Made by a program: the position numbers and the translations under genes. From a virus, in IMG/VR virus record IMGVR_UViG_3300047566_000267, positions 4,126 through 68,125 of that record: 64,000 nt of DNA. The stretch is one strand, 5' to 3'. Each line of letters begins with the position of its first letter. Positions within the stretch are counted from its first letter, which is position 1. Shown one piece after another: positions 1 to 64,000 of the stretch. Below the pieces are notes generated by a model. It saw only the letters and a program-made list of their open reading frames with translations, did not search any database and was not told where the DNA came from.

Positions 1-168
1 AGCCATAGCTACTTCACCGAAGATTTCTGCAAGCAGAGAATCAACATTGCCACCGAAAGATACGTTAGACGTTTCTACATTTATTGTTAGTGTGTTTACT
101 TTAAACTCAACACCATTGTTCTGCTTGCCTATTTTCCTTAACTTATGCTGTCGAAACCAGTCAGCCCC
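1..168 (-). ncRNA. ssrA: tmRNA (5' part; runs off the window start)
   Basis: Minus strand begins GGGGCTGACTGGTTTCGACAG at 168, a typical tmRNA 5' end. After a pseudoknot-like segment and AATAAAT, an open tag frame (78..1) reads VETSNVSFGGNVDSLLAEIFGEVAMA..., ending like an ssrA tag. Confidence 0.85.
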
Positions 169-179
169 AAAAACTAATA

Positions 180-215
180 ACTTTAGTTAGGAACTGTTAC
201 ATCCCTAACTAAAGT
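180..215 (-). other. 12-bp hairpin just upstream of the tmRNA (terminator or processing stem)
   Basis: ACTTTAGTTAGG (180-191) pairs perfectly with CCTAACTAAAGT (204-215). Confidence 0.6.
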
Positions 216-224
216 GTAAAGGTA

Positions 225-443
225 TTACTTTTTGAGAAATTCTATTTCATCAGGTGCACCTGTGAGCTTTTTGTAAATTAATTGAGCTTTAGCTGCAGAT
301 ATAGCAGCACTATAAGCTTTGATAGAAAGATCACATACTTTGAGGTCCTTAGAATCTTCCCACTGTTTGTTAAGTGTATCCCCAACATTTGCCATTGTTT
401 TGATGACATCACTTATTACTGTTTCCTTTTTCTTTTTTTCCAT
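225..443 (-). CDS. hypothetical protein (72 aa)
   Basis: Clean ORF overlapping the end of the upstream Zn-finger ORF. Confidence 0.65.
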   Translation of the reverse strand: MEKKKKETVISDVIKTMANVGDTLNKQWEDSKDLKVCDLSIKAYSAAISAAKAQLIYKKLTGAPDEIEFLKK

Positions 444-1014
444 CTCTTTTGAGTTTTAGTTGTTTACGTTTAAGTTCTACAAGTTCTTGAGAAATATCTG
501 CATGTTTAATAGTATCATTGGTACCAACTATACATTGTTTTATATAACAAGTAGAAAGATTGGCAGTAATTTTTCTTTTATTCTCTTTTATTCTTTCTTG
601 ATTATTCTTTCTATAATTACGTGCATAACTTATACTTTTTGAAAGATAAGATTTTGATTTTTCAGGAAATCTTATTCTATAATCTTTAGAATATTTTATT
701 TTTTTATCTCTATTATTATTATAAGTTTTTTTCCTTTGTATTTTTGTTCTCACAGGATCAGCTTCTCTAAATCGTTTAGCTGTATCTGCTTTTCTTCTTT
801 TTCTTACTGGGTCTTCTTTATATTTCAAATAAGACTTTTTAGCTACTTCTTTCCGTATTTCAGGGTTTTTATTATTATATTGTTTTATTCGATTTTGATC
901 ACACTTTTTACAAACATGTTCCTTACCAAATCTACATGACCTATTTGATTTAAAGTCATTTAAACTTTTTTCTTTACCACATTTTTTACAAATTCTTGTT
1001 ATAGGTGCTTGCAT
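409..1014 (-). CDS. basic Zn-finger protein resembling the N-terminus of HNH/endonuclease VII homing endonucleases
   Basis: CKKC-x24-CKKC followed by K/R-rich helical repeats; no nuclease motif seen; ATG at 1014 preferred. Confidence 0.6.
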   Translation of the reverse strand: MQAPITRICKKCGKEKSLNDFKSNRSCRFGKEHVCKKCDQNRIKQYNNKNPEIRKEVAKKSYLKYKEDPVRKRRKADTAKRFREADPVRTKIQRKKTYNNNRDKKIKYSKDYRIRFPEKSKSYLSKSISYARNYRKNNQERIKENKRKITANLSTCYIKQCIVGTNDTIKHADISQELVELKRKQLKLKRDGKKEKGNSNK

Positions 1015-1047
1015 AAAAATATTTTTACGTGTTATAAAACAAAATGT

Positions 1048-1306
1048 CACCTACTGTGTAGGAAAATAGATAAGATCAAAATCAAAAGCAAAAACAAAGA
1101 CCTTCTCTGCTACAAAGGCAAAGTCAAAAACCAAGATTTATTCTATGGTTTTTAGTTTTGCAGAGAAGCGGTGTGTTTATCTATTTCTTTTGCTCTACCA
1201 CTGAGCCACCTTTACTAAGTAAAGGATGGGAGTCGAACCCATGACCCAAAGAACCGTTTAGATGTTATCTTATTATTTTTTTATAAAAAATCCTACACAG
1301 CAGGTG
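1048..1306 (-). ncRNA. structured ncRNA with a circularly permuted tRNA-like domain (YrlA/Y RNA-like)
   Basis: 16-bp closing stem (1048-1063/1291-1306, one G-U pair on the minus strand). T arm ATGGG-TTCGACT-CCCAT, 7-bp acceptor stem closed by a TTA loop, D arm GCTC-AGTGGTA-GAGC (1185-1253). Confidence 0.85.
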
Positions 1307-1310
1307 TGAA

Positions 1311-1346
1311 GGTATAAGGGGATCAGCTTGTGCTTACCCTTATACC
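1311..1346 (-). other. 10-bp hairpin between the 312-aa ORF and the ncRNA
   Basis: GGTATAAGGG / CCCTTATACC. Confidence 0.55.
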
Positions 1347-1358
1347 ACCATTTCATTA

Positions 1359-2297
1359 TTACTTAGTACCTTCTTCTTCTTTTTCCTTCGGCATCAACTC
1401 ATCAACCACACTCTGGAATCTCTTATCCACCTGGATACGTAACTCAGAGATTCCTTTGATTGTGGTTAACTTAGCAGCTTCAAAAACATCAATCTCTATC
1501 TTGACAGCATCCCTGTACTTTTGAAGTTCTTTAGAATGCTCATCCATGATCTTATGGTTCTCTGTATACACCTTTCCAGACTCAACAGAGTTGTCTCTGT
1601 TGATTTCTGCATTCTTTGCAGTTACCAGGTTCTTTACTTTGGCCTTGTAATAATTGACCTTCTGCTCATGTACCCGGTGGATATTAGCCAAATCCTGATG
1701 AATATTCCACAAATCCATTTCTGTATGGTGAGCAGATATTGTTACAGGATATGCTTTACCTTCATGGCCCGGAGCTACAAACCATTCTACCGGCTCTAAA
1801 AGAGGCAATTCTTTCCTCAGCTTATCTAAGGTACCACCTTTATGGATAAACTGGCCTATTACAGCTGCCATGGCCTCAGCTTCCCAGTATTCAGCCATTT
1901 CAGCTGCTGTAAGCTGATCCCAACCCCATTGGTCATTTACCAGAGGAATTTCTTTGTACTGAATAAGAGCTGCTCTTTCAGGTTCTTTGGCTACAAATTC
2001 TGTAAGCCTTAGAGTTTTGGCACCTGTGAGCAATGCATCCTTAGCTTTTATCTGCTCCATAAGGAATGCCTGGCATGCCCGGTACTCACCAATAAGTTTG
2101 AGCTGATCTTCCAAAGTAGTAGGAATTTTTACTCCCACCTGCTTGGTAATTTCATTACCACCAAAGTCTAAAGTCTTTGAGCAGTTATTGATTTTTGACA
2201 AAGCAACCATCATTTCATTGGCTGCTTGGTTGCACAAATTACTAATTGTTTGTGCCTGGGTCATTGATAGACCGTTCTTTGCGAGTGAATGTTTCAT
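1359..2297 (-). CDS. coiled-coil/helical hypothetical protein (312 aa) directly upstream of the tRNA-like ncRNA
   Basis: Long ORF with normal composition and extended helical character. Confidence 0.85.
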   Translation of the reverse strand: MKHSLAKNGLSMTQAQTISNLCNQAANEMMVALSKINNCSKTLDFGGNEITKQVGVKIPTTLEDQLKLIGEYRACQAFLMEQIKAKDALLTGAKTLRLTEFVAKEPERAALIQYKEIPLVNDQWGWDQLTAAEMAEYWEAEAMAAVIGQFIHKGGTLDKLRKELPLLEPVEWFVAPGHEGKAYPVTISAHHTEMDLWNIHQDLANIHRVHEQKVNYYKAKVKNLVTAKNAEINRDNSVESGKVYTENHKIMDEHSKELQKYRDAVKIEIDVFEAAKLTTIKGISELRIQVDKRFQSVVDELMPKEKEEEGTK

Positions 2298-2486
2298 AAA
2301 TTACGTACTTGAGTGTTTTTATTTTAAAAAATTGGTATACGAGTACAAATAACATCATCAAGAATACCATTGGCTCAATGATGACAAAGATCCAGATATT
2401 GATTTCTTCGTAAGACATGTGTACTAACTTGCTCCAGTGTTGGAGCAAGTGTACACAATAATGGAATGAACTATTGTAAGTCATTC

Positions 2487-2699
2487 TTATTTTTTTGTAA
2501 GTTCCTCTTCTTGTGGTTTCATCCCGATGTACAGACAAACAAGAAGTTGAATTGTCCATACTATCCAGCATATTGTAAGGATGCTATCCTGTGTTTCTGT
2601 AAGTTTTACCGGCAAAAATCCACTGAAGTCTACCAATAAAATGAAACTGATGGTTGATAATACAAACCACCAGTTCCAATTGTATTGACTTACTCGCAT
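2487..2699 (-). CDS. small membrane protein
   Basis: Two hydrophobic segments; overlaps neighbouring ORFs in an operon-like run. Confidence 0.5.
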   Translation of the reverse strand: MRVSQYNWNWWFVLSTISFILLVDFSGFLPVKLTETQDSILTICWIVWTIQLLVCLYIGMKPQEEELTKK

Positions 2700-3040
2700 G
2701 GGTGAAAACTCTTTAAAAAGAAGTAATGCGAAGCATTACATGCATACAGAAAAGACACAATTGGATTACCTGTGTCTTTCAATGCTTCTTTAGTAAAGTA
2801 AGAGGCAAAACACCTTGCTGCATATTTGATTCTTTTGTAACTGATCCTGAGACTAATCACATCAAAATACATAAAGTTTATTAGTGCAATGCCGGTAGTG
2901 AATAATCCACAGAAGTAAAACAAAAAATGTTTATCTATTATTATAGTAGGATTATGCACTAGGTAATAAGCATCCCAGTCAAGTATTATGACAAGTACTA
3001 AGCATAGTAGTACTATTGCATCTGTAGTTTTCTTTTTCAT
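2690..3040 (-). CDS. membrane protein, hypothetical
   Basis: Two N-terminal hydrophobic helices. Confidence 0.55.
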   Translation of the reverse strand: MKKKTTDAIVLLCLVLVIILDWDAYYLVHNPTIIIDKHFLFYFCGLFTTGIALINFMYFDVISLRISYKRIKYAARCFASYFTKEALKDTGNPIVSFLYACNASHYFFLKSFHPCE

Positions 3041-3222
3041 GCTGGCTCCAGTTCATCTACAAAAGTAGTGTTAACAATAATAGCATTTGGAAAATACATT
3101 TCCATATCTGCCCATGTACCGGTAAATTCTTTGATGATGGCATTCTTAGCTCTTTTCATCTTGAATACGAATTTGAGTATTTCTTTTTCCACGTTTTTTT
3201 AGTTTTTGATTGTTAATAATAA

Positions 3223-3489
3223 TTATTTTTTTACTACACCATCATTCCAAAATCCTAAGTATACCTGCCCACCTCTTCTGTCTTCATTATAGGCAAGCAT
3301 TACATCATAGTACTGATTGTCACATGAATAACTAATAAGCTCTATATATTTAAAATCTGATGGTTTTGCACATTCTTTTAAACACAATTCACCTTTTACA
3401 TCTCCATTTATAAAATATACAAATTTAATGGACTTTCCTCTGTTTTTTGTTTTAGTTTTTATACTTATCTCTATGCAATGAGTAGTCAT
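3223..3489 (-). CDS. hypothetical protein
   Basis: ATG ORF with A-rich leader. Confidence 0.6.
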   Translation of the reverse strand: MTTHCIEISIKTKTKNRGKSIKFVYFINGDVKGELCLKECAKPSDFKYIELISYSCDNQYYDVMLAYNEDRRGGQVYLGFWNDGVVKK

Positions 3490-3506
3490 AAAATTGCTTT
3501 TAATGG

Positions 3507-3689
3507 TTAAAAAGGAAGTTTCATATCTTCACCATCCATCATATCCCATTCAGGTATACCTGCAGATAAAGATAGTATTTCTTGTTTGAGTTGCTCAAGT
3601 TCTTGTTGTTGTTTGAGCAGTTCTTGGACTTCTTGATTCATTTCCATCCACATATTATTTGTTTGTAAGTTTAAGAAGAGGTATTTCAC
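3507..3689 (-). CDS. small acidic hypothetical protein
   Basis: ORF ending in ...KLPF, an SSB-like acidic tail. Confidence 0.45.
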   Translation of the reverse strand: MKYLFLNLQTNNMWMEMNQEVQELLKQQQELEQLKQEILSLSAGIPEWDMMDGEDMKLPF

Positions 3690-3996
3690 CTATGTATTTA
3701 GGATACTTGTTCAGGTGAGCTTTTATGCCTTCTTGGTTAAGAGGCTCTGCATCTATCCACCAAGTACATAAAATGTCTGTTGTTATACTATAAGGGAGTT
3801 TACTTTTTTCTTTTTCGGTTAATGAAGAGCAGTTTGGGCTTTCTACTATCCAATACAACTCATCTGGTTCATTATCTTCATCACTTTCATCTACTTGTTG
3901 TTTAGCAAATCCAACCATCATTTGACCAAAACCATTAAAGGCTATTACTAATTGTCCTTCTTTTGGTGGATTAGTTTCCGCATCATTCCAGTTCAT
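3655..3996 (-). CDS. DUF551-like phage protein
   Basis: N-terminal W-x6-PP-x4-V pattern and a C-terminal xWW motif. Confidence 0.5.
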   Translation of the reverse strand: MNWNDAETNPPKEGQLVIAFNGFGQMMVGFAKQQVDESDEDNEPDELYWIVESPNCSSLTEKEKSKLPYSITTDILCTWWIDAEPLNQEGIKAHLNKYPKYIGEIPLLKLTNK

Positions 3997-4022
3997 ATAT
4001 CAGTTTTTAGTTGTTAGATAAT

Positions 4023-4070
4023 AAAAAGAAGAGAGAGAAGGGAAAGATATTATCTTCCCCCTCCCCTTCT
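4023..4070 (-). terminator. rho-independent terminator
   Basis: Purine/pyrimidine stem followed by TCTTCTTTTT on the minus strand after ORF 4096-4383. Confidence 0.55.
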
Positions 4071-4095
4071 TTATTGCTCACCTCAAAAACAGAGC

Positions 4096-4383
4096 TTAAT
4101 TATTTTGTACCTGTCTTGCTGTTAAAGCTGCCATTGCTTTATCATAAGAAGCCATTAGCTCATTTACCATAAAGCCGGCAGCAAACATTTCTTTCAGGGT
4201 TATACCTGGGGTTTCTTCCATCTTTTTGAGTAGTTCTTCTATGAAGTCACCACCATTTACATAGTCATGCCCATTTACTACTTTACTAGCAGGTGCAGAG
4301 ACCATTGCTTGTATTATTGTTGCCACCATTTGGGTATACCTGGTTTTATCCATGCCAAATAATGTTTCTAAATCATGTTTCAT
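4096..4383 (-). CDS. hypothetical protein
   Basis: ATG ORF with AT-rich leader and a downstream terminator. Confidence 0.7.
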   Translation of the reverse strand: MKHDLETLFGMDKTRYTQMVATIIQAMVSAPASKVVNGHDYVNGGDFIEELLKKMEETPGITLKEMFAAGFMVNELMASYDKAMAALTARQVQNN

Positions 4384-4720
4384 TTTAAATATTGTTTTTT
4401 TGAGAATGAGTGAGAATAAAAAACAACCACCTAGCTTTTTTATCAGTGGTTAATGAAGCAGGCTACAAACTGCTCTTCGATCATCCTTAGCTTCCTATCT
4501 ATGATCCTATATCTCCTGTGCCGGCATATTATCCGGTGCAGGTGAAGACTTATTTTGCTCCACTTTCTTCCCGACTTTACGGGTGTACTAATACCTCTGG
4601 AGCTCCGTAAGGTAAAAGTACAGCATGTTGTCTACCTTAAACCACATTGGATTATAACTCCGGCCCCTGCTATAAAGAGAGGCAGTCTAAAGTAAACAAT
4701 ATATTTAACCCAACAAGCTT

Positions 4721-5002
4721 TTACCTGTTGTGCACTCTTTTAGTTTTGTATTGTTTATGCCAGTTATGTAGATTATCTTTTTCTTCTTCCACCTCAAGAA
4801 CTCTCCGAAGAACTTGTTTAACACAAAAGGCATGATATGTCTTCATAACCTCTGCACCTGATTCATTATAAACCCTAAACACTCCCCGAACATTATCATC
4901 CACCTCATCCCAGTTAACAGAAAAGATAGACTGCCCCACTCCTTCTACTATTTCTCCCCCTACACCTAAACAATCAAAAGATACAGTAATAACCATAACC
5001 AA
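4721..5002 (-). CDS. hypothetical protein
   Basis: 93-aa ORF on the locally coding strand; start uncertain. Confidence 0.45.
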   Translation of the reverse strand: MVMVITVSFDCLGVGGEIVEGVGQSIFSVNWDEVDDNVRGVFRVYNESGAEVMKTYHAFCVKQVLRRVLEVEEEKDNLHNWHKQYKTKRVHNR

Positions 5003-5524
5003 TCACAGCCACTCATAGTAGGCACACCCTGTTAAGAAAGAAGAGTAATAATAAAAATGAGGAGAGACTTTTCTTCGGTGCTCTCCTCTATTCAACCTGC
5101 TGGTTAGGCTTTACTTTTGGCTCTTATATCCCAAAACCTATAAGGGAACGGCACATATCTGTGTTTGCATAAGAAGGTTGTTATCTACAGTCAACTACCT
5201 ACAAAACTCTGGCACAGGTGATATTGGAAAATGATGCTGCTCTGGCACCAACTCCTCAGGTTTGTCCTTCACCATAATAATTCACTCACCTGGACTACAG
5301 AGAGAATAGTAACTTTATAAAGAATAATACCAAAAGGCACATCCTTACACCGACTACAACGGCTATCTTTCTTTAAAGTTACTAAGAAAGAAAGAATAGT
5401 GTAAGCTATAGACTTTATTTGGTCCTCATATGATGGAAAAAAGAGCATTTTTGAGTGTAGGAAAATGGTGTTTAAGCAGTCTAATCGGGTAGAGTGCCCT
5501 ATATTTCACCTGTTTCACACACAA

Positions 5525-5540
5525 TGTTCCACGTGGAACC
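5525..5540. promoter_or_regulatory. parS-like site
   Basis: TGTTCCACGTGGAACC, 15/16 match to the parS palindrome TGTTCCACGTGGAACA; half-site TGTTTCAC at 5511-5518. Confidence 0.65.
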
Positions 5541-5681
5541 TATAAAATGCTATTCAAAAACAGTTATACATAACAACAATCTGTATAAGAGCAAAATCCT
5601 TGATAAAACCCCGGGAATTTTTTGTCTTTATTATACAGATAAACTATATGACAATGTATAACTGAGTATGAATGTTGATCC

Positions 5682-5754
5682 ATAATTAATTCTATTAGTA
5701 TACACACGGCTAGAGATTAATACATTACATGTTAATAATTAATTCTATTGGTAT
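5682..5754. repeat. 20-bp direct repeat pair in an AT-rich intergenic region
   Basis: ATAATTAATTCTATTAGTAT (5682-5701) and ATAATTAATTCTATTGGTAT (5735-5754). Confidence 0.7.
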
Positions 5755-5843
5755 GTATTACCTAAAGAAACATTAAGGGAAAGGCAATACACAATACAGA
5801 GCACATGTATTGGATAACATGTGCTCTGCTGTGTAAGTGTTTA

Positions 5844-6536
5844 CTACTTTTTGGTAGTAGCTGTTCTGTTTGCTGCACTTTTGAGTGCTGTACTCTGAGT
5901 TTTTGGGCTGTTGAGTTCCAACCATGCGGCAGATGCAAACTTGCTGATCTCTGCTGTATTGGTGTGTTGAATACGGACATTCACAGCACCTGGCTCAGCA
6001 ATACGTATCCTGCGGAATATTGGTGCAGGTGTATCATATACCACACCATTGTACTCACCTGTGAATGTACAAGGGATGTTGCTGTTACCTGAGAACTTTT
6101 GCTGATACCCACCCTTAAGATTACCACCAAGTGTTGTACCTGGGTGCTCTACAGTTTCCTCAATAATGAGTACCATATCAGGTAATGCAGAGCCAATGGT
6201 CATGTCATGTGCTTCAAGTAACAACTCAAGCTTGGTGTCGGCATTAAACACATTGGTCTTCAGTACCTTGATTTCAGGTGTACCATTACTGCTGATTGCA
6301 GTATACGGCATGCCAAAACGTACATACATGAGATTGTCTTTCTTGGTTGGCCTTATGCCATTACTCTCAATGGGCACCCACTGTCCATTGGTATCTTCTT
6401 CAAATTGTGGCAATAATATTACTGGTTTAGCCTTAAGGCCACCATTGAGTTTTGCCTGTTTGAGGGCATACATGTCAATTGCAAAATTGAGTGCTGTCCT
6501 CTGTTCTTCTGTTAAAGCATTTGTGTTTGTGCTCAT
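5844..6536 (-). CDS. hypothetical protein (230 aa)
   Basis: Long ORF with natural composition. Confidence 0.8.
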   Translation of the reverse strand: MSTNTNALTEEQRTALNFAIDMYALKQAKLNGGLKAKPVILLPQFEEDTNGQWVPIESNGIRPTKKDNLMYVRFGMPYTAISSNGTPEIKVLKTNVFNADTKLELLLEAHDMTIGSALPDMVLIIEETVEHPGTTLGGNLKGGYQQKFSGNSNIPCTFTGEYNGVVYDTPAPIFRRIRIAEPGAVNVRIQHTNTAEISKFASAAWLELNSPKTQSTALKSAANRTATTKK

Positions 6537-6638
6537 ACCTGTTTGTTTTTAATTGAATTGTTATATAATTGGATTTAGAAAATACTTGTTAAGGATAATA
6601 ATATTAATACTATTTATGGGCAAACAACTTACTACCCT

Positions 6639-6848
6639 TTACAGGGCAGCAAGCTGCTGGTTTATTTTGAAAATACGTTCAGCTCTCCATGGCTCAGGTT
6701 CTGTGTTGACAGGCATCCCTAAGTAGAGGCTACGAAGCTCACTCTGTAAGTAAACCTCATTTACTTGTTTACGGAAAGTTACAAACTCATCTTGTGGCAG
6801 GAATTTCTCGGCATTTGCAACAAGTGTTTTTAAAACAATAATGTTCAT
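6639..6848 (-). CDS. hypothetical protein
   Basis: ORF; ATG at 6848 (MNIIVLK...) preferred. Confidence 0.55.
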   Translation of the reverse strand: MNIIVLKTLVANAEKFLPQDEFVTFRKQVNEVYLQSELRSLYLGMPVNTEPEPWRAERIFKINQQLAAL

Positions 6849-7158
6849 AAAATTTGATTTATTATTTGAGTAAATGGTTTTGAGTGCCACGGGGGGTATC
6901 CCCGCAGCTCACGATAGGCCCCTGTGCTGATGAGGGTAGACCATATCATACTCTCATAAACCACTTACTATTAGGTATAGACCACCATTTACTCTAATAT
7001 AGGCCACACCACCTCCTAACATATAACATGCCAATTTTAGCTACAAAATTTTTTGCTGAAAATTTTTTTGGAAAAAAATTTTTTATACCTTTGGGGTATT
7101 CTTTCCTCTTTTTTTCTTTTCTACTGTAATTGCTTTTTCTTTTTAAGAAGCCCGGTGT

Positions 7159-7881
7159 TTACCGGGTTTTTTTATTAATGTTATAGGAAGCCAGCAGGTG
7201 GGAGATTTCTTTGGGTAGGTGGTAGTAATGCTTTCTATTATACCTGGTTAGGGGGATGTTGTGCTGTTGGCAGAATTCATTTTTGAGGGTGTCCCTTCTT
7301 CTTTGCTCATCTGTACTATGGGAGGCCCGACCATCATACTCAATCAGATGAATGCCTTTGGGAGTTATTAGTAGGAAGTCATACCTGGCATATCCCTTAC
7401 CATCTATACGTAACCCCTCAAATGCAACCTCCCTGTACCAGTCTACTCTATACCTGTCTAGTTCAACAGCTATAATTTTTTCAGCCTCACTGATCTGCTC
7501 CTGAGCCTTTTTTACAACAAACCAGTCTATGGGATTTTTTGGTTTGGCAGGTCTTCTGGCTTTGGCTGGCTTATTACCCCCGGCAGCCGGCTTTAAGGAA
7601 GTGGCCCTGGTAATTTCCCTGGCTACCCTCTCCGGCATAAATGGATTATTTTTCTTACCCCTGGTATTCAATACACCTGCCGGTACAGAACCTTGTGGCT
7701 TTGTAATAAGAGCAGTAGAAGCTGGGGAAGAAGGGAAAGGTGGGATAGAAGGAGGTGAAGATGGTACAGAACCTGATCTGTAAGCACTGGCCTTTGACAC
7801 ATACTTGCTGTTGTCATCACAGGTGCCCAGCTTGTAAAGAATAAATAAACAGATCAGTAATGCTATTATGTATAAAGCCAT
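7159..7881 (-). CDS. membrane-anchored DUF559/DUF2726 (Vsr-like) nuclease-fold protein
   Basis: N-terminal TM helix, Pro/Ser linker, C-terminal YDF...IEYDGxxH...RDxxKNxFC...IPLxR. Confidence 0.7.
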   Translation of the reverse strand: MALYIIALLICLFILYKLGTCDDNSKYVSKASAYRSGSVPSSPPSIPPFPSSPASTALITKPQGSVPAGVLNTRGKKNNPFMPERVAREITRATSLKPAAGGNKPAKARRPAKPKNPIDWFVVKKAQEQISEAEKIIAVELDRYRVDWYREVAFEGLRIDGKGYARYDFLLITPKGIHLIEYDGRASHSTDEQRRRDTLKNEFCQQHNIPLTRYNRKHYYHLPKEISHLLASYNINKKTR

Positions 7882-7903
7882 AAAAATATTTTTTACAAAA
7901 GTA

Positions 7904-7932
7904 TTGCTTTTTCAAAAATAGTTATACCTTTA
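7904..7932 (+). promoter_or_regulatory. candidate Bacteroidota-type promoter for the rightward arm
   Basis: TTG-N18-TACCTTTA, one mismatch to TAnnTTTG, at the strand switch. Confidence 0.4.
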
Positions 7933-7983
7933 CACAAGAGATGTTTTTTACACATTAAAAGTTCATACACAAAATAAGTTTAT

Positions 7984-8403
7984 ATGGAAGGCAAAAAATT
8001 AAAAAAACCAGAATCAGTTAAGGAACAGTTTAACCAGGGACCTACTGGACAGGAGCAGCAGAAACAACCTATGACAAAAGAGGAGACTATACAGTACTAT
8101 AATGAGAATCTCCCTTTTATGAAGTTGCAGAATGAGTATGAGCAGTTAGCTTTTGCTTTTCAGGAACGTAAGGTAGCTGCACTGGAGCTGCAGGTAAGGG
8201 AGTTGGAAGCTATCAGTTATTTGAGTGAGTGGAAAGCCGGCCAGGATGCTGCTAATGAAAGAAAAAAGCAAGAAGAAAAAATGAAAGCTGAGTGGGATGC
8301 TATGACACCTGAGCAACAGGATGAATTTAGGAAGCAGGCCCAGGCTAACCTGGAAGAAATGGAGAAGATGGCTTCACAGGAGTATAAACAAAACAAAGAT
8401 TAA
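7984..8403 (+). CDS. hypothetical coiled-coil protein
   Basis: First ORF of the rightward arm; E/Q/K-rich. Confidence 0.75.
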   Translation: MEGKKLKKPESVKEQFNQGPTGQEQQKQPMTKEETIQYYNENLPFMKLQNEYEQLAFAFQERKVAALELQVRELEAISYLSEWKAGQDAANERKKQEEKMKAEWDAMTPEQQDEFRKQAQANLEEMEKMASQEYKQNKD

Positions 8404-8405
8404 TT

Positions 8406-8648
8406 ATGATAATGGAATTACTTGGGTATGAGTACAAGGCTATTGAGGAAAAAGGCTATACCATATATGATGAGATAGGCCGTATGCAAAATGGTGATGG
8501 TACATGGTCTAAGGTGCAAAAGCAGGAGGAAGGATTTGTAGTTACCGGCACCAGGTATGAGGAAGGAAGCACCGAGAAGAAAGAGTACAGAGAAGTTTAC
8601 AGCAATATTGAAAACTTCAAAACTGGCAGTGCAGCAAGTAAAAGTTAA
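8406..8648 (+). CDS. hypothetical protein
   Basis: Tightly packed ORF. Confidence 0.65.
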   Translation: MIMELLGYEYKAIEEKGYTIYDEIGRMQNGDGTWSKVQKQEEGFVVTGTRYEEGSTEKKEYREVYSNIENFKTGSAASKS

Positions 8649-8666
8649 CAAACACAGGAACCAACA

Positions 8667-9062
8667 ATGGCTGAAGTAGAAGTAGTAAAATGGAATAAAG
8701 TCATGACTATGACAAAACCTGACATTATTAGGTTTCAGCTCATAGTGCATTGTCATTTCCAGAAATTACATATAAGCTCTGCTGATCTTGATTGCCTCAC
8801 TTTATTGGGACAGAAGGGGTCAGCAGATCTTACAGCCTTCTGTGAATTGCTTACAGAAGAGGATGTTTTTAAGAGTGTGCAGAGTAGCAGGAATGCTATT
8901 ACAAGACTGCAAGATAAAAGACTTGTACTGAAAGAAGGGAGGAATAAAAAGAAGATTCTGCTTCACCCGGATATTAAAGTGCAGAGAGCAGGGAATATAC
9001 TTGTTGACATTAAATGTTTTAGTCCTCAGAAAGAACTAAGCAAACAATTAGTAACAGCCTGA
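8667..9062 (+). CDS. winged-HTH-like protein
   Basis: S-x-RNAITRLQDKRLV recognition-helix/wing pattern; precedes the HU/IHF-like gene as in crAss-like phages. Confidence 0.55.
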   Translation: MAEVEVVKWNKVMTMTKPDIIRFQLIVHCHFQKLHISSADLDCLTLLGQKGSADLTAFCELLTEEDVFKSVQSSRNAITRLQDKRLVLKEGRNKKKILLHPDIKVQRAGNILVDIKCFSPQKELSKQLVTA

Positions 9063-9063
9063 T

Positions 9064-9456
9064 ATGATACCAGCAAAGGCAAAAGATCTTATACCTGAGG
9101 TAGCCCAGCAGATAGGCATACCTGAAGAACATCTTCAGAGTATGGTGTCTTTTTACTTTAAAGAGGTAAAGCAGGTACTGGTAAATCTGGATCACCTGCA
9201 TGTAAGAATTAAAGGCTTTGGTACAATGAACATGAGGGGGTGGGATTTAGAAGATAATATTAAAAATGCAGATAGGCAACTTACTGTATTTACTAGCCCT
9301 ATAGCAAGGGGAAATATTACGGCTCACAAAGAGGTTATGGAGAGAGCTAAAGTAAAATGGGATGATGAGATGAGGAGAAAGAAAGAGGCAGGTATTCTTA
9401 AAAAACAATTTTACGACAATAAAACAAAGGAGCAACAAAATGACACTCAAGGATAA
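9064..9456 (+). CDS. HU/IHF-like DNA-binding protein
   Basis: LIPEVAQQIGI...VRIKGFGTM HU signature. Confidence 0.75.
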   Translation: MIPAKAKDLIPEVAQQIGIPEEHLQSMVSFYFKEVKQVLVNLDHLHVRIKGFGTMNMRGWDLEDNIKNADRQLTVFTSPIARGNITAHKEVMERAKVKWDDEMRRKKEAGILKKQFYDNKTKEQQNDTQG

Positions 9457-9817
9457 AATAAAAGCAGCTTGGGAGAACCGGGGAACTATTGCAGAGGGCT
9501 TTTATAATGCTTATGTATCTGCAGGTAAAGAAGTAAAAGAGGAGGCTATAAAAAGATTGGAGATATGCCGGTCTAACCAGTGTGGATTACATAATCCAAA
9601 GGGGGTTAACAATGATGATTTTAAAGCAGTGTTTCCAGGTAAGGAAAGTTGTGGGGGTTGTGGCTGTGATCTGTATGCTAAGTGTCATGCTATGAGTGCA
9701 CATTGTTACCTTAAAGACATTGGTAAACCAGCCCTTTGGGAGGCTGTAATGACACAGGAACAAGAGATAGAAATAAACAAGGTAGCTTACCAAAAACAAT
9801 TTGAGAACAGAAAATAA
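9440..9817 (+). CDS. Cys-rich Zn-binding protein (crAss-like)
   Basis: RLEICxxxxC...CGGCGC...C...W pattern. Confidence 0.65.
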   Translation: MTLKDKIKAAWENRGTIAEGFYNAYVSAGKEVKEEAIKRLEICRSNQCGLHNPKGVNNDDFKAVFPGKESCGGCGCDLYAKCHAMSAHCYLKDIGKPALWEAVMTQEQEIEINKVAYQKQFENRK

Positions 9818-9823
9818 ACAGTT

Positions 9824-10222
9824 ATGAATAACATAGTAATACCAATGAATTTTGACACTGAGAAGAAGAAGCCTACTTATGATGAGATGGCAAAAATTGA
9901 GTGTCCTTATGTGGCCTTGGGCAACCGGGTAATAGTTGTGCATATAGACAAAGAAGATAGTAAGAAGAAAAAGTCAGGGCTGTTTATTCCAGAACATGTA
10001 CAGAAGAGTATGGATGCTGCTGAGAACTTTATTGTGCCAGGTATAGTAATGGCTATTGGTAAAGACTCCGGTGCTTCTTCCTCCGACTTTGACATCTCAC
10101 CTGATTTAGAAGTAAATGACATTGTGTATACTTATCCGGGAGGGTTTGAAGCAAAACAAACAGTAGGTGAAGTAACGTATCTTATTTTTGCAAAGAGGGA
10201 TATCCTCATGAAATTAAAATAA
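9824..10222 (+). CDS. groES: co-chaperonin GroES-like protein
   Basis: LGNRVIV...KSGLFIP...GIVMAIG...VNDIV...RDIL. Confidence 0.8.
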   Translation: MNNIVIPMNFDTEKKKPTYDEMAKIECPYVALGNRVIVVHIDKEDSKKKKSGLFIPEHVQKSMDAAENFIVPGIVMAIGKDSGASSSDFDISPDLEVNDIVYTYPGGFEAKQTVGEVTYLIFAKRDILMKLK

Positions 10223-10434
10223 TGGAAGACAAACTATATTGGTGGATATCTTATACATACCTAGAGAAAAAAGGTACTGAACCAGATGCTATCCGGCATT
10301 GGGGGGAAACAGTAGTAGATATCCATCCTTTTACAGCTTCCAAAATGATGGATAAACAACTTGTAAATTACAAGATAATATCTGAAAGAGAATATAAGCT
10401 TTTTAACCAATTAAATAAGCATAAAAATGAATGA
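10222..10434 (+). CDS. hypothetical protein
   Basis: Translationally coupled ORF. Confidence 0.6.
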   Translation: MEDKLYWWISYTYLEKKGTEPDAIRHWGETVVDIHPFTASKMMDKQLVNYKIISEREYKLFNQLNKHKNE

Positions 10435-10615
10435 ACAGGAACTAAAACTAAAATGCCTTGAGCTTGCTACCTTAGCAAACAAAACAATAACTATTGGAGC
10501 AGACAGTGTTACAGGAATGCAACTTAAAGGAACACTTGCTCTTGCACAAGAATACTACCAGTGGGTAACAAGTAAAGAACCAGTAGCACCAGTAGAACCA
10601 GTAAGCAATGATTAA
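10427..10615 (+). CDS. hypothetical protein
   Basis: Overlapping, coupled ORF. Confidence 0.6.
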   Translation: MNEQELKLKCLELATLANKTITIGADSVTGMQLKGTLALAQEYYQWVTSKEPVAPVEPVSND

Positions 10616-11429
10616 GTTCATAGAACAAGGCCACATTTACACATCAGTCACACCTGACAACATTAAGTGGTTGGGTGTGACTACTCTTGTAGGGCACCTG
10701 CATGAAAAGTTTAATGCACAGGAACAAGCTGTAAAATCTTCCTTGAAAAAACCTACAGCAAAGTACCCTAACAAATGGTATGGAGTACCTGAGAAAGAGA
10801 TACTGGAAGCCTGGAAAGCAGAGGGTAAAAGATCTGTAGAGCTAGGTAGCTGGTACCACAAACAAAGAGAGGATAACTTGTATAATAACTCTCATGGCAA
10901 TGTGGTAAAACCAGATGTAAGAGATGGTATTAAGTATGCAGGTGATCAGGTACTTTATGAAGGTATATACCCAGAACATTTGGTATTTCTTAGATCAGAT
11001 GGTATATGTGGTCAGGCAGACTATGTAGAAGTTACCAGTGATGCCAAGATAAACATCCGGGACTATAAGACTTCCAAAGAGATAAAAAAGGAAGGGTTTA
11101 AAAACTGGGAAGGCATTGTAAAAAAGATGCTTAAGCCAGTAGCTCATCTTGATGATTGTCATTTTTATCACTATGCTATTCAGCTATCTGTGTACATGTA
11201 CATAATCAACCGGCATAATCCTAACCTTACTCCTGGTACACTAACTATTGAACACATAAAGTTTGAGGTAGAATCAGAAGATAAATGGGGGTATCCTATT
11301 TACAAAAAGGATGAAAATGGTGATTTTATAGTGAAAGAAATAGAAGAGATTGCATTGCCTTATCTGAAGAAAGAAGTCTACACTATTTTAACCTGGCTTA
11401 AAGATAACAAACAGAATTTTGTAAAATGA
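10608..11429 (+). CDS. PD-(D/E)XK (Cas4/RecB-like) nuclease
   Basis: GSWYH, E, GQAD...IRDYKT, YAIQLSVY motifs. Confidence 0.85.
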   Translation: MIKFIEQGHIYTSVTPDNIKWLGVTTLVGHLHEKFNAQEQAVKSSLKKPTAKYPNKWYGVPEKEILEAWKAEGKRSVELGSWYHKQREDNLYNNSHGNVVKPDVRDGIKYAGDQVLYEGIYPEHLVFLRSDGICGQADYVEVTSDAKINIRDYKTSKEIKKEGFKNWEGIVKKMLKPVAHLDDCHFYHYAIQLSVYMYIINRHNPNLTPGTLTIEHIKFEVESEDKWGYPIYKKDENGDFIVKEIEEIALPYLKKEVYTILTWLKDNKQNFVK

Positions 11430-12523
11430 AAGTACAATTTGTAGTACAGGCCCATAGTGGTATCAGTTACCATCGTCTTATAAATCCTATGGAGTTTATG
11501 ACTTGGGATGAAGGTGATTATGCAGAGATGATGTGGCAGGCAAATGATGAGCACCTTGTGGATTGTGATATTTTGTATTACAATAAGTTTATGGCAACAG
11601 ATGTATCTGTACTTAAGGAAATGAAGAAGATTAATAAGAACATGAAAATTGTAGTAGATGTGGATGATAGCTGGGACATGCCGGTAAACCATCCTGTTTA
11701 CGAAATATGGAAAGCCAATAACATTTCTCAGAAGGTAATAGACAACATCAAGTTTGCTGATTTGGTTATCTGTACCACATTAAAGCTCCAGGATAAAATA
11801 AGGGAGTACAATAAGAATACAGTAGTAATACCTAATGCTTTTCCTTTTGGGCATGATGTATACCGGCCATTACCGGCAGGTAAGCCTGATGATGGTAAGA
11901 CTCGGTTTATTTATGTAGCAGGCTCTACTCATGCACCTGATGTAGATTTATTGGAAGGTAAGTTCAAAAGACTGGGTGGAGATCCTTTTATAAAGAGCAA
12001 AGGAGAATTTATATTAGCTGGATATGAGAAGTCAGAGACTATGAGATACCACTCAAGGGCTGATATGGAAAAAATGAATAACAATTATACCATGAAGCAG
12101 GTGTATGGCCCATGGGATAGGATGAAGTATGTGTTCTCCCAGACTAATGCCTACAAAATATTTCCATCTACTAATCTGGATGAGTACATAAACTTTTATG
12201 ACCAGGCAGATGTAGCTCTTGTTCCTTTGTGTAAAAATGACTGGAATAGTTATAAAAGTGAGCTTAAGATTGTTGAAGCTGGGTGTAAACAAGTGCCTGT
12301 AATATGCTCTAATGTAGAGCCCTATAGTTTGTTGAAAGGTAGGCCCGGTATTATGTGGGTAGATACTCCCGATGACTGGGTAAAACATATCCGGTATTGT
12401 ATTAAGAATCCGGAGTTTGTAAAAGATCAGGGAGCAGCTTTGGCCGAGTGGGTAAAGGAAAGCTATGACCTTTTGAAATGGAATGAATTAAGAAAACAAG
12501 TACTAAAAAGCCTGGTAAAATGA
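11426..12523 (+). CDS. GT-B (family 4-like) glycosyltransferase
   Basis: VDVDD, VIPNA, DVALVPL...N..KSELKIVEAG...PVICSNVEPY. Confidence 0.85.
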   Translation: MKVQFVVQAHSGISYHRLINPMEFMTWDEGDYAEMMWQANDEHLVDCDILYYNKFMATDVSVLKEMKKINKNMKIVVDVDDSWDMPVNHPVYEIWKANNISQKVIDNIKFADLVICTTLKLQDKIREYNKNTVVIPNAFPFGHDVYRPLPAGKPDDGKTRFIYVAGSTHAPDVDLLEGKFKRLGGDPFIKSKGEFILAGYEKSETMRYHSRADMEKMNNNYTMKQVYGPWDRMKYVFSQTNAYKIFPSTNLDEYINFYDQADVALVPLCKNDWNSYKSELKIVEAGCKQVPVICSNVEPYSLLKGRPGIMWVDTPDDWVKHIRYCIKNPEFVKDQGAALAEWVKESYDLLKWNELRKQVLKSLVK

Positions 12524-12699
12524 TAGAAGAAGTGCTGCAGAGTTTTACTCCATATATTCTTAAAGGAAAAAAGTTATATGATGAGGAGGATGTAAAGAAG
12601 ATGGCCACTAAAATAATTCAAAAATGTATATCTAAAAATGATAATTTTGATGTAGACTCCGGACAAACTGTTGTTCAATACCCGGAGGCTGGCTGTTAA
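12520..12699 (+). CDS. small hypothetical protein (59 aa, below the ORF-track cut-off)
   Basis: ATGA overlap with the GT stop; MIEEVLQSFTPYILKGKKLYDEEDVKKM...EAGC. Confidence 0.5.
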   Translation: MIEEVLQSFTPYILKGKKLYDEEDVKKMATKIIQKCISKNDNFDVDSGQTVVQYPEAGC

Positions 12700-12700
12700 A

Positions 12701-12928
12701 ATGAAAGAACGGATAGCATTCTGGTTATTAAAGTCTGCAACAAAATCACATTTAAGAGTTGCAAAGCACTTATACTGGTTAAAGGGTACTGTGGATGAGA
12801 GTTGGGGAGACCCGGAAAAAGTGAAACATGAAAAAAAGATTCTGCATCAGAAAGCAGTGCAACGTGAAAATGCTGCCCGATGTCTGCAGAGAATAATAAA
12901 TATCTACAATGCTAGTAAATCTGTTTGA
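12701..12928 (+). CDS. hypothetical basic protein
   Basis: ATG at 12701, immediately after the preceding stop. Confidence 0.5.
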   Translation: MKERIAFWLLKSATKSHLRVAKHLYWLKGTVDESWGDPEKVKHEKKILHQKAVQRENAARCLQRIINIYNASKSV

Positions 12929-13457
12929 AGTAGAAGACCAAAGACTTGTTCCGGGTTATGCATGCTATGGTATACCATGGCTCAAGAGAATAATAGATCT
13001 GTACCCGGATAACTATATACAAATATACAAGTACATCTTTTACACTACTTGCCCAGATGGGACAATCAACCCTTATGTCAATTTACCTGAGGATGAGAGA
13101 GAAGCTGTTGTCATGTCAGACCTGGCACCTATTAAATTTTCTCTTGATGATGATGTTATAGTAAATACTGTAGACAGATGCAAAAAGCTGTATGAAACAC
13201 CTGTATTAAGAACTTTTCTTGGTGCCAAGAAAATGCTGGACAAAGTAGGCCGGTTCCTAGACTCTGAAGAAATAACTACAGGTAAAGATGGTAATGCTAG
13301 TGAGATAAGAGCTATGCTTAAGGAGCTTTCTACTTACTGGGAAAACTATAACAAGCTGGAGAATGTTCTTAAAGAAGAGCATGCTAAAGTAAAAGGAGAT
13401 AGGATTATTCCTTTTCATCAGCAAGCCGGGTACAAAGAAACAAAAACTTATGACTAA
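12909..13457 (+). CDS. conserved crAss-like protein upstream of TerL (possible small terminase)
   Basis: YIFY...NPY...ERE...YETP pattern and position. Confidence 0.6.
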   Translation: MLVNLFEVEDQRLVPGYACYGIPWLKRIIDLYPDNYIQIYKYIFYTTCPDGTINPYVNLPEDEREAVVMSDLAPIKFSLDDDVIVNTVDRCKKLYETPVLRTFLGAKKMLDKVGRFLDSEEITTGKDGNASEIRAMLKELSTYWENYNKLENVLKEEHAKVKGDRIIPFHQQAGYKETKTYD

Positions 13458-14025
13458 CAAACCAATAGTAACCTTTGTGGTTATCTCTTACAAAGAAGAG
13501 TGGGACCCCTATATGTTTATAGGGATGTTAAAGTGCTTGAAAAATCCTAGGTGGAAAGCAATTATTTGGCATGATGGTCCTAATGAGCAGTTGGAAAAAA
13601 TAGTGAACCAGTTTGCTGATGAAAGAATAACCTACATACAGAATGAGGAAAACCAGGGCTCATGGGGTGCCCATAACCGAGCTAAGGCTTTGGAAATGGT
13701 AGACACTGATTTTGTTATACAGACTACCATACAGGAGTATTACCTGCCTACTATTATAGATGAGATAGAGGCTAATAGCTTGAATGATCTTATTTACTGG
13801 CCATGTATTCATCACTCTTTTAATTACGGAGTAGTAAATGCAGAGCCGGTAAGAGGACAAATGGATTGGAGCAACTTTGCTTTAAAAACTCATATTGCAA
13901 GAAAGGTAGGAATTAACTATCCTACTTCATACATAGCAGACGGGTTGTTTATAGAAGATGTAATGAAATCTGGATTGGTCAAAAAGAAAGTAAAGTTGAA
14001 CAAAATACTAAACATAAAGAACTGA
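13450..14025 (+). CDS. GT-A (family 2-like) glycosyltransferase
   Basis: VTFVVISY...IWHDGP...ENQGSWGAHNRAKAL. Confidence 0.75.
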   Translation: MTNKPIVTFVVISYKEEWDPYMFIGMLKCLKNPRWKAIIWHDGPNEQLEKIVNQFADERITYIQNEENQGSWGAHNRAKALEMVDTDFVIQTTIQEYYLPTIIDEIEANSLNDLIYWPCIHHSFNYGVVNAEPVRGQMDWSNFALKTHIARKVGINYPTSYIADGLFIEDVMKSGLVKKKVKLNKILNIKN

Positions 14026-14771
14026 TGCCTGCACAAAAAAACAAGATTGCTATTTGTCTTATAGTAAAAAATGAACCTCAAATGATCCCGGAATATGTAG
14101 ACTACTACTTAAAACTGGGAGCAGACACTATCATCATATACGACAATGACTCTGATACACCTGTGGTATCTGATAACTCAAATGTAATAGTAAACAAATG
14201 GGCAACTGTTTGGCCGGCAAATCAAATGAGGGCTTATCATGATTGTGCTCTCAGGTACAGTCAAGAATATAAGTGGATTGGTTTTTTTGATTCAGATGAA
14301 TATGTGATATTGAAGAAACACAATAACCTGGTAGAGTTTTTAAATGACTATGACAGGTTCTGTGGTGTAGGTATTAACTGGGTATGCTTTGGTTCTTCAG
14401 GTATAGAGAAGCATGTGTCTCATAAAGACTATAATAGGCATTGCCGGTTTGATGATCCTATAAATACCCACATAAAATCTTTTATTAAACCAGAATACAT
14501 GTACCGGTTACCAGGTGATCCTCATTTCTTGGTCCCCAATACTGCAGATACAGATGGCAATATTTTGAGAGGACCATTTAGCCCTTTTAAAAATGATGTA
14601 GCTTATTTGAAGCATTGTATAATGAGAACACAGGAAGACTACTTGAAAAAAGTAAATAGAGGAAGAGCAGATGTACCTGAGAAAGAAAGAAACTTTAGAT
14701 CCTTGGAGAAATGGGAAGAGCACTCTAAAGTATTCAATGAGTGTAGTGATGAAACAAAAATCTGGTCATGA
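14025..14771 (+). CDS. glycosyltransferase (GT92/Glyco_tranf_2_4-like)
   Basis: ICLIVKNE...YDNDSD...WIGFFDSDEY...INWVCFGSSG...HIKSF. Confidence 0.8.
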   Translation: MPAQKNKIAICLIVKNEPQMIPEYVDYYLKLGADTIIIYDNDSDTPVVSDNSNVIVNKWATVWPANQMRAYHDCALRYSQEYKWIGFFDSDEYVILKKHNNLVEFLNDYDRFCGVGINWVCFGSSGIEKHVSHKDYNRHCRFDDPINTHIKSFIKPEYMYRLPGDPHFLVPNTADTDGNILRGPFSPFKNDVAYLKHCIMRTQEDYLKKVNRGRADVPEKERNFRSLEKWEEHSKVFNECSDETKIWS

Positions 14772-17083
14772 GTATTTCGTATAAAAACATACCTACAAGA
14801 GAAGCAGATGGCACTTGGACTTATACACAATTTGAGTCCAAGGAAAAATTTAAAGACTTTGTTAAACAACTGTTTAAAAAGCCGGGTAAGTATTCTTTTG
14901 ATGAAACAAGTTATGAGTTTAATAGGCAGGCAAAAACTTTCTTGGCCAAAGGTATGTTCTGCGAGGCTCCAAGAATGTCCAGGGACTACATAGAGTATTG
15001 GGATACTGAAAGGGAGAAGTGTAGGAAAGGGGTTATTATAAAAGGTAAGAAAGGACAGATATGGTATCTACCTAGATTTTATTACCACTGGCTTAATTTC
15101 CTGCAGATATATAATACAGTACACACAAAATTTGAGTTCCCTGGAATAAGAGATGTACAGTATCATATGGCTTTGTATGAGATACTTGCAGAGCTACATG
15201 GAAAGAATATTGCAATAGTTAAAAAGAGGCAAATGGCCTCTTCTTATTTTCATATAGCCAAGTTATACAACAAGTATATTTTTGAGGAAGGGTATGTGTC
15301 TAAGCTTGGGGCTTCTGACAAGAAGTACATAGATGCTACCAATGGTTGTTGGAAGTTTCTTACCCAGTACCACAACTTTACAAATAAGAATACTGCTTGG
15401 GCCTGTGGTAATTTTCCTGATAAAGTATTTTCTTGGCAGCAGAAAGTGGAGACCAAAACACCAGATGGTAGAAAAGTAGAGATAGGTACTATGGCTACTA
15501 TTACCGGTATATCTTTTGACAAAGACCCTGTATCTGGTGTAGGGGGTGCCTGTAATGAAATGTTTTATGAGGAAGGAGGTGTGGCACCCACGGCTGATAT
15601 AACCTATGGGTACATGAAGGCAGCTATGATGCAAGGTACAACAGTTACCGGTATATTTACTATTGCTGGTTCTGTAGGTGATCTTTCTCAGTGTGAACCA
15701 CTTCGGGAGTTTGTAATGAATCCTGAGGCAAATGATTTTTATGCTGTTGATACTGACTTGATAGACGAGAATGGTACTCCCGGCCGGACAGCCTTGTTTA
15801 TACCTGAGCAGTGGAGTCTTACCGGTGAGGGGGAATTAAATTTTACTGATCAGTTTGGTAACTCTGATGTAGAAGGGGCTCTTAAGTATCTTGATGAGGA
15901 ATTTGAAAGACTCCGGACAAAGCTTTCACCTGAGAAGTATCAACTGCAAATATCACAAAAGCCCAGGAACTTAAAAGAAGCATTTGCTATAAGGAGTGTT
16001 TCTATTTTCCCGGTACAGCATACTGCCAGTCAGGTTAGGCGTATTGAAGATAATGAGTATGCCATAGAGCATGTAGATCTTATTAGAAATACCCGTAATG
16101 AAATAGAAGTTGTTACTTCTGACCGGCAGCCAATTAAGGAATTTCCCCTCCCTATGACTACACCTGATAAAAGAGGTGTTATCTGTATACATGAGAGACC
16201 AATTAAAGGAGCAGGTGCTGGAAGTTATCTTGCAACTATTGACCCGGTGGAAGTAGGTAAAAGTACTACATCTCCTTCTCTGGCATCCATAGTTGTCTAT
16301 AAGATGGATATAGAAGTAGTCAATGAAGAAGTATTCAGAAGAGAAGTACCAAAAGGAAAAGAGGGAGTAGAAGTAGAATGGGGACCTATCAAGTCAAAAA
16401 AGCCGGAAGTAAAAACAGATGTAAAAGTTACTTCACATATAGAGGGTGGAAAGATAGTAGCATTCTGGTGTGGCAGGTATGATGATCCTAATGAAACTAA
16501 TGAGCAGCTGTCAAGATTGGTGGAATACTACAATGCCCGAACTCTTTGTGAAAATAACAAACCCGGTTTTATAAACTACATGATTTCCAAGAAACGGCAG
16601 AAGTATCTGGTCTTTAAAGACGAGATGTTGTTTGACAAGGAACTTGGAGTAATGCAAAATGCCCACCAGAAATATGGTGTAACTATGACTCCCAGGTTAC
16701 AAAAAATTATTTTGGAGTATGCAGTCAACTCTTTATCTGAAGTACTGTATGAGGAGAAAGATCAAGATGGAAATGTTACAAAAATACATTATGGAGTAGA
16801 ACGTATTACAGATATTATGCTTCTTAAAGAAATGCAGCTGTATCAACCTAACCTAAACGTGGATAGGATTATATCATATGCTTTGCTGATGGCTTTTGTA
16901 AAAATACAGCAGGCTGCCGGCAGAATAAAGAAAGAGGTAAAGAGGACAAATGAGTTACCTATAAATCCAGAAAAAAGAGTTATATTTAAAGGGGGAGATC
17001 GTCAGCTTTTCAAGAATATTGGAAGGCAAAGTAGTGGTGCTATGGTTAAAAATCATAGAAACCCTTTTAGAAATATAAAGTAA
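14768..17083 (+). CDS. terL: terminase large subunit
   Basis: Walker A-like KKRQMASS, Walker B FYEEGG, RNase H-like IDPV and DRIIS motifs; precedes the portal. Confidence 0.92.
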   Translation: MSISYKNIPTREADGTWTYTQFESKEKFKDFVKQLFKKPGKYSFDETSYEFNRQAKTFLAKGMFCEAPRMSRDYIEYWDTEREKCRKGVIIKGKKGQIWYLPRFYYHWLNFLQIYNTVHTKFEFPGIRDVQYHMALYEILAELHGKNIAIVKKRQMASSYFHIAKLYNKYIFEEGYVSKLGASDKKYIDATNGCWKFLTQYHNFTNKNTAWACGNFPDKVFSWQQKVETKTPDGRKVEIGTMATITGISFDKDPVSGVGGACNEMFYEEGGVAPTADITYGYMKAAMMQGTTVTGIFTIAGSVGDLSQCEPLREFVMNPEANDFYAVDTDLIDENGTPGRTALFIPEQWSLTGEGELNFTDQFGNSDVEGALKYLDEEFERLRTKLSPEKYQLQISQKPRNLKEAFAIRSVSIFPVQHTASQVRRIEDNEYAIEHVDLIRNTRNEIEVVTSDRQPIKEFPLPMTTPDKRGVICIHERPIKGAGAGSYLATIDPVEVGKSTTSPSLASIVVYKMDIEVVNEEVFRREVPKGKEGVEVEWGPIKSKKPEVKTDVKVTSHIEGGKIVAFWCGRYDDPNETNEQLSRLVEYYNARTLCENNKPGFINYMISKKRQKYLVFKDEMLFDKELGVMQNAHQKYGVTMTPRLQKIILEYAVNSLSEVLYEEKDQDGNVTKIHYGVERITDIMLLKEMQLYQPNLNVDRIISYALLMAFVKIQQAAGRIKKEVKRTNELPINPEKRVIFKGGDRQLFKNIGRQSSGAMVKNHRNPFRNIK

Positions 17084-17096
17084 TAAAGATATTATT

Positions 17097-19844
17097 ATGG
17101 CTATATTAAATGCTATACAGTTAAAAAACGGGGCCAAAGCGGAGCCTTTATATGGTAAGACTCTAGGGGGTATCTACCAGCCATACCAAATGCTTCCTAT
17201 GAAGGAGAAAGACCCCCAGTGGTGTGCACAGGTAATAGATTATATTGAGTGGACTGGTATGAGGCAGTTAAAAAGAACTGCTAACCGGATGCTCAAGAAC
17301 TATAAGCTGGCCAATGCCCAAATAGAAAAGAGTGACTATATAGTAGCAGAAAGTGATTATGCAGAAGTAATTGAGCCACTTATAAAGGAGGATGTATCTG
17401 CTTTGGAATTAAAATTTTACCCTATCATTCCAACTATTGTAGATGTTCTTACCAATGAATTCTCAAAGAGGTACTCTAGGATTACCTTTGAAATGAGGGA
17501 TGAGAAGAGTGCCAATGAAATGCTGGATGAAAAATACAAGGATGTAGAAGAAGTGCTTTTACAAAAAGCAACTCTTTTGCAGCAGGCCAAGTTACAGGAA
17601 ATGGGAGTGCCTCCTGATTCTGACCAGTCCAAACAAATGATGGACCCGGCTACTATCAAAACACTTCCTCAGATACAAGATTTCTATTCTAAGGATTACA
17701 GATCTATTTATACACAATGGGCTGAGCATCAGATGGCTGTGGATAATGACAGGTTTTCTATGCCGGAGTTGGAGAGGCAAAATTTCAGAAACTCCCTTAT
17801 AACTGATCGGGAGTACTGGCACTTTATGATGGGGGATGATGACTACCTGGTAGAGACTTGGAACCCGGCACAGGTGTTTTACAGAAAATCTCCTAATGTC
17901 AGGTATATGTCTGATGCTGCCTGGGTAGGTATGATTACTCTTATGACTGTACCTGAGGTAGTAGATAAGTATGGCTGGATGATGAGTCAGGAGCAGATGG
18001 AAACTTTGAACTCTCTGTATCCGGTAAGAGGAGCTATGTATACCCAAACCGGTATAGGAAATGAAAGTGGTGCCTTCTATGACCCATCTATGTCCTATGA
18101 GTGGAATACTCAAGGGCCAGGTGTAGGGATGAGGCAGTTTATGAGTGCCTACAATGCTCACAAGACCAATGGAGATATTGTAAGATGGATACTTGATGAG
18201 AGTGAAGATCTCCAAGACACAGACTCAGCTTACCTGGTTAGGGTATCTACTATCTATTGGAAGACTCAAAGGTTAATGGGGCACCTGACTAAAATAGATG
18301 AAACTGGTAATGTTATTCAGGAAATAGTAGATGAGACATACAAAATAACAGATAAACCTTTATATAACACTCTGGTATTCAAAGAAAAAACAAAAGTCAA
18401 TCTTATTTTTGGTGAGCACATAGATTGGTTTTGGATGAATGAAACTTGGGGTGGGTATAAAATAGGTCCAAATATTCCTGGCTTTATTGGAATGAATAAC
18501 CCATCTGGTTTTGCACCTATGTATGTAGGTATGACCGGTGGTGTGCCAGGTAGAATAAAATATCAGTTTAAAGGTGGTAAAACAGCTTGGGGTTGTAAAA
18601 TACCGGTAGAAGGCCGGGTGTACAATGACTACAATACCCAGAGCAAAGCACTGGTAGACAGGCTGAAGCCATATCAGGTAGGTTACAATATGGTGCTTAA
18701 TCAGATACAGGATATTCAGATTGATGAGCTGGGTACAATTATAGTATTTGACCAAAGGACTCTTCCTAAGAATTCAATGGGAGAAGACTGGGGGGAAAAC
18801 AATATTCAGAAAGCTTACCTGGCAGCCAAGAACTTCTCTATGATTCCTATTGATACTTCTATCATCAATACGGAAACAGCTATTCAGCATATGCCTTTTA
18901 CAAAAATAGACATGAGCCAGCATGAAAGGATTATGTCAAAAATTAAACAGGCACAGTGGATTAAAGAGGAAGCTTTATCATCTATTGGGCTTAACCCACA
19001 AAGAATGGGTACTCCTATAGACAAGTCAGAAACTGCTACTGGTATAGAACAGGCTATTGCTGCTTCATATGCTCAGACAGAGCAGTACTTTATACAACAC
19101 TCTGATGAGTTGATGCCTAGGGTGCACCAAATGAGAACAGATCTGGCACAATTTTACCAGTCTACCAATCCATCTATAAGGCTACAGTACATTACGAAAG
19201 ATGATGAGAAAGTTCTATTCATGCTTAATGGAGAAGAACTGATGGGCCGAGATATTAATGTTACCTGCCACACAAGAGTAGGTATGAGAAATATTCTTGA
19301 GAATATTAAGCAGATGATGCTTAAGGATAATACAACTGGTACTACCCTCTGGGACAGAATCCGGACTATCAAAGCTGATGACATGGTAGACTTGGAAAAT
19401 GGTCTGAAAGCTATGGAGCTTCGTTATGAAAGGGAGCAGGAACAAAAAGCTCAGCAGGAACAAGAAACACAGCAGGCAGCACAACAGCATGAGATGGAAC
19501 TTCTCAGAATGGAGCAACAGTTTAAAGCAGAAGAGGCTCAAAAGGACAGGGAAGCACATATTGAAGAAGCTGAGATAAGGGGAGCCGGCTACTCTGGGGC
19601 AGTTGACATTAATAAAAACCAACAAGATGACTACATAGATAATTTGAAAATAATACAGGGCCAAAAGGAACATACTGATAAAATGAATCTGGAACGGGAT
19701 AAGCATTTAGTGTCTACTCGGTTAAAAGAGACTGATCAGCAGATACAAAGACAAAAAATAGCAGAAGAAGCAAAAAGAACAAATGCACAGGTGCAAGTAG
19801 CTAAAATCTCTCATAAGATTAAAGAGAAAAGCAAAAAAAGCTAA
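17097..19844 (+). CDS. portal protein (crAss-like)
   Basis: 915 aa after TerL; YPII, KPYQ..YN motifs and a C-terminal coiled coil. Confidence 0.88.
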   Translation: MAILNAIQLKNGAKAEPLYGKTLGGIYQPYQMLPMKEKDPQWCAQVIDYIEWTGMRQLKRTANRMLKNYKLANAQIEKSDYIVAESDYAEVIEPLIKEDVSALELKFYPIIPTIVDVLTNEFSKRYSRITFEMRDEKSANEMLDEKYKDVEEVLLQKATLLQQAKLQEMGVPPDSDQSKQMMDPATIKTLPQIQDFYSKDYRSIYTQWAEHQMAVDNDRFSMPELERQNFRNSLITDREYWHFMMGDDDYLVETWNPAQVFYRKSPNVRYMSDAAWVGMITLMTVPEVVDKYGWMMSQEQMETLNSLYPVRGAMYTQTGIGNESGAFYDPSMSYEWNTQGPGVGMRQFMSAYNAHKTNGDIVRWILDESEDLQDTDSAYLVRVSTIYWKTQRLMGHLTKIDETGNVIQEIVDETYKITDKPLYNTLVFKEKTKVNLIFGEHIDWFWMNETWGGYKIGPNIPGFIGMNNPSGFAPMYVGMTGGVPGRIKYQFKGGKTAWGCKIPVEGRVYNDYNTQSKALVDRLKPYQVGYNMVLNQIQDIQIDELGTIIVFDQRTLPKNSMGEDWGENNIQKAYLAAKNFSMIPIDTSIINTETAIQHMPFTKIDMSQHERIMSKIKQAQWIKEEALSSIGLNPQRMGTPIDKSETATGIEQAIAASYAQTEQYFIQHSDELMPRVHQMRTDLAQFYQSTNPSIRLQYITKDDEKVLFMLNGEELMGRDINVTCHTRVGMRNILENIKQMMLKDNTTGTTLWDRIRTIKADDMVDLENGLKAMELRYEREQEQKAQQEQETQQAAQQHEMELLRMEQQFKAEEAQKDREAHIEEAEIRGAGYSGAVDINKNQQDDYIDNLKIIQGQKEHTDKMNLERDKHLVSTRLKETDQQIQRQKIAEEAKRTNAQVQVAKISHKIKEKSKKS

Positions 19845-19924
19845 GAGTGCATTTTTCTAAACATAGAATGTTTTTCTTTTGAAAATATTGTGTAGTTTAT
19901 TATTGAACCAACAAATAAATATAA

Positions 19925-21214
19925 ATGGAGACAACAGTAACCACTGAGGTTGTAGACCTTGACAAACTGTTTCCAGGAATAGATGCTGAAGATGTACTTA
20001 CATCAAAAGTACCTAACATATTAAGTAATGATAATGATATATCATTCCTTGATAAAAAACCTGGGGCAGAAAAAATAGAAGACCCAAAGCCGGGAGGTAA
20101 GGAGAATCAAACAGACCCATTGGAAGACCCTGCAAAACCAGGAGGACCAGTGGTAGATCAGAAAGAAGCAGATAAAATCTTGAACTCTATAGGGAAAGAT
20201 GAATCTGAAGAAGAGGGTGAATACAGTGCCGGGGATGAAGGAAAAGGAAGACCAAAATCAGATAAGAGTGCATTAGCTTCTTATTTGAAAGAAAAAATAG
20301 AAGCAGGTGAGTTTGCTGCTTTTGAAGATTGGGATGAAAAGAAACAGTCTCTTGATGACTACCTTTTAAAACAATCTGAAAAAAGTTTACATCAGATGCT
20401 TGATGCAAACTGGGAATCCAAGGAGAGGGATCTTCTTGAACGTACCCCACAGGAGTTCTTTGAATCATTACCAGAAGAGTTGCAGTATGCAGCCAGGTAT
20501 GTAATGGAAGGTGGACAAGATATGAAAAGCTTATTTGCAGCTCTTGCAAGAGTAGAGCAGGTAAGAGAACTTGATCCTGAAAGTGAAGATGGACAAGTTA
20601 TTATAGCTAGAAACTATCTTCAGGCCACTAACTTTGGTACACCTGATGAAATTGAAGATGAGATAGCTAACTGGAAAGAAAGTAATAGGCTGGAGAAAAA
20701 AGCCAAAGACTTTAAACCAAAGCTGGATCAGATGCAGAAACAACAGGTTGAATACCAGCTTGCACAACAAGCAGATTTTAGCCGGCAGCAAAGGGAAGCA
20801 GCACAAATGTATGTTGCTAATGTTGGCCAGGCTCTGCAGAAAGGTGAGCTTAATGGTATTAAACTTGACCGGAAAACACAGGCTATGTTGTATGAGGGTT
20901 TGACCAATGTGGCATATCCTAGTGCATCAGGTAAAGCAACCAATCTTCTTGGGCATCTGCTGGATAAAATCCAGTATGTAGAACCAGACTTTGAACTGTT
21001 GGCAGAGGTCACTTACTTACTTGCAGATCCGGAAGGATTTAAAAATAATGTAAGGCAACAAGGTAAAAATACTGCCACTACAGAAATAGTGAAAAAGTTA
21101 AAAACAGAACAACAGCTGGCAACAGGTTCTTCTTTTACTCCTGGAGATGATGATGAACCTAGTAAACCAGCAAAAAGAAAATTGACAAAACCAAGGAATC
21201 TTTTTGAACGATAA
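19925..21214 (+). CDS. acidic protein between portal and MCP (putative scaffold, crAss gene 77-like)
   Basis: Acidic disordered N-terminus, helical C-terminus, conserved position. Confidence 0.7.
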   Translation: METTVTTEVVDLDKLFPGIDAEDVLTSKVPNILSNDNDISFLDKKPGAEKIEDPKPGGKENQTDPLEDPAKPGGPVVDQKEADKILNSIGKDESEEEGEYSAGDEGKGRPKSDKSALASYLKEKIEAGEFAAFEDWDEKKQSLDDYLLKQSEKSLHQMLDANWESKERDLLERTPQEFFESLPEELQYAARYVMEGGQDMKSLFAALARVEQVRELDPESEDGQVIIARNYLQATNFGTPDEIEDEIANWKESNRLEKKAKDFKPKLDQMQKQQVEYQLAQQADFSRQQREAAQMYVANVGQALQKGELNGIKLDRKTQAMLYEGLTNVAYPSASGKATNLLGHLLDKIQYVEPDFELLAEVTYLLADPEGFKNNVRQQGKNTATTEIVKKLKTEQQLATGSSFTPGDDDEPSKPAKRKLTKPRNLFER

Positions 21215-21249
21215 TAAAATTTGTAAACAATAAAAATTAAATAAATAAA

Positions 21250-22872
21250 ATGGCTACTCCAATTTTAAACAACGGTATTGCACTTCGTGATAACGTGTAT
21301 GAGGTAGGGTCAAATTACGACTCTTATCACCTGTACAATATGATGAAAGATGCAAAACCTACAGACTTAGGTCCTATTGAGTTTTGGGCAAATACTCAAA
21401 TTGCACAAATGCCCCTGTATGCATTTTCTAATTTTGGTAAAGGTAATACCATAGATGTGGATGACCCAAGGGGCCGTTACACATGGCAGACACCGGTTGC
21501 TAATGATCTTCCTCAAATCACAAGGGACATTGACCCTACAGATACCAAAAAAGGTCTGGCAGAAAGGTCTTTCCGTATTGTGCTTAACCGTAGGGAGTAT
21601 GGTCATACAGCAGTTCTTACTTTTGATAAATACCGTGGTCTGGAGTTCCGTGTAACTGAAGATCCTATTGTGTCAATGGGTAACAACGAATTTGTTTACA
21701 CATGTAAACTGATCAACAACAACTCTTCTGCTTACCTGGACAATAAATATCTTACACCTGGTACCAAGGTATTCCGTGTTACTTCAGGCCGTGGTGAATA
21801 TGGTGAAAGGTGGGATGATGTAGTAAGCCGGGCTGGTTACAGGGAGTTCTATAACATCCTTGGTAATGCAGAGGCCAATGCTTCTTATCACATCAGCCGT
21901 AAGGCAGATTGTATGATGAGGAATGGTCAGAATACAGGTGGTATTCCTGTAACTGAGATCTGGAAGATCAATGATCCTTCTCTTCGTGCTGATCCTTCAC
22001 TCCGTAGTCTGGAAGACATTTCTACTCGTCTGGGACAGGTAGGTATGCTGAAAGCAATGAAAGAAGGACAAATTAGCAAGGCATTTATCACAGAGATTGA
22101 ACGTCAGGCAATTAAGAAAGTAACCGGTGACCTGGAAACTTACCTGATGTGGGGTAAAGGTGGTCGTGTTCAGCAGGATGGTCCAGATGATCTGAGGTTT
22201 TCTACAGGTCTGTGGGTACAGTCTGACAACGGTTATAAGAAAGTGTACAACATTGGTACTTTTACTACCGACATGTTCAACTCAGAAATTTACAACTACT
22301 ATGTAGGTAAAGTAAACTTTGAGGGCCCTGATCCTAAACGTAAATTGATTGTTCAGACTGGTCTGGCAGGTATGCAGCAGATGAACAATGCCATCAAACA
22401 GCTGGCTATTAACTCCGGCCTGGTTACCAATGCACATGAACTGGGTGCTATTAAGGGCGAAGCTCTTGACCTGGACTTTGGTTATGCTTACACAAGCTAC
22501 ACTATTCCATTCTTGGCTAACCTGAAATTTGTCATCAACCCGGCATTTGACAATGTTGAAGCTAATGAAATTGAAAACCCAATTATCAATGGTTTCCGTC
22601 TGTCATCTTACTCTTACATCATATTTGATGTAACTGACCGTGGTACAGACAACATCAAAATGCTCCGTGATAAGTATGATCATGAGTTCCATTGGTTGTA
22701 CCAGAATGGTACTGCTGACTACATGGGTCGTGATAAAGGCTTCCAGTCTTCTGCTGATTTTAACGGGTATAAGGTGAAAATGTTCCAGAAACAAGGTGCA
22801 CTTGTGGTAATGGACCCCACCAGGTTGCTCAAAATTGTGGCTAAAAACCCAATCACAGGATACAGCCTTTGA
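21250..22872 (+). CDS. major capsid protein (crAss-like, HK97 fold)
   Basis: Position, strongly biased codons (CGT, CTG, AAC), LMWGKGG and TGLAG motifs, C-terminal DPT...NPITG. Confidence 0.9.
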   Translation: MATPILNNGIALRDNVYEVGSNYDSYHLYNMMKDAKPTDLGPIEFWANTQIAQMPLYAFSNFGKGNTIDVDDPRGRYTWQTPVANDLPQITRDIDPTDTKKGLAERSFRIVLNRREYGHTAVLTFDKYRGLEFRVTEDPIVSMGNNEFVYTCKLINNNSSAYLDNKYLTPGTKVFRVTSGRGEYGERWDDVVSRAGYREFYNILGNAEANASYHISRKADCMMRNGQNTGGIPVTEIWKINDPSLRADPSLRSLEDISTRLGQVGMLKAMKEGQISKAFITEIERQAIKKVTGDLETYLMWGKGGRVQQDGPDDLRFSTGLWVQSDNGYKKVYNIGTFTTDMFNSEIYNYYVGKVNFEGPDPKRKLIVQTGLAGMQQMNNAIKQLAINSGLVTNAHELGAIKGEALDLDFGYAYTSYTIPFLANLKFVINPAFDNVEANEIENPIINGFRLSSYSYIIFDVTDRGTDNIKMLRDKYDHEFHWLYQNGTADYMGRDKGFQSSADFNGYKVKMFQKQGALVVMDPTRLLKIVAKNPITGYSL

Positions 22873-22882
22873 TTTAATTATT

Positions 22883-22914
22883 TTTGGATTTTTCGATACA
22901 ATTTTATATCTTTG
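22883..22914 (+). promoter_or_regulatory. Bacteroidota housekeeping-sigma promoter
   Basis: TTTG-N20-TATCTTTG, exact consensus. Confidence 0.75.
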
Positions 22915-22950
22915 TGGTGTACTTTTAAAAGAGTACACCACATTGTTTTT
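22913..22950 (+). terminator. rho-independent terminator after MCP
   Basis: TGTGGTGTACT/AGTACACCACA 11-bp stem plus TTGTTTTT. Confidence 0.65.
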
Positions 22951-23946
22951 ATGGGATTATATAAAAAATCACAAGAAAGGTTTGAGGCAATTCTTCGATT
23001 TTATAAGGAAGGTAAAACTATGACTGAGATTGAACAACTTACTCAGACTCATAGAACTACTATTAGGAGACAACTTATTGTTTCAGGTATAGATGTAGAT
23101 AAAGAATCTGAGGAAAAATATAAAGAGAAGTTAGAACAGGTAGTAAAGTTATATGAAGAAGGCAAATCACAAACCCATATAGAACAAACTTTACATCTTA
23201 CAAGAAAAACTATTAGAGAGCTGCTTAAAAGTAAAGGTATAAAATACAAGACTAAATCAGAGCAATGTCTTATTAGATGGGGCAATAGTGATCTTAGAGA
23301 AGATGCATTTGAAACTATTACACCTGAATCTGCTTATTGGTTAGGTATGCTTTATACAGATGGTAGTGTATCTGGAGATGATAGAAATGGTTATACTACC
23401 GAACTCCTTTTACAGAGAGGAGATAGAAAGCATATAGAGAAGTTTAGGGATTTTATGAGAACTACAGCCAAGATTGAGGATATAAAACCAGCAGGTAGGT
23501 TAGCTTCCAGGATTAGAATAGGTTCTCAAAAAGTGCACCAATCTTTAAAGAATTTGGGATTTACAAATCAAAAAAGTTATGATGCTGCACCACATGAAAG
23601 TGTGCAAAACAATAGAGACTTTTGGAGAGGGTGTGTTGATGGAGATGGTGGTGTCTACTTACCATATATTACTAAGAAAAATGAAAAGACACCTATACAA
23701 CTTTCTTTATGTGGTACATTAGATACTATATGTAGTTTTATTTGGTTTTGTAAGAGTAATTTAACTTTAAAAAACAAAAAGTATCCTACCGAAAGAAAAA
23801 AACTTGGTTATGATAATATTTTATATTCAATATCCTATTATGGGCAGGAGGCTATTCAAATAGCAGATTTCCTCTACAAAGACTCTACTACTTACCTGGA
23901 CAGAAAATATAATGCCTACCTAGAGATATTAAAGTCAGAAGAGTAA
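22951..23946 (+). mobile_element. free-standing LAGLIDADG homing endonuclease with N-terminal HTH repeats
   Basis: YWLGMLYTDG and FWRGCVDGDG motifs; two HTH-like repeats; own promoter; ATG at 22951. Confidence 0.85.
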
Positions 23947-23964
23947 AAAACTACACCTTTTTTG

Positions 23965-23994
23965 TTTGTAATATTTTGTAATTACATAACTTTG
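23965..23994 (+). promoter_or_regulatory. Bacteroidota-type promoter
   Basis: TTTG-N18-TAACTTTG upstream of 24030. Confidence 0.6.
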
Positions 23995-24029
23995 TCGTAG
24001 ATTTAAATTGAACCAACAATAATTATAAA

Positions 24030-25097
24030 ATGAGTGTTAAAACAGAAACAAGGGTTAGTATAAAACCTTTTATTAATGGTGACCCCAACGGTGGGTATGA
24101 AAAGTATGACATGGTGCTTGCAGATGGTGCACAGCACAAGGAATTACTTGGCTTGATAGAACGTAATGGTATTAAGTGTTACCTTACCGGGCTTAATGAA
24201 TTGGCACCTGAAGTGCAAAACATTAAGGATATTGAAAAGAAAGAAGCTGTTATCCGGGATATCAGAAAAACTGTAGTATTCCTTGAGAACTCTTTGGCAG
24301 GTAACTATGCCCTTACAGAGAAGGACATTGATGAATATGATGAGAAAGGCAAACCTACTGGCAAGTTGTCTCCTCTTTTTTGGGGCAAAGTGACAATGTT
24401 TATTTCTCAGGGCCCGGATAAATTTGATGACAGCAAAAACAGGATACCTACTTACTGGGATAGTGTAGAGGTAAAATGTTCTAATAATCCAGTATACCTG
24501 GATCATAAGAACCCTCATGATCTTATTTTGATAAGAGCAATACAGGCAGGTGGGTTTGAAATTGTGGCTCCTTCTCTGGAAGCAGCTAAAACAGCTATCC
24601 ACCCACCTAAGTTTTACCTGGACAAAGAAGAAGAAACAGCAGTCATCAAAACTGAGTTAAAGAAACTCCGTAACCAGGCTGGTGCAGAACTTCAGAAGAT
24701 GTATGAAAAAGATTCTGTGAAGTTGTTCTATGTAACAAAACTGTGTGCTGCAAATTCACTCAGCTACAGGAAATCAACTTCCGGGGATATCATGTATGAT
24801 GACTGTGATAAGTACATCAATGGTGAAACAGTGGACAAGAACAAAAAACTTACAGCAGAGAAGTTTATTGATCTGTGTAAACAGCCACTGGCAGAACTCC
24901 GAGTACAGGCAATTGTGAAAGATGCTACTGAAATGCATCTGTTGACATATAAAGCAGACGGGAATTTGTATTACATGAAGACTGGCACCCCAATGGGCAA
25001 AGGAATCAATGATGTAATTGTGTTCCTGAAAAACCCTCTGAACAATGACATCTTAACTGCTGTTAGTGATGAGGTAGAAGAAGAATGGATAAAGTAA
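24030..25097 (+). CDS. conserved crAss-like virion-module protein (gene 75-like)
   Basis: Position after MCP; FYLDKEEE and VFLKNP motifs. Confidence 0.7.
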   Translation: MSVKTETRVSIKPFINGDPNGGYEKYDMVLADGAQHKELLGLIERNGIKCYLTGLNELAPEVQNIKDIEKKEAVIRDIRKTVVFLENSLAGNYALTEKDIDEYDEKGKPTGKLSPLFWGKVTMFISQGPDKFDDSKNRIPTYWDSVEVKCSNNPVYLDHKNPHDLILIRAIQAGGFEIVAPSLEAAKTAIHPPKFYLDKEEETAVIKTELKKLRNQAGAELQKMYEKDSVKLFYVTKLCAANSLSYRKSTSGDIMYDDCDKYINGETVDKNKKLTAEKFIDLCKQPLAELRVQAIVKDATEMHLLTYKADGNLYYMKTGTPMGKGINDVIVFLKNPLNNDILTAVSDEVEEEWIK

Positions 25098-25116
25098 CCA
25101 ATTAAATCTACATAAA

Positions 25117-25170
25117 ATGGCCAAGTCAAAAAAACCAAGTAAGCCAAAGATGCCGAAAGGAAAATGCTAA
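25117..25170 (+). CDS. 17-aa basic micro-protein MAKSKKPSKPKMPKGKC
   Basis: TAAA-ATG start context as in neighbouring genes; followed by a terminator. Confidence 0.5.
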   Translation: MAKSKKPSKPKMPKGKC

Positions 25171-25172
25171 AT

Positions 25173-25218
25173 GTAATAGGGTAGGGGTTTCTTTCTAGGA
25201 GACCTCTACCTATTTTAC
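25173..25218 (+). terminator. terminator hairpin
   Basis: TAGG-GTAGGGGTTTC / GAGACCTCTACCTATTTT. Confidence 0.6.
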
Positions 25219-25239
25219 AAAAATAAAAAAAATTTACAA

Positions 25240-25941
25240 GTGACAAATCAGCTACTACAAGTTAAGTTTCAACAAAGGTTAAACAAACTTTCCAGCAATG
25301 ACTATGGAAACATAGAGTGCTGGATGATAGCTGAGGCTTTTAATAAAGCCATGGATGCCTGGGTATCTAGGCAGTTGCAAGGCATAAACCAAACAAAGAG
25401 TACTGCAGAAGGATCAATAAGAAGTATTGATAAACTGCAGGTAATTCTCAAACAAGCTCCTCTTACAGTCACAAATAAAGGGCTCTACTATGAGGCAACT
25501 TTGCCTTCTGATTACGTAGAGTGGTCAAGGATAAGTGCAGATGCACAAAGAGATGACTGTTGCCCACCCAGAAAATTAAAGATATTTCTTGGAGAAGAAG
25601 CAGATGTAGATCTGGCTCTTCTTGATAAAAATAGACAACCATCTTATGAGTGGGGGGAAACCTTTGCCACCATAATGAGTGGTACTTTCCGGCTATATAC
25701 AAACAATTGTTTTGAAATAGCAAACCCTGCAATTACTTATTACCGTAGGCCGGCCCATATAAAAATAGCTGGATGTACAGACCCGGATACAGGATTACCT
25801 GTTTTGGTAGACGTAGAGTGTGAGTTCTCTAATACTGTTACAGAGACAATTATAGATGAAGGTGCAGCTATCCTGGCAGATGATATGGACAATTACAACA
25901 AAATGCAGGTACTTAATCAAAATGCTGAACATAGTAACTAA
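25240..25941 (+). CDS. head-tail ring protein (crAss gene 74-like)
   Basis: LNKLSSN...FNKA...LPSDY...TYYRRP...ECEF...IIDEG pattern. Confidence 0.75.
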   Translation: MTNQLLQVKFQQRLNKLSSNDYGNIECWMIAEAFNKAMDAWVSRQLQGINQTKSTAEGSIRSIDKLQVILKQAPLTVTNKGLYYEATLPSDYVEWSRISADAQRDDCCPPRKLKIFLGEEADVDLALLDKNRQPSYEWGETFATIMSGTFRLYTNNCFEIANPAITYYRRPAHIKIAGCTDPDTGLPVLVDVECEFSNTVTETIIDEGAAILADDMDNYNKMQVLNQNAEHSN

Positions 25942-25958
25942 TTAAAATAACTCACAAA

Positions 25959-26270
25959 ATGGCTGCTGAAAAAAACTCATTTGATTACCCTAAGATTTCT
26001 GCTGGTTTATTTTCCATATTAATAGCTATTACAGGATGGTTTTCTGTTACTATGTATGAGAAAATTACCAAGATAGAAGAGAACATCCAGCAGCTATTAG
26101 TAGCAAGTGGCATAGAAAAAACAGAAATTACTAACCTTAAACAGAGGGTAGACAATCTGGAAAGTGACAGCAAGAAAAACAAAACCAGTCATGTCTTTTT
26201 AAATAAAGATGCTATACTACCAGATGTCATTACCGGTAAAAAGAGTAAAGAGTATTTTGCCTCTAAATAA
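25959..26270 (+). CDS. single-TM coiled-coil protein (holin/lysis-like)
   Basis: One TM helix followed by a coiled coil. Confidence 0.5.
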   Translation: MAAEKNSFDYPKISAGLFSILIAITGWFSVTMYEKITKIEENIQQLLVASGIEKTEITNLKQRVDNLESDSKKNKTSHVFLNKDAILPDVITGKKSKEYFASK

Positions 26271-26294
26271 TTGCAAATGCTTTTTAAACTATTC

Positions 26295-26957
26295 ATGAAA
26301 AATATAAAAAATATTTTAGTGCTGGCTGCTTTATTAGCAGCTGTAGTATTGTTTTTAAGAAATTGCCATATTGGTATCCCTGAAAGAACCAATGTCAAAG
26401 TACCAGACTTTAAGCCAACTGTTCAAAGGACGGATAAAGCAGGTAATGTATACACAGAGGTACAGGGAACCCTATTTACAAAGGATCAGATGAAACACAT
26501 CACTGATTCTATGTCCAAGGTGTTGGGTAAAGGAAAGATTACCCATGTGATTGAGACCATTACTGTAATAGACACAGTAATCCAGGTAAAAGAGCATGAC
26601 ATTTACCTGGACACAGTAGCCGGCAGTATAACTGCAAAAGACAGTACCAAAAACTCTTATCTGGCATTTGCCGGCAACTATAAAACAAAACAAGCAACCC
26701 TTACACTACGGTTGACTCCTGATACAGCTACTTTTATTACCACAGTTAAAAAACATTTACTCCGTCCGAGTGAAATGAATGTCAATATTTACCACACAAA
26801 TGAGCTCTTCACACCTGCTCAAGGAAAAGCATATACAGCTACAGTACCCAAAACAATAGCATGCATAGGCCCTATGGTGGGTGTAGGAATCAATGGTAAA
26901 CCATTTCTTGGGGTAGGAATTACATTTAATGTACTGGGAATTAAGCTAAAACATTAA
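26295..26957 (+). CDS. membrane-anchored protein, possible Bacteroidota-type spanin
   Basis: N-terminal TM followed by RNC; C-terminal GPxVGVG...PFLGVGITFN beta motif. Confidence 0.55.
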   Translation: MKNIKNILVLAALLAAVVLFLRNCHIGIPERTNVKVPDFKPTVQRTDKAGNVYTEVQGTLFTKDQMKHITDSMSKVLGKGKITHVIETITVIDTVIQVKEHDIYLDTVAGSITAKDSTKNSYLAFAGNYKTKQATLTLRLTPDTATFITTVKKHLLRPSEMNVNIYHTNELFTPAQGKAYTATVPKTIACIGPMVGVGINGKPFLGVGITFNVLGIKLKH

Positions 26958-27076
26958 AGTAATAAATATCTTAAAATACTTTGGTAAAAAACAAAAAAGG
27001 TGTATATTAATAATGAGAGGGGATCATACACTCTCCATTCAGGTTACCTGGGTGTCACAAAAAAATTTTTTAAACA

Positions 27077-28402
27077 ATGATTTTTCCTTATTCCTTTAGA
27101 AAAGCCTACCTTGCAAATCCGGTAGGTGGTGCATTGGTAGTGCAAACTTCAGGTACAACTGATATTGTACAAAAAGGCCAGTTTGGTTTGTGTACAGCTC
27201 CAAATGGTATTGAAGGTTCTTTTATCTCAGGTGCAACTACAAGTACAGTAAAAATGGTTACTGGTAGCTGGCATACTGTTGATAAGATAGCTCCTTTTTA
27301 TGGTGGCCTTCAGGCACCGGAATACAGTAAACTGATTGACTTCCGTAAAGTCACAAGGTTCATTAAATCAACTGCAGCTGCTGCTCAACAGCAGATTGTA
27401 AGCTTTGGTTGGGACCAGACTTCAGGTTCTTCTGTAGGCCCGGTTTTCTACTGTGGTGAGCCTTACTTCCTTCGTCTTGATCTTCTTGGTTCTCCGGCAC
27501 TTCGTCTGTTGAACCACCAATTATATGTTACTCTTCCTGCATATGGTGGATGTTGCAACACAGATTGTTCTTCTGGTTGTACAGCTACTGCCGTAGATGC
27601 TGCATGCATTATGCTTCAGTGGAGTGACTTTATGAACTATGGTACATACAATCCTGGTATTGGTGCACCTTCAATGAACTCACAGGCAGGTCAGATTCCT
27701 TACCTGAATCAGTTCTTCCAGCCAGCTGTTTACATTCAGTCAGGTGCAACTAAAGTACGTGTATACAGCCAGGCAGATGTTGATGCTGGTGTACCAGGTG
27801 CTACTACTGCATATGTATGTAACACAGCTAACCCTACTTCAGTGGTTGCTTCTTTCCAGCTGACAGGTGCTTATTACCAGACAAACTATGGTAACTGTAC
27901 TTTTACACCATCAGATTACTTTGAGATAGAACCTATTTTCTGTAAAGCTTCTCTGATGACCGGTGATTTCAGCAATGATGCAAACTGGGGTACTTGTGCA
28001 GTACACACAACTATTAATACATCAGTGCCTAACCTGTACACTCAGTTGCAAGCTCCGGTTTATCCTAAAGGTCTTGGTGAGCAGGTTGTCCGTGAACTTA
28101 TCCTTTCACATAGGTATAAGCAAGATCACTTTGCTGATAGCATTTTTGTGGACAGTTTCCGTATGAGGGAAATTGAAAACCAGAGTTGGATATTGGACAA
28201 TGTAAACCGTCAGGGTTACTATGATTCAATTGCTTTGGTGTACAACATCTTCCGTCCTCAGAACAGCCAAGCTGTACATGACAATGACGAGTATGTAGAA
28301 ATTATCTATGTACCAACAGGTACCACTACTACTACTTGGACTACTTTAATTCAGTCATGTCTGACTGCAGTAGGTAGCCCGGTAGTTTTGGAAAACATCT
28401 AG
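27077..28402 (+). CDS. abundant structural protein (auxiliary capsid protein, crAss gene 73-like)
   Basis: MCP-like codon bias, own promoter and terminator, C-terminal IIYVP motif. Confidence 0.7.
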   Translation: MIFPYSFRKAYLANPVGGALVVQTSGTTDIVQKGQFGLCTAPNGIEGSFISGATTSTVKMVTGSWHTVDKIAPFYGGLQAPEYSKLIDFRKVTRFIKSTAAAAQQQIVSFGWDQTSGSSVGPVFYCGEPYFLRLDLLGSPALRLLNHQLYVTLPAYGGCCNTDCSSGCTATAVDAACIMLQWSDFMNYGTYNPGIGAPSMNSQAGQIPYLNQFFQPAVYIQSGATKVRVYSQADVDAGVPGATTAYVCNTANPTSVVASFQLTGAYYQTNYGNCTFTPSDYFEIEPIFCKASLMTGDFSNDANWGTCAVHTTINTSVPNLYTQLQAPVYPKGLGEQVVRELILSHRYKQDHFADSIFVDSFRMREIENQSWILDNVNRQGYYDSIALVYNIFRPQNSQAVHDNDEYVEIIYVPTGTTTTTWTTLIQSCLTAVGSPVVLENI

Positions 28403-28424
28403 TAAGTACAATTCATAAACCAAG

Positions 28425-28460
28425 AAGGGGTAAGGGTAGAGTAATCCCCTTACCCCTTTT
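28425..28460 (+). terminator. rho-independent terminator
   Basis: AAGGGGTAAGGG/CCCTTACCCCTT followed by T-rich sequence. Confidence 0.75.
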
Positions 28461-28471
28461 AATTTTTCAAC

Positions 28472-29026
28472 ATGGGTAGACATATTTTATCTCTCAATAT
28501 CCCGGATGTTACTAACGAAGGGATCTTTCTTATAGATGATACATCTATATACGACAGCTCTTTGCCGGTTAGTTGTCCTAACCTACAGATACTTCCACCT
28601 GGGGCAAGTCATCCTTCTGTGGTGGAACCAGCTTCCTCTGGCTTTAGGTTAGTACTGAATGCATGCACTATGGGGCTGATGTCTCCTTCCAGTTGCTCAG
28701 ATGCTTGTCCTGGTTTACCTGATGGTATTTACAACATCAGATACTCTGTTTCTCCCAATGATAAAGTGTGGGTAGAGTATAAGGTATTTCGGATTACTCA
28801 TGCTGTCAACAGGTGGCATGATCTTCTTTGCCGGGTAAACTTGGCCCCTTGTCTTCCTGACAACAGGGTAGAGTATCAGTTAAAAGAGTTGGATATCATT
28901 TATGACTATCTTATTTCGGCAAAAGTAACTTGTGAGGATAAGCACATTTTTGATGATGCTGTGAATCAATATAGGTATGCTATATCTTTAATGGATAAAT
29001 TTGCATACAAAAAACCAACTTGCTAA
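28472..29026 (+). CDS. crAss-like structural protein
   Basis: DTSIY...LPDGIYNIRYSVSP motif. Confidence 0.7.
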   Translation: MGRHILSLNIPDVTNEGIFLIDDTSIYDSSLPVSCPNLQILPPGASHPSVVEPASSGFRLVLNACTMGLMSPSSCSDACPGLPDGIYNIRYSVSPNDKVWVEYKVFRITHAVNRWHDLLCRVNLAPCLPDNRVEYQLKELDIIYDYLISAKVTCEDKHIFDDAVNQYRYAISLMDKFAYKKPTC

Positions 29027-29190
29027 TGCATAATCAATCAAATAATTGCCCGGTATGTGGCAGATGTTTCTGTGGTGTTACAAAAGTGTTTGCTATTAAT
29101 GGGCAAGCAGTATGTGTAATTTGTAAACCTAATTATGAAAAAAGTCTGTCCAATTCAACACAAACAGTCATTACTCCTATTAAAAGATGA
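29026..29190 (+). CDS. 54-aa Cys-rich protein (not in ORF track)
   Basis: Coupled on both sides (TAATG and ATGA); CPVCGRCFCG...CVIC. Confidence 0.6.
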   Translation: MHNQSNNCPVCGRCFCGVTKVFAINGQAVCVICKPNYEKSLSNSTQTVITPIKR

Positions 29191-29798
29191 TAAACTTAAA
29201 AGACCATATTAAGAGTATCAACTGTGACTACACAGAGACTCTTTATTCTCTGTATATGAAAGGAGAATGGGGTATAACAACAGGGTATATCCCAAAGCCA
29301 TTGCCAATAGTAAGGATGCAAAAAAGACTGGCTGACTGGCAATTGTCTATGGATTGTAATGGCAGCCTTTGTGTTAAATCACGGGCTACTTTTAAACCAT
29401 GTGCTGTATGTGTTCCGGAGCCCTACTCAAAGGTTGTTACATATCCTACCTGGGGGAATTCTCCTTTTCCTCAGATTGATGAAGTGTATGATTGTACCCG
29501 GCCATGGTCTAGTTCTATTCCTGCTGTAATGCAGAACATAAACATAACAGTTCCTCCTTTATTTACTTTGCAGTATACTGTAGGATCTGTGGAAGGACCA
29601 GTGATTGGTTCTAATACTTTTGCTCCTACAGATAGTTTTGGTAATCATGTACTTATAGGAAAGACAATAGATCTATTTCAGCTGACTGTTCTTCAGGCAG
29701 GTGTAGATTATTCTTTTGACACTGCTTCAGGTATAATAACTCTTCTGTCAGGAAGGATTTTTAATGGAGGTGAAGTTTACACTATAATATCGTTTTAA
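29187..29798 (+). CDS. putative structural protein
   Basis: Coupled ORF with a beta-rich C-terminus. Confidence 0.65.
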   Translation: MINLKDHIKSINCDYTETLYSLYMKGEWGITTGYIPKPLPIVRMQKRLADWQLSMDCNGSLCVKSRATFKPCAVCVPEPYSKVVTYPTWGNSPFPQIDEVYDCTRPWSSSIPAVMQNINITVPPLFTLQYTVGSVEGPVIGSNTFAPTDSFGNHVLIGKTIDLFQLTVLQAGVDYSFDTASGIITLLSGRIFNGGEVYTIISF

Positions 29799-29800
29799 GA

Positions 29801-31483
29801 ATGTCACAGTTATATATAAAAGCTTTTAACTATGGTAATCTATGGCAGAGGGGAGATTTCCCCGTAGCTTTGGCTATACCTGCTTATGCAGTATTACCAG
29901 CTGCCAGTGCTATGACCACATCTCTCAGAGATGGGCTTTTGGCTGTGGAAACTTCTACCAATACTTTGAAGTGGTACTCTAGTGGGGCCTGGCATAATGC
30001 TATAGGCACCGGTACTGTAACTTCTATAACAGCATCTGCCCCGCTGACAGGTGGAGTGATTACTACTTCTGGGGCTATAGGTATTGATCAGGCATCTTCT
30101 TCTGTAGATGGTTATTTGGCAGCTACTGATTGGACAACTTTTAATAATAAAGTAAGTCAGGTTAATACAGGTACGGGTCTTACAGGTGGGCCTATTACAA
30201 GTACTGGTACAATATCATTAGCTAATACCTCAGTAATACCTGGTAGTTATATAAGTGCAGATATTACAATAGATGCACAAGGCAGAATAATTGCTGCTAC
30301 TAATGGTACTTCTGCAACTTCAGGTTTATCTGGTACCAGTGGTATTAATGGGACATCTGGTATTAATGGTACAAGTGGGTCATCAGGTAGTTTTGGAACA
30401 AGTGGTACCTCAGGAAGTAATGGTTTAGTAGGTTCTAATGGGACATCTGGAAGTTCAGGAACTTCTGGGGTAAACGGAACTTCCGGATCTACTGGTGCAG
30501 CTGGTACTAGTGGAACAAGAGGTACTTCTGGTACATCAGGCAATAATGGTACAAATGGTGTTTCAGGCTCTTCAGGAACTTCTGGTGTATCAGGAAGTTC
30601 TGGTACTAGTGGTGGAACTGGTTCTAGTGGGGTGGCTGGTACGTCAGGTACTTCTGGCACTAATGGTACTTCTGGTGTTAATGGTTCAAACGGTACTTCT
30701 GGAACATCAGGTTCGAATGGTGCTAATGGATTTTCTGGAACTTCAGGCACAAATGGCTCTAATGGTACTTCAGGAGTGAGTGGTACTTCTGGTTCATCAG
30801 GTGGTACAGGTAGCAATGGTACAAGTGGTACAAATGGAGTTGGTACAAATGGTACTTCTGGTACATCTGGAGCAAATGGTATTTTAGGAACAAATGGAAC
30901 TTCTGGAATTAATGGGGCAAATGGAACAAGTGGTGTAAATGGTACATCAGGATCTTCTGGTAATACTGGAAGTTCTGGTACATCTGGTGTTAATGGTAGT
31001 AATGGTACATCTGGTAATACTGGATCATCTGGTACTTCAGGTAATAATGGTACTAGTGGTAATAATGGTACTAGTGGAACTAGTGGAGCTAATGGCACAA
31101 GTGGGGGTAATGGCACAAGTGGTACATCAGGGTCATCAGCTTCACTTACACCTGCTACTGGACTTATAGAATCTATTTCTTTTCAAGATGGTAACTCAGG
31201 TATAGCTGCTCAAACCTATACTCTTGATTTATATGCAGAATATGGGTACACTATTAATGAGTTAAGAATTATAGCAAATGGTGGTACTTGTACAGCTGCT
31301 GTACAAATAAATGGAGTAAGTGTTACAGGTATAACAGCTGTATCTGTTTCTACTGTAATGGCAGTAGGTCTTGCAACTGGTGTAGGAAATACTGTTGTAG
31401 CTACTAATAAAGTAACACTTGTTATTTCAAGTACATCCAGTTTAAATGTACTTCAAGCTACATTAAAAACAACAAGAACTTAA
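29801..31483 (+). CDS. fibre protein with a long Gly-X-Y (G-T-S / G-x-N) repeat shaft
   Basis: GTVTSI/TGTGLTGGPIT fibre motifs, then about 280 aa of GTSGSSGTSGxNGTS repeats. Confidence 0.85.
   Translation: MSQLYIKAFNYGNLWQRGDFPVALAIPAYAVLPAASAMTTSLRDGLLAVETSTNTLKWYSSGAWHNAIGTGTVTSITASAPLTGGVITTSGAIGIDQASSSVDGYLAATDWTTFNNKVSQVNTGTGLTGGPITSTGTISLANTSVIPGSYISADITIDAQGRIIAATNGTSATSGLSGTSGINGTSGINGTSGSSGSFGTSGTSGSNGLVGSNGTSGSSGTSGVNGTSGSTGAAGTSGTRGTSGTSGNNGTNGVSGSSGTSGVSGSSGTSGGTGSSGVAGTSGTSGTNGTSGVNGSNGTSGTSGSNGANGFSGTSGTNGSNGTSGVSGTSGSSGGTGSNGTSGTNGVGTNGTSGTSGANGILGTNGTSGINGANGTSGVNGTSGSSGNTGSSGTSGVNGSNGTSGNTGSSGTSGNNGTSGNNGTSGTSGANGTSGGNGTSGTSGSSASLTPATGLIESISFQDGNSGIAAQTYTLDLYAEYGYTINELRIIANGGTCTAAVQINGVSVTGITAVSVSTVMAVGLATGVGNTVVATNKVTLVISSTSSLNVLQATLKTTRT
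30300..31140 (+). repeat. 9-nt period coding repeat (Gly every third residue)
   Basis: Degenerate GGT ACT TCT / GGA ACA TCA / AAT GGT units. Confidence 0.85.
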
Positions 31484-32328
31484 TGGCTAGAAGAATAATT
31501 ATAATACCGGCTGCAACATCTGGATACCTTGCCGTAACTAATGCATATCTAAACTCTGATGCTGCACTATCTAGTCTTACTACAACAAAAAAAGATGCTA
31601 TAGACAGATGGTTTAGAGACCTTAATGGTTACTCAAATCCTAGTTATACTACTTATGATGTGTGGAGTAGGGTTGTAGTTCTTTATCCTTTTATAGGGGG
31701 TACTTCAACTTCTCTTGGAAAAAATGCAGCATCTCCAGGAACTTATGATATGACTCATAATGGTTCTCCAACATTTAATGCTAATAGTATATCATATGCT
31801 GGCACTGCTGGTGCAGCACAGTATTCTAATACTAACTTTGTATGTAATGGGCTTACAACTTTAGCAACATCGGATTTTTCAGGATATGCTATACACAGAA
31901 TGGATACTAATGCAGATACTAATGCAACAGTTGGTGCTTTGGGAGGAGGTAATTCTTATGCTTATTTTAATTATGCTAGTATTGGTGCATTATTATTTTT
32001 AACAAACGGAGTACAAACCCATCCTGGTTATCCAGGTAATATTTATACACCATCTAATTCTTTTTATGCTGGTTATTTTAGTGGTGCTGCTACAGCCCGT
32101 TTAAATACAAATGGATCTTTATTTTCAACAGTGTCTTCTGTTTTTGCAGCTGGTCCTAGTAGAGCAATGCTTATAGGAGCTTTTAACTCAGGTACAATAG
32201 GATATGGGGGCCCTACTACACCAGATTTCTATATGAGTGTAAAGGGGGCATGGACTAGTGCAGAAATGATAGCTGTGTATACTGCAACAAAAACTTTAAA
32301 AGCTGTATTAGGAGTAACCTGGAACTAA
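31483..32328 (+). CDS. putative fibre-associated or receptor-binding protein (lectin/ConA-like)
   Basis: Coupled to the fibre gene; YPFIGGT motif; aromatic/Ser/Thr beta-rich. Confidence 0.6.
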   Translation: MARRIIIIPAATSGYLAVTNAYLNSDAALSSLTTTKKDAIDRWFRDLNGYSNPSYTTYDVWSRVVVLYPFIGGTSTSLGKNAASPGTYDMTHNGSPTFNANSISYAGTAGAAQYSNTNFVCNGLTTLATSDFSGYAIHRMDTNADTNATVGALGGGNSYAYFNYASIGALLFLTNGVQTHPGYPGNIYTPSNSFYAGYFSGAATARLNTNGSLFSTVSSVFAAGPSRAMLIGAFNSGTIGYGGPTTPDFYMSVKGAWTSAEMIAVYTATKTLKAVLGVTWN

Positions 32329-32344
32329 TAATAAAATATTTATT

Positions 32345-32575
32345 ATGGAAACTTATATAATTATTAATCAGTACATAGTAGACCAATATTCAGGCAAAGA
32401 ATCAACAGTAAATCCAACTTCTTTTTTTGGATACGGACAAACTTTAAATGGGGATTTTGTAACTCATATTAATACTTTGGTTGATTTTCCGGAATTAAAA
32501 GAATTAAAAGATTTACCAGTAATAAATCTTAGACAAGATGAGTTTCCTTCTACTCCACTTATTTTAGAAAGTTAA
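32345..32575 (+). CDS. hypothetical protein (possible fibre chaperone)
   Basis: Small ORF in the fibre cassette. Confidence 0.55.
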   Translation: METYIIINQYIVDQYSGKESTVNPTSFFGYGQTLNGDFVTHINTLVDFPELKELKDLPVINLRQDEFPSTPLILES

Positions 32576-32594
32576 AATGTAGTACATTTGTACT

Positions 32595-34490
32595 ATGCAA
32601 AAACTTCTTTTTGTAACTCCTCATTTATCTACTGGTGGCCTTCCTCAATACTTAGCCAAACAAGTTGAACTCCTTTGTACTGAATATAATATTTATGTAG
32701 TAGAGTATAATGATGTTACAGGTGGAGTGTTTGTTGTACAAAAAAATAAGATTAAAAGTCTTATAGGAGACAGATTAATTACACTTCTTTTTCCTCAGCA
32801 GCTACACAGAATATTGGATTCTATTCAACCAGATGTTATACATATTGCAGAGTTTTCAGAATCCTTTATAGTACCTGATTTGTTAAAAATAATTTATAGT
32901 CCGGATAGAAAATACAAAATATTTGAAACCTCTCATGGTTCTCACTATCAACAAAAAAGTTATTTACCAGATGCTTTTGTATTTGTTAGTCCATCTCAGA
33001 TAAACCAATACAAAGATTTAAACATACCTATGTATTTGGTAGAGTATCCCATTGAGCAATACACAAGAGGAAACAGATCAGAAGGACTTAAATTACTAGG
33101 ATTAAATCCAGCAAAAAAACATGTTTTAAATGTTGGTTTATTTACACCTAGTAAAAATCAAGCTGAGATATTTGAGTATGCCCGGTTACTTCCTGATATT
33201 GAGTTTCATTTTGTAGGAAACCAAGCTGTTAATTTTAGTGAATATTGGATGCCTTTAATGAATGGCAAACCAAAAAATTGTACTGTATGGGGGGAAAGAA
33301 ATGATGTAGACAGTTTTTACAATTGTATGGATTTGCTTTTGTTTACATCACAATTGGAACTTAACCCATTAGTTATTAGAGAAGGTATAAGTTGGAGTAT
33401 TCCTATATTGATGTACAACCTTCCTGTTTATAATAACAACTATGACTCTTATAAGAATATTGAGTTTCTTTTTGGTGATAAAAAAAGAAATTTAAAGTTG
33501 ATAAAGGGGGAAACAATTTCTAAGAGTACAGAAATAGTAGTTATAACTGCATACCCAGATACAGAACAAAAAATGAGTTATCTAAATGAGCTCATAGACA
33601 ATATTACTTCTTTTGGCTATGATATAATGATTAGTACTCACTACCCTATACCTGATATAGTTAAGGACAAAGTAACTTATAATGTAGTAGATTGTACTGA
33701 CAATCTTCTTTATAAAGAAGAATATGAAAAATATGGTGTAGTCAATACTGTGTACAATGTTAATGATGACAGAAAACTTATAAAGTCAACTGACTATACA
33801 CATGGGTATGCTGTATGGACATTGTGGGAAAATGCTGTTTTGTATTTAAAAGAAGTAGACTGGTATGACAAGATTCATTTTATAGACTATGATTGCATAG
33901 TACAGGACAGAAGATATTTAGAAAACCACTCAGCTTTACTTGATCAAAATGATTTTGTTTTTTACAAGTCAACTGATTATTACAATACTGAAAACAGAGT
34001 AACTACTAATTTGTTTTCTGCCCAAGCAAATGCTGCTTATCAACTTTTTACAACTATTGGAAGTAAAAAAGACTTTTTTGTAAATGGGTACAATACTTCA
34101 GTGATAGAAGATTTTTTACACAAACTACTTGGCAAGTACAGATATAAGTATGCAAACTTGCCAGCTGCTGATTTACACAGGTTTGGTACTAAGTACAATA
34201 TGGTAAATATTACCAATTTAGAGCTAACAGATTTTCAATTTGATAGTTTTAAGTTTAATGTTTATAGCTACTCAGATACACATGATTTGCTTTACCTGAA
34301 TAATCTTAATGATGGTTTGTTGGTGGATTCTACTTATTACTCAGAGTTACCAGGGGAATCTATTTACCTGATACCAAAGATGGAAACACATAAAATAGAC
34401 TATCAAAACAGAGAAATTATTATTGACATGCCGGTACATTCAAAATACAACAGTATAGAGATATACAATAAAAATATTGTAAAAAAATGA
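32595..34490 (+). CDS. two-domain glycosyltransferase (N-terminal GT4, C-terminal DxD GT-A-like)
   Basis: PHLSTGG, VLNVGLFTPSKNQ, DLLLFTS.LELNPLVIRE; second domain HFIDYD. Confidence 0.85.
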   Translation: MQKLLFVTPHLSTGGLPQYLAKQVELLCTEYNIYVVEYNDVTGGVFVVQKNKIKSLIGDRLITLLFPQQLHRILDSIQPDVIHIAEFSESFIVPDLLKIIYSPDRKYKIFETSHGSHYQQKSYLPDAFVFVSPSQINQYKDLNIPMYLVEYPIEQYTRGNRSEGLKLLGLNPAKKHVLNVGLFTPSKNQAEIFEYARLLPDIEFHFVGNQAVNFSEYWMPLMNGKPKNCTVWGERNDVDSFYNCMDLLLFTSQLELNPLVIREGISWSIPILMYNLPVYNNNYDSYKNIEFLFGDKKRNLKLIKGETISKSTEIVVITAYPDTEQKMSYLNELIDNITSFGYDIMISTHYPIPDIVKDKVTYNVVDCTDNLLYKEEYEKYGVVNTVYNVNDDRKLIKSTDYTHGYAVWTLWENAVLYLKEVDWYDKIHFIDYDCIVQDRRYLENHSALLDQNDFVFYKSTDYYNTENRVTTNLFSAQANAAYQLFTTIGSKKDFFVNGYNTSVIEDFLHKLLGKYRYKYANLPAADLHRFGTKYNMVNITNLELTDFQFDSFKFNVYSYSDTHDLLYLNNLNDGLLVDSTYYSELPGESIYLIPKMETHKIDYQNREIIIDMPVHSKYNSIEIYNKNIVKK

Positions 34491-35677
34491 AAGATCTCCT
34501 TTTAAGTATTTACAATAAGACTACAATAGATAACCGGCCTATCCTTGTTTGGAAAAATGATATAAGTATTTCATTTATTTTAGGAGCCAATGTACGTATC
34601 TCAGGAAATGTACCTGCTTCTTATAAAGTAGAGTTTATTGATCAAGATACCGGTATAATAGATTATGTAACTACTATAGGTAATAACCAGTGGTGCAAAA
34701 CAAACAAAGAATACTGTATTAACTGGCTTATTAATGTCTATGAAAATAATCAACTAATAGATAGTCATTCTTTTAATCCTGCAGGTAAAAGAGTACTGAT
34801 TTATTTTGATTCAAAAGCTCTTGGAGATACAGTAGCCTGGTTTGCTAAAGTAGATCAGTTTCAAAAGAAACATAGTTGCAATGTAATAGTATCTACTTAT
34901 CATAATTACCTGTTTGAAAAAGAATATCCTTATATAGAATTTGTGGAGCCTGGAACAGAAGTACCTAATTTGTATGCTCAATATACTGTGGGATTCTTTC
35001 ATGCAGGAAAAAAAGCTGACTATAATAGGTCTCCTATAAATTGCAGAACAAAGTCTCTTCAGGATAGTGCAAGTGCTGTACTTAATCTTTTTTCTGCAGA
35101 ATCCCGGCCAAAGATAACACTACCACAAACATCTACAGATATTGAAGGAAAGTATGTAGTTATAGCTCCACATGCTTCTAGCCATGCTAAATATTGGAAT
35201 AATCCAGGGGGATGGCAAATAGTAATTGATTACTTAAATTCTATTGGGTACAAAGTAGTAATGATTACTCAAGAAAAACTAGGAGACCCATTACATGATA
35301 ATAAGTTATATGGAAAATTACAGAATGTAATAGATAAAACAGGAGATATCCCTATACAAGAAAGGTTAATAGATATAAAAGGAGCAGCTTTGTTTATAGG
35401 ACTTGGCTCTGGATTATCATGGTTATCTTGGGCCTTAGGAACAAAAACTATTTTAATATCTGGATTTAGTCTTCCTCATACAGAGTTTCAGGATTGTATT
35501 AGAATTAGCCCTACCAACCCATTTACCTGCTCAGGATGTTTTAACAGAGAGTGGTTAGACCCAGGAGATTGGGACTGGTGCCCAGAACATAAGGACTCTG
35601 AAAGAGCATTTGAGTGTACAAAAAAAATATTACCAGAAACTGTCATACAAGCTATTAATAGTATAATTAAAAAATAG
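34487..35677 (+). CDS. Aah/TibC-family (BAHT) autotransporter O-heptosyltransferase-like enzyme
   Basis: ALGDTVAW, FIGLGSGLSWLSWA, ISGFS.P.TEF, and a four-Cys motif CSGC-x13-C-x11-C (WCPEH...FECTKKI). Confidence 0.85.
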   Translation: MKDLLLSIYNKTTIDNRPILVWKNDISISFILGANVRISGNVPASYKVEFIDQDTGIIDYVTTIGNNQWCKTNKEYCINWLINVYENNQLIDSHSFNPAGKRVLIYFDSKALGDTVAWFAKVDQFQKKHSCNVIVSTYHNYLFEKEYPYIEFVEPGTEVPNLYAQYTVGFFHAGKKADYNRSPINCRTKSLQDSASAVLNLFSAESRPKITLPQTSTDIEGKYVVIAPHASSHAKYWNNPGGWQIVIDYLNSIGYKVVMITQEKLGDPLHDNKLYGKLQNVIDKTGDIPIQERLIDIKGAALFIGLGSGLSWLSWALGTKTILISGFSLPHTEFQDCIRISPTNPFTCSGCFNREWLDPGDWDWCPEHKDSERAFECTKKILPETVIQAINSIIKK

Positions 35678-35766
35678 TTTATGTTTACAGTGTTCTTCCT
35701 TTTTTAAAAAATTAAAAGGTCTATTATTTGTATTTCATAAACTTTTTAGTATCTTAATAGTGTAAT

Positions 35767-36375
35767 ATGGAACCGGTAAGTAGTAATAATCAATCAAAGA
35801 CCTGTGGACAGGTAATTGGATCTGGGTGTGTATCCTGGGAAGGACCTTCATTGCCCGGTTGTATAGATGTATGCAAAGGTGCTACAGTAACTGATGTTGT
35901 GTATAAAGAAGCACAGCTTTTGTGTAATTTAATTACTGACCTGAATACTCTGGAGAATACTCCGGCCCCAACAGTTGACTTTACACAGTTAAACCTTGGT
36001 TGTCTTTGGACTCCTACTGTTACAGTTTGGATATGTCCTGTAGGACAGACTTTTGTACCAGATACTTCTGCTTCTAATGGAGCCGGGTATTGTCAGATAT
36101 GTAATCCATCATGTACACTGACAACTGCTACACCAATAGCTACAACAGTACCAAATCCAGTAGCTAAGCCCAATACATTATTGGGTGTGCTTCAATTGAT
36201 TATAAACAAAACTCCATGTTGTGACCCTTGTGGTGTAAAATATTGCTGTGATGGTGCCTATACGTGGATAAGTCCTTCTGCTACAGGTAACCCAGTACTT
36301 TACCCAATAGGTGCATGCTCACAGGATGGAACACCATCTACTATTGTACCTGGTGTAGTACCTTATAAATGTTAA
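35767..36375 (+). CDS. Cys-rich structural protein
   Basis: CVSWEGP.LP.C motif; many Cys. Confidence 0.7.
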   Translation: MEPVSSNNQSKTCGQVIGSGCVSWEGPSLPGCIDVCKGATVTDVVYKEAQLLCNLITDLNTLENTPAPTVDFTQLNLGCLWTPTVTVWICPVGQTFVPDTSASNGAGYCQICNPSCTLTTATPIATTVPNPVAKPNTLLGVLQLIINKTPCCDPCGVKYCCDGAYTWISPSATGNPVLYPIGACSQDGTPSTIVPGVVPYKC

Positions 36376-36381
36376 CAAAAA

Positions 36382-37575
36382 ATGGCACAACTACAACCAT
36401 ATGTAAGTAATGTACCTCTTCAGGTAGCCAAGAATCTAAGGTTTCTTGACAGTAATGGTATTCCTGTTACTGAACTTTTACCTATTGGTATGAATGGTAC
36501 TATAGTGGCAGATAGCCCTACTACCGGTTACATATCATGTATTGGTGCTGCAGTTAGTTCCCAGATTGATCTTTATAACAATGTTAGTAATACTCTGATT
36601 CAGTATGGCCAGGATATTTCTACTTTACAATCAGAGGTAGCAGCTTTACAAGCATCAGGTACTACTATACCAGTAGTAAATGGGTATTGTTTTAGCAATA
36701 ATGTTCTTACCCCTATTACTACAATAACAGAACTAATAGCTCAAAATTCTTGTGATTATAATACTGTACTAGGTACAACATCTGCACTGGCTTCTTCTGT
36801 TTTAGTTGAAGCCCCTGGCACATTGAATAGTTTACCTGCCTTTAGCCAAAACAGTGCTATGGCTGGTTTATCAGGATGGGTAAGTAATCCACTTACAATA
36901 GCAGATGCTGTAAATAATTTATGGTTATCTTACCTGGATTCCAGGGCAGGTGTTAGTAAAGCTATTAATGCTGTAATACCTACTTGCTCTCAGGTTATAG
37001 TAGACTTCCAGCCGGTGTATAGTTCTAGCCTGGGTGGTTTTAATATTTACTTCAGTGGGTATAGTTTCATACCATCCGGGTATGGAGATAATGGAAGTAC
37101 TATTACTATAACAGATGGTAAAGGTGGAATTTTGGAAGTAGGGTTTAGTATTGTTGAACAAGCAGCCAGCACTAATCCTTTATTCATTGCTTCTTCCGGC
37201 TCTGCTCTTTCTCCTATTGCTGCATCCTACCAGGTAGAAGTAATGGCTTCTGTGTCTAATGCAGGTATTGGATCTAACTGTGTAAAAACAGTTATCAGGA
37301 GTACTCAGAGTGCTCAGGTAAGTAATTCCATAGGAGCATATATTGCAACCATATCAGGAACTGTTGCAACTATACCAATAGTGGCTGGGTTGTCCTATAA
37401 TCCATCTATGGTGTATCCGACAGCTGGTAATGCTTATACCGGTACTCTACTCCAGGCAAATGCTTATTACATAAGTTATGTGTCAGGAGGAGCTAACTTG
37501 AACTTTGTAACACCTCCGGATACAGGCAATGGAGGGGTAATTGAAATTAATTGGGCTGCTTATAAATCAGGATAA
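36382..37575 (+). CDS. putative fibre/structural protein
   Basis: Short coiled coil plus S/T-rich beta region. Confidence 0.7.
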   Translation: MAQLQPYVSNVPLQVAKNLRFLDSNGIPVTELLPIGMNGTIVADSPTTGYISCIGAAVSSQIDLYNNVSNTLIQYGQDISTLQSEVAALQASGTTIPVVNGYCFSNNVLTPITTITELIAQNSCDYNTVLGTTSALASSVLVEAPGTLNSLPAFSQNSAMAGLSGWVSNPLTIADAVNNLWLSYLDSRAGVSKAINAVIPTCSQVIVDFQPVYSSSLGGFNIYFSGYSFIPSGYGDNGSTITITDGKGGILEVGFSIVEQAASTNPLFIASSGSALSPIAASYQVEVMASVSNAGIGSNCVKTVIRSTQSAQVSNSIGAYIATISGTVATIPIVAGLSYNPSMVYPTAGNAYTGTLLQANAYYISYVSGGANLNFVTPPDTGNGGVIEINWAAYKSG

Positions 37576-37577
37576 TA

Positions 37578-38039
37578 ATGTGTAACTGTTCATCAACACC
37601 GGCTAGTATATGTAATCAGTGTGCTGAGGGGAAAACCTGTGGGTGTCCTCCTGACTATACTGTGTTGCCACAACCTATAGAATGTACTTGCTGTCCGGCA
37701 GGTTATACTTATTATGGTCCAACACCAAACTATCCAAATGGATATTGCCAAGGGTTATCTGCAACTGCTATTATACTACCTACTTGTAATCAGTGTGTGG
37801 ATAGTATGTCTTCAGATTGTGTTCAACTTCCAGCCATAGCTTGTCTGGGCCTTAAAGAAGGCTCAACTGTGACTGATCTTGCCAGACTTTTGTGTACAGA
37901 AGGATTTGTATTGCAGCTTTTACAGACAATTGGTTTATCTACTACTCTTAAGCAAGCTTTCTGTGAAATAGTTTCAGTGTGCCCGGTAGTGGGAACTACT
38001 ACACCTATTATAGGCCCAATAACTGTAACATTACCGTAA
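37578..38039 (+). CDS. Cys-rich structural protein
   Basis: Numerous CxC/CxxC/CC motifs. Confidence 0.65.
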   Translation: MCNCSSTPASICNQCAEGKTCGCPPDYTVLPQPIECTCCPAGYTYYGPTPNYPNGYCQGLSATAIILPTCNQCVDSMSSDCVQLPAIACLGLKEGSTVTDLARLLCTEGFVLQLLQTIGLSTTLKQAFCEIVSVCPVVGTTTPIIGPITVTLP

Positions 38040-38049
38040 AAAAATAACA

Positions 38050-38604
38050 ATGGCTACTTTTCATATACCAATAACTTGTGCTAATACAACCGGTGCCACC
38101 AACTTTAAGGTATCTTATAGGCATGCAGGTACTTCTGTATGGACATCTTACCTTATACCGGCAGCCTCAGGTACTACTACATCTTTTACCGGTGTTAATA
38201 ACTGGATCTATGATATCCAGGTACAAAACCTAAATGGTACTGATAATGCTGTATCTGCTATTTCTCAGTCAATTGGTATTACTGCACCGGGCCTTACTAT
38301 AAGTCCAACAGATACAACTGTTGCATATTCTTTTGATAATCTCAGTGAGGACATGGATACTTATACGGTAACCATAGCCCCGGCAGCTACTCCTGGTACT
38401 ATACTGGCTACTCACATTTTACCTGCTGGTGCTTACCCAGGTACTTTGACAGATACATTTACCGGGTTGAGTGCTTACACATCCTATGTAATTTCTGTTA
38501 CTCCGGATGCTAACCAATTTACAAGTACTTTTACATATACGTTTAACACAACTGAAGGTGTGCTTTGTGCTCCACCTTTAGCTGCAACTGCTTCATTCTC
38601 ATGA
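38050..38604 (+). CDS. fibronectin type III-like virion protein
   Basis: FKVSYR...W...YDIQV and TFTGLSAYTSYVISV. Confidence 0.7.
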   Translation: MATFHIPITCANTTGATNFKVSYRHAGTSVWTSYLIPAASGTTTSFTGVNNWIYDIQVQNLNGTDNAVSAISQSIGITAPGLTISPTDTTVAYSFDNLSEDMDTYTVTIAPAATPGTILATHILPAGAYPGTLTDTFTGLSAYTSYVISVTPDANQFTSTFTYTFNTTEGVLCAPPLAATASFS

Positions 38605-39524
38605 ACTTAGATATATCTTGGGTAGCTCCGGCAATACCACCTACATGTGGCTATAAACTTCAGTACAGAAAAAACCTGGATACTTTTTATACTCCTATAA
38701 CTGGTTCTTCCGGGGATACTAGCACTACAGTCCTTATCAGTGCACCTGCCTGTTACGAAGGATCTGTAACTTCTGATTGTTGTACAGACCTTGTTTCCGG
38801 TGCTGTGCCTTTTGGTGTAAATGCTTATTCTGCATTTAGCATAACAGCTGTTAACTCAGACACAGGGCATTTTAATTTGACTGTAAGTTCCACATATAGT
38901 AATACATATGCCACTTTAATAAGTGGTGTTATTAATTATACTATACTATCTGTACCTCATACACAAGCTTTTTCTATAACTTACCCAAGCAATGTAACCT
39001 CAGATACTTTTAGCATAGGTTCAAATGTACCTGGCAATGCTATAGTAACAAGTGTGGGAAGCCTTGTTTACTCTCCTGTATTTAATCATGGTGGTCAACT
39101 TCAACAGTTTGATGCTTTAAATACACCTCCTTATTTTAAATTTTTTGTATCAGGTACTACTATACCTGCTTATAACGGATCACCGGCTTCTTTACCTTCT
39201 TTTATACTGACACAGTTCAATGTTACAGAAGTAGATACATCTGGTAACACACTGGCCGGCACTTTGCTGGTATCTTGGATTCAGCATGAGACTTTTGCAA
39301 GTGGTACAACTGCCCCTTACAATACAGTTACATTTAATATCTATGATGAAACAGATGCTTTTGTTGGGGCTGCAGTAGTTCCTTCTACTCCTTTGGGGTA
39401 TAGGACTGCTTTTATACCACTTACAAAAGCAGTCAATGAACTGTCAGTAACCACAGCTTTTTCTATGAAAGCTTATTGGTCTGATGGTACATTGATAGAC
39501 ACACATACTTTCTACCTTCCTTAA
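38601..39524 (+). CDS. Ig/FN3-like virion protein
   Basis: ISWVAP...GYKLQYRK; ATG at 38601 overlaps the previous stop. Confidence 0.65.
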   Translation: MNLDISWVAPAIPPTCGYKLQYRKNLDTFYTPITGSSGDTSTTVLISAPACYEGSVTSDCCTDLVSGAVPFGVNAYSAFSITAVNSDTGHFNLTVSSTYSNTYATLISGVINYTILSVPHTQAFSITYPSNVTSDTFSIGSNVPGNAIVTSVGSLVYSPVFNHGGQLQQFDALNTPPYFKFFVSGTTIPAYNGSPASLPSFILTQFNVTEVDTSGNTLAGTLLVSWIQHETFASGTTAPYNTVTFNIYDETDAFVGAAVVPSTPLGYRTAFIPLTKAVNELSVTTAFSMKAYWSDGTLIDTHTFYLP

Positions 39525-39680
39525 ATAGCTGGTGTTGTTGGTTCCATCACTGCCAGGGTCTTCTTAAAGAGAAATTAAGTATCTTTAAAGATCCTGTTTT
39601 AAGTATGGATTATAAACATAAAATGTTTATCCTACTTATAACTTTGCACTATGGTAGTTTATAAGTATATTTATACTGTA

Positions 39681-40295
39681 ATGGCAACCACAAGACAGAT
39701 ATTCAAATCAGATCCAAAGGCTCCAAAATTTGCCAAGGGGCTATATAACATTCTTCACGAAAAAAGCTTTTTCAAAAAAATGAAAGAGCAATACCCGGAG
39801 TTGAAAGGTTATTCCTCTGCAGATATAAGTAGAATTATTTGCAACTATAACAAGAGGTTGGCCAAGGAGGTTTTAACTAACAGAAATGGCTTAAAGCTTC
39901 CTGATGGGCTGGGTATTGTGGTAGCCGGGGCCTGTAGTATTTCTAATGAAACTGCAGCAAAAAACATCAATTGGCAGGAATTTCAAAAGACAGGTGTACC
40001 TGTAGTATACCAGAACACAAATACAGAGAACCTGGTTGTAAAAATAAAGTATACCAATGTGCTGGACAGGCACATGTTTGATAACCGGCATCTATGGTGT
40101 TTTGAAGCTGAGAGGGGTCTAACAAGGGCTGTATCTGCAGAATTCAAGAAACCAGATGGCTGGGGCAAATATATAAGGTTTACCACTCGGCAGCACATAG
40201 CTCACCTTTTCCGGAAACCAAAAATACAGAGTACCAAAAAGAAAGAGTGGAACCGGGAGCAGAATTTAAAACAGTATGATGAGTTTGCTTTTTAA
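39681..40295 (+). CDS. IHF-like protein of the crAss tail module
   Basis: GLKLPDGLG...INW motif; TAACTTTG -7 element at 39639-39646. Confidence 0.7.
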   Translation: MATTRQIFKSDPKAPKFAKGLYNILHEKSFFKKMKEQYPELKGYSSADISRIICNYNKRLAKEVLTNRNGLKLPDGLGIVVAGACSISNETAAKNINWQEFQKTGVPVVYQNTNTENLVVKIKYTNVLDRHMFDNRHLWCFEAERGLTRAVSAEFKKPDGWGKYIRFTTRQHIAHLFRKPKIQSTKKKEWNREQNLKQYDEFAF

Positions 40296-40304
40296 CTAAA
40301 GTAT

Positions 40305-40988
40305 ATGAGTAAAACTACAATAGGAGATGTGACCTCAAGATTGAGGGGGCTTTTAAAAGCTGTCAGGCAGGATTCATTTCTGACTGATAGGATGCTTTAC
40401 AGTCTCTATAAGAAGCATGCTGCTTTATCTATTAAAAGGCTGGACCAGACTAAAAGACTGACAGCTTTTGCATCTATTTTTGAAACTCTTGATTTTGTAA
40501 AACTTCAGGAGATGGATAAGGTAGAAGCTGCAGTTTGTGGGGTGGCCCCAAAGAGTTACAGTACTATAAGGAGAACATGCTTGCCTATACCGGTTTTTAA
40601 TGAAGGTATTTACGGCCCTATGATCAGGAGTATCTCTTCATTGGATGGAAGTGAACTAATAAAGCTTACTACACCTGATGAGTACAATCACTTGGCAAAA
40701 AGTAAGAACTTTAGGTATAATAAGCAAAAGTATGCATGGTTCATAAATGATCACCTGTACTTTCCAAATATTGACTGGCCGGCCGTAAGAATAGATGCAA
40801 TGTGTGAAGAGGATATTAGTTCCTTCAAATGCAACTATGACCAGGCTTGTGAACCAAGGCAGTGCCACTCTTTGAATGTACCTGATTTTATACTTTCAGA
40901 AATTGAAGCTGCAGTATTAAAAGACCTTACTTTCCAGCTTCAGGTGCCTGAAGACAATGCACATGATAATGTTAACCAACTAAGATAA
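40305..40988 (+). CDS. tail ring protein (crAss-like)
   Basis: FLTDRMLY...YAWFINDHLYF; position before the tail tube and muzzle genes. Confidence 0.7.
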   Translation: MSKTTIGDVTSRLRGLLKAVRQDSFLTDRMLYSLYKKHAALSIKRLDQTKRLTAFASIFETLDFVKLQEMDKVEAAVCGVAPKSYSTIRRTCLPIPVFNEGIYGPMIRSISSLDGSELIKLTTPDEYNHLAKSKNFRYNKQKYAWFINDHLYFPNIDWPAVRIDAMCEEDISSFKCNYDQACEPRQCHSLNVPDFILSEIEAAVLKDLTFQLQVPEDNAHDNVNQLR

Positions 40989-40989
40989 T

Positions 40990-42543
40990 ATGGCCAGTCC
41001 CACTTTAAAAGAACTGAAATACAGACGGTTTGATGAGTTAATGGATGAAATATACATTGACTTACCTTCTTTTACAAGGGAGGGTATGGTAGAGCCGGGC
41101 CAGCTTGTTAAAGTTGCCCAAAGGGTTAACTATGAGCTTGGTCTTAAGATACATGGTACAAAAGAAACTATTTTGGATATTGAGCATGGTAAAGCCAAGC
41201 TTCCTGCTGACTTCTACATACTTAACTTTGCTACTCTCTGCAACCATTACACAGTTGTAGAATCAGGATTGTTTAATGGAATACACACAGAGACAAAAGT
41301 AACTCCGGTACAGAATCCAAATAGTATACCACAATTAACATCTTGTCCTTGTTGGACTGTAATTTCTGCAGGGGCCCAGTGCCCGGTTACTTATTGTGAT
41401 GGTACTCAGAGTATGGTGTATTTTCCACCAAATGATGATGGTTCCCCAAAAACTACTAAGCTGTGTGCTACTTTTGTTGATGTGGCAAATGCTCATGGTG
41501 GTAGTAGCCAAGTGCCAGGATGTGGTTGTTATACAGTAACAAACTTACTTTCAGGTGCAGGTACTGGTGCTACTATTACTTCATGTATTGATTCTACTAC
41601 TAGTTCTTTTAGCATAGAGGCAGGAAAATCAGTTAATTGTTGTTCTTCAACAGTTCCTGTTGTAAATGGCCCGGCTGGTTCTATATCTGTTGCTTACAAT
41701 CAAGATTGCTATAGTGTAATCCGTAAAGATGGTACTATGGGAGTATCCTGTACACAGGCAACTGCCAATATAACAGCTACTACTTCTTCTTTTTGCTATA
41801 ATGACCCAGACTCAGGTACACTTACCTGTGATAAACCAGAGGTATGTGGATGTGTTACAGTAGAGCCAACTGTTGACTGTGCTGTAGTAGACACAGATCC
41901 TTGGAAGCAGAACAAAGTTTATACCATCTGCAATAATACTCAGCAGGTAAATGTGATAGAGTATCATTCCAATGAAGTAAGAAAGTATGATACCTTTGAG
42001 CATATTTATATGGTGCCTTCTAAAGAAGCATCGTCCTTTTGTGTAAATACCAGATTTGACCGGGCCCCACACAGAGGCTACATAAGAGATGGTTTCTTGT
42101 ATGTTCCTACCATGGAGAATTATGGTGAGTATGGAACAGTAGGTTCCGGAGGGCAGTACATGAATGCCCATGAGTATGAAAGATGTGGAAAGGTATATAT
42201 CTGTTACCTGGGAGCAATGGAAGATGATAATGGTGATCTGCTTGTATTAGATCATCCAAAAATAAATGAGTACTATGAGTGGGCCATAAAAGAAAGAATA
42301 TTTCAAAATATTTACCTGAATGGTGAGCCTGACATGGAAAGAAGACTGCAGCTTGTACAGGCAGAACTCAAAAGTGCAAGAGCACAGGCATTGTCTATTG
42401 CAACTATGCCTGATTTTTACGAGCTTAAAAATACTATAGAGATGAACAGAAAGGCAATGTACTACAAGTATTTGCATCCTTTTAGTTCTCTCTATGCAAA
42501 TACTCCAGGCTGGCCGTGGGCTATTAACTCTGAATATATCTAA
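40990..42543 (+). CDS. tail tubular/ring protein with a Cys-rich insertion
   Basis: IEHGKAKLPADF and GKVYICYLG..EDDNG.L.V.D motifs flanking a Cys-rich segment. Confidence 0.75.
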   Translation: MASPTLKELKYRRFDELMDEIYIDLPSFTREGMVEPGQLVKVAQRVNYELGLKIHGTKETILDIEHGKAKLPADFYILNFATLCNHYTVVESGLFNGIHTETKVTPVQNPNSIPQLTSCPCWTVISAGAQCPVTYCDGTQSMVYFPPNDDGSPKTTKLCATFVDVANAHGGSSQVPGCGCYTVTNLLSGAGTGATITSCIDSTTSSFSIEAGKSVNCCSSTVPVVNGPAGSISVAYNQDCYSVIRKDGTMGVSCTQATANITATTSSFCYNDPDSGTLTCDKPEVCGCVTVEPTVDCAVVDTDPWKQNKVYTICNNTQQVNVIEYHSNEVRKYDTFEHIYMVPSKEASSFCVNTRFDRAPHRGYIRDGFLYVPTMENYGEYGTVGSGGQYMNAHEYERCGKVYICYLGAMEDDNGDLLVLDHPKINEYYEWAIKERIFQNIYLNGEPDMERRLQLVQAELKSARAQALSIATMPDFYELKNTIEMNRKAMYYKYLHPFSSLYANTPGWPWAINSEYI

Positions 42544-45500
42544 TGGCACAAGAACAACAGGGACAACAAAACCAACCTCAGCAACCAGGTACAACCAACA
42601 CTTTTACAGGTGGGATGGTAAAAGATCCTATTGACCTGTTTAAGAAGAATGATACCTATACTCATGCTAGGAACATGACAAACATGCTGGCTGATGGGCA
42701 GTTGTATGGTAAAAGTGCAGAGCCAGCTAACATTACTTCTGTTTCTGTCCCATATACTCCCATAGGGTTTATATATCTGTCTGATGATCAGTGGTTGGTT
42801 TTTAGTACGGACAATACTACTTCAGAAATAGGATTGTTTGATGATGCTAATAATACCTACAGCACATTAATGAATGATGCTGCTACTCTGGCTGCTGGTA
42901 AACCCGGTTTGAACTTTAAAACAAGTAACCTGATTACAGGTGCAGCAAGAAGAGGGTATGATTGTGGGTTTGATGCTTACTGGTCAGATGGTAATTTAAA
43001 CCCGGACAGGACTCTTAACACAGCTACTTGTCCTTGGACTATAGGTTCAATAACTACACCCAAGACTTTTCCTAACCCATGGGTACAAAGTTGTATAGTA
43101 TCTGCAGGCTGCTACATCTGCCACAATACTGATGTAATAGATATTGAACAACTTCGGCTGGCCCCTATAATAAGTACTCCTTGCCTTAAGGTTACTAAAC
43201 ATGCTGGTTTAGGACAATTGCTTAATGGCACCTATCAGGTTTGTATGGCATATGCTATAAACAGTATCAAGTGTACTGATTATGTAGCATTTTCTGATGT
43301 AATCTCATTGTGGAGACATCTTTCCACAGGTAATGCTTTTGACCTGCACATCAATGGTATAGATAGTGACACCAAGGTTCGTTTTACAGAAATGGAGATT
43401 GTTGTTATCTCTATGGTTAACCAGCAGGTGCAAGCTAAGAGACTGGGGATCTATTCCACTAACTTGGAAAAGATTACAATAGATAACATTGATGCTACTC
43501 TGCCAAACATCCCTCTGGAGAAATTACCTATCTCTTCACCTGCTATAGTAAGTAGTGATGCTATTTATAGTATTTCCAATTACCTTACCAGAGTAGGTCC
43601 AAAAGAGAGACCTGATTTTAACTACCAGATCCTAGCAAACAATATCCAGACATGGTGGGTAGCTGTAGAGTATGATGAGGACTACTACCATCTAGGTGGT
43701 GATGAGAATGGTATGAATGTAAGTTTTCTCAGAGGAGAGGTTTACTCATACTATATTAGGTTTGAGTACAATACAGGTGATAAGAGTGCTTCTTACCATA
43801 TACCGGCAAGAAGCACATCAAGTACTGGTAGTCCTACTGTTACTCTTGGTCCTCCCCCTGCTTATCTGGCTCCTGCTGGACAGTTAGGTGGACGGGCTAT
43901 TGCCTATGGCCGGACAGGTGTGTATACTTCTAATGAAAGATATCCTGACCGTTCTCCGGCTGTATGGGGGCCACTTTGTGGAAAGCCTATTATGCACCAT
44001 CAGTTTCCGGATCAAACAACTCCTGCTTATGGTACTACTATTCTTTCCCATTTTAATCCAAATGGTGCACCTGCTTTAGGACAGAAAAATACCATTTCTG
44101 TAATGGGAGTATTCTTTTCCAACATTGCTTCACCTGTAGACAACAATGGTAACCTTATACCTGACATAGTTGGGTATGAGATACTTCGTTCTACAAGAGA
44201 TGGACATGAGAGTATTGTTGCCAAGGGGATGATCAACAACATGAGGACTTATAGTAGTCAAGATAATGGTGTTAAAGATGGGCTTTTCCAGAACTACCCC
44301 TACAATGAAATTCCAGATAGAACTGCTACTCCTCCAAGACTGGATTGGTTTCTTACCAATAAATATGCTAATGTAGAAAAAGGTACAACAGGAAATGGAG
44401 CAAATAGTCAGTTGGAAGGACATAGGGATGACATACTTTCATTCCACTCACCTGATACAACTTTCAACCATCCGTACTTAGGTGCTGGGCAGTTGGAATT
44501 GGTAATGGCTATGGGTGGAGTCAGTAAAGGAATCTTTATACCTCCATATAAGCACCCAATGTTTAAAGTGCTTAGTAACTTTACAAACTGGTTTACTTTA
44601 TTTGTTGACTCTGTATATTTTAGTATACAAGCTGGACAAATTGCATCTATGTTTGTAGGTGGACAAGCTCCAGACTTAAAAGTAAGAGGAACGGAATCTT
44701 TACCATTTAATGCTCCATTATTAGTAACAGTACCTACACCAGACCAAATAAGTGGTACCACAATGACTCCTTCTCCAGGGTCTGTTGCAGCAGGTATTGC
44801 AAATTTGCTAATTATGACACTTTTGGATTTTATTACTTTACCAGCTTTTAATGAACAAATTCTTTCTGTTATAAAAGGACTTATTCCCCCACGGCAGTAT
44901 GCAATGCAGTATAATTCTTTTGGGAATTACGATATACCCATAAATACGGGTGGTATAGTACCTTTCCCTATAGAAGACTACCAGTATGTAAAAGGACAGG
45001 TGCAATCATTCTCTGGTTATACAATTAATAACTTGTACAGGAATGATTATGTGGTTCTTAAATTAAATCAAAATATACCTACTCGTAAGAATGATAGAAG
45101 TAGGTACAACTTAGGCCCAAATGGTTCTGCACCAATTAATAAATGGCATACTTCTCACCAGTTGCAAAATGCACCGGTTACTAATAATACTATTGATTCT
45201 TACTATGCTGTATACAGAACTCCACAAAGTTCTCAGTATGGACAGGTAGATAGCACCAAGCAGGTGCCTATAGGGTGTGTACAAAAAATAACTCCTTCTG
45301 CTACTCAGTTTTATACTTCACCTGTACTTTTTGGTGGAGACACATACATCAATCGGTACACAGAGAAGAACCCATTTATGTTTTTCAATGACTGGTTGGT
45401 AGATGCACCTGAGGACTTTAAATATGACTACAGGGATTACATCAATGTACCTTACCCAATGTTTTGGATAAACAATGATGTTATTAACTACACACTAATA

Positions 45501-47288
45501 GATTTTGCTTCTGATAATAGAAGGCTAGATGGACCAATAAATGTTCCAACTTTTTCTTTTGGGCCTCCTCCTAAAATAAATGGTCTTTTCTATGTAAACA
45601 CCGGTTACTTCTATTTGTTCTATAACGGATGTAGAAACTTCTTTGTAGAGAGCTCTGTCAATGTTGGGTACAGGGAATGGGAAGAACCAATAGCAAAAAG
45701 GTTCTATGACCCATATGCTTCTTCTGATGATTTTATAAACCAGTACTTCCGGGCAGACATTATAAAGAGTGACATCTTCTATAAGTATGACTACTCTCTG
45801 TCAGCAAACAAGTTCATCAATCAATTTATATCCTGGGGCAGTTGTCTCAGAAGAGACTATGACCCTAATCTTGCATACACCTGCTTCTCTTATTATCCAC
45901 GTAGGGTAGCATACTCTTTACCACAGGAAGAGGAACAGATGCAGGATAACTGGAAGATATTTTTACCAAACAACTACAAGGATTTTAATGACCGGGTTTC
46001 TGTCATAAAAGATCTTCATAAAACAGGTGCATTGTTCCTTATGGAGAGTTCTTCACCTATGATGTTTGCCGGTGTAGAAACAATTGCAACTCATAGTAAA
46101 ACAGAATACACTATTGGTACAGGTGCATTGTTTAATCAATCTTTACAATCAATCTTAAATGTTGATGATTCTTATGAGTATGCTTCCTGCCAAAGTAAAC
46201 TAGGAGTTATTAATACTCCTCATGGTGCATTCTGGGTTTCTCAAAAAACAGGAAAACTAATAAACTTAGTAGGAGGGCAAATAGTAGATATTGGGGAGCA
46301 TGCTGGGTTAAAGTACCATCTGTTGAAGTATCTTCCTTCTCAGTTGTTACAGCAGTTTCCTAACTACCCATTACAGGATAATCCTGTAGCCGGGGTAGGG
46401 GTACAACTTATCTATGATAGTGTGCACCAGATATTGTATATCTGTAAGAAAGATTACAAAGCTGTTAATCCAGCCCTGACTTCTTATGTAGGTAACAACT
46501 TTGTTTACAATGATGCTAGAGTGGGTAGACCTATAAAAGTAAGTTTGGAAGACCCTATTTACTTTGACAGTGCATGCTGGACACTTTCTTATGATTGTGT
46601 AAAGAAAGAGTTTATAAGCTGGCATGACTGGCACCCATCTCTTGCTGTGCCTTCTAAGAATCATTTTTCAACTACTCATAGTACATCTGGGCAATTGTGG
46701 AGACACAATAGTACAGTACAATCTTTTGCCAACTTCTATGGACAAAATTATCCAGTAGAGATAGAGTACTTTACCAATACCCAGGTAAATGAGAGTATTA
46801 TCCAGAGTGTTGAGTGGTTACTGGAAAGTTACCAGTATGCTCCAAATGGGGTAGATAAGTTCTTGAACTATGACCAGTCATTTGATTACCTGATGGTTTA
46901 TAATAAAGAGCAAAACAGCACTTTGCAGAACATGCTTCTTAAACCATGGAATAATCCTTATGCTGCTGTAAACTATCCTAACTGGATTGGATCAACAAGA
47001 CAAATCCTGTACCAGAAAGTAGAGAATAAATACCGGGTAAATGACTTCTATGATTATACTGCAGACCGGGGACAGTTTACATTGGCCAATACTCCAATGA
47101 TGACTACTAATCCTGATGGTTATACCTTCAGCACAAATACCGGTTACTTTAACTTATTGAAGCCATGGAACCAACAAAAAAGAATAAGATATACAGGAAC
47201 ACGTATCTTTATGAGGAAAACAAATCTTGGTAAGAATAGCTTGACAATCAGGTATGCTTCAACAAAGAATCAATACTCTGCAAGATGA
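42543..47288 (+). CDS. tail stabilisation (muzzle) protein
   Basis: NTFTGGMVKD...YTHARN start, RGEVYSY, FGGDTYI, WTLSY...FISWHDW. Confidence 0.85.
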   Translation: MAQEQQGQQNQPQQPGTTNTFTGGMVKDPIDLFKKNDTYTHARNMTNMLADGQLYGKSAEPANITSVSVPYTPIGFIYLSDDQWLVFSTDNTTSEIGLFDDANNTYSTLMNDAATLAAGKPGLNFKTSNLITGAARRGYDCGFDAYWSDGNLNPDRTLNTATCPWTIGSITTPKTFPNPWVQSCIVSAGCYICHNTDVIDIEQLRLAPIISTPCLKVTKHAGLGQLLNGTYQVCMAYAINSIKCTDYVAFSDVISLWRHLSTGNAFDLHINGIDSDTKVRFTEMEIVVISMVNQQVQAKRLGIYSTNLEKITIDNIDATLPNIPLEKLPISSPAIVSSDAIYSISNYLTRVGPKERPDFNYQILANNIQTWWVAVEYDEDYYHLGGDENGMNVSFLRGEVYSYYIRFEYNTGDKSASYHIPARSTSSTGSPTVTLGPPPAYLAPAGQLGGRAIAYGRTGVYTSNERYPDRSPAVWGPLCGKPIMHHQFPDQTTPAYGTTILSHFNPNGAPALGQKNTISVMGVFFSNIASPVDNNGNLIPDIVGYEILRSTRDGHESIVAKGMINNMRTYSSQDNGVKDGLFQNYPYNEIPDRTATPPRLDWFLTNKYANVEKGTTGNGANSQLEGHRDDILSFHSPDTTFNHPYLGAGQLELVMAMGGVSKGIFIPPYKHPMFKVLSNFTNWFTLFVDSVYFSIQAGQIASMFVGGQAPDLKVRGTESLPFNAPLLVTVPTPDQISGTTMTPSPGSVAAGIANLLIMTLLDFITLPAFNEQILSVIKGLIPPRQYAMQYNSFGNYDIPINTGGIVPFPIEDYQYVKGQVQSFSGYTINNLYRNDYVVLKLNQNIPTRKNDRSRYNLGPNGSAPINKWHTSHQLQNAPVTNNTIDSYYAVYRTPQSSQYGQVDSTKQVPIGCVQKITPSATQFYTSPVLFGGDTYINRYTEKNPFMFFNDWLVDAPEDFKYDYRDYINVPYPMFWINNDVINYTLIDFASDNRRLDGPINVPTFSFGPPPKINGLFYVNTGYFYLFYNGCRNFFVESSVNVGYREWEEPIAKRFYDPYASSDDFINQYFRADIIKSDIFYKYDYSLSANKFINQFISWGSCLRRDYDPNLAYTCFSYYPRRVAYSLPQEEEQMQDNWKIFLPNNYKDFNDRVSVIKDLHKTGALFLMESSSPMMFAGVETIATHSKTEYTIGTGALFNQSLQSILNVDDSYEYASCQSKLGVINTPHGAFWVSQKTGKLINLVGGQIVDIGEHAGLKYHLLKYLPSQLLQQFPNYPLQDNPVAGVGVQLIYDSVHQILYICKKDYKAVNPALTSYVGNNFVYNDARVGRPIKVSLEDPIYFDSACWTLSYDCVKKEFISWHDWHPSLAVPSKNHFSTTHSTSGQLWRHNSTVQSFANFYGQNYPVEIEYFTNTQVNESIIQSVEWLLESYQYAPNGVDKFLNYDQSFDYLMVYNKEQNSTLQNMLLKPWNNPYAAVNYPNWIGSTRQILYQKVENKYRVNDFYDYTADRGQFTLANTPMMTTNPDGYTFSTNTGYFNLLKPWNQQKRIRYTGTRIFMRKTNLGKNSLTIRYASTKNQYSAR

Positions 47289-47406
47289 TAGAAATCTCTG
47301 TATGTATATATAGGCCGGATATGATTACTCTTGAAGAAGTAGTAATGCTTACAGCCGATTTAATATTAGGTGATAATGAATTAATAGAAAATTAAACATA
47401 AATAAA

Positions 47407-47844
47407 ATGCAACTAAAAAAACCAATGTCTCCAATGTCTACTATGCCAATAAATATGGGTATGGGTGGAGGAATGACACCAGACAGTATAGTAAGCAAGC
47501 TTTTCAATCTGCACAGCAAAGCACATTACTATCACCTGCAGACAACAAGCTTTGCACAACACAACATGCTAGATGCTTTGTATAAAGATCTGGTAGAGGC
47601 AAAAGATGGTATTGCTGAATATTTGCTTGGTGTGCAAGCCCCTAAAAGGTTTGGCCCACTTACAACTGAAACAATTGAACCATTCAGTGAAGAAGCAGTT
47701 GCCAAGATGCTAGATGAAGGTTTTGATTTTACAATGAAACTTTGCAACTATGCTGACCAGAAAGGGCTGGAGCAATTGTGCAATCTGTCATCTGATTTAC
47801 AAGGTAGTTTTTCTAAGGCAAGGTACTTTAACACTTTTAAGTAA
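47407..47844 (+). CDS. ferritin/Dps-like four-helix protein (DUF5856-like)
   Basis: HYYHLQTTSFAQH..LD.LY...DGIAE. Confidence 0.7.
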   Translation: MQLKKPMSPMSTMPINMGMGGGMTPDSIVSKLFNLHSKAHYYHLQTTSFAQHNMLDALYKDLVEAKDGIAEYLLGVQAPKRFGPLTTETIEPFSEEAVAKMLDEGFDFTMKLCNYADQKGLEQLCNLSSDLQGSFSKARYFNTFK

Positions 47845-47851
47845 GTAAACA

Positions 47852-50800
47852 ATGAGCTGGTTAGAGCAGTACAAGCAAGGTGGTATGATAAAGAGAGCAG
47901 ATGGTTCCTACTCTCAAAGAGGGTTGTGGGATAATATCCGGGCCAATGCTGGTTCAGGTAAAAAACCCACTAAGGAAATGCTGAGGCAGGAGAGGAAGAT
48001 AAAGAAGGAATACCAACCTGGAGGACTTTGGCAATCGGATAAAGTTGCTTGGGGAGATAGTGTGCTTGGAGCTAATGTACAAAAACCATGGGTTAAAGAT
48101 TTATTTAATCCTTTTACAAGTGATGCAAATCTTGGTTACGGAGAGGGGGACTATGGAACATACTGGGTACATCCTATAGGAAAAAGAGAGGGTATACAAT
48201 TTCCTAATAAAGACCAGGCTCAGTGGTTTATGAATTATGCTGGGGAACAGAAAGAACGTATTCCTTACCAACAAGCTGTAGAAAGGTTTCATCCTAAAGG
48301 GTATCAAACAGGTGGAGCAGTGTCTATAGATGGCTACAAAAACACCTCACCTGACCGGTTCAACTCTTTTAACATTATCCCATCTGGTAACATAACCATG
48401 GATGAGGTTAATCATCCTTTGCTTGGTATTGACAACCTAGGCAACAAAAAGCTCATGGTACCTGGGGCAGATTATAAATTCCCAGGACAAGTTGTTATGG
48501 AGTTCCCATTACAAAACTTACCAAAGCAGGTAAAGGTAGACTCTACTGTTATGGGTAAAGGTAAGCCTAGTGAGCACTCTAATTTTTCTATGCCTTTGTT
48601 TGAAGAAGGTGGATACATAGAAGAAATGAAAAATGGTGGTATACCCCAAAGATACAAGAACATGGGCTTTACCCATGTGGGACAAAAGAAGTCCGGGGAT
48701 GGGCAGCACAAATGGAAGGTACTGGCAAAGAAAGGTGACAGCTACAAAGTAGTACAAGGTGGTTACCGGGGAATGCAGGATTTTAAACAACACCACTCTG
48801 AGACAAGAAGGGATAATTTTTGGAGCAGAATGGGTGGTAGAGACTCTTCAAAAGCTAAAGACCCATTTAGTCCTTTGTACTGGCATAAGAGGTTTGGTAC
48901 TTGGGAATATGGTGGGTATGTACCTACATACCAACAAGGTGGGCCTAGGCAGGATTTACCTAAATACATGATACCTGCAGAAGACCCATACCAAAGAAGT
49001 CATTATGACCACGTTACAGGTAAAATGTATCTTACTCCTGAGCAATATGATAACCCTGATGTTTATAACCATGAAGCTTTTCATGAGTTTCAAGATAGGA
49101 TGGGCAGATTATCTGTACCTGGAAAATGGGAAGGGCCTTTAAAAAGACCATCTATGTTAGCTACACCTGAGTTACAAGGTGCATATTTTAACAGACAAGG
49201 ACTAGATGCAAATATACTAGGTAATAGATTTATACAAAAACATCCTGAATTTCAATTTGTACCAGGTGATGTGCTTTATGATAAATACATAGATGCAGCT
49301 AGATATGGAGAACCTTGGACAGTAGAAGGGGAGGCAAAAGATTTTGAAAACTATATGCATAAAAAAAGAATGCAGGGTGGTGGACCTGCTCCTATATATG
49401 TATCATCGGATAATGATCCTCAGTATAAATCTTTTCAAGATAGTTCTTATTTACATAATTTTGGACAAAGACTTCTTAGTAATTATAAACGTCTTGCAGG
49501 AAATGATGTAGTAGAAGTAAAAAAAGGTTCTTCATATGATAAAATGCTTAGAGAAAAAGTAAGGCCTGAGCAATTAATGGATAATAGTCAAGCTATTGGT
49601 GTTCTCAAAAATGATATGTTAGAATTTCAATCTAAAGGTAACAAATCAATTAAACCTAATGATTTTGTTGCTTTTATATCAAATCCTGATAACAGTGCAA
49701 AAGATATTTTAACTGGCAGGTCATTTTTAAACCTTTTTGGTAAAGGACAAAGAGTTCCAGGAGCAAGAATACCTCAGTGGAAAGAACCTGTTCAACAAGT
49801 AATATATCAACCCTCTACAATACCTACACAAAAAAATATAATAGTCACAAAACAAAAACCAACTTTACAACACATTCCAAAAATAGGAGTATCTGGATTG
49901 GAAGAACTTCCAGTTAATATACAACAACAAAATTTACAGTATGTAAACCCAGAAGATGCAAACTTAAATCCAGAGGTATGGCTTTCACCTGAGGTACAAG
50001 GAAACTTTTTTAGACCTGCAGGTTTTTACAAACAAGGAATATTACCTGGACAAAACTGGGTACCAAATAGAAAATACGGAGGCTGGTTAAGTAAGTATCA
50101 GGAAGGTGGCTGGAAGCCAAGCACAACAGCTACAATCAATACTCCTTTACCTACAGGTGTATCAGCTGGTACTGTAAATTACCAAGATTGGGAACATAAA
50201 CCATCTGTAGCTACACCTGACCCACAAGTATTGGAACAAATAAGAAGGGAACAAGAGTTGTCTAGTAAAAGTCTTATAGGCAAAGCAAGGCAAAAACTTG
50301 AATCTATTCCTTTTCCTTTAAACATGCCTACTTATCCAATAGAAGCTGCTACAAGAATATTTGATCCTCATTATCATTACACACAAGGATACTCTGGTTA
50401 TAGTGCTTTTCCTGGTGCAGGTCAAGCAATGATGGATGCTGATGCAATAGTTGGTTTAGGAGAAGGTATAGCAGGAATAGGTAGAAGTGCAAGTAGAGAA
50501 ATGAGATCAATACCTAAGAGTCTTGAAAGAATAAAAACAGCCACTATACCTGTTGCACCATTGTCTCCTAGTGAAACTAACCTTTTAAAAAATACAAGAG
50601 TTGTAGGATCTATAGCTCAGAGTGGTAGCTTTGAAGATGCTGCCATGTTACAAAAATTAATGGGTAAAGTAGAAAATTTACCTGATGATCATTTAAAAAA
50701 TCTGACTGGTTTTACAAAGGATGAAATAAAACAAAAAATAGAAAATCTAAAAAGTGCAGAAATAGCAAAGAAGCAAAAAGAAGCTAGTGCTGTTTCAGAT

Positions 50801-51673
50801 GACTCTGATTTTGCAAGATTTCAAGAAAGACTGAGAAGGCATCAAGCACAAACTCAACAACAAGCACAAACTATCAGTAATTTATATAGGGATATATTTT
50901 CAGAAGAAAGAGTACCTGAGCCTGTACTAAACCCTAGCACACATTCCTACTCTTCAGAAGGAATAGACCCCCAAAGAGTAGATGCTATAAGAAGAAGATT
51001 TATACAAGGACAGAGGCTTAATTTAGAGGAACAAAGTTTTTTGCAAAGAGCAAATCAAGCTCTTATAGACGATATAGATTTACCTAGTCCTTCTAGTTGG
51101 GAAACTTATACTGCCCCTTCTTATTATAATTGGGGACCTTTAGTAAAACCAGTAGAAAAACCTACTATAACAAGTAAATTAACTGACTGGTATTTGCAAA
51201 AAAAAGGACTTGCTCCAATTCAAAAAACAGCAATGCCAGTTACAGAAACTCTTTTACCTAGTTTACATTCTGGGGCAGGAGTAAATCCTGCAGCTAAAAT
51301 TTTACAGGCATATAATAAAGTAAAAGCAGCTCCAAAAGGTCAAAGTTTTATACCTGCTCATTCAATGTCAACTGATAGTTATCCTGCAAGTCTAGGTATG
51401 ATTAACAAAATAGTTAATGAAGATATTGCCAATATTAACTATCATGGGCATCAAGGTTTAAATAATCTTGGATTTCCTACACAAGCAGGTATATCAAATG
51501 ATGTAATGGTAAGAGAGATAAACCAACATCTGCAAAATATAAACAAGAACATGCAAAATAAAATACCATATGCTTATCTTGATGAAAGTGGTTCTATACA
51601 AGCTCCTATATTAACAGGAACAAGAAAAAAATATGGTGGTACAATAAAAAATAACTGGTTAAAAAATTATTAA
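47852..51673 (+). CDS. modular internal virion (cargo) protein with an HExxH domain
   Basis: 1273 aa after the muzzle gene; repeated xxxGG motifs; HEAFH at 49070-49084. Confidence 0.75.
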   Translation: MSWLEQYKQGGMIKRADGSYSQRGLWDNIRANAGSGKKPTKEMLRQERKIKKEYQPGGLWQSDKVAWGDSVLGANVQKPWVKDLFNPFTSDANLGYGEGDYGTYWVHPIGKREGIQFPNKDQAQWFMNYAGEQKERIPYQQAVERFHPKGYQTGGAVSIDGYKNTSPDRFNSFNIIPSGNITMDEVNHPLLGIDNLGNKKLMVPGADYKFPGQVVMEFPLQNLPKQVKVDSTVMGKGKPSEHSNFSMPLFEEGGYIEEMKNGGIPQRYKNMGFTHVGQKKSGDGQHKWKVLAKKGDSYKVVQGGYRGMQDFKQHHSETRRDNFWSRMGGRDSSKAKDPFSPLYWHKRFGTWEYGGYVPTYQQGGPRQDLPKYMIPAEDPYQRSHYDHVTGKMYLTPEQYDNPDVYNHEAFHEFQDRMGRLSVPGKWEGPLKRPSMLATPELQGAYFNRQGLDANILGNRFIQKHPEFQFVPGDVLYDKYIDAARYGEPWTVEGEAKDFENYMHKKRMQGGGPAPIYVSSDNDPQYKSFQDSSYLHNFGQRLLSNYKRLAGNDVVEVKKGSSYDKMLREKVRPEQLMDNSQAIGVLKNDMLEFQSKGNKSIKPNDFVAFISNPDNSAKDILTGRSFLNLFGKGQRVPGARIPQWKEPVQQVIYQPSTIPTQKNIIVTKQKPTLQHIPKIGVSGLEELPVNIQQQNLQYVNPEDANLNPEVWLSPEVQGNFFRPAGFYKQGILPGQNWVPNRKYGGWLSKYQEGGWKPSTTATINTPLPTGVSAGTVNYQDWEHKPSVATPDPQVLEQIRREQELSSKSLIGKARQKLESIPFPLNMPTYPIEAATRIFDPHYHYTQGYSGYSAFPGAGQAMMDADAIVGLGEGIAGIGRSASREMRSIPKSLERIKTATIPVAPLSPSETNLLKNTRVVGSIAQSGSFEDAAMLQKLMGKVENLPDDHLKNLTGFTKDEIKQKIENLKSAEIAKKQKEASAVSDDSDFARFQERLRRHQAQTQQQAQTISNLYRDIFSEERVPEPVLNPSTHSYSSEGIDPQRVDAIRRRFIQGQRLNLEEQSFLQRANQALIDDIDLPSPSSWETYTAPSYYNWGPLVKPVEKPTITSKLTDWYLQKKGLAPIQKTAMPVTETLLPSLHSGAGVNPAAKILQAYNKVKAAPKGQSFIPAHSMSTDSYPASLGMINKIVNEDIANINYHGHQGLNNLGFPTQAGISNDVMVREINQHLQNINKNMQNKIPYAYLDESGSIQAPILTGTRKKYGGTIKNNWLKNY

Positions 51674-51691
51674 TACATAAAAACAATAACA

Positions 51692-53743
51692 ATGCATCCA
51701 TTTTTAAAAGCAGCAGGAGTTAAAAACGAACAGGAGTTTTACTCCAAATACCCTTCAGAAGAGCATTTCTTTGCAGCTCATCCTCATATGAAGAATGGAG
51801 GTGCTGCTTCAGGCCATCCTGGTTCTTACTGGAATGGTGAGCAGTGGGTATCTACTGCAGGTGATTCAGGTACATTCAGTGGTGGTACATATTTTGCTAA
51901 TGGTGGTAGCTACTCCAAGATGGGTGGCCCTACTTTTATGCCCGGTGGATCTGCTCCTATTTTTAAGATGGGAGGAGGGACTGCTTCATTCAATATCAGT
52001 AACAACGAATATCCTACTCCTTTTGCTATGGCACCGGGAATAGGTAAAGGCTCTGGTTATCTTCAGGATCTTCCTACACACATGGCATTTGGTGGTATAA
52101 CCCCAGGTGCAGAAATAGTAAATCCTTTTGCTATGAATCCGGGCACTGGTAAAGGTGGTGGTATGCTTCAAGACTTACCGGTAGAGATGAAAAAAGGTGG
52201 TAAGCACCATAAAAGCAAGAAACTTTCACCTGCTCAAATGCAGATGATGATGGCTGCTATGCAACAACAACCTCAGGGTATGCCACAAGGTATGCCTATG
52301 GGTATGGCACCACAAGGAATGAGTCCTCAAGATCAGCAGATGATGGCTATGCAACAAGCTCAAGGCCAAGGACAGCAACCCATGATGTCTCCACAGGATC
52401 AACAGGCTATGATGATGCAACAGCAAGGTGGTGGACAACCTATGCAACCAGGTATGATGAAGAAAGGAGGTATTTACATTAAGCCATCAAAGAGAGGAAC
52501 CTTTACTGCTGCAGCTTCAAAACACGGTAAAAGTGTTCAGGCATTTGCTTCCCAGGTTCTTGCACACAAAGAGAACTATTCACCTGCTATGGTGAAGAAG
52601 GCTAACTTTGCCAGGAATGCTGCTAAGTGGCACCATGAGTTTGGTGGGCCAGCTATGCCAGACAATCCAGGCTTTAGGGCTTTACCTGCATCAGTACAGC
52701 AGAAAATAATGGACAACATGCAAACAGGTGGCATGGTAACTGCAGATAGAATGGTTTATATGCCGGGTGGTACTTACCAACAGGGTGGGCAAACTAATGA
52801 GTATGCTAACATGGCTATTGGGCAGATGAACCAGATGCAGCATAAGATAGGTGAACTTGGACAGGTACTAAACCAAAATACTCATGTTGAACCATGGGTA
52901 GCTAGTAAAATGACCCTGGCTAATGACTACCTTAACAGCATTGAGAATTACCTGGAACATAACCCAGAGGCACAACAACATATGATGCAGGGAGGACAAT
53001 TTCCTAGCTTTGAAGCATATGGTGGGTATGTAAATCCATTCCATCCTTTGGCTAAGTTTATGGCCCATGGTGGGTACTACCAAAGAGGAGGTGACACCAG
53101 TATTAAACGGTCTAGTAGATTTGGAGTTGGTGACTATGAAGATCCTACAGAAATGCCTACTGACCCAGTAAGTGCTCCTACAGGACAAGATGACCAAACT
53201 GCTGCAAGCACCGATGTAGTAACTATGCCTCAGGAACCTACTGCAACTTGGAACAAAGGAATGACAGATTATGGACAAGGATCTATAGGTACTTATAATC
53301 CTAATACCGGCAACACAATAGATGGTAGTACCAACTGGGGACAAAATATTTCTAAATGGGCACAAACCGGGGAAGGTCTTTTTAATACTGCTTTAAATCT
53401 TGGAAAAGCTTATACCTCAATAAAGGATGCTAAAAAACAAGCTGAGTACAGGCAGAAAAAAGGGCAAACAATAAATGCTTTTGCAGCTGTAAACCAACCC
53501 GGAGGGCATGGTGATTATACTCCTAACCAAGGTTTGTTCCGTCCAGATAGTTATATTCCTGTAAGAGCCGGCTACTTCCCTCCTTCTATGGGTAAGTATG
53601 GTGGTACCTTTATGATGGGGGGTATGCCTATGAGGGATACTGCTTATGCTACAGGTGGATATGTACCTGGTAGTGTGCATGAAGTAGATGATGCTGAGAT
53701 AGCAAGATTACGGAAGTTAGGATATGAGGTAGAAATGATGTAA
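51692..53743 (+). CDS. modular, low-complexity cargo protein
   Basis: About 20 xxxGG motifs, a Q/M/P-rich tract, and an IYIKPSKRGTFT...KANFARNAAKW module. Confidence 0.75.
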   Translation: MHPFLKAAGVKNEQEFYSKYPSEEHFFAAHPHMKNGGAASGHPGSYWNGEQWVSTAGDSGTFSGGTYFANGGSYSKMGGPTFMPGGSAPIFKMGGGTASFNISNNEYPTPFAMAPGIGKGSGYLQDLPTHMAFGGITPGAEIVNPFAMNPGTGKGGGMLQDLPVEMKKGGKHHKSKKLSPAQMQMMMAAMQQQPQGMPQGMPMGMAPQGMSPQDQQMMAMQQAQGQGQQPMMSPQDQQAMMMQQQGGGQPMQPGMMKKGGIYIKPSKRGTFTAAASKHGKSVQAFASQVLAHKENYSPAMVKKANFARNAAKWHHEFGGPAMPDNPGFRALPASVQQKIMDNMQTGGMVTADRMVYMPGGTYQQGGQTNEYANMAIGQMNQMQHKIGELGQVLNQNTHVEPWVASKMTLANDYLNSIENYLEHNPEAQQHMMQGGQFPSFEAYGGYVNPFHPLAKFMAHGGYYQRGGDTSIKRSSRFGVGDYEDPTEMPTDPVSAPTGQDDQTAASTDVVTMPQEPTATWNKGMTDYGQGSIGTYNPNTGNTIDGSTNWGQNISKWAQTGEGLFNTALNLGKAYTSIKDAKKQAEYRQKKGQTINAFAAVNQPGGHGDYTPNQGLFRPDSYIPVRAGYFPPSMGKYGGTFMMGGMPMRDTAYATGGYVPGSVHEVDDAEIARLRKLGYEVEMM

Positions 53744-53766
53744 TTTAATAGTGACAAACCAGTACA

Positions 53767-56700
53767 ATGGCCAAAATAAAAATAAAAGCAGTACCAAAAA
53801 TGCAGGGAGGGGGCTATACCTTCCCTTTTGGTGCTCCAGTTACTGCAGGAGAAAGAGAAAGTTGGAATAGATACCAAGCTGCTCTTTCAAAAGTACCTGG
53901 GCAGGGAGTAATTAATTGGGGAGGTTCAGAGGATCTTCAAAAAAGAATAGCTCAGGAAACTGGATTCCCTTATGAAAGAGCTGCTGCTATACAAGCTGAT
54001 ATGATGTCTAGGGCATCCACAATGCCAGGCTCTGTTTCTGGTATAACTGGTAAAGATCCATGGGGTGGATTACCGGGCTGGGTAGGAGGTAGAGAGAAAC
54101 AAAAAAGCTACCCTGTTTACCAATATGAGCAACAAAAAAAGAACCCGGCTACTGGTGGGTATGAAACATATTACACAGAGAAAACCGGTACTGAGGCTAT
54201 TCCTTCTGCCGGCCTTGCTTCTTTTACAGAACGTGCTCATAAAGCAGTACCAACACAACAACCAATACAAGAAACAGGTTCCTCAAAACTTCCTACAAAT
54301 TTTACCGGATCTTATCAGGGTAAATCTTATATAGGAGGAGTAGAGGATGTGCCTGTTGCAAAATATGGAGGAATGAAAAAGAAAATACGTATAAAAAGTA
54401 TGCCTACCAATACACCAGTTGACAATATCCGTATGGGTGCTGGTGAAGGAGAAACACCTATGATGTGGGCAGGTGGATATGCATCTAAGGGCCCATCACA
54501 TGGTTATGGTAACCAACAAGTTGGTCAGGGATATGCTTTGGATAGGTTCTGGTCTTCTCCTACCGGGTATCCGGGGGGTACTGCAAAAGTCAGCCCTTAC
54601 CATAGTACAGGCAAAACCTTACCTGAAGCAAAAGAAGGTGGTGATATAAATGCTGAAAAACAAGAACAGGTACTTGGAGACTTTGACCAGGATGGTTCAA
54701 TGGAACTGATGAATGTTAATGGTAAGCCACACACTCAAGGTGGTAAAGATATTAATGTTCCTTCTAATTCATTTGTATACTCTGATACCAAAGCTCTTAA
54801 AATAAAAGATGCCACAGTACTTGCTATGTTTGGCATGCAGCCAAAAAGAGGAGGCTATACTCCGGCCGAAATAGCTAAGAAGTATGACCTCAACAAATTC
54901 AAAAAAGTATTGAGTGATCCTAATGCTGATGTCAGTGCAAAAACCACAGCCCAACTCATGACTGACAATTATCTGGCTAAGTTAGACAAACTGGCTAAGG
55001 TACAGGAAGGCATGAAGAAACATATGGGTATGGACCACCATGATCCTAATGCTCCTAAAGAAACAAAATATGGAGGCGTGCCTATGATGCAAAGTGATGG
55101 TCGTCCTGATAAAGTTTACACCCATCAATTTGATGAGAGTGGAAAAATGACTCTTGTACCTGAGGAAGATAATGATATAGCCAATACCCAAATAGCACAA
55201 ACAGTATCTCCTGTTTATAAGATGCAAGTCTCAAATAATTATGGGTCAGATTATGCTCCTTGGGACCCTCGTGTAGGGCAGGCACAAGGATACCCAGCAA
55301 CTGCTCCTCAGACAACTGCAGATTACCAACGGTGGGCAAATATGAGAGGAGCTGGTTTAAAAGTGGATGATAAACTAGGTGTACAAACTCTTGGTTGGGA
55401 GAACCCAGATAAATCAATAAGTAGGTTACCGGTAACTAATTCTATGATTTTTGGAAACCAAGATAGCATCCAACCTCTTGAACTTGCGGGTCTTAAATTG
55501 CTGCCTACAGATATCCAACAGCAGCAGATGAGTGGTGTAGATATGCCGGGTTTACCAAAAGAAAAAGTAAGTGGTAAAGGTAATAAGTGGAAGATGGCAA
55601 TAGATCCCAATTTATATGGAGACTTTATGACCGGGCTACAAATGGCTCAATTAAGAAAATTCCATCCATATGAACCAGTACCACAGGCAGTAATACCTGA
55701 AACAGTATTTGCTGATCCTACAAGAGCCATTGCTGCACAACAAGAAATGGCAAGAACAGCTATGGAAATGGCTGGTCAAGGAGATCAGAGGGCAGCAAGG
55801 GCAACTACATTGGGACTACAAGGTGAAGCCGGCAAACAAGCTGCTGATGTAATAGCACAGTATAATACTCAAAATGTTGCTATAGCTAATGCTGCTAATG
55901 CACAGGCTGCCCAGTTAACCAATGAACTTATGGCTAAACAGGCCAATAGGCTTGCTGAACTAAACAAAGCCGGGTTCCTGGCAGATAGGGATTACCAAAG
56001 AGAAATGGGTAGGTTGCAGGCTGAATATGCTGATAGAAAACAAAAACAGCATGATACAGCAGTTAAAACAGCATGGCTTAACAAAACCTCACCTTACTTT
56101 GATATTGACCCTATTACACAAATGCCTGTATTTAAAAGTGATAGAGCTAAAGATGCATATTTTAAAGATTTACAAGGAGGTCCTAGTACAGGAATGGGGA
56201 CAGATTATGCTTCTCTTGTAAAAAAGTTTACTGGTCCGGGTTATAATTTACCTCAGGATAAAGCTGAAGAATTAGCAATAGGGCAAATAGAACAAGAGCT
56301 TAGAATACCAAGGACAAGAACAACAGGTACTGACCCTGCTACTGGTAGAAAGGTAGTGACAAGTGCTCCTGTAAATCAAAGTAAATATGGTGGCTCAATG
56401 ATGAGATATGGTGGTTCCCACATGGCTCTACCAAGCATGGCACCTGCTTACCAACAGAATGCTGAAAGAATACCATATTACCAAATAGGAGGAGAGTTTG
56501 TCGGACTTCCTTCTATGCCAACATTGTTTCCTTCAGTAGACAATACACGTTACCAACAGCCTGTAGCCCCACAATACTCTCAAGAAGAAATGAGTTTTCC
56601 AAAAGGAAAACCATTAGCCGGTGTGCCAACAAAAAGAATGTCTAAAACAGACATAGCTACTGCAACAAATAACCCAGGTAACATTATCTACAAACCAATA

Positions 56701-57087
56701 TTTGGAGAATTATTTGGGGCTACCAGCTCTGGTATAAAACAGAAAGATGGTAATGGTATGTTTGCTTCTTTCCCGGATCTTGAAACAGGTGTAAAAGCAT
56801 ACCAAACCCAACTGTTTGGTGATACAGATGGTGTAATGAAATCAGACTACTACAAGAAAGATACCACTGTAGACCAGGCTCTAAAAAAGTGGAGTAATGG
56901 TGGCTATGATGGTAATATCTACCCTGAAATAAAAGATAAAAAATTGGGAGAACTGTCTCAGGCAGAAAGAAAAGAATTGGCCAAAAGGCAGATAAAACAT
57001 GAGTCAGGTGATATGTACAAGATACTCCAACAAAGAGGAGTATTTAAATACGGTGGTAGTGCTCTACAAAAATTTATGAAAAAATAG
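53767..57087 (+). CDS. cargo protein with a C-terminal NNPGN lysozyme-like domain
   Basis: AEKQE...GKPHTQGG...FVYSD crAss cargo module; NNPGNI...FASFPDLETG...T...KKW. Confidence 0.75.
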   Translation: MAKIKIKAVPKMQGGGYTFPFGAPVTAGERESWNRYQAALSKVPGQGVINWGGSEDLQKRIAQETGFPYERAAAIQADMMSRASTMPGSVSGITGKDPWGGLPGWVGGREKQKSYPVYQYEQQKKNPATGGYETYYTEKTGTEAIPSAGLASFTERAHKAVPTQQPIQETGSSKLPTNFTGSYQGKSYIGGVEDVPVAKYGGMKKKIRIKSMPTNTPVDNIRMGAGEGETPMMWAGGYASKGPSHGYGNQQVGQGYALDRFWSSPTGYPGGTAKVSPYHSTGKTLPEAKEGGDINAEKQEQVLGDFDQDGSMELMNVNGKPHTQGGKDINVPSNSFVYSDTKALKIKDATVLAMFGMQPKRGGYTPAEIAKKYDLNKFKKVLSDPNADVSAKTTAQLMTDNYLAKLDKLAKVQEGMKKHMGMDHHDPNAPKETKYGGVPMMQSDGRPDKVYTHQFDESGKMTLVPEEDNDIANTQIAQTVSPVYKMQVSNNYGSDYAPWDPRVGQAQGYPATAPQTTADYQRWANMRGAGLKVDDKLGVQTLGWENPDKSISRLPVTNSMIFGNQDSIQPLELAGLKLLPTDIQQQQMSGVDMPGLPKEKVSGKGNKWKMAIDPNLYGDFMTGLQMAQLRKFHPYEPVPQAVIPETVFADPTRAIAAQQEMARTAMEMAGQGDQRAARATTLGLQGEAGKQAADVIAQYNTQNVAIANAANAQAAQLTNELMAKQANRLAELNKAGFLADRDYQREMGRLQAEYADRKQKQHDTAVKTAWLNKTSPYFDIDPITQMPVFKSDRAKDAYFKDLQGGPSTGMGTDYASLVKKFTGPGYNLPQDKAEELAIGQIEQELRIPRTRTTGTDPATGRKVVTSAPVNQSKYGGSMMRYGGSHMALPSMAPAYQQNAERIPYYQIGGEFVGLPSMPTLFPSVDNTRYQQPVAPQYSQEEMSFPKGKPLAGVPTKRMSKTDIATATNNPGNIIYKPIFGELFGATSSGIKQKDGNGMFASFPDLETGVKAYQTQLFGDTDGVMKSDYYKKDTTVDQALKKWSNGGYDGNIYPEIKDKKLGELSQAERKELAKRQIKHESGDMYKILQQRGVFKYGGSALQKFMKK

Positions 57088-57221
57088 AATAAACATAAAA
57101 GGTTTGCAAGAGGTGCATATAAAAGGTTTATTTGACCGATTATTTGCACCTTATTTGTTTACTACGTATATTTATATCGTAGTAGCAGTACTTGATTAGT
57201 TACTTACAAAATATTATAAAA

Positions 57222-60200
57222 ATGGATTATAATTGGCTTGAAAATGTTCCCTCATCCGTAACCCCAATTCCTGTATATCAACCTGACTTTAGTTTTCTTG
57301 CTTCAATGCAGATGAAAGCTAACCAGCAGTATGAGCAAGGACTTAAGGAAGTAAAGGGAAAATATGATGCTATTTTCAATCAACCGGTTACTGGGGAGGA
57401 AGCCAGAAAAAGGCAGCAGGACTATAAAAACAGTGCACTAGAGCAAATGAAATCTGTTGCTGCTACTGATTTGTCCGATCCTAAAAATGTGCTGGCAGCT
57501 GAGAACATAATGGCTCCTTTTCATGAGGATCAGTTGCTATTGCAGAACCAGGCACTTACTTCTCATTATAATACTCAGTTTCAAAAACTAGAATCAATGA
57601 GAACTAGTAAGGATGAAAAAGAAAGGGAACTCTACAATCCTTGGATAAGTACATATCTCAACCAAGGTTTAGACCAGCTTGCCGGGGCTCCAATGACTAA
57701 AGATGCTTATAGTAAATTAGAAAGAAGGGAAGCAATGCCTGTCTATAACATAGATACAGATGCTGCTAAAGAATGGTCTGAGATTCAGGGTAAAGGTGGA
57801 GGAATAACTACTGTTGATACAAATGGTAATTTGATGACTATTTTTACAAATGGGCCTAAATCTGTAAATGCTTATAAAGCTTTTTATAAATCTGTTGCCT
57901 CAAGAGAAAAGTATGCCCCCCAACAAAGAGCAATTGCTATTGCTCAAATGGGACAGTCAATAAAGGATATAAAGGATAAAAATCCGGGTGTAACAGAAGA
58001 GCAGGCAACAAGAATGTTTGGTGAAAATGTAGTAGAAGATGTTACTAAATATTATGCCGGCACAATAGCTGACTATAATAAAACTGCTTTAGAGTGGAGA
58101 AAAAAAAATAACTCTCTTGTACCACTTGATCCTAATGGTTGGGCAATAGATCCTGCTAATATTAAACTGTCTCCTGAAAAAGAACAGGAATATGAATATA
58201 ATCTTAAAAGAGCAAAGGAATATGCTGATCTTGCAAAACAAACACAAGATGGCTTTGAAAAATCTTATGGGGTTACTATAGGGGATAATATTAGGTACTC
58301 CTCAAACACATCGGATTTTCTAAAACTTATAGATGTTAATTCATCTGACTACAAAAGAAAAGTAGAAGACATAGTTACTAATCCAAGAGACTATGTAAAA
58401 AGTATTTCTACAGACCATGATGCAGATAGGTGGGCAGTAGGTAGAGCATCTATATCAAGTGTGGAGTTTAAAGAGAACCCTATTGCAAAAGCTTTTAATG
58501 AACAATCTAACAAGCTTTTTGACCAGCAGCTTAAAATAGCACAGTTTCAGTTAGGAGCACAACAGAAACAAACAGGTCTTGATATTAAATTACTTGATGA
58601 ACTTCGGAAGTCCGGGTATCCTATAACTAAGGAATTACTAGACCAATTTGATCTCACCGGAGAAGGTATTGGAGTTGGTGGAGGAATGCTTGGGGCTGCT
58701 ACTGGTTTTGGGGGAGTAGGTACTGGAGGAGGAGGTGGACTAAGAGGCCCCGCTATGCCTTCTATTGGATCAGGTACAGTCACTATACCTGGTACGGATG
58801 TAGTAAAAACTCCTACATTAGATGTACACAGGGCCACCCAAGCTATGTCTATGTACACCATAAACAAGACAGCTTTTGGTATGGACGGTATATTACAAAT
58901 GGCCAGTGACAATGTAGTTGTAGGCGGGCTATCTGCACCTGATTTACAGTTGCTTAGTCAAGATTTACAAAATTCTCTTGTCACAGGTAAATATGATATG
59001 TCCTCTGATGCTATTCAAAGGAGACAAAAAATAGTCAAAATACTGAATGATAATGGCCTGCAACAGTATACTACAGATGGTACACAAACCGGCCCCAACC
59101 AGTTAAGGCAAGGATTGTCTGCTCTTATTCATCAAGATAGTACATCTTCTTTTTTCCAAACAGTTGATACTGCAAAAACTGCTATGATTATTAAAATAGC
59201 ACAGCAGAACCAGGAGATGGAGAATGAAATGGCTAATTATGTAAAGAGGGAAACTGAGTACAAAAATAGACTTGTAGAGTTTATAAATAATGATAAAACA
59301 GGTGTATATAAAAAGTTGACCTACAAAAAAACAAATGATTTTTATACTCCTCAAGATGCCGCAGAAGCATTTAATCTTCCTACTATATCTATTAGTGCAT
59401 TAGGAAATCCTCGAAATACAAGAACTATTACAGGAGATGAGTTTGCAAAGCTATGGGCAGATAAGAATCTTAATTTAGATATAGGAAGAGGTACAATTAA
59501 TTTGGATGGAAAAGAGTACCAAGTAAATAATATAAATGGTTTTAGGTATACCAGTACACCTGCTACGTTTCCCGTAACTGAACCTACTACAAGAACTCCA
59601 TATCATGCAGTAGTAGACTTGGATCATGTACTACATGGTAAAGATCCAGTTTCTTTTACTGGAGCACAAGGAAAACCTTTGCCTTATAATAACAATATAA
59701 AAGCAAGAATACAAGATGGGCATTCTTTTTATTCTGTATTTGGTACACCAGGTAGTTATAAAGAGAAAATAGCAAAAGTAGGGCAAAATGTTGTAGGAGA
59801 AATGTCAGAATACAAAACAGGTGTTTCTGGTGCAGCACTTACCTATGACATGTCCGGAGAAGGTAAAGACATAAATCCTATACAAAAAGCAACTGGTATT
59901 ATTGTCACAAAGGAAGCACTTATACCTACTAACCATGAAAAAGTATATACTGTAGATGATGATAACAAAATGAAAGATGTAGTCTCTACAGAAGTAAAAA
60001 AAGCATTAGAAGATAATGCTTTTACCGGTACAATAACCAAACTTATTAAGGGTACATCTTTTCATCAATATGGTCCGAATGGTACACCAGCTGTAGAACT
60101 TGTTTTTCAAGACAAAGAAAAAGGAGATGACAAGTTAGAAGTGGGGGGAGTATCTTATGAAAGTCTTAAAGGCCTTAAAAAAATATGGTTAGACATTAGT

Positions 60201-60656
60201 CCTACAGCCAAAGGTTCATACATCACACAACTTCCCCAGGCCCAAATGAGTTATAGGTATGGGCAGTTGTTTTATGATCCTAATGGTCTGGAGCAAAGTG
60301 ATTTTGAAAAAAATGCAGGCTTTCAATACAAGATGTTACCTGACCAATCAAGTAAAGATCCTGTTACAGGTAGGTATACAAGAATGAATATGTATACCAT
60401 GCAGTGGGAATTAAATGATGATGGTAGCATTAAAATGGAAAATGGTCTTCCCAAGTTTGAAAAGAACTGGACAACAACACCTATTAATCTTATGGTAGGT
60501 GATAGAGCCATGAGCCCGGATGAATTATACCAAAAGAAAAATAACTGGATTAATGGAGAGCTTACTAAAAGAGCTATTCTTCAACAAAACCACCAAAGTA
60601 AACCACCTACAGAAGGTGGAAGATCAGTAGCAGATATTGAAAAACAATTCAAATAA
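57222..60656 (+). CDS. large cargo/ejection protein
   Basis: YQPDF N-terminal motif, helical N-terminus, Gly-rich hydrophobic mid segment; ATG at 57222 preferred. Confidence 0.75.
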   Translation: MDYNWLENVPSSVTPIPVYQPDFSFLASMQMKANQQYEQGLKEVKGKYDAIFNQPVTGEEARKRQQDYKNSALEQMKSVAATDLSDPKNVLAAENIMAPFHEDQLLLQNQALTSHYNTQFQKLESMRTSKDEKERELYNPWISTYLNQGLDQLAGAPMTKDAYSKLERREAMPVYNIDTDAAKEWSEIQGKGGGITTVDTNGNLMTIFTNGPKSVNAYKAFYKSVASREKYAPQQRAIAIAQMGQSIKDIKDKNPGVTEEQATRMFGENVVEDVTKYYAGTIADYNKTALEWRKKNNSLVPLDPNGWAIDPANIKLSPEKEQEYEYNLKRAKEYADLAKQTQDGFEKSYGVTIGDNIRYSSNTSDFLKLIDVNSSDYKRKVEDIVTNPRDYVKSISTDHDADRWAVGRASISSVEFKENPIAKAFNEQSNKLFDQQLKIAQFQLGAQQKQTGLDIKLLDELRKSGYPITKELLDQFDLTGEGIGVGGGMLGAATGFGGVGTGGGGGLRGPAMPSIGSGTVTIPGTDVVKTPTLDVHRATQAMSMYTINKTAFGMDGILQMASDNVVVGGLSAPDLQLLSQDLQNSLVTGKYDMSSDAIQRRQKIVKILNDNGLQQYTTDGTQTGPNQLRQGLSALIHQDSTSSFFQTVDTAKTAMIIKIAQQNQEMENEMANYVKRETEYKNRLVEFINNDKTGVYKKLTYKKTNDFYTPQDAAEAFNLPTISISALGNPRNTRTITGDEFAKLWADKNLNLDIGRGTINLDGKEYQVNNINGFRYTSTPATFPVTEPTTRTPYHAVVDLDHVLHGKDPVSFTGAQGKPLPYNNNIKARIQDGHSFYSVFGTPGSYKEKIAKVGQNVVGEMSEYKTGVSGAALTYDMSGEGKDINPIQKATGIIVTKEALIPTNHEKVYTVDDDNKMKDVVSTEVKKALEDNAFTGTITKLIKGTSFHQYGPNGTPAVELVFQDKEKGDDKLEVGGVSYESLKGLKKIWLDISPTAKGSYITQLPQAQMSYRYGQLFYDPNGLEQSDFEKNAGFQYKMLPDQSSKDPVTGRYTRMNMYTMQWELNDDGSIKMENGLPKFEKNWTTTPINLMVGDRAMSPDELYQKKNNWINGELTKRAILQQNHQSKPPTEGGRSVADIEKQFK

Positions 60657-60665
60657 ATAACAAAC

Positions 60666-63600
60666 ATGTCAGGTTTCTCAGACTATCTCTCATTACCAAC
60701 CAATGAGTCTAATATTGATAACACTAATGTTGTTCCTAATACTCCTAATATCCCATATCCATCTATGGAGAGTCAATCCAGAGATGTAAATAGCAGTGGG
60801 TTTGGAGACTATTTGGGACAGGAAGAGTCATTAGCAACAAAGATGGCCCCCATACCTTTTGACTGGAACAAGACTCAGGCAGAAAGATACACACAAAGCA
60901 GACATTTTGGAACTGAAGGGTTTGACCCATATGCAGCTCCTGTAACTATTGATGGAAAAATATATGATGCAAATGAGCTAAAGTATGCCGATGTACAAAC
61001 CTGGGGAGATGTATTAGGCAATGCTGTTGGTGGTGGATTTGGTCTTGCTAAAAATACTTTTGTAGAAGGTTGGAAAGGTTGGGCTAATGTAGGTGATGCT
61101 TTATTTAACTGGACAAGTGACCAGTCTTTTATGCAGAGACTTGCAGGTTCCCCTGAAGAGTTACTACAAAAAGATGAAGAGCAAAAATCTATTTTTAATA
61201 CGTTTGCTATTTATAAAAGTCCTGTACAAGAGACAGGTCTGGGTGTATTTAACCGGGAGTTTGTTGGTGATATGATACAGCAAGCCGGGTTCTCTATTGG
61301 AACAGGTGCACAGTTTTTGTCAGAAATGCTGCTTACCTGGGGAATAGGAGAAGGGTTTGGTGCTGTTGCTAAAGGTGCTGGTTGGTTAGCAAAAGGAGTA
61401 GTAGGGGCAGAAGACATAAAGGATATGATGTCTGTGGCAGAAAAAAGCAACCAAATAACTACCACTGGAGAAAAAATAAATGCCATGAGAAAAATGACAG
61501 ACCCTACTTCTATCAGGGATTTGTCTAAAAACTTATGGGGTTATACAAAAGATGCAGCATCTTGGAGTGCTGATCAATTTAAAGATGTAGCAGGAATAAA
61601 TTCTTTGCTGCAAGCAAAAGAAGCCGGGGCCTCTACTTACCAGTTGGCTGCTTTGGGAGTAGGAGGTATAACAAGAACTCTTGCTGCACTTAATACTGCT
61701 ACAACTGAGGCAAGATTTGAAGCTGCCAATACTTATGGCCAGATGTACGGGGATCTTATAAATAATTGGCAGGAAAAACATAATGGTGAATTACCTGCTG
61801 GTGGAGACCTTGACAGAATAAGAAAAACTGCTTATGCTGCAGCTACTGATAACTTTGGTGCCAATACTGGGTTATTGATGGCTTTTAATCAGCTAGAGTT
61901 TGGTAATATTATGAACAAGTTTGGTTCCTCTTCCAGACTTATGAGAGAAGCACTTGAAAAAGGTGAGGGGGAAATATATAGTATTACAGGTAAATTGAGA
62001 AGAGGTATCCCAGGTGCAGTTGAAGGTGCTGGTTTAAAAGAAGGCCAAAAAGCTACACAGGCTTATGTAAAGGGGGCCTTTGGTGCTCTTTCTAATTTTA
62101 ACCAGATAAGAAAAGATTTTGGCCTTGGTACTGCTTTGTGGCAGGTAGGGAAAAGATCTGGTAAACTAGAAACTTTGGAAGGCCTGCAAGAGATTCTTCA
62201 AAACACCTCTGACAATACATTTAGAGATTACTACAAGAATCTTTATGATGGTGGAAAAGATATACAAGGCAACAGTTTATTAAAAGACATCACTGCCGTT
62301 GATTGGAGCAAAGGATTGCAGTCTCAGTTAAGTATGGAGGGCTGGCAGACATTTCTTATGGGAGCTGCTACTGGATTATTTATAAATCCTATGCAAGCCG
62401 GAGTTATGCAAAGTTTCAGAAAAGCAAATGCCGGTATTAACTCTCAATATAAAGGAGAAGTAGATGCCCATAAAAAGATGCTTCAGGACAGCCAAAATAT
62501 TCTTAACACCTGGTACAATGATCCAAAGAAAGCTTTGGCAGAACATATTGCCGGCATAAAAGTACAAGGAAAAGCTGATCATAATATAGCAGGTGCCTTA
62601 GCCGATGGTGATAAATATGAGTTCAATAATGCAAAAGATGATGCTTTTACCAATGCAGTAGCAGTTGCTATTAAAACAGGTAACTATGAATCATTCAGAG
62701 ACAGTATTAAAGAGTTTGGGGAACGTCTTACAGATGAGCAGTTTGAAGAGGCTTTTGGATTAAAAGCCACCGGTGAGAGTAAGGTATCTGCAAAAGCATA
62801 TACTGAGTCCATAGTTCGTGAGATAGAAAAGTACCATGACACTCATGCAAAATTAATGGATGAGTTTGGGTATCTTGTACAATCTGAATTGTATGTACAT
62901 GATCCTAAAGAGTATGCAAAAGCAAGAGTGGCTAAAAGGTCTCTTGATGAGGCAATTCAGTTACTTGCTACTACTTCTTATCATGCAGATAAAACTATAC
63001 AAAGAGCAGTAGATTTAAGAGCTCAGGCAGCTGCTTTACCTTCCTTAGGTTCTTCTGCTAATAAAACATTTGAAATACTAGGAAATATTCCAAATGCAGA
63101 ATATGAATTAGGGCAACTCAAAGAACAGCTTCAAAACTATAAAGGGCTTAAAGGTGACAAGGATATATCTGCTCAGATTACTAGTACAGAGGAGCAGATT
63201 AAGCACCTTGAGCAATGGATAAGTAATTATAAAATTCTTCAGGATTATAAGGCCAAAGGAACAGAAGAAGCTGCTAGAAAAACCACTCCTTTTGTACAAG
63301 GAGATACTGGTATGTACAATGCTATGCAAAAAATGATGGATGCACATAATGGTTATATGCAAGCTATCAATGCACAGTTTACCAAAGCTGCACCTATAGC
63401 AGATAAAAGAGAGATGAGAAAAGCATTTGATCTTCTTATGGACTATGATAAACTTAATAGGGATCATGGTAATTATGTAAGTGCTTTAAATGTTATTTCT
63501 GACCCCAGGGGTTTTGGGCTTCTTTATAACAAGATGAAAGATGCCATGCTTGCTGCACTTGCAGATTTACATGATAAGCATATGAAAGAAGTTAAAAACA

Positions 63601-64000
63601 GGGTATCTGCTGCAACAGGTGTACCTGTGGAAGAACTTGAGGGAGAGGTAAAAAAAGAAACAAAGGTAGAAGAGGAACTTACTCTTCCTGTACCAAATGA
63701 AGTTTTACAGAGTTTGATTAGTTATTATAGTCAACCTGAATATATTGCTACAGCTCCGGGTAGCTATGGTCTTAACCCTAAAAGAATACTGTCAGAAGAG
63801 GTTCAAAGCTGGTTAAAGGAAAATGGTGACTTGGAAAACAAGCTTGATAAGTTGTATGATGTGAGTAAAAAAGGAGTACTGACAAGTGCTGAAGTAGAGG
63901 CAGTAGTAAAAGAACATTTTACTGAAGAAGAACCGGAGTCAGAGGAAGATAAAGCAGATAGACTTGCTAGAGAAAAATCTATTGCAAAAGCTGCTGAAAA
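60666..64000 (+). CDS. very large cargo protein, 3'-truncated by the window (virion RNA polymerase locus expected here or downstream)
   Basis: ATG at 60666 (MSGFSDYLSLP...); the frame appears open to the window end, which explains its absence from the ORF track; Gly/Ala-rich hydrophobic segments. Confidence 0.75.
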   Translation, partial: MSGFSDYLSLPTNESNIDNTNVVPNTPNIPYPSMESQSRDVNSSGFGDYLGQEESLATKMAPIPFDWNKTQAERYTQSRHFGTEGFDPYAAPVTIDGKIYDANELKYADVQTWGDVLGNAVGGGFGLAKNTFVEGWKGWANVGDALFNWTSDQSFMQRLAGSPEELLQKDEEQKSIFNTFAIYKSPVQETGLGVFNREFVGDMIQQAGFSIGTGAQFLSEMLLTWGIGEGFGAVAKGAGWLAKGVVGAEDIKDMMSVAEKSNQITTTGEKINAMRKMTDPTSIRDLSKNLWGYTKDAASWSADQFKDVAGINSLLQAKEAGASTYQLAALGVGGITRTLAALNTATTEARFEAANTYGQMYGDLINNWQEKHNGELPAGGDLDRIRKTAYAAATDNFGANTGLLMAFNQLEFGNIMNKFGSSSRLMREALEKGEGEIYSITGKLRRGIPGAVEGAGLKEGQKATQAYVKGAFGALSNFNQIRKDFGLGTALWQVGKRSGKLETLEGLQEILQNTSDNTFRDYYKNLYDGGKDIQGNSLLKDITAVDWSKGLQSQLSMEGWQTFLMGAATGLFINPMQAGVMQSFRKANAGINSQYKGEVDAHKKMLQDSQNILNTWYNDPKKALAEHIAGIKVQGKADHNIAGALADGDKYEFNNAKDDAFTNAVAVAIKTGNYESFRDSIKEFGERLTDEQFEEAFGLKATGESKVSAKAYTESIVREIEKYHDTHAKLMDEFGYLVQSELYVHDPKEYAKARVAKRSLDEAIQLLATTSYHADKTIQRAVDLRAQAAALPSLGSSANKTFEILGNIPNAEYELGQLKEQLQNYKGLKGDKDISAQITSTEEQIKHLEQWISNYKILQDYKAKGTEEAARKTTPFVQGDTGMYNAMQKMMDAHNGYMQAINAQFTKAAPIADKREMRKAFDLLMDYDKLNRDHGNYVSALNVISDPRGFGLLYNKMKDAMLAALADLHDKHMKEVKNRVSAATGVPVEELEGEVKKETKVEEELTLPVPNEVLQSLISYYSQPEYIATAPGSYGLNPKRILSEEVQSWLKENGDLENKLDKLYDVSKKGVLTSAEVEAVVKEHFTEEEPESEEDKADRLAREKSIAKAAE

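Follow-up and report, generated by a model that had tools for sequence, protein, structure and literature searches.

Co-inheritance of a helical protein gene and a structured RNA with phased hexamer tracts in phages and bacteria

A protein gene and a structured RNA in a phage record

The stretch analyzed here, which we call the window, covers 64 kb of a 68-kb phage record. On its minus strand, a 312-aa ORF encoding a protein that we named X is followed by a structured RNA with two tracts of phased hexamers, then by an endonuclease-like ORF and part of a tmRNA gene (Table 1). The RNA is 260-330 nt long across the family, and in the window the region 1315-1040 folds better than its shuffles (z = −6.06; 0 of 200 shuffles as good). 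The X ORF occupies 2297..1359 and the closing stem of the RNA begins at 1306, so that the RNA starts 53 nt after the stop codon, in agreement with the original prediction. In the whole record, a complete tmRNA gene (99.6 bits) precedes tRNA-Gln(UUG). Below position 977 the window and the contigs of relatives diverge, and the ORF at 409..1050 is probably a neighbour and not a part of the module.

Table 1. Features around protein X and its RNA (window positions)
Feature	Position	Strand	Remarks
Gene for protein X	1359..2297	(-)	312-aa ORF; helical protein, no named family
Hairpin H1	1311..1346	(-)	directly after the stop codon; stem GGUAUAAGGG/CCCUUAUACC, conserved loop UAAGCACAAGCUGAUC
P1 closing stem, 5' strand	1291..1306	(-)	pairs with 1063-1048 in the minimum-energy fold
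YrlA-like tRNA-mimic module	1180..1260	(-)	T arm, closed acceptor-like stem, D arm; in the variable 5' domain
Invariant ACCG, then P2 5' strand (CUUCUCUGC)	1160..1172	(-)	pairs with 1110-1102
Small hairpin	1126..1153	(-)	AAAAACCA / UGGUUUUU, loop UAGAAUAAAUCU; minimum-energy fold
Hexamer tract 1 (CUUGGUUUUUGACUUUGCCUUUG)	1113..1135	(-)	5' part paired in the small hairpin
P2 3' strand (GCAGAGAAG)	1102..1110	(-)	covariation, duplex energy
Hexamer tract 2	1066..1100	(-)	UCUUUG + 4 x NNUUUG-type units + NCUAU; 35 nt, single-stranded
P1 closing stem, 3' strand	1046..1063	(-)	then invariant AC (columns 93-94 of the column table)
Cys-rich endonuclease-like ORF	409..1050	(-)	directly behind the RNA; PHROG endonuclease VII, E 1.8e-5
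5' part of phage tmRNA gene	1..168	(-)	match cut by the window edge; neighbour

The original prediction described a hairpin that only separates the ORF from the RNA, and a similar hairpin before the tmRNA. A hairpin, H1, is indeed present after the ORF (1346-1311), but it is a conserved part of the element rather than a mere separator. Across the viral loci its stem covaries while its loop sequence is kept, and it is missing in locus L116, where the RNA occurs without X upstream. H1 was not among the entries of the terminator scan, and no U-run follows its stem. The proposed resemblance to the second hairpin did not hold up: the structure at 215-180 resembles a terminator, a stem followed by a U-rich tail, and it has no loop sequence in common with 1346-1311.

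Contigs from RNA libraries bridge the X ORF and the RNA. Their k-mer depth is 108-378 over 1108-1179 and 4-40 on the ORF, but contigs cannot rank expression, and the parts of the stretch that they leave uncovered carry no meaning. At 1108-1179, the conserved core may gather reads from several phages.

Protein X had no Pfam match at E ≤ 1 and no PHROG match; NCBIfam and the solved folds held nothing matching, and no recognizable RNA-binding domain was found. Among 50,697 GenBank phage records, neither a DNA nor a protein match was obtained. A word-indexed search returned 1368 relatives at E ≤ 1e-3, and a full HMMER scan at the same threshold gave a family of 1053 clusters (50% identity), whose carriers include complete phage genomes of about 350 kb. 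Residues G9, A15, L129, A144, G148, F150, I151, H152, R161, H207, R208, N215 and I288 are invariant across the superfamily. Overall, X is slightly acidic, with a pI of 5.3-6.7 (below 7) in 24 of 28 members.

The AF2 model of X (pLDDT 85.8) is a helical bundle, mostly helical with two beta-hairpins; it includes a helix of 54 residues, which bears out the earlier description of a helical protein. With this model, Foldseek found nothing in the PDB at E ≤ 0.001 (the top rows were ClyA-type toxins with a TM of about 0.16-0.2), and the best Z of a wide VIA-align search, 7.3, did not reach the noise level given for helical models. The sole match in BFVD was an uncharacterized homologue. A profile search of PDB sequences gave nothing below E 0.1, and the ESM Atlas no usable match. 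An oligomer prediction with three copies of X scored 0.03 against a mark of 0.42, that is, it gave no answer.

Linkage of protein X and the RNA core

It had been predicted that homologues of the 312-aa protein would be followed by a conserved RNA. Such an RNA was found downstream of them, with hexamer tracts and with or without the tRNA-like domain. Among viral loci related to X, 76 of 80 carry the RNA core downstream on the same strand, and the other four are truncated, with just 12-241 nt of downstream sequence. The core was also detected at 18 of 24 bacterial X loci at E ≤ 0.01 (21 of 24 at E ≤ 0.1), including loci whose X homologues are merely 23-29% identical.

We also examined the linkage in the direction from RNA to protein. 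A loose DNA pattern, TTTGCCTTTG-N11-14-GGTCTTTG, was unsuitable as an RNA detector: it matched many unrelated coding regions, and among its 72 matches, 34 of the 61 with at least 1300 nt of upstream sequence lacked X. Because this pattern is unspecific, the count was redone with an HMM of the core, which recognized 35 RNA cores in 75 loci fetched by the DNA pattern alone. X was present at 29 of the 30 RNA-core loci with at least 1300 nt upstream, and all five loci with shorter upstream sequence show the C-terminus of X. L116 was the single RNA copy without X directly upstream. X was the sole protein found to be co-inherited with the RNA among the loci examined. The hosts of the pair span Gammaproteobacteria and Bacteroidota; within the Moraxella family X is sporadic, being carried by 6 of 121 sampled genomes.

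Architecture of the RNA and its hexamer tracts

The RNA is held together by covarying helices. For the closing stem P1, the mean duplex energy was −19.6 kcal/mol with its own partner strand compared with −8.4 kcal/mol with foreign ones, and the own partner beat at least 90% of foreign partners in 51 of 55 RNAs. The sequence of P1 varies freely across the family, and compensatory changes were seen in a clade of 15 sequences. P2 shows compensatory changes at 7 of 8 pairs (27 sequences) and mean energies of −14.0 (own) versus −7.5 kcal/mol (foreign). Typical members have a middle domain of about 70-90 nt, with a covarying stem GUUAG/CUAAC that has compensatory changes at 7 of its 8 pairs. Contigs of relatives have about 70 nt in place of 1138-1149 of the window, and the small hairpin of the window is the reduced remnant of this domain. 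Of the cells, 98.8% are paired, with compensatory changes at 16 of 19 pairs; this was reached by none of 500 shuffles, and slid controls paired at 35-58%. For P3 there are two alternatives, a long-range pairing of the A-rich J2/3 with the start of tract 1 and a local GAG...CUC hairpin, of which L001 favours the local one. No Rfam family matched the conserved core, whether in the window region, in L001 or in 10 more loci.

Rfam YrlA (RF02553) matched the window at 1260-1162 with E 1.1e-6; its 41.8 bits stay under the gathering score, which is 69. Model positions 1-114 are covered by the covariance-model alignment in permuted arm order, with T loop GGUUCGACUCC and D arm GCUCAGUGGUAGAGC; the outer model stems are aligned with gaps and marked non-standard pairs. 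Locus L001 has the same tRNA-mimic module with covarying stems (38.4 bits). Apart from the window, the T-arm motif lies within the RNA at one of 80 viral loci, and the tRNA-like part occurs in 2 of 56 distinct RNAs, those of the window and L001. In contigs of close relatives from three of four RNA libraries, 12 other letters replace exactly 1180-1260. The tRNA-like domain is a lineage-specific accessory insert and not a part of the core.

The phased hexamers lie on the minus strand where they had been reported, GTTTTT GACTTT GCCTTT at 1131-1114 and GTCTTT GTTTTT GCTTTT GATTTT GATCTT at 1101-1072. A search for four consecutive GNYTTT units with at most one mismatch matched only this site in the 64-kb window (two overlapping matches); 0.01 matches were expected from shuffles, and none of 100 shuffles reached two. 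In tract 1, U and G return every 6 nt (column table). Its 23-mer is exactly conserved in eight viral contigs, two of which, those of L001 and L013, fall outside the near-identical group L007-L011; in L013 it is conserved even though X is just 43% identical.

Tract 2 is exactly 35 nt long in all 55 distinct viral RNAs, and its unit consensus is A-Y-U-U-U-G. In these RNAs, A stands at phase 1 in 56% and G never occurs at phase 2; U makes up 77%, 96% and 76% at phases 3, 4 and 5, respectively, and at phase 6 there is G in 71% or A in 28%. Between branches the unit count differs in steps of 6 nt, with four units in Moraxella and Capnocytophaga, five in phages and six in Tannerella; among the few branches compared, it had no monotonic relation to the length of the helical hairpin of X. 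No covarying partner of tract 2 was found, the duplex energy being −10.5 kcal/mol with own and −10.5 kcal/mol with foreign strands. The minimum-energy fold of the window alone pairs part of tract 2 with A-rich segments, but both consensus folds leave it single-stranded and no specific partner exists family-wide, consistent with its having been described as largely unpaired. The phased hexamers are the hallmark of a conserved RNA family and not a quirk of one phage.

Genomic context, proposed role and relation to known systems

At least one tRNA gene lies within 3 kb of the pair in 33 of 54 distinct viral loci, always on the same strand as X. Among 140 scanned viral neighbour ORFs of 277 collected, there were three Metallophos, two Band_7, one HAD_SAK_2 and one cREC_REC; repair enzymes are not regular neighbours of the pair in phages. 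Five large viral records with X contained no TROVE, including the four that are at least 98% complete, and four of the five contained an RNA ligase. In the window's own record, which is 53% complete, neither TROVE, RNA ligase nor RtcB was found.

In Moraxella genomes, which lack Ro60, X and the RNA come last in an operon with kinase-RNA ligase and phosphoesterase genes that adjoins RtcR. A gene with a P-loop kinase and an Rnl1-type ligase (RNA_lig_T4_1) was present at 9 of 10 Moraxella loci, and a divergent RtcR lay inside the fetched flank at 7 of 10; the RtcR link comes from this one genus. In L110, where this was checked, the phosphoesterase gene sits between the kinase-ligase gene and X. 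A sigma-54-like −24/−12 element with one mismatch lies 38 nt before the ligase ORF of L110, where the scan as a whole gave 16 matches versus 10.4 expected, not above chance. The Tannerella locus contains a repair-associated ARPP-1 domain, and in Capnocytophaga the pair stands among housekeeping genes. TROVE was absent from all five pair-carrying bacterial genomes searched, and RtcB was present elsewhere in all five.

On balance, we think it probable that X and its 260-330-nt RNA are one inherited two-part module, most likely an RNP, acting in the response to RNA (tRNA) damage. The RNA has a rigid covarying scaffold (H1, P1, P2 and the middle stem) with a swappable 5' domain, and two single-stranded U-rich tracts of phased hexamers, the second of fixed length. 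This structure is shown by the data above, as are the phasing, the linkage to X and the genomic context. X may physically bind this RNA, with a surface that reads the hexamers, and the hexamer ruler would be a putative protein-binding platform for X or for a partner. The variable domain, in the window a YrlA-type tRNA mimic, may recruit further factors. The particle would act as a scaffold in RNA (tRNA) damage response and repair, analogous and not homologous to Ro60-Y RNA. In Moraxella it would be expressed with the kinase-ligase and the phosphoesterase beside RtcR, and in phages, where the pair lies in tRNA arrays, it would presumably keep tRNAs usable during infection.

A bolder version is offered tentatively, and we hold it to be possible rather than probable. 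In this version, X and its RNA would be a particle of a new class, serving the RNA-damage response and having converged with Ro60-Y RNA. The helical protein would recognize the 4-6 phased AYUUUG units as a fixed ruler, possibly with one protomer per unit, and the swappable domain would bring in tRNA-handling enzymes. Phages might thereby protect or repair tRNAs against host anticodon nucleases, and Moraxella might induce the particle via RtcR upon the appearance of tRNA fragments.

Several observations were counted against the proposed module, namely that X is not basic and has no recognized RNA-binding domain, the Capnocytophaga context, L116, the sporadic occurrence of X, the scarcity of repair enzymes beside the pair in phages, the missing relation between hexamer number and the helical hairpin of X in the few branches compared, the single genus behind the RtcR link, and the phage record of the window, which has no RNA ligase or RtcB and is 53% complete.

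The alternative that deserves most attention, though we consider it unlikely, is that X binds a structured part of the RNA, either H1 or the ACCG/P2/GUCUUUG junction, and that the tracts serve another factor as a landing pad or decoy. That factor could be a single-strand RNA binder such as PNPase (S1/KH domains), which is part of a Ro60-Y RNA-PNPase particle, or a U-preferring endoribonuclease or anticodon nuclease that is soaked up. The tract is single-stranded and U-rich, X is mildly acidic, and H1, with its conserved loop, accompanies the X gene and is absent where there is no X, all of which favour such an arrangement; hexamer phases 1-5 (R-N-W-U-U) also resemble the RNase E cleavage consensus that Chao et al. 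reportedly described in 2017. According to PMC4201824 and bioRxiv 10.1101/312249, Y RNAs tether Ro60 to PNPase. However, a sponge would tolerate variation in copy number, while all 55 viral RNAs have a tract of exactly 35 nt, and it is only between deep branches that the length changes, by whole units. X alone was found to be co-inherited with the RNA among the loci examined, and the hosts span Gammaproteobacteria and Bacteroidota, so that any host partner would need to be universal.

The remaining alternatives concern the nature of the RNA itself. It is very unlikely, in our estimate, to be a cis-acting 3' UTR of the X mRNA (a stabilizer, a terminator or an autoregulatory site) with no separate RNA. 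The element does begin with H1 right behind the stop codon, no promoter-like site lies between, and library contigs join ORF and RNA; but a UTR stabilizer would need far less than some 300 nt that combine four covarying helices with invariant junctions and a tRNA-mimic domain that can be swapped, and L116 retains the RNA without X upstream. The depth of the core contigs (108-378 versus 4-40 on the ORF) is a weak hint in the same direction, as contigs cannot rank parts. We give still less credit to an ordinary Y RNA (YrlA) whose Ro60 gene would lie in the half of the phage genome that the record lacks, and to which X is a mere neighbour. The YrlA match at E 1.1e-6, the 53% completeness of the record and the phages with Ro60 and YrlA reported in PMC4201824 and PMC7824862 speak for it. 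Set against this, 41.8 bits fall short of the gathering score of 69 and the outer model stems are unmatched; just 2 of 56 distinct RNAs contain the tRNA-like part, and close relatives have 12 nt instead; the core has no Rfam match; and TROVE was found neither in the four viral records of at least 98% completeness nor in the five bacterial genomes with the pair.

It is barely conceivable, finally, that a small amphipathic beta-strand peptide is translated from the tracts (frame GUC UUU ...) or that they serve as a tmRNA-like template. Frame 0 alternates hydrophobic and polar codons and is stop-free in 54 of 55 RNAs, but this absence of stops is trivial because of the U at phase 4 and the G/A at phase 6. 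An in-frame start before an upstream stop exists in only 25 of 55 RNAs, the tract offset is 0, 1 and 2 nt modulo 3 in 22, 3 and 30 of the 55, L072 has an in-frame UGA, and the members do not share a conserved stop. Nor could the closed acceptor-like hairpin be aminoacylated. We rejected the coding reading on these start, frame-offset and stop statistics.

The RNA family and the protein family are both unnamed in Rfam 15, Pfam-A, PHROGs v4 and NCBIfam 20, and the titles and abstracts returned by full-text searches held no description of the pair. For mutation, the module offers a simple determinant made up of the phase-4 U, the phase-6 G/A and a unit number that is fixed. The module is widespread, and because it is located in tRNA arrays it is probably part of the phage-host contest over tRNA cleavage.

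Among known systems, GOLLD and ROOL are likewise phage-borne structured RNAs in tRNA gene arrays. They measure 600-800 nt and are not known to have a dedicated protein partner, whereas the present RNA is smaller (260-330 nt) and tied to one protein gene; neither the window region nor L001 nor any of 10 other loci matched their Rfam models at E ≤ 1. Periodic short repeats are read by oligomeric RNA binders such as TRAP and Hfq/Sm. TRAP is a small beta-sheet 11-mer reading (G/U)AG in an mRNA leader, and the trp leader resembles our tracts in its triplet-like determinants (U-N-G here), fixed spacing (6 nt here), single-strandedness and free spacer bases. Unlike TRAP, X is a helical protein of 300 aa, and the repeats here lie within a stable structured ncRNA. 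In RNA-repair systems, Burroughs and Aravind (2016, NAR) reportedly described an SPFH/Band-7 scaffold with a cognate tRNA-like RNA. The two systems share the idea of a scaffold protein and its cognate ncRNA joined to RNA-repair enzymes, but X is no Band-7 protein, and Band_7 neighbours made up 2 of 140 ORFs.

The closest comparison is with Ro60 (Rsr) and Y RNA (YrlA). Both systems combine one protein with an adjacent structured ncRNA whose 5' and 3' ends form a long stem closing modular internal domains; both occur in phages and in an RNA-repair operon beside RtcR (for our pair, in Moraxella), and the RNA of the window bears a YrlA-type tRNA mimic. They differ in that X, which lacks the TROVE and vWA domains, is not predicted to fold into a HEAT-repeat ring, that a pair of phased U-rich hexamer tracts is present here and absent from Y RNAs, and that the Moraxella enzymes are an Rnl1-type ligase, a kinase and a phosphoesterase, not RtcB/RtcA as in the rsr-yrlBA-rtcBA operon. 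The original prediction had X oligomerizing on the repeats, as it may, and taking the place of Ro60. The context independently supports the latter part (the Moraxella RNA-repair operon beside RtcR; TROVE in 0 of 5 genomes and 0 of 5 large phage records), but the Y-RNA-like domain is accessory and not the core. X and the RNA are inherited together in many phages and some bacteria, either among tRNA genes or within an RNA-repair operon, which makes the pair resemble a hitherto undescribed substitute for the Ro60-Y RNA particle. In Salmonella, rsr-yrlBA occupies the RtcR-adjacent slot where Moraxella has X and the RNA. An unrelated pair in the same slot would mean that the job needs a scaffold protein and a modular RNA, not Ro60 as such.

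Co-inheritance of X and its downstream RNA

We used an HMM of the 3′ core to search for the structured RNA encoded just downstream of X, the protein of the 312-aa ORF. The core lay on the same strand downstream of X in 76 of 80 viral loci, and the 4 misses had just 12-241 nt of downstream sequence; the viral matches represent 55 distinct RNAs. X also has distant homologues (23-29% identity) in bacteria, among them Moraxella, Capnocytophaga and Tannerella. Of 24 bacterial loci, 18 have the core downstream of X at E ≤ 0.01, and relaxing the threshold to E ≤ 0.1 raises the count to 21; two of the three loci still missed offer <340 nt of downstream sequence. The conserved downstream RNA sought among X homologues as a check on the original prediction was thus borne out in both viruses and bacteria.

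For the converse test, from RNA to X, loci were fetched by DNA patterns alone and then scored with the core HMM, which was positive in 35 of 75. X stood upstream of the core in 29 of the 30 loci with enough upstream sequence, and the C-terminus of X was present in all five with shorter upstream sequence. The sole RNA copy found without X upstream (L116, 809-1060, on a 41-kb contig) has a complete core and closing stem, lacks the H1 hairpin and follows an unrelated 193-aa ORF. Taken together, X and the RNA form a co-inherited protein-RNA pair.

X matched no Pfam, PHROG or NCBIfam family, and its bacterial homologues are likewise without a named family. A word-indexed search returned 1368 relatives at E ≤ 1e-3, and a full HMMER scan over 1.84 billion representatives gave 1053 clusters at E ≤ 1e-3, or 583 when the cutoff was tightened to E ≤ 1e-30; among 50,697 GenBank phage records, there were none. 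The 150 matches listed were mostly 280-340 aa long, with some shorter fragments and none above 372 aa. The AF2 model of X (pLDDT 85.8) is mainly helical, with a 54-residue helix and two small β-hairpins. Foldseek and VIA-align gave no fold match above noise, and BFVD contained one homologue, which is uncharacterised. The overall pI of X is ~6. Residues invariant in both the phage and bacterial branches group in three motifs, A-x3-G-[KQ]-F-I-H, L-R and H-R...N..K-A-K, which could make up a phosphate- or RNA-binding site.

Features of the X-RNA locus and its surroundings (window positions unless stated)
Feature	Position	Strand	Placement
X ORF, 312 aa	2297..1359	minus	
H1 hairpin	1346-1311	minus	next after X
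P1, 16-bp stem closing the RNA	1306-1291 with 1063-1048	minus	
Endonuclease VII/HNH-like ORF, Cys-rich	409-1050	minus	directly 3′ of the RNA
72-aa ORF		minus	after the endonuclease-like ORF, before the tmRNA
tmRNA, complete in the record, 99.6 bits	1-168, extending beyond the window in the record; L114 3922-4293	minus	
tRNA-Gln(UUG)		minus	directly after the tmRNA

The 68-kb record is a tailed phage, 53% complete, and encodes terminase, portal, major head protein and tail fibres. The predicted tag of its tmRNA is unusually long, VETSNVSFGGNVDSLLAEIFGEVAMAA. A similar endonuclease-like ORF occupies the same place in the related locus L001. Since contigs of close relatives part from the window below 977, within the region of this ORF, the gene behind the RNA may be a mobile homing-endonuclease insertion. 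The Rfam match to mir-2008, an animal microRNA family, is weak (26 bits, E 0.079), falls within coding sequence (2619-2702, minus strand) and is almost certainly due to chance.

A covarying scaffold with hexamer tracts and a modular domain

The RNA region of the window folds with z = -6.06. Throughout the family, H1 with its conserved loop is followed by the P1 5′ strand, a variable 5′ domain, an invariant ACCG and the P2 5′ strand. An A-rich joiner, a small hairpin, a middle stem-loop, tract 1 and the P2 3′ strand come next, and then GUCUUUG with tract 2, NCUAU, the P1 3′ strand and an invariant AC. Across 27 diverse sequences, 98.8% of cells were paired and 16 of 19 pairs carried compensatory changes; none of 500 shuffles reached the observed level, and slid controls paired in 35-58%. 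H1 and P1 covaried likewise in a 15-sequence clade. In an alignment-free test, duplexes with the own versus a foreign partner reached −19.6 versus −8.4 kcal/mol for P1 and −14.0 versus −7.5 kcal/mol for P2; for tract 2, the values were −10.5 and −10.5 kcal/mol, with no preference for its own RNA. No Rfam family matched the core at E ≤ 1 in the window, L001 and ten further loci.

Phased hexamers had been noted at 1131-1114 and 1101-1072, the second tract largely unpaired; they were found exactly there, and both consensus folds leave tract 2 single-stranded. Four GNYTTT units with ≤1 mismatch occur at no other site in the 64 kb (chance expectation, 0.01 matches), and tract 2 is exactly 35 nt long in all 55 distinct viral RNAs. 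Phase 1 is A in 56% of units, phase 2 is never G, phases 3 and 4 are U in 77% and 96%, phase 5 is U (76%) or A (17%), and phase 6 is G (71%) or A (28%). AA at phases 5-6 is absent from 200 units, against ~9.5 expected under independence. Unit counts are 5 in phages, 4 (before YCUGCG) in Moraxella and Capnocytophaga, and 6 in Tannerella, so that deep branches differ by whole units. The hexamers are a hallmark of this RNA family, in which a covarying scaffold holds fixed-length single-stranded tracts.

A coding reading of the tract (GUC UUU..., alternating polar and hydrophobic codons) was rejected. The frame is without stops in 54 of 55 RNAs, a trivial consequence of phase 4 being U and phase 6 a purine. 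Counting against coding, an in-frame start codon is present in only 25 of 55 RNAs, tracts 1 and 2 are offset by 0, 1 and 2 nt modulo 3 in 22, 3 and 30 members, L072 has a UGA in frame, and stop positions are not conserved.

Rfam gave a single signal in the RNA, YrlA at 1260-1162, which with 41.8 bits (E 1.1e-6) stayed below the gathering score of 69. This YrlA-like module was present in the window and L001 only, and its stems covary in L001. We compared the window with contigs of four RNA libraries, all aquatic and from a single study, that match it at 90-100%. In three of the four, 12 other letters replace exactly 1180-1260, the YrlA-like module, and in the relatives' contigs ~70 nt stand in place of window positions 1138-1149. 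Close relatives thus have the usual middle domain but lack the tRNA mimic, and the window RNA shows the opposite combination. We conclude that the variable 5′ domain is modular, a cassette that can be swapped and can take the form of a Y-RNA-type tRNA mimic. The k-mer depth was 108-378 for short contigs over the RNA core versus 4-40 for contigs over the X ORF, but contigs cannot rank parts, so the difference is at most weakly suggestive of an abundant RNA.

Genomic context in phages and bacteria

Genes for tRNAs lie within 3 kb of X in 33 of 54 distinct phage loci, all in the same orientation as X, and repair enzymes near phage X are occasional only (140 of 277 neighbour ORFs scanned). No TROVE protein was found in five large X-carrying viral records, of which four are ≥98% complete; three encode an Rnl1-type ligase and one RtcB. 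Just upstream of X, the phage loci L018 (2674-2751) and L031 (2843-2920) carry a tRNA of the suppressor type; its UUA anticodon would read UAA, a hint of stop-codon recoding in these phages. In some phages, odd tRNA-like genes follow immediately after the RNA (L007 4277-4347 and 4540-4654, L013 4207-4295). Two were called by ARAGORN with 2- or 4-base anticodons, and one Rfam tRNA match among them, 115 nt in size, may contain an intron.

In Moraxella lacunata, a divergent RtcR is followed by a 504-aa protein combining a P-loop kinase with an Rnl1-type RNA ligase, then by a 217-aa metallophosphoesterase, X and finally the RNA. A scan of 103 ORFs from 19 bacterial loci found RNA_lig_T4_1 in 9 loci and RtcR in 7, all of them within the 10 Moraxella loci. 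TROVE was found in none of five pair-carrying Moraxella genomes, and RtcB was encoded elsewhere in all five. In Salmonella, according to PMC7790460, RtcR is a damaged-tRNA sensor driving rsr-yrlBA-rtcBA; therefore, X and the RNA hold the slot of Ro60 and Y RNA in Moraxella. The pair is placed in tRNA arrays as well as in an RtcR-adjacent repair operon without Ro60.

Within the Moraxella family, X was present in 6 of 121 sampled genomes, a sporadic distribution typical of a mobile accessory module. One in-frame TGA splits X into ORFs of 122 and 163 aa in M. lacunata NCTC10359 (L110 3944-4819), and X is intact in the other Moraxella loci. The Tannerella locus (L099 1605-2591) encodes an ARPP-1 domain protein (PF20208); its gene lies 5′ of X together with ORFs of 310, 240 and 130 aa without assigned function, and the pair may sit here in another kind of repair-like operon. 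In Capnocytophaga, X and the RNA stand alone among housekeeping genes.

Proposed mode of binding and comparison with known systems

We infer that X binds the RNA, and the resulting particle would act in a tRNA-damage response in the manner of Ro60-Y RNA. X itself may read the hexamers and oligomerise on them in place of Ro60, as the original prediction held; alternatively, X may bind the structured part of the RNA, the tract serving another partner or a nuclease. Phases 1-5 of the hexamer may resemble the RNase E consensus.

Comparative work on RNA-repair systems by Burroughs & Aravind in 2016 reportedly names Ro/TROVE with Y RNA and SPFH/Band-7 with a tRNA-like RNA as scaffold-RNA pairs. Judged by titles and abstracts, full-text searches yielded no published description of X with this RNA, though the text or supplements of that work may mention X; passages of PMC4201824, PMC7824862 and PMC7790460 do not mention the pair. 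A Ro60 neighbour is a defining feature of Y RNAs, whereas the neighbour of the RNA described here is X, not Ro60. Because of this difference, and because no named family includes X or the RNA core, we rate the pair as a new kind, whose closest functional analogue is Ro60-Y RNA.
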